Position numbers and translations under genes: made by a program
Assembly (NCBI GenBank): GCA_021613535.1
Contig: CP075496.1
Span: 3,410,001 to 3,474,000, forward strand
Direction of reading: 5' to 3'
DNA from: Adineta vaga
Taxonomy: Eukaryota > Animalia > Rotifera
DNA length: 64,000 nt
In this document: positions 1 to 64,000 of the stretch, one piece after another
Layout of the letters: each line of letters starts with the position of its first letter
Position numbering within the stretch: position 1 is the stretch's first letter
Notes under the pieces: model-generated
Seen by the model: the letters and a program-made list of their open reading frames with translations, nothing else
Told to the model about the DNA's origin: nothing
The model's database searches: none

Positions 1-179
1 TATTCATCAAACAAAAAAAAAACTTTTCTACATTATCAATTTCTTTTATTCTATTCAAACAAAACAATTTGTCCAACCAGAACAGACAAAATAGAACATG
101 ATACATTAATTTTAAAAAAGTGATAACAAAAAGTAACACTTATTCAAAAATGAAGCAAAAAAATGGAAAAAATCAAACG

Positions 180-1620
180 ATTACAACAAAATCAACAGAA
201 AACAAATCGTGCAAAATAAGTGAGATGAAGTTCACAAACAAGTTCTCGATGTTGACTTGAAGATAAATTAGCAAATTAATCTCATGTGAAATCAATGTCT
301 AGGTCATCCATTTTACGAATAATATGACTCAATAAATGTTGCACTACAAACAAAAAAGTAAAATCAACATCTGTTAAGATTATTAATCAAAAGAAGACTG
401 ACATTATTGTTTTTCCTCTCAACAAGATCAGATGATACATCACATTAAGATCTTCATTCTTGATTTCAACTGTAAGTGTATTAACATCACTATCAAGTGA
501 AAACAATTGACTATAATCAACTGAAACATCTTCACCCATTTCTCAACCGCGCAACCATCGAAATTTAACTAAATATTAAGGAGACAAATATTTCAATAAA
601 TCTTCTCATACAAAGTATTTCTTACTCGATTCCATTGAAATGTACCGAACTAATTATTTCGATTTAGTGGTCGTTTCATTCCAACTAATGTGTAATTTTG
701 TGAAAGAAAAATGAACATCGATCTAACAAACAACATAAATAAATTAACCGTTGTAATTCACTACAAACTATTCGATGAACTGATGGCACCAGATCTTTAT
801 TTCCAGAAGATTCACCACTGTACAATGTCAGATTCATCTGTTTACGATCGGCATTGAGCTACACCATCGGAAGATAAAGAAAATAGTGGATGAGAATGAA
901 AAATATGAAGCAAAAAACATACTCTGAGAAGATCTTCATTTGATATTCGGACATCAAGTCTAATATCTGTATCATGATCGGCACAGAGAGAAGTATTTGA
1001 TATTGGATTCAAACCTAAACTACACAGAATAACAGTTTTTTTTTCATCTTCTTGGTCGAGTCTAAAGGATAACAAAAAGAAAAGAAATAAATCTTCTTGA
1101 AATTACTCTCATTGTTTCTGTCTAACCTTAATTCAATCGCTGATGCATATATCATTGCAGTCAATGATGGTGATGGACTATGAATTGAAGACATATACGT
1201 TGTGTGACGAAGTGAAATAGTTTATCGTGTTTGTGAAAAATAAACACTATATACCACAAGTAAACGACGATAATTTCAATGTTATTCTTCTTCTAAGCTC
1301 ACAGTATTAATAAAATCACCAATGATTTGAATACGACGGCTCTTTGTTGTATAATGATATGACGAATGATTTGCTTCTAGTAGTGAATATGGATCTATGA
1401 GAAGAAAAATAACATATCATATCAGATAAATATATTCCTTTGTTTAATTTACCGATTTATGTTACTGGTTGACCAATTTCTTTTCGCTCATAAACTTCAT
1501 ATAATCCTTTCGAGACATGAATCGGCTACCACTTGATTGTGGTCACACTCTTCACCCTTATTCACCCTGTCAGTTTTTCGATTCGTTTGAGTGTTGTCCG
1601 TAACCAAGCAGACACGCATG
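180..1620 (-). pseudogene. possible decayed cadherin-family gene fragment
   Basis: Minus-strand frames give cadherin-like pieces (EDVSVDYSQLFSLDSDVNTLTVEIK, LCADHD, PSPSLTA, GLYEVYERKEIGQPV) broken by stops and frameshifts, with GT-AG intron-like gaps. No intact ORF; the assignment is weak. Confidence 0.3.
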
Positions 1621-2408
1621 AATCATTAGTCTAGATATATTACTTGGATCAATAATTGATGAAAGATCTTTTAAATGACTAGCAAATCGGTGAGGATCAC
1701 AATATATTCAATAAACATGTTTCGCTATAAAGACAAAGACAAAAACAAACAGGATTGTCTAGTTTTTTTCATTCATTTTAGAATAGAAAGATCTTACTTC
1801 GAAAAACACATGATATTCGTATGCTTGTTCAGCAAAAACGTTTTGAATAAAACTTTGTCGAAGTGTCCATTTGTCTCATCTCATTGTAATGTTGATGTAT
1901 TCTAGTGGCCAATCAATTTGTGAATAATATACAACATTTGATCGAATTGACCATAATTGACAATGAAATGAAAGCGGAGATATTTTGTCTGCTGATGAGT
2001 CAAATGTAAATACTAACAGAAAAGAAAAATAAACAACACCGTTATTTTATTCATAAGAACTTACGTTAATTAATTCATACGTGTTCTGTTCTTCATTCCT
2101 TCCTTTTCCAATCAGCAAAAAAGAAACAAACTTTTTTGAAAATGAAATAGATTTTCTAATTGAATTATTTCATTAGTTTTTGGTTCACTTGTACCAATAT
2201 ACAATTATCTAAAATACAAACAATCGAAGTCGAATTTTTACCAAAATATTTATTTTATTTAAAACTACAAATTACAATCAGTGGTCGAGAGAGGTTTACG
2301 TATCGAAATAGGGTTTTCCTGTCTTTCTGACCTTCTTATGTCTTTCTTTAATGATGTCGTTAGTGTATGTATATACATTTATCTATATTTTTCTTTTCTG
2401 ACATATTA

Positions 2409-3656
2409 TTGGGTTGTCAACAAAGTTCTGTCGTTTTTTTCTAAAATCATGTAGAATAACCTAGAAAGTTCTAGAAGTTTCCATACTAAGGGTATATATA
2501 TATATATAGGACATGAATGTCTTTCGAATGATAAAAAAATCATCGATATGGACGTTGATGTCGAATCAGAAATAAATCTTTCTCATAGAGAGATTCGGGT
2601 GCTTTTACTTCATGAATTTCGTTTGGGTCACAAAGCAACGGAAGCAGCCAACAACATATGCGGTACGATGGGTCAGGGTCTAGTCTCCACTCGTACCGCG
2701 CAACGTTGGTTCAATAATTTCAAGAATGGGGATTTAGAACTCGACGATGCACCTCGATCCGGTCGACCAATGGAACTGGATGTGGATTTTCTAAAGCAGC
2801 TTATCGAACAAGATCCTCGATCGACTTTACGGTGTTTAGCAGAGCAGCTTGGGTGTTCTCATACTACGGTGGAAAAACATCTGAAAGAATTAGGCAAGAC
2901 CTGAAAATATGGAGTATGGATACCTCATGAATTATCGTCACATCAACTGCAACAGAGAGTTGATACATGTATGGATTTAATCACATCTCATCGCAACTAT
3001 CAATTGTTATCCAATCTGATTACTGGCGATGAGAAGTGGGTGTTGTATGTTAATTACACGCGTGGACGTCAGTGGTTGAGGACTGGTCAAACAGGCGTAG
3101 CAACACCGCAGACTGATCCACATCCTAAGAAGTTGATGCTGAGTGTCTGGTGGAGTATTAAAGGAGTTATTCATTGGGAAATTCTACCAAATGGTTACAC
3201 CATCACTGCTGATCTGTACTGTCAACAATTGGATCGGGTTGCAGAGAAACTCAAAGGAAAGCAGGATCGAGTTTATTTTTTACATGATAACGCAAGACCA
3301 CACATTGCAAAGTTGACCCGTGAAAAATTATTGAAGCTTGGTTGGATTACGGTTCCTCATCCACCTTATTCTCCTGACTTGGCTCCAACAGACTACCATT
3401 TGTTTCGTTCTCTTTCGAATGATTTACGTGATAAAAAGTTCAAAGACGAAAGCGATGTCAAAACGAAGCATGTCAAGTTCTTTGATGAAAAATCTCAGGA
3501 CTTCTACGAGCGCGGGATCATGTCTCTGCCAGAACGTTAGCGACAAGTGGTAGATAGTAATGGTAAATATATATCTGAAAACTAGTTGTACTTTTGAAGT
3601 GAAAAAACAAAAATAAAATTTTTGAAAAAAACGCCAAAACTTTGTTGACAATCTAA
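2409..3656 (+). mobile_element. mariner (Tc1/mariner, DD34D) DNA transposon, full length, about 1.25 kb
   Basis: 32-bp imperfect TIRs at 2409-2440 (ttgggttgtcaacaaagttctgtcgttttttt) and 3625-3656 (4 mismatches). TA target-site duplication at 2407-2408 and 3657-3658. Internal transposase. Confidence 0.95.
2548..3585 (+). pseudogene. mariner transposase with two premature stops
   Basis: HTH region (RSGRP), WIPHEL, ITGDEKW, LHDNARPH and YSPDLAPTDY motifs. In-frame stops at 2902-2904 (TGA) and 3538-3540 (TAG); the frame continues to TAG at 3583-3585. Confidence 0.93.
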
Positions 3657-5597
3657 TAGATTATCTTTACTTTATTTGTTCATTTCAATACATATGTGTA
3701 TATATACATCCTTTATTCTTTTCTTTCTATACATATCAATATCAACATAAAGCAAGACAACAGTATCATACAAATAAAACATTTTTTTTCTCTATTTGCA
3801 ATTATTTTTGCTTAATTTCATACATTTTTCATGATTTAATTAAAGATTTTGAAATACAAAGAAACTCTGCTGATATAAACATCATTAACGTTTTCATGAT
3901 CAATTTCTTCATACTATGTTGATTCGTGTAAATGAACCTTTAACATAAAATATTGAGAATGATAATATAAACGAACTAATCCAAAGATAAACTAAATTTT
4001 GTTGTTGAATTATCGAATATTTTTCCTTATTTCTATTGGAACTAATTATCATCACTTAATATGTATTTGTTGATTATATTCATAAGAATATCATAAATTT
4101 CAAAGTTAAAGAAAATGAAACCAAAGATTTTTAAAAGAAAAATAGATCGTTTTTTTTTCTATTTATTTTGACTTTTTAAACATTGATAAGTGAATAATAA
4201 GTACAAAACATTTGAATAAAAACATTTAAATCTCTTATATGAAAATATGAATCAAGGAATATATTTAGATTACATCCATAACATTATCATTTACTTTTAG
4301 ACCATTTAATAATTATTAGAAAAAATCAAAATTGTTTTTTTCTTCATAGACACACTTGAATAACCATTGTTTTAGAAATTCGACTAAATATATTTTCTTC
4401 TATTATCAATGATAACAATTCAATAAGAACTCCATTCAACGTAAATATAATCTTTTCAATCAACATCCAACAAATCAGTTTTCTCTACTTGATTTACGAA
4501 GTTCAGAAGGACATATTAATTATTAAAATAATTCGAACAATATTCTACAGACATTCTTTTGTTTAATATCATTTAACAATTCTTATTTCAATATCATCAG
4601 TATTTCACCATTGTAAGATATCAAGAATAATATTTTATGCTAATATCAATGTTTTTCCCTTTTCTTTTTCCGATTAAGATAATGAATGAATTATTTTGAA
4701 TAAGCTCAAATGCTTAACATCCAATAAATGTAAATATACACCAATTCATCGAAATATCATTTCAAAAACCAAATCAACAAAACCTTTTCATTCAGAACTG
4801 CATTTTACATCTACTTCCTCAAAGAAGAAAATATTAATAAAATATTTATTTAGAATTGAATTAATAAGAAAACACATCTATAACTCATAATCTCAATATT
4901 TATTTCTATTGAAATTACAAAATAGTGATATATGTTAATTCATTTTAACTGAAAGACGACTTTGACGAAGTTTCATCTATTGATCACTCTTACTGAATAA
5001 ACTATTTTAATATATTGCATAGTCAATTATTTAAACTTTCTGTTATAATTATCAACTGAACAAAAGAAAACTATCCATAAGTCAGTTGTCAAGATTCCGA
5101 AAACTAATGTGATTGAAAAGGAGGTAAAAAGACGAAGTAACAAGGATTCACATTCATCGTAAGTGGTTTTTGTTGTTAAACATTTCTATTTTTGACTTCG
5201 CTTTCGTTTTTTAGTTGCAAACGTTCATCAAAGAAATCGTCAAGAAAACGATTAAATAACAAAATTCGTAGTAAAAACTCTAAATAAATATTGAAGAATG
5301 AGTTCACGAAAAAAAATGCTGTGGAATGTTCGAATTGCAAATAAATGGAAGTTAAAAATCTATTAAAATTGGTTTTTGAAATTATTTGGAATGGAAATAT
5401 AAAACTGAACTCTATATTTCTAATTCAATATGAACTTGATACTATTTTATTTTCGTTGTTTATATTTAATTCCATATAACTGAAGTAAAAGAACAATGAA
5501 AAGCAAGTATTTCTCCTACAAAGGTCTGTTTGAATTGTGCAATCGAAAATGAAGATGAAGAAATGTCCACTTTCAGTAAAATTAGATTCGAATACAG

Positions 5598-5732
5598 TCA
5601 AGAATGTCTTGGAAGAGAACGTCCTTACAAAAATGTTCTTGGCTTTTGGTCCACGGACAAAAGATCCTCGCATAAAATGTTCTCTGCATAAAATATCCTT
5701 CGCAAAAATGTCCTTTTACAAAAAAAGTCGCC
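5598..5732. repeat. degenerate tandem repeat with a 15-16 bp period (caaaaatgtcct-like), probable DNA-transposon/MITE remnant
   Basis: About 8 imperfect copies: caagaatgtctt, gagaacgtcctt, caaaaatgttctt, caaaagatcct, cataaaatgttct, cataaaatatcctt, caaaaatgtcctt, caaaaaaagtcg. Confidence 0.45.
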
Positions 5733-6025
5733 AGTATTACTATAGTTAAAAGTATGAAAGATGAGATTTAATTTCGAAGAGTGTTTAAAACTTTATTGAA
5801 TTAGTCATTCAGGTGTAAATGGGCAAGTGAGGGCGAGAGATGAATCATGAAATGAAACACTGCATACACCCATACCCTCAAAAGAAAGTATTTTTTTTGA
5901 ATGGATCATATCTATCTCAATCGATTTCATGATGAAAAGAGAAGTTTAAAATCTGGAGATTTTTAATGAATCTAGTTTTTCAAAATTAACATAGAAAGAA
6001 AAGAAACAATAAAAGAAGTTGAATT

Positions 6026-6753
6026 TTAATCTTGACGACCTTTTAATTCTCGTACAGTTATTTTATCTTTTTCGATAACATAGACAACTGCACCCCAACC
6101 ACTTGCTGAATCACGATCAACTCCATTTAATAAAGCTTGTGATGTTGCTTCAAATAATTCATCTGGATTCATATTTGGTTTAAAAAAGAGTTCACCTATT
6201 TATGAAGCAAATTATAATAATTGAATTAATTCAATGTATTTTTCTTACCAAGACCAAAGATATATTCACTAGCTGTACCAACTGTTGCTAGATTGACGTT
6301 GTCACTTATAGCACCAATATTATCCGAATCATAAACGAATGTTTCGCCCGTTTTAGGATCAAGACCAACAACAAGTGCAAAGACAAAATAAGGTCCAAAT
6401 CGTCTTTCATATAAGAGATTAGTTAACATATTATAGAGAACGACTGGTTTTAATTTTCTTTGTTCGCGTAATTCATATAAATTCGTACGAAATTTCAAAC
6501 GTTCCGATACCGTTTGAACCTTTTAAAAATAAAGTTGATAATTTTTGTAATTTATCTTGAGAAAACTTACATCAGTAGCTAAGCCACAAAATGAAACAAA
6601 GCAATGATCACTATATTGAAATATTTTTGTAAAATTTGTCGCAATTGTTCGATTTTGTACACCATAACGTTTATCACATGCGATTGCGACACATTCTTTT
6701 CCTTTCATTGCTAATGCAACACCACCATTGTATGATAAAATGTCATCACCCAT
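6026..6753 (-). CDS. PSMB3: 20S proteasome subunit beta type-3, 3 exons
   Basis: [31 protein letters not shown]...GLATD / [10 protein letters not shown] / [31 protein letters not shown]. Confidence 0.95.
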
Positions 6754-6862
6754 TTTCTTTTCTTTTCAAATCTACAATGAGATGATTTCAATAAATAACC
6801 GAACAAGATAATACAATAATGTTGAAAGGACAACGAAAAAAAAAAGAGAAGAAAATCGAAAT

Positions 6863-8360
6863 TTAAAAGAGTGGAATGTAGTTATCGATTCTAAAGAAAA
6901 CGATTGAAATAAGATCAATGAAAATTACACGAAGAAGAATATTCCTACCGTGCGCGATGTTTCTGTGAGATACATTCAGCAATCCAAATGATATTACGAT
7001 TTTCTTGTTCTTTCAATTTTAAATAAGCATAAAAAATTCCAAAATGAAATTGACGAAGAAAAGCATTCATATTTAATTTAACCTAATGAAATAGATTATG
7101 CAATTTTCATTGAAAAGAAAAGGAAAGTTTCAGTTTGTTTACTTCATGTTCAAAAAATCTATCTTCAATTGTTTTATCACCGCTGTTTGTTCCTGATCCA
7201 TCGAATAGAATTTTGTATTGCTGAAATATAAACAATTTATTTGTCGAAAGAAATCTTTTGTTAAACTAACCGAATAACGAGAAGCTACATCTCGAACAGC
7301 TTCATAATTATCCGTTCGTCGTAATTCTTGTAAACCATCGGGATGTAAATGACCACAGGTTGGATAAAGTTTTGCTCGATCATCTTGTGTTAAACCGGTA
7401 TCAAATGAATTAATAGTAATCATAAATGCTCGACGATCGGCTTCAAACTAAAACGAGACAATTATGATCATCATTCTCCTTTGGATATTCATATTTACAT
7501 ACAGCGAGAATTTCACACATTACTTCACCTGTAACACCACCGAGTTTCTTGCAAAAATTATAAAAATCTTCAAGATATGCCTAGAAATATAAACATATCA
7601 TTATTAGTTTAGAAAATATACAAGTCCGAATTTGTTTCTGTTACTTTATAAAGCGTACTACGAATAATTTCAACATTCAATTCATCCAGATCATGTTCAG
7701 AAATACAATCAATAAAATACGGTGCTAGAAAAATCAAATGATTCTACTTTTCGTTTTAATCAATCAATTACCTAATGGTGTATCGACCAGAACAGCTGTA
7801 TAAAGTTGAGCTGGTGTGTCAGCAACTGTTATAGCTCCAAGTTGTTCAAAACTTCCCAATGGATGACAACGTGGTAAAAGATCACCAATAGCACGTTGAT
7901 GAAGTGTACCCGTGATTAATAAGACAATATTATCAATCATATAAGCATATCTAATAAGAAAAGACCTTAGTTCTTTTCTCTCTCTCTCTCTGTTTAAACT
8001 TACGTTATATAATCCAGAAAGGTTGATAATGGTTCATAGGATATATTTCTTAAATGTTGAAATTCTTGAACAAGTTTTTCTCGTAAACGATCATCAATGA
8101 CATTAACTGTTAAAGGACTTGCTTCATTAGCCAAAAAACTTCCATAATCAGTTGATTGTAGATGAAGTCTTAAGTCTATATCGATAACAATCATACGAAT
8201 AGTTTTTTTCTCACATTATAATTTGAAAAAACCTACCTTCAAGTGTTTCACATTGCACTAAATTATGATAGTCAGCTGATTTTAAAATTCCACTTTTAAA
8301 ACCTCGACATAAACCTTCAGCATATCCATGATCAAGATTGAAAAATAAATCGTCTTTCAT
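6863..8360 (-). CDS. ATP6V0D1: V-type proton ATPase subunit d, multi-exon
   Basis: [24 protein letters not shown]..., [65 protein letters not shown]. Confidence 0.95.
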
Positions 8361-8587
8361 TCTATAAACACGTCTAAAAATTAAATAAACCAACTAGGAT
8401 TAATTTGATCACTTTAATCAGAAAACGAATCTGTATACAAATGATAAAAAAAAAGAAGAAGAAAAATAAGATTCATGTTTATACATGACAATAAGAACAA
8501 AGAGATTAAGTTCAATCGAATAATAATCGGTATAGATAATTAAATAGAAAAGTAGGAATGTCTAGTAGATGAATCACATAAAAGAAA

Positions 8588-11500
8588 CTAATGTGAAGTA
8601 CGTGCAGTGTCAGTAAAGAAATCCAGTAGATTGTCTACAGTAAATTCTAGTTGTATATTGGAATTTGGATAGCAAACTTCAATTAGTTTCCTCATTCGCT
8701 CATATTCTTCAATAACAAGTGTTTGAATATCATGCCAAATGGCCTAAATAAACGAAATCGTTCAATATTGTTTTTGATTGGATGCGAAGTACATACTTGC
8801 GTAAGAGAAGAATTTTCTGATAGATGTTTTTCGATTTTTTTATAGAGATTTTCCAAACCTCGTTTAACCTAAATCGAAAACATGTAGATGAGAAGTTCAC
8901 GAATGAAGATTATACTTCTTTAGGTGGATGTTCACGAACGAGACGTCGTAATTCAATAACACTACAATCACTTTGAAATTGAACATCTTCATCTTTAGCT
9001 AAACGTTTACGAAGTTCATCAACACGTTCAAAAAATGCCTTTAAAAAAAGATTGATTCTTTAAGAAAGAATTGAAAATTGTTTCTTTAATTCTTACATGT
9101 AATCGTTCAAATGGAAATCCACAATATTCACGTTCATATTCAGCTTTTGCTGCATTATAATTTTTTCTTGCTTCTTGTTTTTCCGTATCTAATGCAGTTA
9201 ATTTCTTGATACCCATTATATCTATTGAATAGAAAATTATTCAAGACGCAAATCATAAACATTTCGTTTTACTTACGGTGCATCTGATGATAGTTTTCTA
9301 AACAAAGAACATAATTGCTTAAACTTAACATCTGTTTGTTTTATGTTACAAAGATTCTATTTTCTTACCAAGTCGAATCATAGAATGAGGTGTTTTCGGA
9401 TCATTCGCCATTCCAGCTGCACACTGTTCAATTCCACGAAAAATTGCTGCTACTAAATTCTTGTATACTCTATGTAAATCGACTGCTCTTGCTGATTTAT
9501 CGAAAATCATTTCGGCTTCGTCACTAAATTCCTAAAATACAAATTTCATCAATCGTAAAATTTTCCTTTTTCTAAATTTTAACTTTTCTACTCACTGCAA
9601 AATAATTGACAAATGGTAAAATTCCTACTCGACGACCTTTGATTGGTCGATATTCATTGATTCGTAAACAAACATCACTCTAAATTGAAAAGTTCATTTT
9701 ATTCTCTTTAGATTATATTCAACGAAACGTACGACATAACTATCCACTTCTCGTTTCAATAAGATTAAATTTCCAGCAAATAATTTATTAAGAAATGCGC
9801 CATAATTTTGCACAGCAATTGTATGTTCACTCATACGTACGAATAGATAAAGAACCGTACTAGAGAAAGAAAAATATTGTAAATCTTTCTTTTTCAAAAA
9901 ATACTTATGAATACATACAATGGATCAACACCTTTGATATGAACAATTAAGGATTTAATATCACTATCTAATGGTTCGAATAATTCCGACAGCATTTGTC
10001 TAAAAAATGAAATATTCTGTTTCATTGTAGTGAAAGAAGATATGATCATTTACTTTAATCCAGATGAACTGAAATTTTCGATACTTTCTGTTGATTCTGG
10101 TGCATTCTAATATGAGAAAAAAGGTGAACAAATAAAATTCATCAGTAGAACAACGTACTTCACCCGTAATGGCTTCTTCTTCGAGTGAATAGAAAAAGTT
10201 GACACAAAATAATTGTTCTTCACGTACAGTTGGTGCGATTTGACCAAGAACACGATCAAAAATCTATTGAATCGAAAAGATAGTTTTCTTCTTTGAAAAA
10301 AAAAACTATCCAATACTTTATCACATCGTGTTCGAAAGTCTTTTGTTGAATTTTTTAATGAAAATGGATCATAATCTGCTACATTACTCATCGATTGAGC
10401 TTGCATCGATTGTCGATCTCTGCGAATAGTATTCAATGTTGAAACAGATCCAACTGAATCATAGGAAAACATAGTTTCGAATTTAAATAAGAACTTTCTT
10501 ACCAGCACGTTTCTCCGGCATTGTAGCAACACCTTTAGTTACGCCTAATCGAGCTGATTCAAAAAAGCCATGAATTTCTTTAGCATAAATTGGTCGAATT
10601 TGTAAAATATAAGCCTAGGATAGCAATGAAATCGTCTAAAATTCAATGAATAAGAAAGTCAATTCTTACTTGACAAACTTCTCTAAAATGTCCTGGTGAT
10701 GAGACTTTTAACCATTGACATAAAGGACTAAAAGGTATTAATGCTCTAGCAATCTTATCACCATGACGTGGTAATTCATTACCACCTAGTTCAAAACGAT
10801 CTCCATATTCTTGAGACTAGAAAAAGAATGATAAATCATAGATATGCACAGAGTTGAATCTTTGCTTAAATTAAGAAGATCAAATCGAATGAACTTACAT
10901 GGAAGAGAAATTTACTACTAAGAAAATTTTTACATCGTAATGAAAATGATTTTTGTGTTTGTTCGAGTAATTCTCGTCTCTGTCGAATAGCTGCCATCTT
11001 TTCCATTCCTACATATCAATTTCAAATAGAAATAATTAGTTTTCTTCAACTTCAAAAAGAAAAACATTTCCAACCTGGTTGTAATTGTACTCCTAATGCT
11101 TGAGTTAATAAAGTCGCTACTTGTATACATTTCGTTCGATCATTATCATTGGTTAAGTCACTATTTTGTAGTAATTGAACATAATCATCTGAAAAGTCTT
11201 GCATTTCCTTTACAAAAAGAAAAGAAACAAACAAATGAAGAATAATCAATCGTATAAATCAACAATTACTTACAAGTAAATTTTCTAATGCTTCACTTAG
11301 TTTTTGAACATTGGCTGTTTCAATCTGTATCAATGAATCTTTTCGGCTCATGATCTTCACTGCATCAGCAACGGTCTAAATTTTACAAAAGAAAACTTTG
11401 TTTTCATCTTATATTATAACGAATTCTTCGATGTACACTCAGTTTTTTCTCGTAAAGATTCAAACGATCATCAATCTTTGATATTTCTTCGACAGCTTTA

Positions 11501-11754
11501 TCTAACATATTCATTAATTGAACAGCACCTTTTTCCGAAGCCATTACTGTTTCAACATTTGCCTAGAAAGAAAGAAAGAAAAGAAAAAATAGAATTCAAA
11601 GATAAATTCTACTTACGACATCAAGATCAGTTAATCGTTGTTGAAGCATATCAACAAATCGTTCTGCATCTTTGATTGCAAAGTCATATTCTGACATAAG
11701 ATTGGTTAAATCTTGTTCTTCTTGTTGAGTTATGGCATCCCATGTTTCGGGCAT
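8588..11754 (-). CDS. EXOC1: exocyst complex component 1 (Sec3), multi-exon, apparently lacking the N-terminal PH-like domain
   Basis: MPETWDAITQQEEQDLTNLMSEYDFAIKDAERF resembles the Sec3 coiled-coil start. The C-terminus PPKEVKRGLENLYKKIEKHL...IEVCYPNSNIQLEFTVDNLLDFF matches the EXOC1 tail. Confidence 0.85.
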
Positions 11755-13017
11755 TGCGGAACAATATGCTACGTGTTATAAACTTTCTATATCGATCTGA
11801 AACATTCACTCAATTTAAGATAGAACAAAAATAATCAAACATACATGTGTAAGAAGTCTGATTCTAGTTAAATCATCTTATTAAAATGATGAATGCTATC
11901 TCGTATTCGTCATTCTAAGTAATTGGTTTCAGATTTGTATCATTGATTTAAACTTTTTTCTATACGAATTACTAATTACGTTCATCATTTCTAAAAAACC
12001 TTAAAGAACGAGAAAAGTACATTTAAAAATCTTTGACTTCTGGATGATATGATATGTCTATCAGTACAAATCTATCCTTCAATACAATATTCATATACTC
12101 GTATCGTATACATACATACATATAGTAGATATACAAATAAAGATAATGTATAGTGTATGGTAGAAAAAGTTCTATCGTTTAACCTATCAATAGTGAATGT
12201 ATTTTACACTATCGACATCTACATTCGAAGATTACTCATTTCCTTTCCTAGTGAAACCAAGAAGACTAAAATGATGGATTGTGAAATACACAAACATAAG
12301 AGATCTATGAAGACCAGGACTTCCAATAGAATGAGGTTGAGATCTTCCATGGAGTGATTGTTCTGTTCCGTAGTAAGACGAAAACTCTAGAAAGAGATCA
12401 TCATATTAATTTAGTCCTTATAACTTTCCAAGATGAAAGTATTCGATAATAAAATATATATTCTGATCCTATTTTAAACGTCTCACCAGACGTTGTCTAT
12501 CAATAAAACATGAAAACTAATTTGTTTTCTTCTCGAATAATTCACAATAACAAATAAACATATCGAATGACATCGAAGTGAGAAATAATGTCATTGATAC
12601 ACTTGTCAATGGACTTCATTTACCATTTGATTTTTATTTCATCGATCTAAATGTACTGACGTAATAAGTAATTTAAATACGTTAATCGATGTACAGTTGC
12701 AACGGTAAAGATATATCTCAATATTAGCACTAAATTTCTAAACAATTTATTGAATTGAAAAACATGTATAAAATCGATGTTTATTGATGAAAACCAGTTT
12801 TTGTTGAGAACTAATCAAAAGAAAACCTCAAAAATTAGTAAAAAAAAACGAGCATAGTATTAAACATAATGAAGTAAGAAAGTGATATCACCAAAAATCG
12901 TCGACAGAAAAATTCAGTTAAGAAAGTTATTACTCACAAAAAAATGCTTGATTTCTTTTTTATTGTTCTTACTTTTCAATTATTATTAAAAACTTTAATG
13001 TAAATTTCGAAATTCCC

Positions 13018-14281
13018 TTAAACAAATGTCGTTGATGAATTCCAAACTATAGGCATAGCAACAAACGCTAGAACAGCCAAAAAACTATTGATAATACCAA
13101 AACCCATTGCCTGGTTACCAGCAATTGTATCAAGTGACTTTAAACATCCATCGGTATAGAAATGATTGACAGCGTTGTTTTGGTTTGACACACAATCTTT
13201 AAAACAAAAAATTAAATATGTATTTCCTTTTTTTAAAGCATGCATTCATACGTACATGTAATCGTTGCATCACTAACTGTTGTAGCTTCACTTGTACAAC
13301 AAGAATATGGAAATGTGACACCGTAGGATAATGGTAAACCATAAATATCGCCATAGGTTCCAACTGTTTGCCGTTTTTGTCGAACGAGATTCGTGAGAGA
13401 AACGGAATCTTGCTGATGGAAATTATTAGAAACAGCATCTACGTTTCTTTTGGCATTTTTAACAGCGGCAGCAGCTGTTGTCGTGGTGGTGGTGGTGGTG
13501 GTAGTGGTACTCGTCATTGTTCCTGTTGTTGTCGTAGTAACGGTAGTCGTTGTAGTATTTGAAGGTGCGACAAGTTTAACATTTGCCCAATCCAGCCATG
13601 TGTGTGAACCACAACATTCATATTTTGTTTGGAACATATCAATTCTATCTTGAGCATCTGAATCACTTGCATATGCATTCATACTACTCATAAATCGTGT
13701 ACTGACAAAACCTAAAGATTTTGCATTAATAATAATCGCGGTCACTAATGACGCAATGGCCATGATGCCCACTGCACCGGCTAAACCAAATACAACTTTA
13801 CCTAAACGATAAAAAAAGAGTTCGTTCATATTACAAAATGTATTCTTTCGAAGAAGGAAAAGAAATCAATAACTATGATTCATTGCATATGTACGATAGG
13901 TTTGAAAATAAAAAGATACACCCAAATTAAACGACATTTCATAGTCAGATATGAGTCATACGAAAGAAAACCTATCATAAATATATCCAAAGACCAAAAA
14001 AACTGTGATTCATATGCAAGTACCGATTTAATACAAGAAAAACGTATATTACCTATTTTTGGAGAATCTGTCATAATTGAGAATGCACCTACGATACTAG
14101 TTACCAATCCAAATATACTAATAGCAATATTAAAACCACATAAACCTATTTGTGGACGAAAAAAATCGCCATATTTTCGAAAACTTCCAATAATACCGAT
14201 ACTAACGCCGAGATGAATGATTGAAAATAATAGAACTAAACCCATGATACTAAGTGGAAAAATACGACCCTTAATTTCCAT
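13018..14281 (-). CDS. atypical tetraspanin paralogue 1 (Thr-rich insert, KNAKR and RQKR sites), 3 exons
   Basis: Four hydrophobic helices; EC2 motifs QTKYECCG, PYSCC and GC before TM4; poly-Thr insert; C-terminus STTFV. Confidence 0.85.
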
Positions 14282-14427
14282 GTTGTTTGATAATAAAACT
14301 AAGATAACAGTTGATCAAATTTTGATGAAATTATCTAAAACGAAATAACAACAAACGTTAACACATTGAAATGTAGTCAAAAGCAAAACATGTAAGAGAA
14401 AAAAAAAGGAAGAAATATTATACGATG

Positions 14428-14442
14428 TAACGCATGAATGAA
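14428..14442. promoter_or_regulatory. 15-mer taacgcatgaatgaa shared upstream of the tetraspanins (Pax paired-site-like)
   Basis: Identical copy at 18270-18284 upstream of paralogue 3; degenerate copy caacggatgact at 16545-16556 upstream of paralogue 2. Confidence 0.45.
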
Positions 14443-15108
14443 GAAACACATAAAAGGACAGACAATTTATGACTCCATGAAAATAATGGTGATGCTGTTT
14501 TTTTGCTTTTACGCATAGGTATTTATTCACGAACAAAAACACAATCGGCCTTCACGATGAAGTTGATATTTTTAAAGATTAAAACAGATTTAATTCGTAA
14601 CGTTATACATAAGAATGCATACTTTACAAGGATTTCGAATCAAATCAAGTTGTACAACGTTTCAGAATGAAATTTTCTCTTAATTGAAATTGAGTTTAAT
14701 GAATTATATTAATGAAAAACACAAAAAAAACTTGTAGTTTTAATACAAATTATTTATATCGTATCATATTTATTTGACCTTATGTAAAGACACGTTCTCG
14801 ATTAATAAATTTCAGATGCATTGCAAACAGTTTCTTTCGAAGAAAGAAACTCAAAGTAAATGATAAAGCAATATGTTTTACAGAGAATCTTCATTCAATT
14901 AATAGCTTTATAATCTATTTCTAATACAAATCATTATTGATATTGTGTATTACATGAATATAATTACTATAACCTTCTTTTCAAGATCATAGCTGTCTAC
15001 TATATCGTTTTCAATTTTTGATTATATGAATCGATTTATATAAACAGTAAAACGGTGATAGAGTAGAAGACATTTATAATCAGTTTTTATTTAGTATTTC
15101 ATGACATT

Positions 15109-16427
15109 TCAAGTGTTTGCCGTTGTTGATGGCAGAAAATTACTGTATGACATATCAGTTTGATATTGAACTGGATTATATTGATAGGGTTCATTGCTAT
15201 ATTGTTGATATTGTGCTATCTGTGGATTATTAGGCATGCTTTGTGTATAATTTTGAGAAGAATCTTTTTCGAGGAGCAATGGAATAACGGCGATTGAAAG
15301 AACAACAAGAAAACTATTGATAACAGCAAGACCAAGTGTTTGACCAACAGCGAATTTGCCAAGTTTCTTTGAGCATCCATTAGGATGAATAGTATTTGTA
15401 ACATTATTTGCATTTGATATACAATCTAAGAATAAAATTGAAAAACAAATTTAAATCGATTTATAATTTGTTTTTATACGCCAAAAAGAAATTATTTACA
15501 TAAATTGGCTAGATTATCTGTTGATGAGAGATCATTTGTACAACAAGATTGTGGTAATGTAACACTAATTGATGTAAGTAAACCAACGATGGCATCAGTA
15601 TCTGTTTGGGCTTGTCGTTTTCGTCGAACTCCAGTTTGAACATCATTATTGAACATTTTTCCTGCTAAAACGGTTGTGTCAGCAGTAATTGTCGATGATG
15701 TTGTATCTGCATTTGTAGTTGAAGAAACAGTAAATACTGTCGTAGTATTCGATACGATAACTATTTCTGTTGTAGTGCTAGTTGTAGCCGTGGTTGTCGT
15801 GAAAATGATTCCTCCGTCGGTAGTAGTCGTTATATTGAACTGTGTAGCAGCTGTTGTTGTGTTCAAACCTGTAGCGATGGTTGTTACTGTATTATTAGTG
15901 CTCGGTGCTGTTGCATTTAGACCGACTGTCATCCAATCTAACCACGTATCTGAACCACAACAATCATAACTGGTTTGAATTTTATCAACAATATTTCTTG
16001 AATTTTGACTATTTTGATAATCAACCAGACGACTTTCAAAATGTGAACTAGCATAATTTATTGCTAACGAATTAATAATCAATGCAGTAATCAATGAAAC
16101 AAGTGCAAAGAATGCCAATGCAATGCTAGCAAATGCAGTTATTTTACCTAAAATAAAATACATAATATTGCAGATGATTAAAATTAGAATCGACGTACCC
16201 AATATTAATCGATTAGTTAACAGTGCCAACAGACCAAATATACCAATGACAATTCCATAAATACTTAGGACAACATTGAAAATAGCAAGACCTCTTTCTG
16301 GCTTGAAAATATCAGCATAATTTCGTACTTTGACGATAATACTAATACTAACACCGAGATGAATTATAGCAAAGATGAGAATCAATGCCATAAAGACAAT
16401 GCCAAATAGCCTTTTTAATCCTTGCAT
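15109..16427 (-). CDS. atypical tetraspanin paralogue 2 (long Thr-rich insert, RRKR site), 3 exons
   Basis: Four TM helices; QTSYDCCG, PQSCC and NGC. 51-nt intron at 16198-16148. The last exon encodes TM4 and a Q/Y-rich tail ending at 15109. Confidence 0.85.
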
Positions 16428-16875
16428 TATATCAATGTATCGTTTGTACCAATTTGTTAATAGATAAAAATATCTATTGTATGATGTGAATATGGGATAG
16501 ATTCTTTATATTCAAAATAATGATGACGATAATCATAATATAAGCAACGGATGACTAGAGATATATGGACAGAGAAAAGAATAAACATAAATAAAATAAA
16601 GAGAAAAAAGAAATATATTTAGAGAAAGTTATTGAGTCTATCATGAATCAAGGTGATGCAAACGAAAAACGTGAAATATATAACGTGGCGTCAGATATCT
16701 TGTTTAAATTATACGTAACATATCGATAGGGATAAATACTACTAATTTATGTTCACTCTTCTTGTTTATGAATTAAATGTTATCGAAAACTGACTGAATA
16801 TTCATTGAGATTATATTTTTGCAAAAAAAATTCACAAATAGATAATTATACAAGTATTCTATTAAAATTTTAATG

Positions 16876-18181
16876 TTATTGATAAACTGTATATGTCGGT
16901 GCAGCATAGATTGGAGCGGAATACACTGGAGGAGCAACATTCCCCGTTGGATAGTTATACTGTCCATTTGGAATACTAGGATTCATGACATAACCTCCAT
17001 TTTGCATCTCTTGATATTGTGGTTGTTGGGTTCCATCTTGTAGATCATCTTTATCTTCTGCTTTATTTTTTGGAGGAACCATATGCGTAAGTACCATAAC
17101 AAATACAAATGAAAGTATAAACAAACAAACATTTATAACAGCAATACCAGTTATTTGAGAAACAATAGTATTTGCAACGGGTCCTAAACATCCACTTACA
17201 TAGAAATTCGTTGTACCATTTCCAGCATTAAATATACAAACTAAATAAATTCAGTAAAAATGATTGTATTACTAAATGTAGAGGTATAGACTTACATCCA
17301 CCAAGTGTATTAGCTGTAGCAGTTCCTCCATTTTTACAACACGACAATGGTAAATTGATAGTATAAGTTGTAGGTAAGCCATAGATACTACTACTAGAAG
17401 CTATATCTCGTCTTAGTCGCATAGCTTGATGTAAAGGATCTGATTCTTGTTGTAAATCTTGACGACGCTTTCTACCAGAACTACCTAGTAACAAAAATAG
17501 TAAGCATTATTCGAAACTTTCAAATGATAAAAACATACCAACAATTGAACCAGTATTTATACCGTTGCTAACTCCAGTACCTACACCGGTGTTGGATCCA
17601 GAACCAGTAGTAATTACTGTGCCACCTGTACCTGCGTTGTTGCCTGTACCTACAGTTGAAGCACCCAATGAGATTCGTCCCCAATCAAGCCATAAATTTT
17701 CACCACAACAATCATATCTTGTTTGTATACTATCCACCACATAAATAGAATCATCGTTCGAATTGTATGAATTCATACGATACTCCATACGTGATCTTAA
17801 ATAACCAATTGCTTGAGAATTTAGAATAAGTGCAGTAATCAATGATGCCAATGAAAGAATACCTAATACAAGCGCACAAATCGATGCAGGTCGAACTAAA
17901 AGTATATATATCTATGTATTTTTTGACATTCCAACAAGAAAGAAATAATTACATAGACTAGAACGTTGTGTAGTGATAACAATCAAACTTAATATACCAA
18001 CTATAATTCCAAAAATACCAAAAACAATATTGTATATAGCTAATGCGACTGGTTGTTTAAATATATCCTTATAACGATTAAATCCTTTAGCAATGCCAAT
18101 ACCAACACCAAAATGAATGATTGAAAAGATTAAAAGAAGTGCTGCTACAATTAAACCTCGTATTCTTGCTGACAAAGCCAT
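16876..18181 (-). CDS. atypical tetraspanin paralogue 3 (Gly/Thr insert, RKRR and RLRR sites), 4 exons
   Basis: Four TM helices; QTRYDCCG, PLSCC and SGC; P/Y/Q-rich tail containing PPVY. Confidence 0.85.
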
Positions 18182-18697
18182 TTGTACGTTTTAATCTTAT
18201 AAAATTTCAAAAATATGCGTTACCGAGTGTATTACGTGCTTTTATAGTATTTAGTTAAATCTATCTATATAACGCATGAATGAATATAAATACACCGAAA
18301 TACAGAGAGGATCGAGTACATAATTTTGTTTTCCTTTAGAAAACATTTTACTATAAACAATAGATCATGCTTTAATATGAATCGTGGACGTGCAATTAAT
18401 TGTACTCAATATGCACGTAGTTTTGTTTTGCTATAAATTAGTCATAAATAAAAAGAAAAGATATCTTATGACGTAAATGTTTTAATATACTTTTTCGTTT
18501 TCTTTTTTTTTTCGTTCTGTTGTTATCAAAAAATGATCACCAATGAATATAGCTCTTCACTTTCATCTTTTTTAAATTAATAAAGAAGACAATAGACTTC
18601 GTTTGTAAAAGGTTTCTTTTTATATGGCAAAGAAATAGACAGACAAATATATATCATTTGGACAGACAAAAGAAAACGAAAACGAAAAGTAACTGTA

Positions 18698-21600
18698 TTA
18701 GACAACACATTCGTGAGATGAAATAAAACTTTTCATATTTGTTGAACGATCAATGAGTGTTTCAGGTTGAGGATTCGGAATTGTCGATGCTGAAGATGAC
18801 CTTGAAAGATTTAAACTACTAAATCCATAATCTGTACTTGAAGATTGTGGAATCGGTGGTAAATCATTCAAGTATATACATGTTGGATGTTGATTTTTTC
18901 GTAATAATTCAGCTAATTTAATATCATATTGATACGCAGATGTTGATGGATACATTGGAATCGTTGCTTCTTTTCGATTAGACCATGTATCAGTTGATGA
19001 TGCTGTCGATGAAGTAGAATGTCCGTTCACAATACATGCCGAATCATCTAAATAGAGAGATTATTGAAAAAGAAAGTTTTCAATTTTTTTTATTTTAAAC
19101 TTACGATCATCATCACGAATTGTCGAATCAGATGAACTTTTATATTGATCACTTGCATTGTCAATCTACGAAAAAATAAAACAATCAATTAATAAATAAT
19201 AAACGAAAGTTTTTTCTTTTACTTTTTCATTATTATAATCATCGTTATATTGTAAGAAACTATGATGATGCATAGAAGCTAATTTCTCATCACGTTGTCG
19301 TGATTTTCGACAACATAAACAAATAATAATTGAAAATAGTATAATACATATAAATGTAATTGATAAAGCTAAACTCATTGCATAAATTAATACTAAACGA
19401 TTATCTGTTGATCGAAATAATTGACAGGAATTTAAAAGTGAACTATTACATATATCAATTTGAAGTTTATGAATGGAATTATTTTGTGTATAATCATCGA
19501 TTAAATTGAATAATAAAAGATATGATGAAGCTAATGGATAAGATATTAAACGAAGTTCACCTGATGAACTGATATTCCACCATGATGCTAAATTACTATG
19601 ATTTAAATAGATTCTTGGTTCATATGTATGATTATTGAAGGTTGTTATATCGAGAATAAATGCAATGTGATTTTGTGTATTGATATCAATAGTTGTACGT
19701 TGAAGAGATAAAGGTAAAAGTTTTGGTAAATATTCATCAGTTAATGAATTTGATTGAAGATTTATTGTTAAGATTTGTTTCGTTGAACGAGCATTGATGG
19801 AATCATAATCTGTTGCAGTGATTTCAAATTTATATGATAATGATGAACATGTAGTCATGGAAGATTCATATGGAATGTAAACATAACCAAGAGAAGTGAT
19901 ATTAAGAATCAAACATGGATCGAATGAATGAATTGAATAATGAATAAGACCAAATAAACCTGAATCAGCATCTACCGCTGAAATTCGTCCAAGAACAATT
20001 CCCGGTTGAAGTATTGTTTTCGAATGTGTCCAATTATATGATTGAGATTGATCGAATTCAGGTGAATGATCATTTATATCATAAATACGTAAGCTAATTT
20101 TGATTTGATTTGATAACGATGGTTGTCCATGATCTCGTAGTTCAATAAGAAATTCTAAATCAATTGTTGTTTGATGTTTCTCTTGAAATTTCTTTAAAAT
20201 TTCGAAATCAATCGATTGATTTAAACTCATTTCACCTGTTTGAGAATTAATAATTAATAAATTTGTTTGATTCAATAAACGATATTCCACACGAGCATTA
20301 TCACCTAAATCACAATCATATGCATTTAATCGATCGATCACATAACCAATAGGATTATTTTCATTCACATGATAAATTGTTGAATTTGTTAATAATTTTG
20401 GTATACAATCATTGATATCTGTTACATTTAATAGAACAACTAATTGTGTATGTAATGTTGGTGTACCAGAATCATGTGCAAGAAATTGAATGTTATTATA
20501 AAGAGCTTTGAATTCTCGATCGAGCTTTTGATGAAGTATTAAAGAATAAAGTTTCATATTTTGAAATGTATTTTGATAAATTAATTTATAAATTAATGGT
20601 AATGGTGGTTCACTTGTTCGTAATTGTAGATATGGATTTCCATTAGCTTGAAAGAAAAATAAATTCAAGGTAATGAAAAATTTACTTAACAATTGTAAGT
20701 TTTAAAATATTCTATGAAATTGAACAATAAGTCAAACAAAGTGATACTTAAACGTCATTCAATTGTTCATGGCATAAAACAACTAGGCGATGGATTACAT
20801 CATTTTGTTATTCTAAGTGAAGTGTTTTATAAAAAGTACTCGTAAGAATTACTTCATTTTTTTTCTATCGAACAATAATATATGCACAATTTAGAATTAA
20901 ATGTGTTATTCTTTAAACTATGACCTTGCTCAAATAGTTCAATACTTGAAAAAACCTTTTTTTTCCTTGTAAGAATCAGTTACTTACTGAAAGAGTCCAG
21001 ATCATTAAGAATAACATGAGCAATTGTTGTACCAATAGATGTATTTTCAGGAATGAAAAGAACAGTTTTGTCATTATCTTTGCGTTCTAATGTTGTATTG
21101 CCTAAATTTAAGATAGAATTTTTATCGGAGATTTTAATGTACTGTTTTACCTTCCACTAAAATTCTCATAGAAACAGGATTATCATTAATATCAATAACA
21201 CGAATGAAGATATTTGCATAAGTTGGAAGGGAATATTCAAATGCTTTAATTGTTAATCGATAGGATTTTTCTCGTTCATAATCTAAAGTTTTACTCAATT
21301 GAATTTGTCCAGTTAAACGATCAATAATAAATGGTGATTCAGTTAATAATTCATAGAAAATCTTCTCATTTTTATCACTAATTGCTTCAATATTTAAAAT
21401 TGTTGTACCAATAACTGTATCTTCTCGTATATCAATATTATAGACTGATTGTAAGAATGTTGGCATTGAATCATTCATATTTAAAATTCGAATATCTAAT
21501 TGAATGGAATCAGAACGTGATTGGTCACCATGATCCGATGCAATTAATGTCAATGAATACGATGTTTGACGTTGTCGATCAAGTGATGAACGAACAATTA

Positions 21601-22262
21601 AATAAGGTATATCAAATGAAGAAAAATCAATATCAAAATCATCTGAATTCATTCCATGTAATCGGTAAGATTGTATACTATTCGATCCTAAAAATACAAA
21701 GAAACAAAAGTTTAGTCGATAGTCGGGTCAATATTTCCTTGAGGGGGTTTTATTCTCTCTTTGTTTTGCAATAGTGTCAACAACACATACCTTCGTCAGG
21801 ATCGCTTGCACTTGGTAAAACAATTCGATAGCCTAAAGGAACATTTTCTTTGATATAAACGATAGGTATGATCGATTGATGATCGAAATTCGGTGAATGA
21901 TCATTGAGATCTTTTATTTTAATTTCGATAATTTTTGAAAGAATTTTTCCTTGAATATCGACGAGAAGTTGAAGAATAATTTCACATAAAGTACATGAAC
22001 ATTGTTGTCTTGAGCACATTTGATCACGATCAATTCGAGATTGAATTTTTAATAGACCAGTTTGATTATTAATAGAAAATAAATTTTCATTCATTGGTAA
22101 TAATTCATAGATACGAAAGGATCCAGATGTTTGCAATTTCAATTCTTGAGATAAATCAGCAATAATTGTATCGATTGGTGATTTTTCTTCAATGGTATAT
22201 TTTAAAATCGTATGACTGGAAATCGATGGAAGAATTAGGAGAGAAAAAATTAGAAAGAACAT
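18698..22262 (-). CDS. protocadherin-like protein (signal peptide, about 6 cadherin repeats, TM, cytoplasmic tail), multi-exon
   Basis: Repeated DxNDxxP, LDRE/LDYE and AxDxG motifs; Cys-containing EC1 (IDRDQMC); TM LVLIYAMSLALSITFICIILFSIIICLCC; Ser-rich tail. Confidence 0.9.
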
Positions 22263-24609
22263 GATCAATCTGAAAAAGAATGAAATTGATTTCTTTCGAA
22301 AGATTCATTTCGAACAAATTGTTCACTATACTTGGACAATTACTTTTACTTTCTTACTTTGCACATGATGTATTCAATCAATGATCTGTCCAATATATAT
22401 AGACAGTAGTCAATCTTTCGTTCATCTATCAACCTTCAAGTTGCTTTTTTTGAACAAACAGAAAAACTCGATGGAGATGAATGGAATGAGAACAGAAAGC
22501 GAGGGAGAGAGAGAGAGCGACGAAGGAGGAGAAGAAAGAGAGAAAGAAGAAGGTCACTTTACGCCCGTTGGGCAAGAGAGTGTCGAAAATTGAATTCAAT
22601 AATCGATGGCAATCAGAATAAGGAAAGAATTCTTCTTCAATTGAATGAAACCTCTTCAATTAAAATTCAAACGAGGAAACCATCTAACAATCTATGGAAA
22701 AAAAAGATAATATTATCATTTTTCTCCTAATCAAAACTTATTCCCATGATAGTTACAAAGAATACTAGTTACTTTTTTTTCTTCTTTATTCAATATCAAT
22801 TGATTTCAAGTCTACAATGATCAACTCTTGAACTGTATAAACGAAAAGAATCCACTTGAAAATTAAGTCAATAGACAGAAGAAGAAAAGAATTTTGAACA
22901 ATGAGAACCGACCTGTTTGGAAAGGAGTCTGTCTTTTATATGTATTGTATCTTTATGCCATGAAGACATGAACGAAAGAGCAGATATATATATATGTATA
23001 CATATGTGATCGGTGACGAATTCTACTCATTAAAGATACTTTTTGATGTTGAGCATTCTTTTCGATTGGTGTTCAATATGAGAAGGAAAAAATATTCATT
23101 CATCAAACAAACATGAAAAGCAGAGTACCGGAACTGGAACTGTTGCAGAATTCATAGGCATGAAAAAAGAAAGGAAATTGTATATGTTTATTTTAGAAAA
23201 ATCTTGTCTTGAAAACGAATCCGAACGGAAATCAATTTTGTTGACTGATCCGATAAGCAATAGAGAAGAAAACACACAAAAATATACCGTCGTCTATCTC
23301 TGATGTGATCATATCATGACAGGTATACTCACAAGTGACAATGTTGAATAATAACAACAACAACAACAACACATTGAAATACCATTGAAAGGACAAGAAA
23401 AAGCTCAGAATTTTAACCAATTGATATCCTGCAGATAATCATCCTGTTAGAAATAAACAATTGACTTTTTAATTTCATTTCTACCATCAATTTTTCACAT
23501 CATTGTCACAGTCTGTTCGAATGTTTAGAGATCAATCATTGACTATGACCAATGTCATCAGCATCTTAATGAATGCAAAACAAAATATAAAATTGAATTT
23601 CCTTTCCACTCTTCATCACTCTACACTTGACTAACAACAATTGAGAACATTCTTGAACTGGACAGATGTGTATAAAGTGTTTCTATGTGGAAGAATATTT
23701 TAATATAATCATCGACATGTCAACAATTCGGATTTTTTTTGTTTTAGACATATATAGAAAAAGAAAACACTTGCACACTGTTATTAATCCTCGTTTTCAA
23801 TCATGTTGCAGATGCTTATATTCAATATGATCAGTTTTGTCAATATTAAAAAGCATATATTCAAATCATGTCATCATTGAATGATTTCAATGTGTTGTTT
23901 TTCTTAAGAATAACATAAACATTATAGACAACAACGAGAGATTAGGAATATGTTTCACGAAAATGATCAATCATATTAATAAGACGAAAAACAAATCACA
24001 GCACGTAGACTATTATGAAAGAAGAGTAAACGATTGTAAAATATTCGATTTCCGATGGAGAATTCGTACTGATTCTAAGTGGCAGATGGAATTTTATTGG
24101 ATTAGATGGTGATTTACTGATTTGTAATCAGTGCTATTGTGAAGAAATTTTCTAACGATGATCATTGCTGATTAGAAGCGTCAATCGATGTAATGATCAG
24201 AAACGACTAGCTAATGAAATCACACATTTAAATAACGATGTCTCGATCTTTCTTTTGTACTTATTAGACAGAATAATGTATGAAAGGGTATTTCAGTAGA
24301 AATTTTCATGTGTGGCTGAAACTTACAGTAAAAGCCAATAATATCATTATTATATGACTCATATACAAATGATATGATGTTATTTTTCTTTCGTTTTGGA
24401 TACATCAAGAAGATATGATCAAATAGTGTAAATCACCTAAGCAAAGAAAAGAAGTAACGGATGATATGAATGTAATGAATTTTGAGTTCAGATCGATTAA
24501 CACTTCTGAAAGAAAAATCTTTACAATTTGATCAAAACCTATGTTGTTCTAGATCAATTTCGTAATTCTTTTTCTCGTGATGTTCGCTCATCCATCAAAA
24601 AAATAAGAA

Positions 24610-24828
24610 TGACGCAAATCGAAAAAATAATTTATTAATAAACAATACAATCATATCTGAGGACAAAACATATAGATTTTGTAAGCAATTAAATATGTTA
24701 CTTATTTTCTGACGTCAATTGCTTTACTAAAAGAGCAAGGACTTGCCCAAAATATGACGTATTACATACAGATCACTGTTTTTTTTTGCCTTTTCTAATC
24801 TGTATTACATTTATTTCTTCTATATAAA
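24610..24828 (+). promoter_or_regulatory. putative promoter with CRE/ATF sites and a TATA box
   Basis: TGACGTCA at 24710-24717, TGACG half-sites at 24610 and 24755, TATATAAA at 24821-24828, about 60 bp before the ATG at 24887. Confidence 0.4.
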
Positions 24829-24886
24829 TGGAGACATATATTCGCGTATCTATTACAAATCAAAACGAAAACATTAAAACATAACG

Positions 24887-25930
24887 ATGTCAGTTCATCA
24901 TGTATCTCCAGCATTATTATGTCAGTTAAATCCACATTCAAGTGATAGTACATTTAAAAAATCTTGTGAAACAGTTCTTCAACAAACCAAACTTCCTGAA
25001 ACATGTATTCTTTCAAAAATTTTTGCATATGATAATCCTGAACAACCCTATATTGATGATCATGAACATGTCTACATCTGGTATCTAGCAATAGGTAGTA
25101 TGATCAATCCTATATCGTTACATTTACGTGACATTACACCATTAATATCGTATCCAGCTGTATGTCCCAATCATCGATTAGTTTTTCGTGATCGTAGTGG
25201 TATGGCTGATATTGATTTTAGTCCCGGCGACGAATTTGATGGTGTTGTACATTTAGTACCTATTGAACAAATGGATTGTTTAGATCAAGTTGAACATATG
25301 TATACAAAGATTATTGTTCCTATCATTGATTATCAACAACGTTCACATCTTGTTTATGTTTATAAAATGAATCCAAATGGACATGAAGAAAGACCAGTTG
25401 GTATACCGTCAGAACGTTATTTAGATATTATTGTTAAAGGTTGTGAATATTTTGGTGTACGTTCATCCTATATTAATCATTTGAAAAATAAACAAATTGT
25501 TATTCCTCGAAAATCACCAAATACCTATCAAACAATTGATGATATTCCAGATAATGTTTACTTTACTAGTGCAGATCTTGCTAAACATGATGGAAAAGAT
25601 CCAACGATTCCTCTATGGATCAGTGTCAATGGAAAAGTATTGGAATATACTGGTTTACCACCAGCAGATCATTCAGATTATGAGAATCAAAAACGATTCT
25701 ATGATTTTGTTCTATCATATTTCGGTGGACGAGAAGTAGTTTATGCTATATCACGAGCTTGGTATGAACCAATGTTTAAATTACCATTGAATGATGATGA
25801 TATCTGTGATGATCATCGTGCCTTAGCAGAAGATATGTGTGTTTCATGGGGTTTGAATTGTGGTGGTGATACTAGTGCATCCTATTGGAAGCCAATTGGA
25901 AGAATATGTCAAATATCTAAGACTGAATAA
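24887..25930 (+). CDS. intronless gamma-glutamylcyclotransferase (GGCT/AIG2-like) domain fused to a cytochrome b5-like heme/steroid-binding domain
   Basis: N-terminal WYLAIGSMIN, LDQVE and PSERYLDIIVKGCEYFG fit the GGCT fold. C-terminal YFTSADLAKHDGKDPTIPLWISVNGKV fits the start of a cytochrome b5-like (MAPR-type) domain. Single 347-aa ORF. Confidence 0.75.
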   Translation: MSVHHVSPALLCQLNPHSSDSTFKKSCETVLQQTKLPETCILSKIFAYDNPEQPYIDDHEHVYIWYLAIGSMINPISLHLRDITPLISYPAVCPNHRLVFRDRSGMADIDFSPGDEFDGVVHLVPIEQMDCLDQVEHMYTKIIVPIIDYQQRSHLVYVYKMNPNGHEERPVGIPSERYLDIIVKGCEYFGVRSSYINHLKNKQIVIPRKSPNTYQTIDDIPDNVYFTSADLAKHDGKDPTIPLWISVNGKVLEYTGLPPADHSDYENQKRFYDFVLSYFGGREVVYAISRAWYEPMFKLPLNDDDICDDHRALAEDMCVSWGLNCGGDTSASYWKPIGRICQISKTE

Positions 25931-26244
25931 TTTTTTAAAACATTTTATTATTAAAATATTGTTATTGTATATTTATGTGCAGTTAAAATGTAAATCTGAT
26001 ATTCTCAATCAATTCAGATTGAGAAATGTGTATGTTTGACTTTTTCTTTTGTGGAAAAAAAAGTAAAGAATAATAAATCAGTAAGATGATATTCTCTTAA
26101 AGTCGTTAAAAAAACCGAAATCGACAACAAATACACGAGTCAACTTTGTACAATAAATTTCTTTTAAAAACAAACAAGGAAACAATATATATATCATTAT
26201 CTTATCTATGAAAAAAACGTTTCGAGATTCGAAATAAGAAACAA

Positions 26245-29183
26245 TTACACTTCGAAACGAATATTATCTCGTTCTATAAGAGTCGTTGGAGGAATAGGTC
26301 GTCCATTATTTGAAAATGTATCATGACGAAGAAATGGTAGAGTGATTGGCGGAGGTGGAGATATAAATGTTCGATATTTTGGTGTTTGAATATCGCTTTG
26401 AGTTATAGCAGGTGGTACATCAACTAATGACGATGATGTTGTTGATGATAATGTCGTTGTTTTCTCTTCAAACTGTCTCAATCTTCCCATTAATTCCATG
26501 AATGTTGGTCGTTGTTCACTTAATTCTTCCCAACAAGAACACATCAATGCATAAATACGTTTTGGACAATTGACTGGACATGTCAATAATTTTCTATCAC
26601 GAATCATTTCAATAACTTCGGGATTTGTTCGTCCATGATATGGTTGACTACCATAGGAAAACATTTCCCAAAGTAATACACCAAACGACCAAACATCAGA
26701 CATTTCAGTGTATATACCTGACATTAAAGATTCAATTGCCATCCATCGAACAGGTAATGATCGATTAGCAATTTTATAATAATCAGAATCATATTTTGGT
26801 CGATAACGTGCAATATTCGTTATCTTTATATCCATATGTTCCGAAATGAGAATATTTTTAGCAGATAAATCATTATGAACAAAATTTTTTTCCGTTAAAT
26901 AAACCATTCCCGAAAGAATTTGTATAGAAATATAAAGAAAATCGGTTAAATCACGTTGTTGATATGATGTTGATGTTGTAGTTGAACGTTGTAATAAATA
27001 TTCGTGTAAATCTCCATCATTTAAACGTTCATAAATCATGACTGAAAGAGCATCTTGAGGTTGTATACAAATACCAAGTAGACATGAAATATTCACATGA
27101 CGTATATGACGAAAAACTTGAAAGAAGAGAAAACTTATCTATGAAATCGTTCGTTTTCAATCGAATATCTTACTTTCAATTTCACGTGCATATTCTTCTC
27201 GATTTTGTGGTGTGGCAAATTCTGTTTGTAGAGTTTTTATAATACATTTCGTTGAACTATCAACTAATTCACCTTTATAGATTCGACCGTATTCACCTGG
27301 AAAAAAAAGAAATAAATGAATATTTGGACATTTAAGTTAACGTAGATTCTTTACCTTCACCAAGTTCTTGTAGAAAACGAATATTTGTAAATGAAATTTC
27401 GGAAAGTGTACTTCCTGGTGAAGGTAAATGTCCTATTAGTGGACGTTTTGATTCGGTTTTAAGTAAACTTTGTCGAAGATATGTATTAGTAAAATTTGTA
27501 TTGGTTGATGAAGATGATGAAGGTAGCATATGTCGTTGATTTGGTTTCGAATGATTTGGTGCTATGGATGAACGAAATGGCGATGATGTAACGGTATTTA
27601 CAATATGAGATGATTTCTTAATTGGTGTTGATGTCGAAGAACAAGATGATAGATGACTTTTATTATTTCGATGACGACAACACCAGCATAAGAATAGGAG
27701 AAGAAAACATATGACAGCAACAGGAATTAGAATGCTTAGGAGAACAATTAGAAGTGAGATAGATGAAGATGGTCGACGAACGATTGAATTAGTATTTGAT
27801 GATACAGTATCTTAATAGAAAAGAAAAAATGATAAATAAAAATCGAAGAGTTCTATGCAAAATTCTTAGATTTGGTTCTTCATTCGAATCATTCCTATAT
27901 AATTTACAAGAGAACCTTCAACTTGTATAATCGATCAGCATATACAATTAGTTTCAATAGAAGTCGAATCTTATGAAAAGAACTATTAGTGCATTCAAAT
28001 TTCACAAGTAACCTCTTATTATACGTGAGCGACTACAAGGTTTTTTATCGTCTTTTAATAATCATTCATTATTCGAATTCACTAGAAGTTACTAATGTCT
28101 TTCCTCTTCACAAAAATCTAATCTTACCATTTTTTCGATTTAATAATTTCGAATCAAAATTAATGCATGATGAATCATCACTGGTCGGCGGTAAATTGTC
28201 ACATGTTGGTATATTTTGTAAAATTTGTACTAAAAATTCCATAAATTACTCAATTTTTGAAGAGTATGTTTTACATTTGTATGACTTACAATTTGAATAT
28301 GAATGTTGTTGATATGTGAATAAATTTGCACATGCATGATTTTGAAAATAATCACACGAACGACGACAAATTGAACGAAGATTTAATCGATCGTTATCGC
28401 ATATTGGATATGTAAATGAACAAATCATTGGTAATAATAATTGTCGACATTCATTTGATAGGAATTGATTATTAGTTAGAATTTTTAAATTTTCTATTAG
28501 ATTTTGTTCGATATCTTTTTGATTCGAATTTGATAATGAAATATATTGTGAACCGAGAACTGAACGACAAATATGACCCGAATATAATTCACATTTCAAT
28601 TTTGATAGAGACATATCATTCGAAGAAATGATTTCTGGTTGAAATTCTATTGATGGTAAACTAAATGAGAATACAAACGATTCTTTTGATTTTCTTGAAA
28701 ACATATTTCTACTTACGAATCATCCAATAAATCCAGATGATCCATATCGACTAGAAATGAAAAATAAATATAACTATGTGAAATAAAACAAATAATCCTC
28801 TTTAAATTATACCTGGATTTTTCACACGAACATATCCGGTTGATGATATTGTTTGAAATCCATTCGATACTTCACATGTATAAAATCCAGCTTCTGTTTC
28901 TTTTAAATTATTCAATCGTATACTAGAATCATATATCAATATAGAAAAATATTTTTCTTTCGTCTTATCTATCTCATATTACCTCGATCGGAATGTACTT
29001 TGATCAATAATAAAGCGATTTTTTTCAAGCGGATTATTATATCGATACCAATTAAATGATACTGGATAGGAGGATTGTACTTGACATTCCAAAATAACTG
29101 TACTACCGCCATTTTCTGTAATATTTTTCAATGTTCTTATCCATTGCATATTTGTTGATGAAAGTAAATTCGTTTGTATTGTA
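26245..29183 (-). CDS. ROR-family receptor tyrosine (pseudo)kinase: Ig, Frizzled CRD, TM, kinase; 5' signal-peptide exon not located
   Basis: Ig domain (LECQV...WY); CRD (CELYSGHIC...CRQLLLPMICSFTYPIC...ICRRSC); TM; LGEGEYG, HNDLSAKN, YDSDYYK, LPVRWM, SDVWSFGVLLWEMFSYG. Confidence 0.85.
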
Positions 29184-31515
29184 CTGAAACAAAAAAAAAT
29201 ATTTACTTCGATGATTAATGATCTTATGGCTTTAAGGAAAAGAAATTGATCAATACATTTAAATACCATTATTATCATTAGATGGGTTACTTTCTGTCAA
29301 TAAAAGTTCGATAAAGATCTTATACTCATCAATCTTACTTTAGAAATGTATATAGGCACGTCTTTTGCTCGATTGATTAGGTAAGAAACCCTTGAGCATT
29401 ATTTTTTACGTGATTGAACAGGCATTATGTTGTTTCCTTGTACTTATACGATTAGAACATGCATGAGACAATTCATGCTCCTTATTGACAGATGTATAGA
29501 TATGCAATATTTCTCTCGTTTAACCGATTGTCAGGCTTCTTATATACATTAATTCTCCACCAAAGATCAACAATATATATTTGATAATACCTTAACATTG
29601 TTGGAATTGGTTGATTGACAATTGTGTTTGCTACTTGTGCTTGACGAAGATTATTATTATCATTATCGATCGGTGACAGATCAACGATCGAACACAATTC
29701 CATAAGAATAAGGCAAAGAATGGCAAAAAAGCCTAAAGTAAAATAAAATTAGATAGGTGATAACTCGGATGTTATTCTTCCTGACTCATTGCTTTAAACA
29801 GAGGGTGAGAAAAAGCATAGATGCGAAGTGTGGAAAAAGAAGCTGCAAATATGCACTTGGCACCCATGAATGTAATGCCACACAAGAAATCAATCTGTTG
29901 TCCAAACATTGCGCCTGATCAACACATGTAAACAGTCATATACGTTCTGCACTCTTTCTCTTTTTCGATACGCTACTAGTACTCTTCTTCTACAAGTGTT
30001 TGGTAAGCAGCGGGTGTGCCTTAAATAAATAGCAAGATACGAATGCGTCAAGAGTTTCGAACCTCTTCATAGAAGAGGGCAAGCACAAATTCATTAGCAC
30101 ATTTTCATTCTATCAATCGATGTACATCATCAAATATATTTATTCAATAAGTACTATTCTATTTTTGCCTTCTATTGTCATGGATGAAATGATTTATCTA
30201 CATGGATTTGAACAATAATCATTGTTAAAGACATCGTTCTACTTCACTAATCTATTCCATTTTGTCTTACCCGACATTAGATATCTGTCCTTCGAATTGA
30301 TAAGAAATAAGAGTAGCAAGTCAAAAAGATGTGCATATCTTATAGAGAAATATAATAATGATCAACACGATGCTTGTATGTTTCTCTTCTTGCTTTTTTT
30401 GTAGATACGATAGGAACATGAAAATGTCAAGGCTTATGTATCTTTCGAGGGATTTTCTAATTGTTAAATGACTTACCAGAAATCTTGATTGACATGATTG
30501 TAAAATTGTTCGAATAATAAGACAAAATCGAAAAAAATCGAAGTGAATTCTTCCTTTTTTTTGTGATTTTACTATGACTAAATGATTGTTAACTGGAACG
30601 ATAGTTAACACATCGAACAAGTTTTTATCGATCTAAAATGACACAAATTTTAATGTAAATTTCAATCATCATTATACATCATTTTTTCACATATGTGAAA
30701 GTGTATGCAATTCATGATGTGACACATACAACTCTGCAAGATGCCGCGCATACAGGAGAAAGCAAATGTATATATGTGTGTGCTTTATCGTCATCGCTCG
30801 TTGGCTATATGAGACGTTCTCTTTCTCTCTCTCTCTCTCTCTCCTTCTCTTTTTTCTATTCTCTCTATGTACAATTACTATATGTAAGGTCATCTTGTCA
30901 AACTGGCATGAAAGAAGAAAAAAGAAGAAAAGAGTCTAGTGAATTAACCTGTTCTTTTTAAGCTTTCCTCTATTCTCCCAAATGAATTTCTAAATTATTC
31001 GATCTTTTTGTATTCGAAATGATATGCATAAACATACATTGTTTTTCAAGAGACAAAACAATATAGAAGTCGTTTATAATCATTATGTATGTTCAAGTAT
31101 ATGAAAAAATGTTTTATGATTGTTTAGCATTGAATGAATATGAAGAATGAGAGGTAGTTTTTCTAATTGTCTCAACAATGATAAACATGTACATATACGT
31201 TTTTATAGAGAATAGTGCGACGCCGGTTCATACGTTTTTCTTCTTATCTTTCACTAATATATACATATACACGTTGTCAAGACTTTGTTTATGATGGGAA
31301 CATTATTAACACTTATCAAACTCAACTATACCGACGAAGTTCGGAGTAATTGTCATATATTGAACATGACTGTGAGAACAATAATCAAACTGTTTTCTGT
31401 CAAGCGGCTCTTCAAAAAAAAACAACAAATTGGACTTCAAAGAAGAAATACATACAAAAGAATTAACTTACCAATTTAACATTATTCTTTAGAGGCCTTC
31501 ATGTTTTACCTTATC

Positions 31516-31517
<2 letters not shown>

Positions 31518-31547
<30 letters not shown>
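31518..31547. repeat. (AGT)n microsatellite
   Basis: About 10 tandem agt units. Confidence 0.85.
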
Positions 31548-31548
<1 letters not shown>

Positions 31549-32124
31549 CGAAGGGAGGTGAAGAAGAAATACTTGATCTAAACCAGACGGTCAACTTCAA
31601 CCTGTCAAATGTTCATAGGGACTCTTACTACAGTTGCCATATGAATAAACATATAGACAAAGAAGAAAAAAAAGGCAATCTATTGATCGAATAGAGTAGA
31701 GGGTCTGCACACGTGTTGGTCATTCTTTGTATTTTAACTCATCATATACATACATGTATAGTATGTCATCTTATAATCTATTTTCAATCACTATTTCAAT
31801 GATTATTGTTGTTGTTAGTTGCTTACCTATACATGTATGTGATTTGATATCGTCTGTATAGAGAGAAAAAAAGAGACGTGTGCATAGATATGAAAGAGAA
31901 AGCGAAATAAGTAAATATTGTGGTAGATAAACGCGAGTGTTATATAGCATCTGGTCATCCCTATTGATGATCGATTTCAATAATCGATTCAGTCTGTATC
32001 ATTTGAAATGATTGCGTGATACGATATATGTCAAGTGCTACGATCTATACACCTTTCTATAGTGTCTCGAGATGATAATATGGTGTTGGTGGTATCAAGT
32101 CTTTCTTCTTTCTTTCTTTTGTAT

Positions 32125-32132
<8 letters not shown>

Positions 32133-32158
<26 letters not shown>
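32133..32158. repeat. (TA)n microsatellite
   Basis: Uninterrupted TA run. Confidence 0.85.
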
Positions 32159-32162
<4 letters not shown>

Positions 32163-33647
32163 ATTGTTGTTAGACGGGTAGACTATTGAACCATGCTCGA
32201 AGCAGTATTTTTTGTTCGTTCACTCTCTCTCTCTCTAGCGCTGATTGAAATGAAAAAGCTGTGAGAATCGGCTTTCTTTCTTGCCATACCTTATAAGGAT
32301 AATCCATTTTCACACACATATTATCATAAACAAGGAATTTGTCATCAGCTTTAAAAAAAACAACAAAATTATTAATACTTTTTCTTTCCAATAACAATTA
32401 CTTTCTCACCTTAATCTACTGTGACTAAATAGAATATTAATGAATCTAACGATCTTATGTAAGAAAAAGAACATCATGATGATCGCACATATGTCGATTT
32501 ATCTATATTTTCTCTCGAGATAGAAATAGAATTATACCAAAGCTACGTTAAATAAACGTTCTATTTGATTCGCACATCTTTTGTTTGTCTTGCTTCTCTA
32601 TTCATTGTTAGTCTATCTCGATAGTCATCGATGATATATGCAAGGTAAAACTTGTTCAATCAGAAGATGTGTCAGCAATCATCTTCGTCATCATGATTTG
32701 ATCATCACTATCGCCGCACGATGTGTGTCTTGTCAAGACGATGTTATTAAAAAATATTCGATTCATACAACTCATCAATCGTACTGGTCAATTTCTTTTT
32801 TCTTTTTTCTTTTTTCATGTTGGTTTATTCATGACAGGCCACTATTTTTCTTCATCAATTGAACTTGTCTCGATTGTACATAGTTCAAAAAAAAGAAGAG
32901 AAGACTACGTTTATGTTCTGTTTATTTAATCTAAGTAAAAAACAACAAAAAAAATTTCTTTTCGTTTTGCCCTCAAGGGTTAAATATTAGTCTTATCATT
33001 TGTCAAATTAAGGCAACAGATGTTAGCTCGTGAAAGTGATGGGTCAGTCTCTTCGCAACAGACGACCGACAAGTTAAGTACTCATGTCGCTTTGCTTCTT
33101 GTCTTTGTTTTTTAAGTCGACAGCTGCATATTCATCACTAATAAAACTCAATACTAATTCGATCATTTTACACAATTTCAAACTATCACTATGCGATTAC
33201 AATTACAACGAAGTTTTTCTTTTTCTTGTCGATCAATAAGAATAACATCGTATGTATAACACTTATATGATCATATGGATAGACGCATCCGTTTGCTCAT
33301 TTACCGCCTGCTGAGCAAAGATAATCCAGACATAAAGAAAAGAAAAGTACACAAAAATCACAGTATTCTAATCAATCTGATTATGATAATTTACAAATGT
33401 ACTGATCGAATAATCCCGAAGGAAAATCCATTGCTTTCGAAGAGCATGTCGTATAAATATACATAAGTCAAAGAAAAAAAAATTTCAGCTAAATTCTATA
33501 GATATTGTCAATGAGCGATGTCACTCATACGTGATTTTCTATTGATCGAGAAATCTAAGGAATAGTAGAGAACAGAAAGAAGTCAATCAGTATGTTTTTT
33601 TTATCAGTAATTCAGTACAAATAAGCATTTGTCCATTTATTATTATT

Positions 33648-33974
33648 ATGACTGACGAAAAGGTCTTACTTGAAGCTTTATCATCATCAGATTTCAAAGT
33701 ATCAATTCATGACAAGAAACGAACAGATGCCGAAGAAACAAGAACAATCATAGAAAATAAACAACAAATGGGTGAACAACCTAATATCAATGCAGCAAAT
33801 GAGAAGAATGATGATAACAAATCATTATTATCAATCTTTAAAAATATGTCAGCTGAACAACGAACAAAAGTTATTGAAATGCTAAGACAAAATGGTTTAG
33901 ATGATCCATTAACTGAAGAAAAATTCGTTCAAAATGCTTTTACTGTCGATCAAATTATTCGAGAGAATGCCTAG
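33648..33974 (+). CDS. hypothetical 108-aa hydrophilic protein (orphan)
   Basis: ATG-initiated single-exon ORF with protein-like composition. Upstream TATAAA near 33452 and downstream AATAAA near 34079. No recognised domain. Confidence 0.55.
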   Translation: MTDEKVLLEALSSSDFKVSIHDKKRTDAEETRTIIENKQQMGEQPNINAANEKNDDNKSLLSIFKNMSAEQRTKVIEMLRQNGLDDPLTEEKFVQNAFTVDQIIRENA

Positions 33975-34214
33975 AACGAAGTTTTTCTTTCATAATTTTT
34001 CTGTTATAATAATTCAGCCTAAATCATGGTTAAGAATAATTTTGATGTTTGATGTTGAATTTAAAAGCTATTATCTTTAATAAAATCGACTTAAACTTCA
34101 TATGAAAACTTTATTCTGATGAAACAGATCAATAACTATACGTGTATCTTAATAATGTTTTCGAAAAAGATGTTCTCGATAGGAAACAGTTCAATAAAAT
34201 GATGTGTAACATAC

Positions 34215-34333
34215 GCTTACGGCCATACCACGTTGAATACACCAGTTCTCGTCCGATCACTGAAGTTAAGCAACGTCGGGCTCGGTTAGTACTTGGATGG
34301 GTGACCGCCTGGGAATACCGAGTGTCGTAAGCT
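34215..34333 (+). rRNA. 5S ribosomal RNA (single copy)
   Basis: gcttacggccatacc...gatcactgaagttaagc...ttagtacttggatgggtgaccgcctgggaatacc...gtaagct. Complementary 5' and 3' ends and an intact internal control region. Confidence 0.97.
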
Positions 34334-34338
34334 TTTTT
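34333..34338 (+). terminator. Pol III oligo-T terminator of the 5S gene
   Basis: Run of six Ts directly after the 5S sequence. Confidence 0.8.
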
Positions 34339-34799
34339 GTTTTCTGACTACAAGAAAACAATAAGTAGGACGATACTAAATTTTTGCAGTATCGTCGATC
34401 TTTGATATAACTGTGACATATAAATGCAATGATATTTAGAAGCTTTCCTTGTGAAAACTAGGTGAAATCTGGGTTAGATAGAAGTGAACAAAACGTGGGA
34501 AAACAAAAGATATTTTGATATATTATAAAAATAATCTTGTTTCTTGAAAATATTTGATAGAAACAAAAATTAAATTAAATTTTGTGAGATTTATTTAGAA
34601 AAAAATGACTAAAACGAAATTTTCTTGTTTCAATGATAAGAGAACAAAAAAGATATAATATTTATGATTGACTTATTTTTATTAATCGAACGATAACTGA
34701 AAAAGAATCTCTATAAGAATAATAATTGAAAATATAGAATAAGATACGAAATATACAATAAAAGAAAATTGGTTATCATCAAAAGTATGTTCAATGTAT

Positions 34800-36050
34800 T
34801 ATGATGCTGGATAATTATCATGCGAAGTAATAAATTCAGCTGTTCCAAGCAAAGATGATCCACAAATGAAGTATCCTACATTAAAACGTTTTATAATTAG
34901 ACTTTGTTATGTAATTCTAATGTCATATGTTCATCAATGGACATATACAGCTGTTTATAGATTTGTAATTGGATAGATTCTTCTTATAAGAACTGTTCAT
35001 TTATTAAAAAGATTATTAAAATTTTCATAATATAAGAAGAAGCAATAAGACTATTAATGAGTAATATTGAATCATGATGTAATAATCAGTATCTATATTC
35101 AACACATGGTCTTTCAATACGAATGGATACAAGTCGTTTAAAATATATTCATATGATATTTTTAGTTGTTGCACTTCAATTTGTTGGTTATAGTTATGCT
35201 GGAGTTCTTCGTCGATATTTATAATTTAGTCAAGTGAACAAATTTGCCCATCATATGCAATATATAGCATTATGAGGAACTGTACATGAAGCTCAAAATA
35301 CCATAGATAAATATCTGTTTAAGAGAAAGTTATTTGATAATCGAAAACATTTTTTTTCCTTTTGGTTTCGTTCATTGAATGTATATTTAATTGATTTGCA
35401 AAATATCTAATGAGAGTTTTAACAAGTTTTTCATGGATGTGTATGATATCGACAAATAATTCTTTATTATCTCAATTAACTGGTTATCGTGGTTTAGGAG
35501 TTGGTTCATCATTAGTTGTACTAAAATGGGTATTAATTAATAACATGGACAATAACACCAAGTATTTTACATAATGGAAAACAAATAATTAATTTGACAT
35601 CAACACGATCAATTCGTTTCAAAGGAAACAATTTCCATTGTCGAGTAATTGAAGTTTATAAAGATGTTTCAGATTGATGGCATAGAATAATAATAAGTGA
35701 ATTATCAAATATATTAAAATGGTATTATATCTTGATATCATTATTAATTCCATTAATATTTGTTTTACCAATAGGTTCAGTATTTTCAATAATTGAACAA
35801 ATAGTTCAAAATACATCTATTTATTATTCGGAGATGATAATATTTCTAATAGTCGAACATTACTTATAACATTTAGTTATACAGTTAATAGCCGATGAGT
35901 AACATTATTTGATGATTCTCAATTAACAGCATTTGTTAGTGAAGATTTTTCTAATTCAAATTCTCGTTATGAAGTATTTCTTTAAATAATGATTGGTGCA
36001 TGATATTTATCATTAATAATCTTAATGTTGTGGTTCTTACTGTTGATTTT
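34800..36050 (+). pseudogene. decayed OPT-family oligopeptide transporter
   Basis: Fragments in the expected order: SAVPSKDDPQMKYPT, IFLVVALQFVGYSYAGVLRRYL, YIAL*GTVHE, VLTSFSWMCMISTNNSLLSQLTGYRGLGVG. Many stops and frameshifts. Confidence 0.7.
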
Positions 36051-36417
36051 TTTATGCAATCGTTGTATGCCTTTTCCCGTTAGGTGTAGAACTAGTGGAA
36101 CGAGTTAAGATGGATATCCCTTAGCTCTAAATAGAACTGTTGGTGATTGGTTTTTCTCCTCTCCTCAAAATACACCTGATTAAATTTTTATTTACATTCT
36201 AAGCCTTTATTACTTTTTCATTGGCAAGTGTTATCCTTCACTTTTAATGAGCACTTCCTAAATTAACTGATGATAATAGTTTTTTTCATGACCAAAGAAA
36301 GGAGACGAGCAGAAAAATATAAATTTATACGTCGTGGTCCATTACTATCAAATGATATAGTTCAGCTTTCAAAGCACTTATTTCAGCGGATAGATTAGCA
36401 AATTTTCAGATCGAAAG

Positions 36418-36477
36418 ATACGCTCCGTATACAGCTCGTTTACGATGCCGTAAAAATACCGTTTTGATCGACCTGAG
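36418..36477. mobile_element. possible MITE terminal remnant
   Basis: CG-rich patch ccgtatacagctcgtttacgatgccgtaaaaataccgttttgatcgacctg, which I recall as resembling the end of a common bdelloid MITE. No partner TIR seen. Confidence 0.3.
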
Positions 36478-37698
36478 ATTGTTGAAGTTGTTGAGGAGTC
36501 ATCATATGAAATGGAGCATGGTTAACAAATTGTTCGAGCTGGCAACTTTTTCGAGCAAGATCAAATGCCAATCGTTTTTTCTGGAAATCAAACCAACAAA
36601 ATATTAGATGTCATCATGCAAATGATATTTGCGTAAAAACCAATGCAAGACATACGTCAACGGTGACAATTGCCATTATTCTCATATATACGAAACAAGT
36701 ATGCGATCTGTTATTATCGTTTTACCTTTTCCTATATATAAGTGAACTGTGAACGCTCTTCTATTTCTATTTTTCTCAAAGGAATAATAGTCTGATTTTA
36801 CGCACCAAAAATTTTGTGAAGCATAGGATTAACTAATGAAGGAGAAAAGACATAAAAAGAGATAAATGTCGATACACTGAAATGATGAAGATGAGAATAT
36901 ATAAGTCTGTAGTCTTTTATATTTGAAATTAAATCATTTTGACTCAAACACTCTTAGGATTAGAACGACTTCAGAGACGAACCGTTTTCATTTGTGAAAA
37001 AAGCTTAATCATCTTCACTGTAATTAGCAATATCAATTGGAATAAAAACCATAGCACTTTTTACGCTTCGATTTCTATGCTTTGTCTTAATTTACAGTAA
37101 TCGTTTCTCTCGTAACCTTTACTTTTATTATCATATTCTGTATATACAAGATGTATCTTATTCATAAAAATTATCTAGTCACTTTTAGATTATCCTGTAG
37201 TTTAATATATTAAGACTATCATGGGACTTAGAGGAACTTGGGAGACGAACGAGAACATTATAAAGTAGGTGAATAATATAAGTGCAATTAACAGTTAAAT
37301 CATTCTTCTGGAAATCTGATGCTTCGTAGCAACCTCAATGCATTGATTTGCAGTAGTAAATTTTAGTGTTGAATAATATTAAAAATATTTTAGTCTCACT
37401 TATTTCCTCGATTCCCCCTAGATAAACTTTTCTCTAATCTTTTTTTACAATGAAAAGGATTGATCATCAGTTTCAGAATATACATGTATGTCATAATAAA
37501 TATTATATTCTAGCACCCCTCGTCCCACCGTTTTGATTTTAAATAAAGTCTGTTTTTTCCTCTAAATCCAGATTGAAATATAATAGACCATTGTATGCTA
37601 CGGCGGTTGATACTGTCTATTTTATGCTTTTAAGCGACGAACAGAGTTTATATGAACGCACACGGTTACATTCTTTATAGAATAGTTCTCTTGTCCAT

Positions 37699-38190
37699 TC
37701 AGAAAAACAAACTAAATATGAATTGTAATTTCTTTTTCACATGTTCGAGATTTCTTCTATAGTCTTTGAGAGCAGGATGCTCTGAAGGTAGTGATTGCTG
37801 TTTAATCGCAAAGACTGTTTCATGAAATTGAAGTGCACTTGCACTTGGATAATCATCCATATTATCATACAACAAATTGATGTTGCTGTAAGATTTAGTC
37901 GATTTAAGATCTTGAGGAGAAATAATTTTTCCCATGATAACAAGTGATTTTTCAAAGAAACTGCTGGCCTCTTCATATTTTCCTTGGTTGTAGCTCATCA
38001 TACCAAATTGACCATGAATTGCTGCTTTTTCACTATCGTTCATTGTTTGTTCAGGTAACACGCCATAAATCTCTTCAACTTTGTCATTTTGACCCAAATT
38101 GTGTAGTACTAAACCTAACCTTTGCTATCCATCTACGTTTGGATAACTCTCCTCTCCTCTCGTACAGCCCATAGTCAGTGTCAGCAGAAT
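37699..38190 (-). pseudogene. TPR-protein fragment (KLC/NPHP3-like TPR family expanded in bdelloids)
   Basis: QGKYEEASSFFEKSL, SYSNINLLYDNMDDY, QQSLPSEHP. Upstream in frame EESYPNVDG*QRLGLVL has a stop where Trp is expected. No ATG or N-terminal domain. Confidence 0.7.
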
Positions 38191-38321
38191 AATTTATTAG
38201 TTCATGAATAGTAAGATGAGTAGAGACAAATTGGACGGCAATGAATGTTTGATTTCAATTTATTTTTCTACTACAAAAATCAATGACAAATAGAAAAAAA
38301 AACGAAAGTTCTATTCTTAGT

Positions 38322-38528
38322 TTAACCAATCGGCAATAAATTAACCAATGAAAAATCTGGTGTGCCTGGATCAGGTCCAAGTTTAAATCCCAAATAGATC
38401 ACCAATGGTACAAATCCAAAATAAATTGCATATGGACTATAACCAAAAACCGACTGAAGACGTCGTTTAATATCATCCGAAGACTTTTTGCCAGAACGAG
38501 ATGCTGTATTCGGTGATCTCGAAAACAT
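38322..38528 (-). CDS. TOMM7: mitochondrial import receptor subunit TOM7
   Basis: IKRRLQSVF...AIYFGFVPLVIYLGFKLGPDPG matches the Tom7 signature GFIPLVIYLG. Confidence 0.9.
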   Translation of the reverse strand: MFSRSPNTASRSGKKSSDDIKRRLQSVFGYSPYAIYFGFVPLVIYLGFKLGPDPGTPDFSLVNLLPIG

Positions 38529-39880
38529 GATTTGTTTAATCTATAAGATAGTACTAGATTTCTCTTTCTTGTTTAACACAGAAACATCTAAATAATTTTC
38601 TTTCGAATTCTCTTGATTTTTATTCCAACAAAAAGAAGAAAGAAAAGAAATATGTAGTAATAGTTCAGCACAACAAAAAAGTACGAATTAAAAAAATGAC
38701 AACAATCAATGATGGATCATGAAGCGAAAGAGACAAAAGAAAGAAAGAAAGAAAGGAACGAAAGAGAAAAACTAACGAATGTGTGTAATATGTAAAAAAA
38801 AATGAGAGAAGAAAAACAAATGAAAGTATAAGAAAGGTTCCACAAACATAGACACAAGCGTTTGGTTTATTAGTTAGAAGAAGATCTGCGCGCCAAATTG
38901 CCTGTTTTATTTGAAGGTACAAAATATGGAGAGAGCAACTCCACCGGAAAGTTGTGCTCTTTCTCAAATCATGCCGTTTGCTTTTGTTTTTTTTTCACAG
39001 TCTGATAGAATGCTGATCATGATGATAGAATAAAAAATAAATAAACAAAAAATATAATCGAATATCAAAAAACAAAACGCAGAAGAATGTGTTGATGATG
39101 AACAGGTTAAATAATGACACCAATAACAGTAACAATAACAATAATGAGAAAATGCTGCCCACTAGAGAGAAGAGAAAAAACAAAAGCTGAGATGAATGAA
39201 GAGAGAAAAATCATACAAAATAAAACTTGTGTACAAAATAAACGGGAAAAAGAACACAGAGAAACAAATAAGAAGAAAACAAAAATCATCCAATGATTGT
39301 TCTTCTTTTTTCTTCAATCAAAGAGAAAAAAAATGGTTCAAGATATTATCATTCACCAAACACAGATAATCATCTCTTAGGAAAAACAAAACACCACCAT
39401 ACAATCATATTCGACTTATAAGCCAATATATATATATATGTAGAAAGATTGCACAACAGAAAACCGAAAAAGATCAAAGATGCGCTAGATAAATTTGGCT
39501 TTTTCTAAAGTATTTATCAGAGAGAAAGAAAAAAAACACGAACAAGTACGAGATCATCCAACGACTTATCCTCCACAATGAAAGAGATGAGAAAGAAAAA
39601 GACTAACAACATTTATTCGAAACGCGTTAGGCCTTACGGAAACAAAAATCAAGAAAGAACATATGCGCAAAAAATGTTCACAAGAAGATGAAGAAGAGCA
39701 AACGAAAAAGAGAAATTTACACAAAAACAAGAGTAGAAAAATCATGTGTTACAACATAGGAAAATAAACAAAAGAGAAGAAAAAGAAAAACAATGAATGA
39801 TAATAATCAAATAACAACATTGACAAAAAAAAGGAAAGAAAACAATCGATTTTGGTCATTTAAGATAGATTTCTTTTTTT

Positions 39881-42420
39881 TTACCAACGAAATGGTAATG
39901 TACGCGGACGATCAGCGCCTTCTTTAACCAATGGTTTATGATATTCACGACCGGCACGTGCATGAATAGATGCCCAACATGTTTCACAATAATATTGTAA
40001 ACATGTAACATTAGCACAAAAAAATGGAGCAAATTTTCCACCACAACGTGCACCAGCACATTCATCGCATAATTGATCATCGAGAACATAAGGTTTAACT
40101 TCCACCTAAAAAGAACATGTCTCCGACGTAGTCATTAGAAAAGAAACATACTCGTTTGTCAATTTCTCCATGTTGTAGTTGTACGAAACGAGCGGATATC
40201 GCTGCAATATAACTTTGTTGATTTGAAAAAGCAACACGACCGGCTCCTTTCGGATATTTTAATTCAGGATCTGTGTCAATTCCAGCATAACATACACCAC
40301 CATACAATCGATCCATAATCATTGCTAATTCAACTAGTATAAATGAAATTATTTCAAAATTAAAAGAAATAAATTTGTTCAAATAAGTTCTTACCTGCTC
40401 GTAATGGTCGAGGAACACCACCGACAAAAATTGTTTTTCTTGGATCTAATGGTTGAGAACCATCCATAACAAAATCAGAATCAGCTAAAAGCCATGGACG
40501 TATTTGTACTGCTTTGTCTTTCATACTTGGACTTGAAACACACATATACAATTTGGAATCATCAATAACACATTCGTCAATTAATTCTTGTACTGAACGT
40601 TCATATGTAAATATTAGAAAAGCATAACCTTTAGGAGGAAAATAAGATTTGCTTTCTTGTTTATGTGGCCAATCAACAATTAAAGGACCGAATCGTTGAA
40701 AATGGGCAATAATTTCCTCTATAAAAACAAACAATCAATCAATCGATCGTATTTGTACGAAAAACAACAAAATTCGTTACCTTCATCAATATCCGGTGGT
40801 AAACCACCAACGAAAACTTTACGTGAAAAACGTTCTTCTTTACTCATATCAACGGGCATTGCACGTGGTGAACCAAATAAACCAGTTGATGATGATGGTC
40901 CGCCACCACCACCACCAACAGATATTAAACTTTCGGTATCAAGTATACTTCCCATTCCACTATCATCACTATAAACACGTTTGACTCCATCGGTTGTAAC
41001 ATTTCTCATCATATCCATGATTTGTTGAAATGAATTCATATCGTATGCATCAGTTGACTAGAAATGTAAATATAACACAAAAATAAGAAAAGATCAAAAA
41101 TGAAAGTCTTTTCTTACATTCATTGTTGGAAAATTTTGATCAATATCATTTCCATTGATGATATGCGGCGGCGGTGGTGGTGATTGTCCATTTTGTGTTT
41201 GAATAAAATTTGTCATGACAGGTGTACGTTGAAGTTGATTTGATAGAGATTGAATATTATTGTATTTATTTTGATTTGTTATCGTTGCTGATGATGATGG
41301 AAGAAATGGAAAGTAATTATTCTGTGTTGTTAATGATGACGGTTTTTTCGTTTGAGACATTTGATGATTACCATTACCCATCATTAATGTTTGACTTAAA
41401 TTATTTGATGAGTTATTGCCATTTCCAATTGGATTTGTTAATGATGGTACTGGACGACGAGATCTAAACAAAAGACATGTGAGTAATCGGTGAATTTGCG
41501 AAAAAACAATCAAACTTACGATGTTGCCGGAAATCCATGAGGAATAGATGTATTATTCCATGATGATGGTGATGGTGGTTGTTGTTGGATATGCGATGGT
41601 GGCATAGATAAATTCGTTTGTGGACCTTGACTATTCCATAATGGTGATGGTATAGCTGTTCGTCCATTTAATGATGGCGCTGATTGAGTTGGAGGAGCTG
41701 AAATACCATTACGAATTGATTGATTTGAAAAATTATGTGATGCTGTTATTGGTCTCCTCTGTATTGCCTATAAAGTAAAATTAATTTCATTTTTTCTTAA
41801 AAACAAGGAAATTATCCTGTTTACTTGTTGATAAGATAATTGCTGCTGCTGTTGTTGTTGTTGTTGCATGGCCATAAGTGGTGGCGGTGTTGTCGTTTGT
41901 GGTGAGAACATTCGACCCCCATCATGCATATCAAATGGATGATCACCGGAGGCACTACCCAATGGATCAGTACCATTACTCCATGGTGAACCTTGGAATG
42001 TAGACTGAAGATCAGGAAGTACACCGTTTTGATACGAATTTATTGATAATTTTCCATCATTAAGAATTCCATTTCCATTGCTATTTAATTGTTGTTGTTG
42101 TTGATGATAATGATGATGATGATGATGATCAGTACCGTTAACTGTCACTGGTGATGATGATGTTGGTGTTGTTGATGAACTATTGCTTGTATTCGCATTA
42201 AGTGCAAGTTTTGTAGTCAAGCTTTCGGTACTCATTGGATTATACGAATACCAGCTCGGTGAGAGGAAAGACCTGAAAGTATAAACAAATGTTTAAAATA
42301 GTTTTTTCAAAGAGAAAAATAATTAAAATCATGAATAATGACGATGTTATGAATGGAAAACAAATACCTGGTAGAAATCGCCGGTGCTGCGGCTGATGAA
42401 GCCGTAGCTAAGGAATACAT
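39881..42420 (-). CDS. cytoplasmic polyadenylation element-binding protein, CPEB2/3/4 (Orb2) class, multi-exon
   Basis: RRM1 FSRKVFVGGLPPDIDE, RRM2 TIFVGGVPRPL and ZZ-type zinc finger ...REYHKPLVKEGADRPR. Q/H/N-rich N-terminus. A short first exon (42420-42368) splices in frame to the ATG at 42235. Confidence 0.93.
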
Positions 42421-44186
42421 GATTATAATAAGAGATGTGATTACAAAAAACGCTTTTTTCGAAAAAGATTACTGATACAAATTGTTTTTCATTATCGACT
42501 TGACGCGCGCGTGTTGTTTTAGATTCTTAATGAATTTCTTTTGTTTTTAGGTTACTAAGAAGGTCACAAATGATTATTTTAAGCTAAAGACAAAATCTGA
42601 CAACAAAGTGAGAAATCATTTCGACCGACATATACGACGACAAATAGTAGAGAGTCTTGTGTATATGTATGTGTATGCACGCTACACAATCAGAAGAGAG
42701 TGAAAGAGAGCGATTGAACTACGACGACAACATTGTTTGCACACGCGTCTCGTCGGCGGGTTTTTTTTCCTCTTGCGAGAGTAAGAAAAAGAAGAAGAAA
42801 AAAAGATGTTCTCTATAAATGACAATAGAAGGAAAAAAGAGATTGCTTGTAGAGTGTGCACACGACATTGATGACCTACTCTCACTCACCATCTCATTTC
42901 TCTCTCTGTATATACATATATATATATATATGTAAGGATTGTATAGCAGGGAAATCAACATACTATTGCTGCTGATTGTAATATTTCTGTCTATTTTTCT
43001 ATTCGATGCTTTTCAATCAGTAACATACAATGATACTTTCTATGTGTTATTCTCTGCTTCATTTGATGCCACCATCATCAGTAGCAACGTCAATGACGTT
43101 CGTCACTATATAGAACGAGTTCTCTCTATTCGTGTCATTTACTTTCTATCTACGCTACATAAAATATTCAGAGAGAAAAAATTAATGAATAAGGATGAAT
43201 AAATGAAAGTAAAGGAAGAAGAAAAAAAAGAAATCTATTAGCTGCGAAAAAATATTGGTCAATTGTCACTTTGCTTATTGAATGTAGCAAATAGAGTAAC
43301 CATCTGTTCAATTCATACGAAAGAAAACTGATTTCCTTCTACCTATTTCAATAATTAGACATGCTGTTTTTATATTCTCATCAATATCTGAGTATAGTCA
43401 AAGGAAGGGTCAGAGTTTTTTATTAGATGTTCACAGCTGTCGCAAGAATACTCTTTTACTTAGTTACTTTCGTTCTAATTTCTAAAAATACGACTAATAA
43501 AAAAAGAATTCTTTTCACTTACCTTTAATAATTAATCAAAGATAAGACGACTAGAAAAATTGACCACAATTGATTCGATAAAATTAGTGCATAAAAATAA
43601 AAAATAAGTCAATCTAAAACACAAAATAAAAAGGCTACTGTTGGTATTTTATTATTATTATTATTATTATTTTCCGAATGAAGATCATCGATATAAAAAT
43701 CTGTCAACCATAATATTGATATAAATATCTCATAGGAAAGAAAAAAAAACGACAAGAGGAAATGAGAGTGAAAGTGAGAGGGGAAACAAAAAAAACACAT
43801 CTAAAAGTTTTTGATGATTCTAAAATATTCAACTGTTCATGTATAGTTTTTTTTTCTTTTGCAATCAGTAAAAATTCATTCCCTGATACCCGTGTATGAC
43901 TAAATTGTATAAGATAAAGATAAACAGAAAGAGAGAAAAGAGATGAAGCAGAAGCGAATCTCACTGTAATACATACAAAATATAATATATATATATAGAT
44001 ATCACTTAGGAACACAAAAAACAACAACAACAACAAAAAATGATATTTTGTTTGTTTTCTTGATCACTCCGCATTTGCACTACTAATCTACGTGAAATAT
44101 TTTAATATTAGAAGAAGAAGAAGTAGAAAGAAAAAAAAGGAAACGGAGAAGAGAGAGGCAAGTAAATATTTGTGTAATCATGACTA

Positions 44187-46333
44187 TCATCGAATATCCG
44201 TATCGAATGCATAGTGTTGCGAACGTATATATTGATAATTACTTGGTTCATTATCAATAACATTATCATAGAATGATGAAGAACGTTTTAATTTCTCATA
44301 ACCATCATCATTATCATCATGTATAAATGATGTTGTGATCATATGAGATATTTGTACATGTTCATCATCATCAATAATATCACTTTTTGAACTTATGGTA
44401 TCATCATCGTCAGCAAAATGACCTTGTCGTCTTCGATATCCACTTAAAGATTGATCCGCACTCGATAAAACTGTACAACTATCATATTCAGTTAGATATT
44501 GTTGATCATTAGTTTGAAATGGTTTTGTTAAACGTTTGATTTCCATATATTGTGTTTCAATGGATGTATCACGTAAGTTTACTATAGATGGTGAATCTTC
44601 ATCGGCTGTTGCTAATGGCGCTAGAGAAGTGACGAGAAAGGTTTCCGTTACAGGTATGGATGTACCTTTAGGCGACATTTGACTCGTAAGGAGTCGTGGT
44701 GATGTCATTGATTTATTTGGTGTTGAAATAGTCGGTTCTAAAATTGAAAAAAATCAAAAGTTGCTTTGATCTATCAACAGTAATAAGTCTATACTAATGG
44801 CTCTATTGTCCTTGTCTATCAAAACTTTCTCCATTGTCTTCAAAAAAAAAACCTTCGATAAACTTGATACATCGAATTATCAGCAGATTTTCATTCTCAA
44901 GGTCAACACATTTTCATTCGAAACAAACTTACTTGTATCATCTGAATTGGTATTCTTATTTGAATTATTATCTGTTAATTTTGTAATATCACCCATTGAA
45001 ATATTGAATGGTTTAGTTGGTATTTCATTTTCCGTTGGTGGTGGTAATAGAAGTAAATTATTCTGTTTTAATTTCTCATAACATACAATATATTCTTCAA
45101 TAATTTCATCGATCGTTAAAGATGAATTAGCAAAATTTGTACATAAATCATTTTTTAAAAATGAATTGATACTATCAAATGTTTTTAAATGCAAAAGTTT
45201 TTTTCTATGAATACGTAGAATACAAAATGCTGTTGTTAATAGAACTTGTTCACCATCTAAGACAAATATATCCCATATACGAAGTGTCAAAGGAAATGGT
45301 AAACAATCTAAATAAATAAACCAATCAATTTCTGAAAATAAACAACCATTGAAATTATTCATCACATACCAAGATAACAAAGCATAAACCAACGAATAGT
45401 ATACAAATCACTTTGGACTTGATAGGTATGAAAATGTTTGTAAACTTTTGGTAACATTTTTTTCATAATTTTTTCGAATTGTGCTTGAAAACGAAATAAT
45501 TTTGGAAATCCTGGACAAAAAAATCCATGCATCATCCAACGTGATCCCGTCATTAATTGACAAAATGCCCAGAAAGCTTCCTCTTCCGGTAAATAAAAAA
45601 GTAAGAAAGCAACAATTTGATTCATTCCTTGTGTATAACCAATTTCTGTGTTATATACACTAGAAAAACACACACACACAAATGAAAACATGATGTTTGA
45701 ATTGAAATCAACATACCTATATGCAGCCAATATGGAAAATAAATGTTTTTGTCTAATACAATAACGATTGCAAAACATTTGATGATTTCTATATGTACGA
45801 TGAACATCCAAATCAATCTGACTTAAATATGTTGATGTCAATCGAGCTTTTCGCTTTAAAATTTCATAATAACCTTTGTTAACACGTAATTGTTCATCAA
45901 GATCAAATAACCGGGACCAAAATGCACCACGTAATGTGCTTGGTAAACCTTTATACATTCGTCTTCGTAATTGTTCATTGTCTCGTGTGATTGTATGACT
46001 TGATTTTCTTAACATTTTATTCCAACGTTCACTACGTTTAATTTCTTGTTGAATTTGTTTCTTTTCATTGATTGTTAAGGATTTTGTTGGTTGATCATGT
46101 ATAAAACCGTAATGATCGATCGCATTTGGATCAGTTGTTGAAAGACGTGGTGATTGTAAATGACTCGGATCAGGAATTAAATCAGGTAATTTACCTTCAT
46201 GTTCATAAAGAAGAAAAAGTTTTTCACGTTCATCTAATTGTTTCTTAGGTATTTTATCAACATGTGTTAAGACAGGTGTGGATGGTGGTAATGGTAAAGG
46301 TGGTGGATTACTTGTTATTGATGACTGTTTCAT
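44187..46333 (-). CDS. USP6NL: TBC-domain RabGAP, USP6NL/RN-tre-like
   Basis: YKGLP...QIDLDVHRTYRNH (Arg finger), GYTQGM (Gln finger), EEAFWAF...MHGFFCPGFPKL, LTLRIWDIF. Confidence 0.8.
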
Positions 46334-46377
46334 TCAAATCTACAAGAAAGAAGAAATATTTATTTAATATCTGACAA

Positions 46378-46405
46378 ATGAATGAGTGAATGAATGAATG
46401 AATGA
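46378..46405. repeat. (GAAT)n microsatellite inside the 85-bp POLE4-USP6NL spacer
   Basis: atgaatgagtgaatgaatgaatgaatgaa. Confidence 0.7.
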
Positions 46406-46418
46406 ACAAAGAATGTTT

Positions 46419-46703
46419 TTAATCAAATGAACCATCAAGAAATTCATAGATTGTATTTGTATTTATTGAACTAAAGATATGTAAACGATCTAACCGTTTT
46501 GATGCACATTGTTTCATTGAATTATGAGCATCTCGTGTTAACATTCGAATAAATTCTTCTGTTGCTAATGTTAATAAATAGACACTATCTTGACTAATCA
46601 TTCGTGTATTATTATCAAGTTTAATGATGGATTTAACTTTTGTTAATGGTAATTGATATGAACGTGCTGAAGATAACTTCGTTTGATCCGTTGATGAAGC
46701 CAT
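46419..46703 (-). CDS. POLE4: histone-fold protein, DNA polymerase epsilon subunit 4-like
   Basis: QLPLTKVKSIIKLD...LATEEFI...YEFLDGSFD*. The short C-terminus fits POLE4 better than CHRAC1. Confidence 0.75.
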   Translation of the reverse strand: MASSTDQTKLSSARSYQLPLTKVKSIIKLDNNTRMISQDSVYLLTLATEEFIRMLTRDAHNSMKQCASKRLDRLHIFSSINTNTIYEFLDGSFD

Positions 46704-47558
46704 TTATTCTATTAACAAAAGAATTAATAATAATAAACAATTCTTTTTTTCTTGTTGTTGTTGTTCGTTCAATTGACGAATGAGAAATTAATAAAAACTT
46801 TTAGAAAAAAAAATATATTTTACCGATTTTCAAACGATTTCTTTTGGAATTTTATTCCAGAAAAAAATCATTTGAATAAAAAATTTTCGTTCGTAGATGT
46901 CAGTAGAATTGATAGAAGATTGGTGGAAAAAGATATATTTTCTCAACAATTTCTTTTGCTCGTGTGGGATGATGATATCATGAAACATAACACAATAGTT
47001 GTCAATCCTCATCATTATTTATTAAATCGAATAAAACTTTTCGGAAGATTCTCAATCACTATTGAACTAATCGAGTTAGATTGTCTAGTATCGGTAAGAT
47101 GTAATAAAGGTGTGAAAGAGTACACATGCTTGCTTGCTTTTTTTTTCTTTTGAACAAAGAAATGAAGTCTGAAAAGTCGGTGTAAAACATCGACGACATA
47201 TGGCTGATTTTGCCTCTATCATTACATTGTCTGAGAAAGAATCGCTTGTAGGAAGAGAAGTTCTGTTTTCTTTATAAGATTAGCGAGATTTTAGTCGTAA
47301 AAGGAGTTTTTCAATCGAAAAGATTTTGATTGATCATTAAAAAGAGAAAGAATTCGAGGTGAAAATTATATATATTTTTGTTATTTTTATCGAAGTTCAA
47401 TTAAAAAGAAAAACTTATTTCCTTTCTTTTCGCATAGAAATTCTACTTGAGACATAAAGAAAACTGAGTACTTCCTGGCCGCTTTGATTTAAAAAAGAAC
47501 GAAGTCAATTGATATTTGAGAAGTAAATTTCTCACATGATTTCATCTATTCTTCAGAT

Positions 47559-48689
47559 ATGTCTTGTTTACTATTAACGTCAAATAGATCCTATTTCAAA
47601 TTTCCTTTATATACAATCTATCGTCATCTATCAATCAACGAACGTTTTAATCATGATTATATATTAATCCCAAAACCTCAATCCAATCTTGGGTGCAATT
47701 CAAATCAACAAAATGAAATGACAATTTTTAAAATGAATTATATACAAAAACGTTTCGTCACATTACATGTACCAGGAACGGATGAAAGACCACCATCAAA
47801 AAAATTTGACCTCAAAACTCCATTTCGATTTCCGCCCGGTAATCCAAATGATAAACCCAAACTAGAACATTTACGTTTTGTTGAAGATCAATTAAAACAA
47901 ATTGTAAATTATTCATCTCATTCTCTTCTTTATAGAATATTTTTCTTGTCTTTCAGTTACCAGATTTTTGTAAACGAATGCATCCATATGCTTTATATAC
48001 AGCTGATCTTGTATTTGAAAATTATTATGATCATCCACCCAAAATTATCAAGTAGGCAATGTATGTGTGATTGAAAATAGATAGACATAGTAGAGAAATA
48101 AGAAATGAAATTTTGAAATCGAAAGAAACTGATGAATATCTATTTTCAAGCATGAGAATCTTGTCGTGTGTTTTGTTGACGATTTTAACTTGGAATTTTG
48201 ATTATAGAGGAGCAGGAGGTTATGCCTTGGCTTTATTTTGGATTCGGATGAAATTAAACTTTACATTAATGAATGTAACTGTTCATTTATTAAAAACAAC
48301 GGTTGATGAAGAGTCAAATTGTGTTAAAGTACGATGGCGAGTATCTGGTTTATCAAATAAATCATTTGTTGGAGTTCTAAAAGGTTGGAGGAAACCAAGA
48401 GATGTAGCTGGAAATATTCGTGATTATATTGAGTATGTATCTCAACTTAAAAAAAAAAAACAATAACAAAATGTTCACTTTTTCAGACATATTGATGGAC
48501 TCTCAACATTCTATGTTCGAGGTGATGGTCGAATTTACAAACATCGTGTTGATCGAGTAATATTTCATTTTTCGTCAGATATTCTTATTTGGTTTTTCTT
48601 TATAGATAATGGTTGATGAAGATAAAGAATTGGCATCAACAGCAATGAATAAGAAGAAACTGCCTGCAACAGCATCTGCGTCTTCCTAG
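47559..48689 (+). CDS. C6orf136-like (DUF2358) protein, probable mitochondrial presequence, multi-exon
   Basis: LPDF...HPYALYTADLVFEN, VKVRWRVSGL, DGLSTFYVRGDGRIYKHRVDR. Confidence 0.75.
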
Positions 48690-49004
48690 TAGAATTTAGC
48701 ATTGTGTTTTTATATCTTTGTTTTATTTATTGATAAAGAAGAAAAAACATGAAATAATCATCACGTAGTGATATATATATATGAGAAATAAACATCGTAT
48801 CTTCTTTTTCATTTCTAGATTTATTTATAATTTTGTTCTTGAAACAAAGTAGGTGAAATATACATCTTAATTTTCGCAGGAAATTATTGTTTTTCTTTTG
48901 CTCGCGATATAATTGCATATTCGGAGTTATTTTTCTCGTTTGATTTTATTCGAATCTTTCTTTTTTTCTTAAAATTAAGAAATAGAAAAGAAAACTATAC
49001 ATCT

Positions 49005-52000
49005 ATGGCTACAAATCGTGCACGAGACGCTGCACGGCATTTAAAAGATGATATTAAAAATAGTATGCGTATATCATCTCGATCAAAAGAACGATCTGCC
49101 AATGATCTACACGCATCAATGATGACTAGTGGTATGAACTTATTTTATTCTAATTACTAACAAATCATCCATGCTTAACTTAACTCGTTTTCTTATCAAC
49201 ATATAACAGTTTAATATCCATCGCTTTCGATTTCTTATCGTGACCTTTTTAATCTTGGACATGATTTTATTTCTCTAACGAAATAAGGAAGAAAGAGAAT
49301 GAAAAAAAAATTATTCTCCTTTTCTTTTCTTTCGAATCTGTCTTCTTGCTAACATTGCTTATTGTTCGACTTACTTACATGTAATGTGTACAGGAGTGGT
49401 TCTGTTTTTTTTCTTCTTCTCTCTCTTTATATTTCTTTTTTGATTTCCTCGTGCTTTTCGTTGCTCCATTCGTTCTTTTCTTTTTCAATAATCATCTGAT
49501 AAACATGCCACATCGTATACGCAAAATCGTCTCGAGATGTCGACCAATACTTACTGGATCACATCGAAAGCGATATTCACATGATGCTATTCTTCATTGT
49601 ACGTCGTCAAGTATCTTTTTCCTTCTTCTAATCCTATTCGGCATTTCAATTGTCTATCAAAAGAAATGTGTTAGACTATTTTCGACATAGCAATTCAACC
49701 ATAATGTATTTGATAACAATAACTGTAACGACAAAAACAACAATTATAGATAGATAGTACGAAGACAAATTTGTTTCGCTCAATAACTGCGAGAAAATCA
49801 TGATTATATAGTATAAACACCAGCTGCTCGAATGCATGTGTCACTAGTTTGTTAACTAAAAACAAAATGATTTTCTATTAGTTTTTTTTTCATACTTCTT
49901 TCTTGTTTTCTTAGACACAGTCAGCGATAGCAGTGCTTCATTACAAGTTTCTAATCGTACTAAACAATCGAATAATTCGAGTGCAACAATTTCATCATTA
50001 ACAGGATTACCTACTGCTCCTCGCTCAACAGCTGATAATTTGATAAGAATAGACACTAGTAAATACAAATATACATCACAAATTTCAATGAAGATCTTCT
50101 TTTTTTGTTCGAATAGATACTCGGCCACAAACTGCTTCAACATATGGTTCAACTTCATCTATGCAAAATTTAACTAATTCAGCGAACGTGAATTCCACTA
50201 GTACTGGTATTCTACAACCTAATGCACTTTCTCAACAACCATTAAATATGCAATCAACAACACCATCGGTTGCCAATGGAAGAGATGAACTACGTGGTTG
50301 GCTATATAAATGGACAAATGTATTCTTCATTTGTTTTTGTCAATCTAAATCGATTTACTTTTCTTGTGTTGTTTTTTTTTCTAGTATTTAAAAGGTTATC
50401 AAAAACGTTGGTTTGTTTTACAAGCTGGTATTCTATCGTATTATCGTTCGCAAGATGAAATGACACATACATGTCGTGGTACAATTTATCTTGAATCCGC
50501 ACATTTATCATCAAATGATGCCTGCCATTTTGTTATTTCAAACGGTTCAACTGTTATACATTTACGAACATCGACAGAAGCTGATAAACAACGTTGGATG
50601 AATGCCATTAGAAACAGCACGACAAAAAGCATTAAAAATTCGCAAACAATATCATGATTCTGATGAAGAAGCGTCAACAACGGATGAATTTAATGAACAA
50701 CAACGAAATTCAAGTCAACAATCGATGAATTTCAATGATACGAATAAAACATCACCAAATATTACGGAACGTGATGAATTAACAACAATGAATAAAACAT
50801 TTGATGCGAAATTAGATGATCTTAATATGTGTATGGATTTGATTAATCGTCATTATCAAGCACTTTGTCGCACACTTGTTGATCTTGAACAAGTTGATAA
50901 AACAGAAGCAACAACAAATATTATCAAGAGTGTTAACGAACGTGCAACATTATTTCGAATTACATCAACAGGTAAATTAGATGCACCTATATTTCCCATT
51001 AGAACAAAAAAGAAAAGATCAATAAGGTGTATAAATATGTTTTATTGTTTGCATTTGTTCGAATAACAAAAGAAATGTTTTTATTAGTAAGAGGTTTCGA
51101 CGCCGTTTCCTTTCCGATTGTTCACTATTACAGCCATGATTTTTATGAAATGACCAGGTTCATATGACAAGTTTAATCAGCTCTGATATGTTTTTTTCTA
51201 GCTATGCTCAATGCTTGCCAAGAACTTGTTCAGTTAATTCAAGGTCAAGGTCGTAAATGGCAAAAAGCTGTTCAATTTGAACGCGATGCACGTTTACGTA
51301 TGGAACGTATGTGTGAACAAGTTGCGATTCAAAGTGTTAAATTAGAGAAAAGAGTTCAACGTGCATCACGTTCTGATAAACAAAGTCTTATGCCTGGTCG
51401 TTCAACATTAACAACATTGAAATCTTCTGATTTACGTGGAACAACTGACGGCGCAAATTTATCGGATGATGAAGAGTTTTATGATGCAATTGATGATCCA
51501 CAAACCATTGGTGTTTTTCGTATTCCGTATGTGATTTTTTTTCTATGAATTTTCTTAGAAAAATATTTTTCTCATTATCAGACTTCAACCTCACGTATCA
51601 AATAATGATAAACAATCACCAAATTTTGTTGCTGATGATGTTAGCTCATGTAATGAAGATGATAGTGAATCGGAAGAACAAGATGAAAATAATTTACCAA
51701 TGGTTATAGTCAAAGGTATTGAAAAATAAATTTATTTAAATTATCATTCATCTGATTATATCTGTATTGTATTTTTCTTTAGCAACAAAGAAGGAAGAAG
51801 CAACAAATAATGCTGCATTAACTGCTGAAACAACTGCTACTTCAACAGCGCAAAAAGCGGCTAGTAACAGTCAACAACAAGTAGCAATACCGAAACGTAA
51901 ACGTCGTGATCGTATTCCCGAACGACCAAATTACAGGTAGGAATATTCTTGTTCTATATTTCAATCATATTTATAGTAAATTTTAGTGTTAATCTATGGA

Positions 52001-53343
52001 GTATCATTAAAAACTGTGTTGGAAAAGATTTAACAAAAATTCCAATTCCCGTTAATTTTAGCGAACCAATATCTATGTTACAACGTATAACAGAAGAACT
52101 TGAATATAGTTCAGTACTTGATACAGCAGCAAAAATTAATGATAGTTGGGAACAATTAGCATATGTTGCTGCATTTACAATTTCATCATATTCAACAACA
52201 ACAACACGAGTTAATAAACCATTTAATCCGTTACTTGGTGAAACATTTGAATGTGATCGAACGGATGATTTAGGTTGGAAGTCCATTGCTGGTAATGATT
52301 CATTTGAATATATCATTTAAGATTGAAAATGAATGTTTTGATTTAGAACAAGTTAGTCATCATCCACCTGCTTTGTCTACATATGCAGAAGGTCAAGGAT
52401 GGACATTATATCAAGAATTTACTATGACATCGAAATTTCGTGGTCAATATTTAAGTATTACACCATTAGGTAACTATCGAATATAATGGCATTAACTATC
52501 TACATGATTCTTCTACATATAGGTCATTCTCATTTAATCTTTAAAAATACTGGTAATCATTTTACATGGAGAAAAGTCACTACTCTTGTCAATAATATAA
52601 TCGTTGGTAAACTTTGGATCGATAATGTAAGTCATACAAAAATAGAATCTAACTGAAACAATGCCTATTTATCATTAACAGGTTGGTGAAATGGATATTA
52701 TCAATCATACAACAAAAGATGTTTGTAAATTAAAATATTTCCCTTATAGCTATTTTTCTAAAGATGTTCCACGAAAAGTAACCGGCGTCGTAACTGATGT
52801 CAATGGTCAAGCTCGTTGGGTATTAACTGGTAAGATTTAAATTTGACTTTTTGAAATTTTGTTTTTTTTAATACTCTTATTATATTAGGTACATGGACAG
52901 AGAAAATCGAAGGTGGTCCAGTTGAAGCTTCATCAGGTCGCCATGCACATTCGCATCATATGGAAACACGAAATATGAAATTATTATGGCAACGTAAAAT
53001 GCCTCCACCACATCTTGAAAATATGTATAATTTCACTCAATTGGCTGTTGAATTGAATGAAATGGAGTCCGATGTTGCTCCGACGGATTGTCGTCGTCGT
53101 CCTGATCAACGTTTAATGGAAGAAGGACGTTGGGATGAAGCTAATCAAGAAAAATTACGTCTCGAAGAAAAACAACGACAAACACGGCGTGCACGCGAAA
53201 TTGATGGACATGATCCATATAAATCGAAATGGTTTAAAAAATCGCATGATGCATTTACCGATTCGGAAATACATTCTTATACAAGCGAATATTGGGAATG
53301 TAAACAAAAACAAGATTGGTCAAGATGCGATGATATATATTAA
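49005..53343 (+). CDS. OSBP: oxysterol-binding protein (PH, FFAT and ORD domains), multi-exon; apparent 1-nt frameshift near 50605
   Basis: PH domain GWLYKWTN/YLKGYQKRWF; FFAT motif EEFYDA; ORD LWSIIKNCVGKDL, EQVSHHPP, PTDCRRRPDQR, EKLRLEEKQR. Confidence 0.9.
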
Positions 53344-53736
53344 TTAAGTAAAACAAAATTTCACACAAGAACTATTATTTCTCTGATTTCATTTTCTTAT
53401 ATTTATTGTCTATGCGTATGTGCACATTCAACGTCTGATGCAAAATATAAAAAATTCTCTGCTAACCGAACTATTTTGCTATCTCTCAATTGATTGCTTT
53501 CTCTTCTTTTTCTATGTTCTGTATCGTTAGTTTTAAACAAGCATACTTTTATTAGATATATGTGTAGATATATATATATATTCAAGAAACATTTTCAGAC
53601 AATAAGTAAACAGTATTGATTGATCTTTTTTCTCTCTCATTTGATTTTTTTATTCTATGCTTAAATATATTTTAGATAATGCCACAAACAAACTTGATTA
53701 AAGTTATCGAATTTAAATAAATATATTTAACAGGAA

Positions 53737-56700
53737 ATGATTCATTTAATATTGGTTTTCGTTTTGGTCGTCTCTTCGACAGCAGACAAGAATCCATTGA
53801 TTGGTATGTTTTTTTTAGTATTCGATGAATATTCAAATGAAATCTTTTTTTTTCAAGGTTATGATTTTGCACAACAGTATTCTCGTATTCGTATATTCGA
53901 ATTTGATAGTTATGCAGATGTTAAATTTCTTAAATTTAATATTCAAGGTCCGACAACATTAGCTAATTGGTCTATAACTCTTTCCACAGAAGGAAAATGT
54001 ACTGATAATGTTGATCATATTCATTTGTATGTCAATCTATAAACTTTAAATAATGATTTCATTACTTTCTCAAATCATTTAGTTATCTTCAACAAGGTGC
54101 ATATCCATTAATAGCACCTCGAAATGAATCATTTCCACAATCGTACATATCTTCTCGTCATAATCTTTTTAAACTAGTTTTTAATCAAACATTAACTAAT
54201 CCATTAATTCAATTAAATAATCCTACCATTGGAACATGGTTTACTATGGTAAATATCTGCAGATTATTCTTTATATATATATGTCTAGAGAATCTTGTTT
54301 CTTTTAAGACATTTATCGAACGTCAAACATCTGTGATTAAACCAAAAGTAAGTTTTATTAACTATAGACTACTCTTTACAAAATTTTGTTGTATTTTCTT
54401 CTATAGATTTCTACTGGATGTAATTTTTATTTATCTACTTGGCTTGATTATCGAATACTATCAACGATATCTTCATTAATTATCGATCAACCAATTCAAG
54501 TTGTCATGACTCATAATAATACATCGATTTATGCTTCGTAACTATTCCTCTATCTTTTCGTTTTCTGAACTAAACATAAAATATCTATTGCTTTGTAGAC
54601 ATTATACATCTATAGAAAATTCTCAATTAACATTTCTATCAGAATGGTCGTCAAATGTTTGTGAAATCAATATATTTGCTCGATTAAATGCTCTTCCAAA
54701 TGCACGCCTCTATGATTATAAAACAGGTCTGACACAATAAAGTAATATTTAACATTACAAATGTATTGATCATCTTCTAGTTTGTAAGAATACAACTTGT
54801 TCCATGAAAATTGATCAAATCTCTTCCTTAACAACGATTTATTTTCAAATTACATCGGATAATCTCTCGTGTCTGATAGAGCCTTTGCATGGTGTTTTAC
54901 TTCTTCGTACAACAGGTATCTAGAATCTCATTCAAAATTATCCTCTCAACCGTATTTTGTCTTTTATAGAATGTTTATCTTCTGTTGATCATCGTTGTAT
55001 TCAACCATATCCAACACGACGAATTATGTTTAATTATTATTATGATTTTTTATATGTACCTATTTATACACCTGATCGTTACAGTAGCGGTAGTACTAGT
55101 TCAATAACATTAAATAATAAAGATTTATCGTTATATTCATATGAATTTATAACTGATGATAGAAATTTAGGTGGAACATTACATTTTGATTTTGAATCTC
55201 GAGTTATGGTAAAGTTCAATCGAATAATCATAAAAGAAAAACTTTCATGAGAAATATCTTTTCTATTTTTGTAGCTTTCTGTTCCATCCCATGTAAATAT
55301 TACTATCCTCGGATGTTTATCAAAATATCAACCACGTAAATATGGTAACTGTGAATCAGCTTTTACAATCATAGTTGAGAAGAATTCCATTTCAATGAGA
55401 TCATTACCATATCCAGAAATAGCTCATTGGTATTTAACTTTAGAATATAATTGTTCTGGGTAAGTTGAAAATTCTTGTTCGATTATACAGAAAAAAAAAG
55501 GAAAACATTTGTTTTTTTGTATTAGTTCGGAATCTGAATGTGCCAATAGTTCTTTATCATTAATGTTTCAAATCTCATCATCACAATGTACAAAACAACA
55601 ATGTGGAATATATGGAATTTGTCGAATAATGACATCACAACAAAATATTTTCTCCACATGTACTTGTCTTGCCGGTAAGTAATGGGAATTCAGGATGAAT
55701 ATTTTATCTAAGTTCAATAAAATAGGAAAGTTTTTTTGATCGATACATCGCGTAGGTAATATTTTTGATGAATAAAATCTGTTGCTGCTTGAGATAATCG
55801 TTCTATCGCTACGAAATCATTCTTCTCTTTCGAAAATGTAAAGAAATACTAATCGATATTCTATTCGTTTCTTTTTCATTTTGATAAAATAATTATATTT
55901 ATTTAGGTTATCGTGGATATGGTTGTACAGATGATACTCATGCATATGCTTCGAAAAGTTTAACTAATGTACTCTTTTTAACATTGAGTAATTGTATGTT
56001 TATACCAGCTATTGTATTAGCAACTTACAGACGTTTACATATCGAAGCATTGGTTTATTCCTTTAATATGTTTTTCTCAACAGTAATATTACTTTTTTCT
56101 TCTTTTACAACAATATTTATTTGTTCTTTATAGTTTTATCATGCATGTGATCAGGATATTAATAAATTTTGTATATTTAAATATGATGGTTTACAATTAT
56201 CTGATTTTATTGGCTCATATGCATCTTTTGTTATTACATTAATTACAATGGCAATAATTCCACGTTCAATCAAAGTATTTCTATTTATGTTAGGATTGTT
56301 AACTTGTATTGTTATAAATTCACGTGATCGTTTTGATCATTTACAATTTATTGGTTTAATCAGTATTACATTTTTATTCACAGTTTTAACTTGGGTAAGA
56401 GAAAATAATGTCTTCATTGATTAATTCGATTGTATCTTTATATTTAGATTATTGTTTCAATAAGATATCATCATTTACGACCATCAACAAAACGGTTTCT
56501 ATTAGTTATTCCCGGCTTTTTATTAGCCTTAGCTGGATTAGTTTTATTTGCATTCTGTGAAACAGATGAAAACTATTGGTATACACATAGTTTATGGCAT
56601 ATATTAATTGCCAGTTCAATCCTTTTCTTTCTTCCACATAATAAACGCTATATCAAAGGTAAGAATAAAGAAATACAAGACTAACAAGTTTTTGTTTGGA

Positions 56701-57225
56701 TAAAAATAATGATAATAATCAATTAGAAAAGAAAGATCAACACCAAGTAAATCTACCGCTGATTAGAAGAAAAAAAATATCAGGTGATCAAAAGGATATG
56801 CATTGTGCTTTATCCACATATAGAGCATGTTCAATGCATGAAGATAGTAATCGAATGATACAGATTCGAGTAATTGAAAGATGATAAATCACACTTTATT
56901 CTTAATTTGATCGTCCCAATGGTTCACTAAAACATTTTTAACAAATAGAATCTCCTATAACGAACGAGTAGCTTGTTTTTATTGGGAATGTTTGCTTTGC
57001 GCGTATCAACTTTTTTTTAATAATTCAAAACAAGAATTATTATCTTTTTTTTCAGAATCTGTTATACAACGAATAGAAACTTCTGAACCAATTGTGACAA
57101 CGGAACCTGATAGTCCAACGGTCGGCCTTTCAAATCAAACAGTAGTCATGCCAATTGACAATACATCGCTCTCCTCATCGAATACTGATTCATCAAAAAA
57201 ATCAACTGATAACCTTTTGCCTTAA
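53737..57225 (+). CDS. TMEM8/PGAP6-family protein (signal peptide, EGF-like domain, 7TM), multi-exon
   Basis: CGIYGIC...CTCLAGYRGYGCTD, LTLSNCMFIPA, FYHACD, NYWYTHSLWH. Confidence 0.88.
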
Positions 57226-57726
57226 GTTTGACAGTTTTTGTTCTCATTTTTTTATTATATATTGAATTCAATGTGATCTGTCCAATATTCTCTGTTATTT
57301 CTATCTGTGTGTGTGTGTGTGGGTGTGCGTCTTTCGGCTACAATTTTTGTTTCTTTTCTGTTTAACTCTAGTCGTTTTCTCTTTTTCTACATCTATCGAT
57401 CGATTGATGTGACTATGTTCTACTTCTTTTTTTTCCTTCTCTATCTCACATGGAAAACAACGAAAAGAGATGGCGCTAATTAATATTTGTAATTTGTCTT
57501 GCAATAGAACAATATTTTTTTTTAAATAGTGATTATTCATATTCAAATAAATTAAAAGTACTTCGAAGAAATTTAAAAATTAATTTTGTATAATTATCAA
57601 ATCACAACGTTCGTTCATTGTCTCATATGATGATTAACTATTCGTCTGTCCTATGTCTCAGACAATGGTCAACCAACACTATTATTAGATTCATCATCAC
57701 ATCAGTAGAGTTTTCGAGATTGAACC

Positions 57727-59890
57727 ATGTGTACCTATCATGGTATACTGGAAGAATACCCTCTCATATCGATTGATTCGTTTGAAAGCTATAATTATAC
57801 GAGTACAATGTATTTCATAACACATATTCATTTGGATCATCTTGTTGGTCTTGAACGACCCGAATTCGGTAAACATGTAGCTAAAATCAATGCACCGATC
57901 TATATGTCAGATATTTCTAAACAATTATTAAGTATAATGCCATTATATCGACATTTAGTACCATATTTTAAATCCGTTCCAATTGATCAACCATTTACTT
58001 TAACTATTCAATCAAATGATCCTGTTCAAGCAAAGAAAAAAGAAGGTGGAGGTAAATAATCATTGATTTTATTGTTTCCTATGATTTAATTTCGAATTTT
58101 AGATAATGAAAGTTTAAAAAATACTCTCTCATCTCATACACCTAATGTCGGTGAAACAATTGTGGTGACTTGTTTTGGTTCAGGACATTGTCCTGGTTCC
58201 ATTATGATTTGGATTGAAGGTGCTCATGGAAATGTTTTATTTACCGGTGATTTTCGTCTTTATCATGGTCAAAGTAAACGTTTAGTACATCTTCATCGAC
58301 GACGTACAGATAACGATGATAATTATATTTTCAAACCAATTGATAATATTTATATTGATATGACATTTTTTCGACCGGAAATTTTACATATACCAACACG
58401 TGAAGTTAGTTGTGAAGCACTTATTCTCTGGATAAAATCTTTATTAAAAGAAAAATCAAATGTTCATTTTCATTTCAAACAAAGGTATCCATCTGACCAT
58501 GATTTACATTTTCTTTCTCTAAACATGTTATTTTTTAGTGCTCGTGTTGGTTATGAACAAATTTATCGAGTATTATATGATAATTTAAATATGCGTGTAC
58601 ATGTTGAACAGAATCAATATGAATTCTTTGCTTGTTTACCAATTATTCAAGAATGTTTAACAACTGATCCAACGATAACACGTTTACATGCATGTCGTTC
58701 AGCGGCATCAAATTATACTGAACCATGTTCATTATTTCGAAATTGTGATAAACCTATTCGAATATTCTTGTCAATTATGTGGTTTACAGAACAAATTGCT
58801 GCAAGTAATTTCAAGTTTCTTATTTTACAACAGACTAACTGAAAAGTTTCTCTTTTCAGATGAATTATTAGTTGAATATCATGAATATCATTCAAATTTT
58901 CATCAAAATTTATCCAAACGTTGTCTTGGCTTTCATGATTATGAAACTGATATTACATATCCCGATAAATATTTAGGTTATCGATTGTGTTATTCATTAC
59001 ATTCATCATTTTCGGAAATAGTTGATGTATTGAAAACATTGAAACCAAAACGTGTGATACCTATCGCTTCACCATTAATAAGTCTAATGACAACGAAGCG
59101 TCTTTTTCAAACTATTAATTATTTTATTCAAGATAATGAATCATCAATGGCGACGCTTGTCAAACTCAATGAAACACTGCAGAAAAAAGTGATTAATCAA
59201 CAAATTCAACTTAAACATCGTTATGAATCGTTTGAAACAAAACTTGAACGAAAACGACGAAGAAAATTATTCAAAGAACAACAACAAAGAAAAGCAAATG
59301 ATGAAGAATTGGACTTAGGATTAAATGATGAAAGAGAAGAAAATCTTTTACAAAGAATCACATCTTTAAATCAATCAATCACTAAACCGACGAAAACAAA
59401 TTCTTTCCAACAATCAATTTGTTGTACGTAAAAAAAGTTGTTCTCTTTTTGACTTCATTGTAATGATGATAGAGATTGGTAGATATTAATCTTCAAAGAT
59501 TTCCGACAGATAGTGATAACAATAAAAGTAAAGTACTAGATTATCTTTTGTTTTCTTTTAGCTCTTTCGATGGATATATCAATAACCGATGATGAAAACC
59601 TTAGAATTGAAACTGATCCACCAACGTTTATTTCATGTGAAGAAGCAACTCCATTACTCGATGATTCATCAAATTTAATCTCCATGGAAGAGGAATTTCA
59701 TAGTAGTGTTGATAATTTATCAACATCAGAAGTTATACCAATCAATGATCATAAATTTATCGATTCAGATATACACCGTGAACGTACAATATCAGAGACT
59801 TCATCGGATACGGTTGATTATGATTTCGATCGTGAAACATGTGTAACATTAACATTAGAATCTCAACAAACATCCTTTTCACTTTCTTGA
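57727..59890 (+). CDS. DCLRE1C: Artemis nuclease (metallo-beta-lactamase/beta-CASP), multi-exon
   Basis: EYPLISIDSF, THIHLDHLVGL, GHCPGS, LFTGDFR, YIDMTF, YSLHSSFSEI. Confidence 0.9.
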
Positions 59891-59972
59891 AATCAAGATA
59901 ATCAATGATAGATAGGAATTTAGTTTCTCTTTTTCTATTATGAATATTTATGTAAGACTTGTTTTGTAGATA

Positions 59973-60561
59973 ATGAGTTCATTAGCTTTATCTGTTCTAA
60001 CATTAACTCTTGGCATGTATTTTATTCTAATGGGTCAATTTAAAATAACATCAAGATATTTTCCCGATATATACGAAGATATGGTATGAATTATTTTCTC
60101 GAATTATTTGACGTTTATTTTTATTCGATTAGAAACTAGAATTTGGTCGTAATAATAAAGTCTTTCCATTCTATCAACTGACCGGTTGGCGTCCATATGC
60201 AAAAAATTATCGTCTAACTATTGGAATTACTGAAATTACTTGTGGAATCATTTTTCTTCTTATACCTGGTAAATATAAGTCTCTTTTTCTGATGAAAAAA
60301 ATATTTTTTTCTATGAATTTATTTCCAGGTCGATTGAAACAATTAGCTAATATTATTCTGTTGATGATAACACTAGGCGGAATTTATACTCATTATGCAT
60401 TACATGATAAATTTGATCGTATGGCACCTGGAATAATCTTTAGTTTACTTTTATCTACTCGTTTTATTATCTCTCGACATTTCAAATATTTAAGTCTAGA
60501 TCAAAAAACTGAAAACATTATAAATACACAAGATTTATCTGCACAGAAGAAAAACAATTAA
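59973..60561 (+). CDS. TMEM35/NACHO-like DoxX-family membrane protein, 3 exons
   Basis: MSSLALSVLTLTLGMYFILMGQFKIT...KVFPF...YRLTIGITEITCG...GGIYTHYALHDKFDRMAP. Confidence 0.8.
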
Positions 60562-61243
60562 AAAAATGTGTTTAGTATGTCTATATATAGTTTTCTTATC
60601 TGAATATTTCGATGTTGTTAGTATTATATTCAAATAAATCTTCTCAAGATTGTCAACAATAATTCTTCGATGGCTTTGTGATAAATATAGAACATCATGG
60701 TCTTCTTTTTGTTGATTAAAGTATAGAAAATTTCAGGTTGAAATGCTCCTTTACTACCATGCTCTATTTCATAATAAAGAAAAGTTTTATAGTACATAGT
60801 AACCATACAAAACAAAGTATTTTGAGTTCATACAATAAAACATGCTTTGTATTGTATGTTAATTAATTCCTTGGTAAATAAATTCTTAAGCAGTTTACTG
60901 ATAAATACTTCTGTTTTATAGTACATCATTTGAAAAACTTCAGACTTGAATGATCACTTATTAAATAAATGAACTCGCAATTGATTAGAGAAATCAGATT
61001 TGTTTTAATAGTTTTAAAAATATATATATATAAGTCGGGAAATAATATGGATTTTATTATTTACGTACAATCTTTCAGAATATGTGATGTTTGCTGTTTT
61101 CTTTTGTAACATATGTATGTTTGATAAAACAGATAAAAAGTATACGACATAGATTGAGTAATGATAGTTAAAAAAAAAGAATTTCTCTTTTCTTTGAAAT
61201 GTCGAAAAAAAAAGATCTTAATAATGAGATAGATTTTCTCGAT

Positions 61244-61633
61244 TTATGTAACACGATTTTCTTCTTTTGGTCGAAAGAGAATTCTTGATGGATGTTTTTC
61301 TTTATAACTACTGTATAATTGTTGTAATAGACGCATTTCTTGTTTCATTTCGTCTGTACCATCAGCTTCATTGTTATTATTGTCATCATCATCATCATCA
61401 TGTGATAACTTGTTCAGATCGGAATAAAGATCTGTAGGTAAATCTTCTCGACGAACTAATTTTACTTTAAATGCATCATAGTAATCTTTAACAGCTTTGA
61501 GATAATTTTCAATTTGTTCTTTGGTTTTAAAACGTAGCGGTCGCTCAGGTGGTGGTGGAATATCAAGATATGAGGATAATATACATGAAACTAATGCACA
61601 AAACAGCACAAGAGTCACGCACGTGTTGTTCAT
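61244..61633 (-). CDS. secreted NPY/NPF-like neuropeptide precursor with a non-canonical C-terminus
   Basis: Signal peptide; PPPPERPLRFKTKEQIENYLKAVKDYY matches the NPF PP-fold pattern; dibasic RR followed by an acidic C-peptide. Confidence 0.75.
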   Translation of the reverse strand: MNNTCVTLVLFCALVSCILSSYLDIPPPPERPLRFKTKEQIENYLKAVKDYYDAFKVKLVRREDLPTDLYSDLNKLSHDDDDDDNNNNEADGTDEMKQEMRLLQQLYSSYKEKHPSRILFRPKEENRVT

Positions 61634-62711
61634 TCTAAAACAAAAAGTATTTACGATGATTTAATCTGAATCTGAGAACGTTCTTTTTCTCCCTCTCTAT
61701 TATGGAACTTACTATGTACCTTCTAGTGTAAGAAGGAAATGTCTGATGATGAACTCTTATCTCAGTTGAACAAAACAAATTCATCTTCTTTTTCGCATGA
61801 CAAAATATTTTGCTGTTTATCTTTTCATCTTCGATGACAACGGTTAATTATATAGATAAACTAGATCTCTTGTTCAAGACATAATATTTATTTGCTATTA
61901 ACCCTAGAGATAATTAATATAGATATTTGCATCCGAATAAACTCACGCGATCGATTTTAACCTAAACTACATAAATCATCAGACTGCTTCTGCTGCTCGA
62001 AATGCTATTATATTCAAAAGCTAATCAGACCATCTACCTGTTTACTTTTCTTCTCGCTGATTTCTAAAATCTAAACACCGAGCAACTAAAACTCATTAAG
62101 ATTCTATAAACTAGACTTTTTTTGCACCTCGATATCTATGTGTTTAACCGAGTCTAAAATTAAATTTACAGTTGAAAGAAACTCAGGAAAAAGAATGAAG
62201 TAGAAAAAAAACCGTGATTTTACAGCATATTACACAATAAAGTAAGATTTCTTAAATGAAAAAAAACATCGCTCAGTGTATATCTGACTGCAAATATTGT
62301 TATATAGCTCATGTTTAAGATGTCATATTTATAGATTTAATTCTGTTAAAGAAAAGGACATTCTTCAACATACAAAAGAAAAAAAGCATCTTAAGAAAAG
62401 CAGAAACAAACGTAAATTCGATTCTCTTAATGCACAAAAAGTATTAGAAGTTTCTCGTTGTTATTACTAAAAAGCGAAATCATACTTACTCTTCAGTTTA
62501 ATTAAATTTCTCAAGAATAAAATAAATTTTTGAGCGTGATAAACAAGTTTCAATTAACAACAGTTGTCTCTATTGGAATGGACTACTGTAAACGAGACGA
62601 GTTTTGTTCTTTATGAAAAGGCCTAATAAAACTTTAAAGATAACTAGATATATATATATATATACTTCTCTTTTTCTGAAGAGAAAGAAGAGAGATTAAG
62701 CAAGAAATTCT

Positions 62712-62737
62712 GAGAGAGAGAGAGAGAGAGAGAGAGA
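62712..62737. repeat. (GA)n microsatellite
   Basis: Uninterrupted GA run. Confidence 0.85.
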
Positions 62738-64000
62738 AAAATGAAAAGAGAAACATTTACACATAGTCCAGCTGTTTATGTTTGTCAACTCGAGATTGAC
62801 GTAAAAGAAAAGCAAATATGACATTTCTCTATGAAGAAACGATGTCTTTCCATTATACTTACTTAGATTACAAGAACAGATCAGATAAAAATCTTCTCAT
62901 AATTTATTGAAAATGTTCTGAAAATTATCTTACATCATTCCTTAAACTCCTTGAGGACAAATACAAACTTAATGATTTGATTTAATCCTTAAAACATCTT
63001 TTCAGTCATGTCTTGTACTTTCAAAAGAACGAACGAACGAACGAACGCCAACGTATACGTAGGCGTTCTAATACAATCAATCTTAATAAAAAAAAATCAT
63101 ATTTGTGTTCAAAAATCTATTATATGAAATGGACGATTATAACAAATATGGTAGGCGTTCATCTCGAACTGATAATGACATTTCCATTATATATCTATCA
63201 AAATCTGGTGAGATATACCGTTTTACAAATTCCATCAATGTCATGAGTTTTCAATTTGTTTTCTCACACTTCCTTTACATTAATAAGAGATGATTAAATG
63301 AGCAATTAATAATCGTTTTTTTTCGACTCAAGTTGACCTAATAACATCCTATAATTTTAAGGGCATTTTAAAATCCGTTGATTTTAACGTTACAGATACG
63401 TATTGACATATTTATAGAACTCAAGGCTAATTAGATTTTTGTTTTGATGTACTCGTTTATAGCGAAAAAGATTTGAAAATAAGATTACAGAGGCAGATAT
63501 GTTGAACAAGATGAACTAATCCTTTTCCATCAAATACCGCTTAATGAATACTATTTTAGATATCTTGAGTGAGCTTTTGATGCATGTAGATAGAAGAAAG
63601 TACGTTAATATGCATTCGAATTTTGCTTTTCTGAATGTTATAACTTCGCTTATCAATATTTATCAGTAAAAACATCGTATGAAATCAAAATGAGAAGAAA
63701 TAATTAGAACTTACTTGTAAATTGAATTCGAAGAGAGTGAAAAGTTAGTTTCTTTTGTTTATTTGATTTTTAATTCCATACGAAGATTGTTCCTTTAAAA
63801 AATCTTCTTTTTTTTTAATATCACAGAAACTTCGAATGAGAAAATCAAAGCTCGCACATTCTTTCGATTTATTATGAAAGTTACTCAAAGCAATTTCTTT
63901 TTCTAAAACGTAACCTAATGATCATTCATTTCATTGTTATAGTTATTTACAATATAGACAGACTTTTGTTGAGAGTTCCTTCTTCAACGGTAGTTTACTT

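Follow-up and report, generated by a model that had tools for sequence, protein, structure and literature searches.

The window, a 64,000-nucleotide stretch of Adineta vaga DNA, carries three tandem tetraspanin genes on the minus strand at 13018-18181, designated paralogues P1, P2 and P3, with P3 upstream. The earlier note had described a tandem trio with inserts and basic sites, and every one of these elements was located on the minus strand, as listed here.

18181-17953, 17895-17539, 17484-17296, 17240-16876, minus strand: exons of paralogue P3, 379 aa by exon sum (open reading frames, transcript joints)
17702-17710, minus strand: CCG codons of P3 (sequence)
17540-17680, minus strand: P3 insert, Gly/Thr/Asn-rich, ending at an extra intron (sequence and transcripts)
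17408-17473, minus strand: paired sites of P3, with a 14-aa connecting peptide (17420-17461) between RKRR and RLRR (sequence)
17462-17473, minus strand: RKRR then Gln, the upstream one of the paired P3 sites (sequence)
17408-17419, minus strand: RLRR then Asp, at the family-conserved position in P3 (sequence)
17336-17350, minus strand: PxSCC of P3, PLSCC (sequence)
16427-16199, 16147-15500, 15425-15109, minus strand: exons of paralogue P2, I4U23_018176, 397 aa (open reading frames, transcript joints)
15954-15962, minus strand: CCG codons of P2 (sequence)
15627-15932, minus strand: P2 insert, Thr/Val/Ile/Asn-rich, with 5 N-x-S/T sequons (sequence; contiguous in transcript contigs)
15615-15626, minus strand: RRKR then Gln, the family-conserved site of P2 (sequence)
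15540-15554, minus strand: PxSCC of P2, PQSCC (sequence)
14281-14053, 13801-13256, 13196-13018 (stop included), minus strand: exons of paralogue P1, I4U23_018175, 317 aa (open reading frames, transcript joints)
13608-13616, minus strand: CCG codons of P1 (sequence)
13383-13586, minus strand: P1 insert, a Thr-rich stretch, then KNAKR, then a 21-aa linker (13383-13445) (sequence)
13446-13460, minus strand: KNAKR of P1 (sequence)
13371-13382, minus strand: RQKR then Gln, the family-conserved site of P1 (sequence)
13296-13310, minus strand: PxSCC of P1, PYSCC (sequence)

Spliced transcript contigs, drawn from four studies, show a GT..AG joint for each of the seven predicted introns of the three genes, and P1, P2 and P3 are all expressed. 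Two A. vaga proteins of the existing annotation, P0015 and P0001, match the P1 and P2 models exactly. With every intron confirmed, expression in four studies and two exact matches to annotated proteins, a pseudogene or an annotation artefact was ruled out. The first intron of P2, 51 nt long and in-frame, is spliced out in transcripts. P3 has an extra intron (17485-17538) at the end of its insert; within the family only P3-type genes have one. The A. vaga subfamily comprises six genes in two duplicate tandem trios, the second of which lies on chromosome 1 and includes a copy, A', with an intron at the same place as the extra intron of P3. Splicing-out of the inserts, which the earlier note had set beforehand as an outcome against its own reading, was ruled out for the major transcripts: contigs, which can miss rare isoforms, run unbroken across the inserts of P1-P3, and no joint falls inside any of them. 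A synonymous A>G at 17411, within the RLRR codons of P3, was observed in two studies.

The assignment of P1-P3 to the tetraspanin family is solid: the Pfam profile, a profile comparison with solved structures and a fold search agree on it. P1 and P2 were used as queries in the form of the identical database proteins, and P3 exon by exon. P2 and P1 score 64.9 and 57 bits against PF00335 (cut-off 32.1), covering profile positions 6-216 of 225. Exon 2 of P3 alone reaches 27.7 bits, under the 32.1-bit cut-off, and the P3 orthologue P0043, 70-75% identical, scores 81.1 bits. Among solved structures the profile search returned Tspan15 as the best match (7.8e-15), together with CD63, Tspan7, CD53 and peripherin-2 (4.3e-06), and the top matches of the fold search are all solved tetraspanins. 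CCG, PxSCC and two later cysteines occur in all three paralogues, for a total of six EC2 cysteines per protein; C139, C140, G141, P241, C244 and C245 are invariant in a 62-sequence alignment. The AlphaFold model of P1 has four TM helices (4-37, 42-71, 74-118 and 276-314), with equivalents in the P2 model, and a large EC2 between TM3 and TM4 with a small EC1, as in the tetraspanin layout. The likeness to canonical six-cysteine tetraspanins (CD63-like; Tspan15) thus extends over the four TM segments, CCG, PxSCC, the six EC2 cysteines, a near-full PF00335 match and the fold.

The difference from canonical tetraspanins lies in the variable segment of EC2. As had been proposed, a long low-complexity insert is present between CCG and PxSCC in each paralogue. 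The distance from CCG to PxSCC amounts to 133 aa in P2, 99 aa in P1 and about 95 aa in P3, whereas most of the generic tetraspanins that came up in the same search have about 11-38 aa there; across the insert-bearing family it ranges from 43 to 245 aa, and the insert is hypervariable in both length and sequence. The term mucin-like, applied to these inserts in the earlier note, suits P1 and P2 in their Thr-rich composition, with S+T at 36-40% over the whole DW..PxSCC interval and long Thr runs, but not in proline, which makes up only 1-2% of the insert and is abundant in classical PTS mucin domains. It does not suit the Gly/Thr-rich insert of P3 (32% S+T, 30% Gly), in which no N-x-S/T sequon was found. 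In the P1 and P2 models the insert is predicted to be disordered, with pLDDT <50 at P1 residues 157-211 and over the P2 insert, whose Val/Ile/Phe stretches are modelled as low-confidence strands. From a 17-sequence alignment, P2 residues 141-306 (EC2) had pLDDT <50, leaving EC2 unusable in that model. For P1, the fold was better predicted with 62 aligned sequences (pLDDT 78.5), the region of the basic site still being at low confidence.

Inserts of this kind could be low-complexity sequence that expanded neutrally in a tolerant loop, with the basic sites as relics that have no present function. Their hypervariability would be in keeping with such an origin, as would an (ACC)n microsatellite in P1 (13483-13508), the only tandem repeat found in the inserts, and copy C' (P0060) of the second trio, which has lost both insert and site yet still scores as a tetraspanin. 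We nevertheless consider this explanation improbable. Orthologous inserts of A. vaga and A. ricciae have drifted in sequence but kept their composition and N-x-T sequons; the P1 insert uses all four Thr codons; the three genes are all transcribed; and the basic site is as conserved as the neighbouring structural residues, in clades that each contain Adineta and Rotaria members.

An R-x-K/R-R sequence, claimed for each paralogue, was found in EC2 of all three: RQKR in P1, RRKR in P2, and RKRR and RLRR in P3. Two details of the original description needed amendment. Gln follows RQKR, RRKR and RKRR, but the family-conserved P3 site, RLRR, is followed by Asp. KNAKR, listed as a further basic site of P1, is present, but it is only a dibasic KR with no Arg at subsite P4, and the A. 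ricciae orthologue does not have it. In the family as a whole, R-x-[K/R]-R is present in 52 of 72 sequences. In 45 of these 52, P1 RQKR and P2 RRKR included, the putative cut point lies exactly 20 residues ahead of the PxSCC Pro, and in 50 Gln directly follows the motif (subsite P1'). R251 and R254 are shared without exception by 17 homologues, and degenerate family members still have R-x-x-R or K-R, then Q. No basic site is present in 11 of the 72 sequences, copy C' among them, which indicates that the fold can do without cleavage. Copy C', P0058 and P0064 have neither insert nor site. The idea that insert and site are always gained or lost together was not upheld, since short-insert P3-type members keep both sites. 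Among the generic tetraspanins sampled in the same search, none carries R-x-[K/R]-R in EC2, and R-x-K/R-R-Q is likewise absent from the canonical members sampled.

The alignment of rotifer orthologues suggested in the earlier note bore out its expectation, the basic site being far better kept than its flanks in bdelloid orthologues and paralogues. Unbiased column counts over 63 non-redundant sequences gave Arg in 48 at subsite P1 and in 41 at subsite P4, and Lys or Arg in 43 at subsite P2; Lys is not among the five commonest residues at subsite P1. Within the motif, subsites P4, P2 and P1 are fixed and subsite P3 is unconstrained, with R, K, Q, E, H, I, L and V all represented. As read from the aligned sequences, this substitution pattern is that of proprotein-convertase recognition. 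The A. vaga genome has 11 above-cut-off matches to the proprotein-convertase P-domain PF01483, on five of six chromosomes.

The same residues might instead remain uncut and act in structure or binding, for instance through contact with an anionic glycan, a lipid head group or a partner protein, leaving a single-chain tetraspanin with a long glycosylated loop. Consistent with such a role, the motif sits inside a longer conserved block at the insert end, S-[P/L]-x-x-Q-x-[V/I]-R-x-[K/R]-R-Q-x-x-S-x-Y-G-G-I-x-G-L-P-x-S-F-x-V-T-L-P-x-S-C-C, that extends about 10 residues upstream and 25 downstream; the P1 model places it in a predicted helix of low confidence (residues 212-221), at the edge of the pLDDT <50 region; and some family members do without it. 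A generic basic patch would not be expected to hold Arg at subsites P1 and P4 and Lys or Arg at P2 while admitting Glu, Gln, Ile or Leu at P3, substitutions that fit convertase recognition. The site is also lumenal and borders a disordered region, and an upstream second basic site is frequent, with paired sites conserved in the P3-type clade. We therefore regard an uncut role as rather unlikely, and cleavage as the preferred reading.

The earlier note had further proposed that paired sites excise short peptides, which agrees with the P3-type clade but not with P1, whose upstream site is not conserved. In the P3-type clade both sites are kept in Didymodactylos, Adineta and Rotaria, representing all three bdelloid orders, and a [S/T]-P-L-x-x-A-[V/M] motif is conserved at the end of the 14-20-residue connecting peptide. 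More broadly, a second [K/R]R lies at most 45 residues upstream in 28 of the 52 site-bearing members. These features might suggest that the proteins are mainly precursors, with the connecting peptide released as a secreted signal in the manner of a prohormone and the tetraspanin body acting as its carrier. P2, its A. ricciae orthologue and many other members have a single site, however, and the upstream site of P1 is missing in A. ricciae. Only the final 6-7 residues of the connecting peptides are conserved, also when P3 is compared with A' within A. vaga, and an amidation signal is absent. A mainly hormonal role thus seems a long shot.

Every named member of the family is a bdelloid, from Adineta, Rotaria or Didymodactylos, and the insert-bearing tetraspanins so far appear to be specific to this clade. 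This restriction is based on the named members and on a large score gap to generic tetraspanins, the 72-sequence set also including metagenomic members. Adineta and Rotaria share the insert and the precisely positioned convertase-type site, and Didymodactylos has a variant of them. The retention of insert and furin-type motif at one spot across bdelloids makes cleavage of these proteins into two disulfide-linked chains probable.

We propose a maturation pathway in which the insert would be N- and O-glycosylated in the late secretory pathway, and a furin/kexin-type proprotein convertase would cut directly C-terminal of R-x-K/R-R. A second cut, at a basic site 7-38 residues upstream, may excise a short connecting peptide in P3-type proteins and in roughly half of the remaining members. 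In CD9 the disulfide pairs are Cys152-Cys181 and Cys153-Cys167 (PMC7105497). Both CCG cysteines of the bdelloid proteins are likewise predicted to pair with cysteines C-terminal of the cut, so that the product would be a disulfide-linked two-chain tetraspanin. The N-chain would comprise TM1-3 and the glycosylated stalk, now free-ended. The C-chain would begin with an N-terminal Gln, probably cyclising to pyroglutamate, and continue through the YGGIxGLP..PxSCC block to TM4 and the tail. The closed EC2 loop would thereby become a free-ended glyco-brush on the cell surface, a coat function being the weakest part of this account. On the evidence above, we think it reasonably probable that these proteins form a bdelloid subfamily of glycosylated, convertase-cut, two-chain, brush-bearing tetraspanins. 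For the fuller proposal, that a natural two-chain tetraspanin evolved in bdelloids with a fixed-point EC2 cut, a pyroglutamate-capped C-chain, a free-ended glycan brush and P3-type peptide release, we put the chances at about even.

Work on tetraspanins usually treats them as compact organisers of membrane microdomains that are not cleaved, and the EC2 variable region is known as a grafting site for engineers. Peripherin-2/ROM1 and uroplakin Ia/Ib, which match the P1 model best in structure, likewise have an enlarged EC2, but theirs is a folded domain in contrast to the low-complexity insert of the bdelloid proteins, and the sequence similarity to peripherin-2 is weak. In the uroplakin system the furin site is on the partner UPII, not on the tetraspanin. 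Filovirus GP1/GP2, cleaved membrane mucins and dystroglycan combine a heavily glycosylated disordered region with cleavage at a basic convertase site on its C-terminal edge, after which the chains stay together. The parallel with GP1/GP2-type glycoproteins is one of working only, with no homology: they are single-pass, whereas the bdelloid protein is four-pass and would have both chains embedded in the membrane. Proinsulin-type processing resembles that proposed for P3-type members, which likewise have two conserved basic sites around a peptide of 14-20 residues and whose flanking chains would be bridged by disulfides (PMC7105497 for disulfide topology). Again there is no homology, and the bdelloid proteins are membrane-bound, many with one site only. 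The earlier note had known of no described equivalent, and a search of the published literature on furin-cut or mucin-bearing tetraspanins and on rotifer tetraspanins likewise found no EC2-cleaved tetraspanin. We present these proteins as members of a known family that are unusually well-conserved candidates for a two-chain tetraspanin.

If the proposal is correct, this would be the first tetraspanin subfamily to mature by endoproteolysis of its large extracellular loop. The tetraspanin fold would then tolerate, and perhaps exploit, a cut loop held by the CCG disulfides, with a 100-200-residue glyco-insert retained. For bdelloid biology, the family offers a candidate surface-coat component, one that would possibly build the glycocalyx of these desiccation-tolerant animals.

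Three tandem genes (P1, P2 and P3) occupy window 13018-18181 (-) on the C4 piece of Adineta vaga (the window spans C4:3410001-3474000), and their exon models were derived from the DNA sequence:

P1, minus strand: exons 14281-14053, 13801-13256 and 13196-13018; model from sequence, introns found in transcript contigs.
P2, minus strand: exons 16427-16199, 16147-15500 and 15425-15109; model from sequence, introns found in transcript contigs.
P3, minus strand: exons 18181-17953, 17895-17539, 17484-17296 and 17240-16876; model from sequence, introns found in transcript contigs.

Exon 1 is 229 nt long and ends in phase 1 in all three genes, and their shared introns coincide in position, with one additional intron in P3. 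Transcript contigs from four sequencing studies were placed on window 12800-18400. All seven predicted introns were recovered as GT..AG joints (CT..AC on the plus strand), among them intron 1 of P2, which is 51 nt long and in frame, and contig coverage was unbroken across 13256-13797, 15500-16144 and 17536-17895. The three genes are therefore transcribed, and their main transcripts keep the low-complexity inserts that the earlier note had considered might be spliced out. For P1 and P2, the model agrees residue for residue with an annotated hypothetical protein: I4U23_018175 (database protein P0015) and I4U23_018176 (P0001), respectively. Database searches for P3 were performed exon by exon, and joined translations of P1-P3 served for frame checks. 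The upstream neighbor, an open reading frame at window 19169-20692 (-), codes for a transmembrane segment preceded by cadherin repeats (PF00028, 6.2e-16); this gene is protocadherin-like and unrelated to the tetraspanin finding.

The P1, P2 and P3 proteins are true tetraspanins, displaying every defining feature tested. PF00335 matches P2 with 64.9 bits and P1 with 57 bits (cut-off 32.1) over nearly the whole profile, and scores 81 bits on P0043, a P3 orthologue of 70-75% identity. The large extracellular loop (EC2) shows a six-cysteine pattern made up of CCG, PxSCC and two cysteines further on. A family profile matches the solved structure of Tspan15 (7.8e-15), as well as CD63, Tspan7, CD53 and peripherin-2. 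An AlphaFold model of P1 (62 homologues, pLDDT 78.5) contains four long helices, and only tetraspanins appear among its best PDB matches (ROM1/peripherin-2, uroplakins, Tspan15, CD53, CD9 and CD81).

The EC2 of these proteins is enlarged by an insert predicted to be disordered (pLDDT <50 in the AlphaFold models). P1 has 99 aa and P2 has 133 aa between CCG and PxSCC, compared with about 11-38 aa in most generic tetraspanins at the weak end of the family search. Between DW and PxSCC, P1 has 92 aa (29% Thr, 36% Ser+Thr), P2 has 126 aa (33% Thr, 40% Ser+Thr, five N-x-S/T sequons) and P3 has about 91 aa (30% Gly in the exon-2 part, no sequon). All four Thr codons are used, with only one short (ACC)n run, indicating that Thr-richness is held at the protein level. 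The inserts had been described as mucin-like; since Pro content is only 1-2%, the term stands for P1 and P2 as a compositional analogy, and does not suit the Gly-rich P3.

The main finding at this locus is a basic site downstream of the insert (P4 to P1' of a site denote residues around the putative cut, not genes). Across the 17 homologues recovered by the first search, P4 and P1 are always Arg and the next residue is almost always Gln, while the insert ahead of the site cannot be aligned, bearing out the proposal that the site is conserved relative to its flank. The family profile, searched against 1.84 billion cluster representatives, retrieved no more than 188 proteins at E<=0.001, of which 84 reached E<=1e-10; members scored up to 324 bits, and the generic tetraspanins looked up (ant, centipede, mite, Schistosoma, oyster, Ciona) scored <=56 bits. 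Among 72 family sequences with a readable region, 52 carry R-x-[K/R]-R, four R-x-x-R, five [K/R]R, and 11 none or a single Arg. The cut point lies exactly 20 residues ahead of the PxSCC Pro in 45 of the 52 site-bearing sequences, and Gln follows directly in 50. No R-x-[K/R]-R was present in EC2 of any generic tetraspanin in the same result list. Unbiased column counts over 63 non-redundant sequences gave Arg at P1 in 48 and at P4 in 41, K/R at P2 in 43 and Gln at P1' in 41, with Lys outside the five commonest residues at P1; this conservation equals that of the adjoining Y-G-G-I-x-G-L-P block. Because P4, P2 and P1 are fixed while P3 is unconstrained, taking R, K, Q, E, H, I, L or V, the degeneracy of the putative site matches the expectation for furin/kexin-type recognition, not a generic basic patch. 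Proprotein-convertase P-domains are encoded at several loci of the A. vaga genome.

A second [K/R]R lies <=45 residues upstream in 28/52 site-bearing members. In the P3-type clade both sites are kept across three bdelloid orders, as is [S/T]-P-L-x-x-A-[V/M] just ahead of the second site. The only within-site variant over the four studies (17411) is synonymous, in an Arg codon of RLRR in P3. The extra P3-type intron, in phase 1, marks the precise boundary where the Gly-rich insert gives way to the first basic site (window 17485-17538; L021:1183-1239 in A', described below); genes of the P1 and P2 types lack an intron at this position. P0064, a metagenomic P3-type protein, has a Gly-rich insert running straight into the YGLPSTY..PLSCC block; neither basic site is present, nor is the connecting peptide, as though exactly the excisable segment had been deleted. 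Just past the site, A. vaga P2 reads TDTDAIVGLL versus the consensus S-x-Y-G-G-I-x-G-L-P (15588-15605, -), and transcript contigs of one study carry two non-synonymous variants there (15590 and 15598).

A duplicate trio with the same gene order lies on chromosome 1 at C1:8953639-8958644 (L021:640-5650):

A': P3-like; tiny Gly/Val insert, RRRRRR, 18-residue peptide, RQKR then Gln; intron placed as in P3.
B' (P0031): 165-aa Ser/Thr-rich interval; RKKR then Gln.
C' (P0060, I4U23_002865): interval of only 36 residues, without a basic site.

C' has lost both insert and site. Named members come from A. vaga, A. ricciae, A. steineri, Rotaria magnacalcarata, R. sordida, Rotaria sp. Silwood1 and Didymodactylos carnosus, spanning all three bdelloid orders, and the rest from metagenome or read-archive contigs; on named sequences only, the subfamily appears restricted to bdelloids. 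A quick tree places Adineta and Rotaria members together in each of the P1-, B'- and P3-type clades, so the paralogues are old; the P2 clade holds A. vaga and A. ricciae only, and Didymodactylos adjoins the P3-type clade. C-terminal cytoplasmic tails are Gln/Tyr/Pro-rich in P2, P3, A' and B' (P3, window 16876-17130; P2, window 15109-15290; second trio, L021:1700-1915), and P1 has almost none. PPxY-like motifs (PPVY in P3, PPTY in A') and a Y-x-x-Y-Q-stop ending common to P3, A' and B' may act as WW-domain/Nedd4 or tyrosine-based sorting signals.

On balance, we favor convertase cleavage of EC2 in these tetraspanins. The fold itself does not need cleavage, since 11/72 members, including C', have no site. 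In CD9, the CC(G) cysteines bond later ones (Cys152-Cys181 and Cys153-Cys167; PMC7105497), so that a cut between CCG and PxSCC would leave the halves disulfide-linked, in agreement with the earlier note. A literature search gave no described counterpart combining an enlarged low-complexity EC2 with a conserved convertase motif, in line with that note. Two functional analogies, neither of them homologous, are disulfide-linked glycoproteins that furin matures and that carry a mucin-like region ahead of the cut, and connecting-peptide removal of the proinsulin type. We propose a pathway in which the insert would be glycosylated in the Golgi, followed by convertase cleavage after R-x-K/R-R and, where an upstream site is present, a further cut taking out a short connecting peptide. 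The new N-terminus would be the near-invariant Gln, which would probably cyclize to pyroglutamate. The glycosylated stalk, a closed loop before the cut, would thereby become a brush with a free end and TM1-3 as its anchor; this brush may, much less certainly than the cleavage itself, function as a surface coat.
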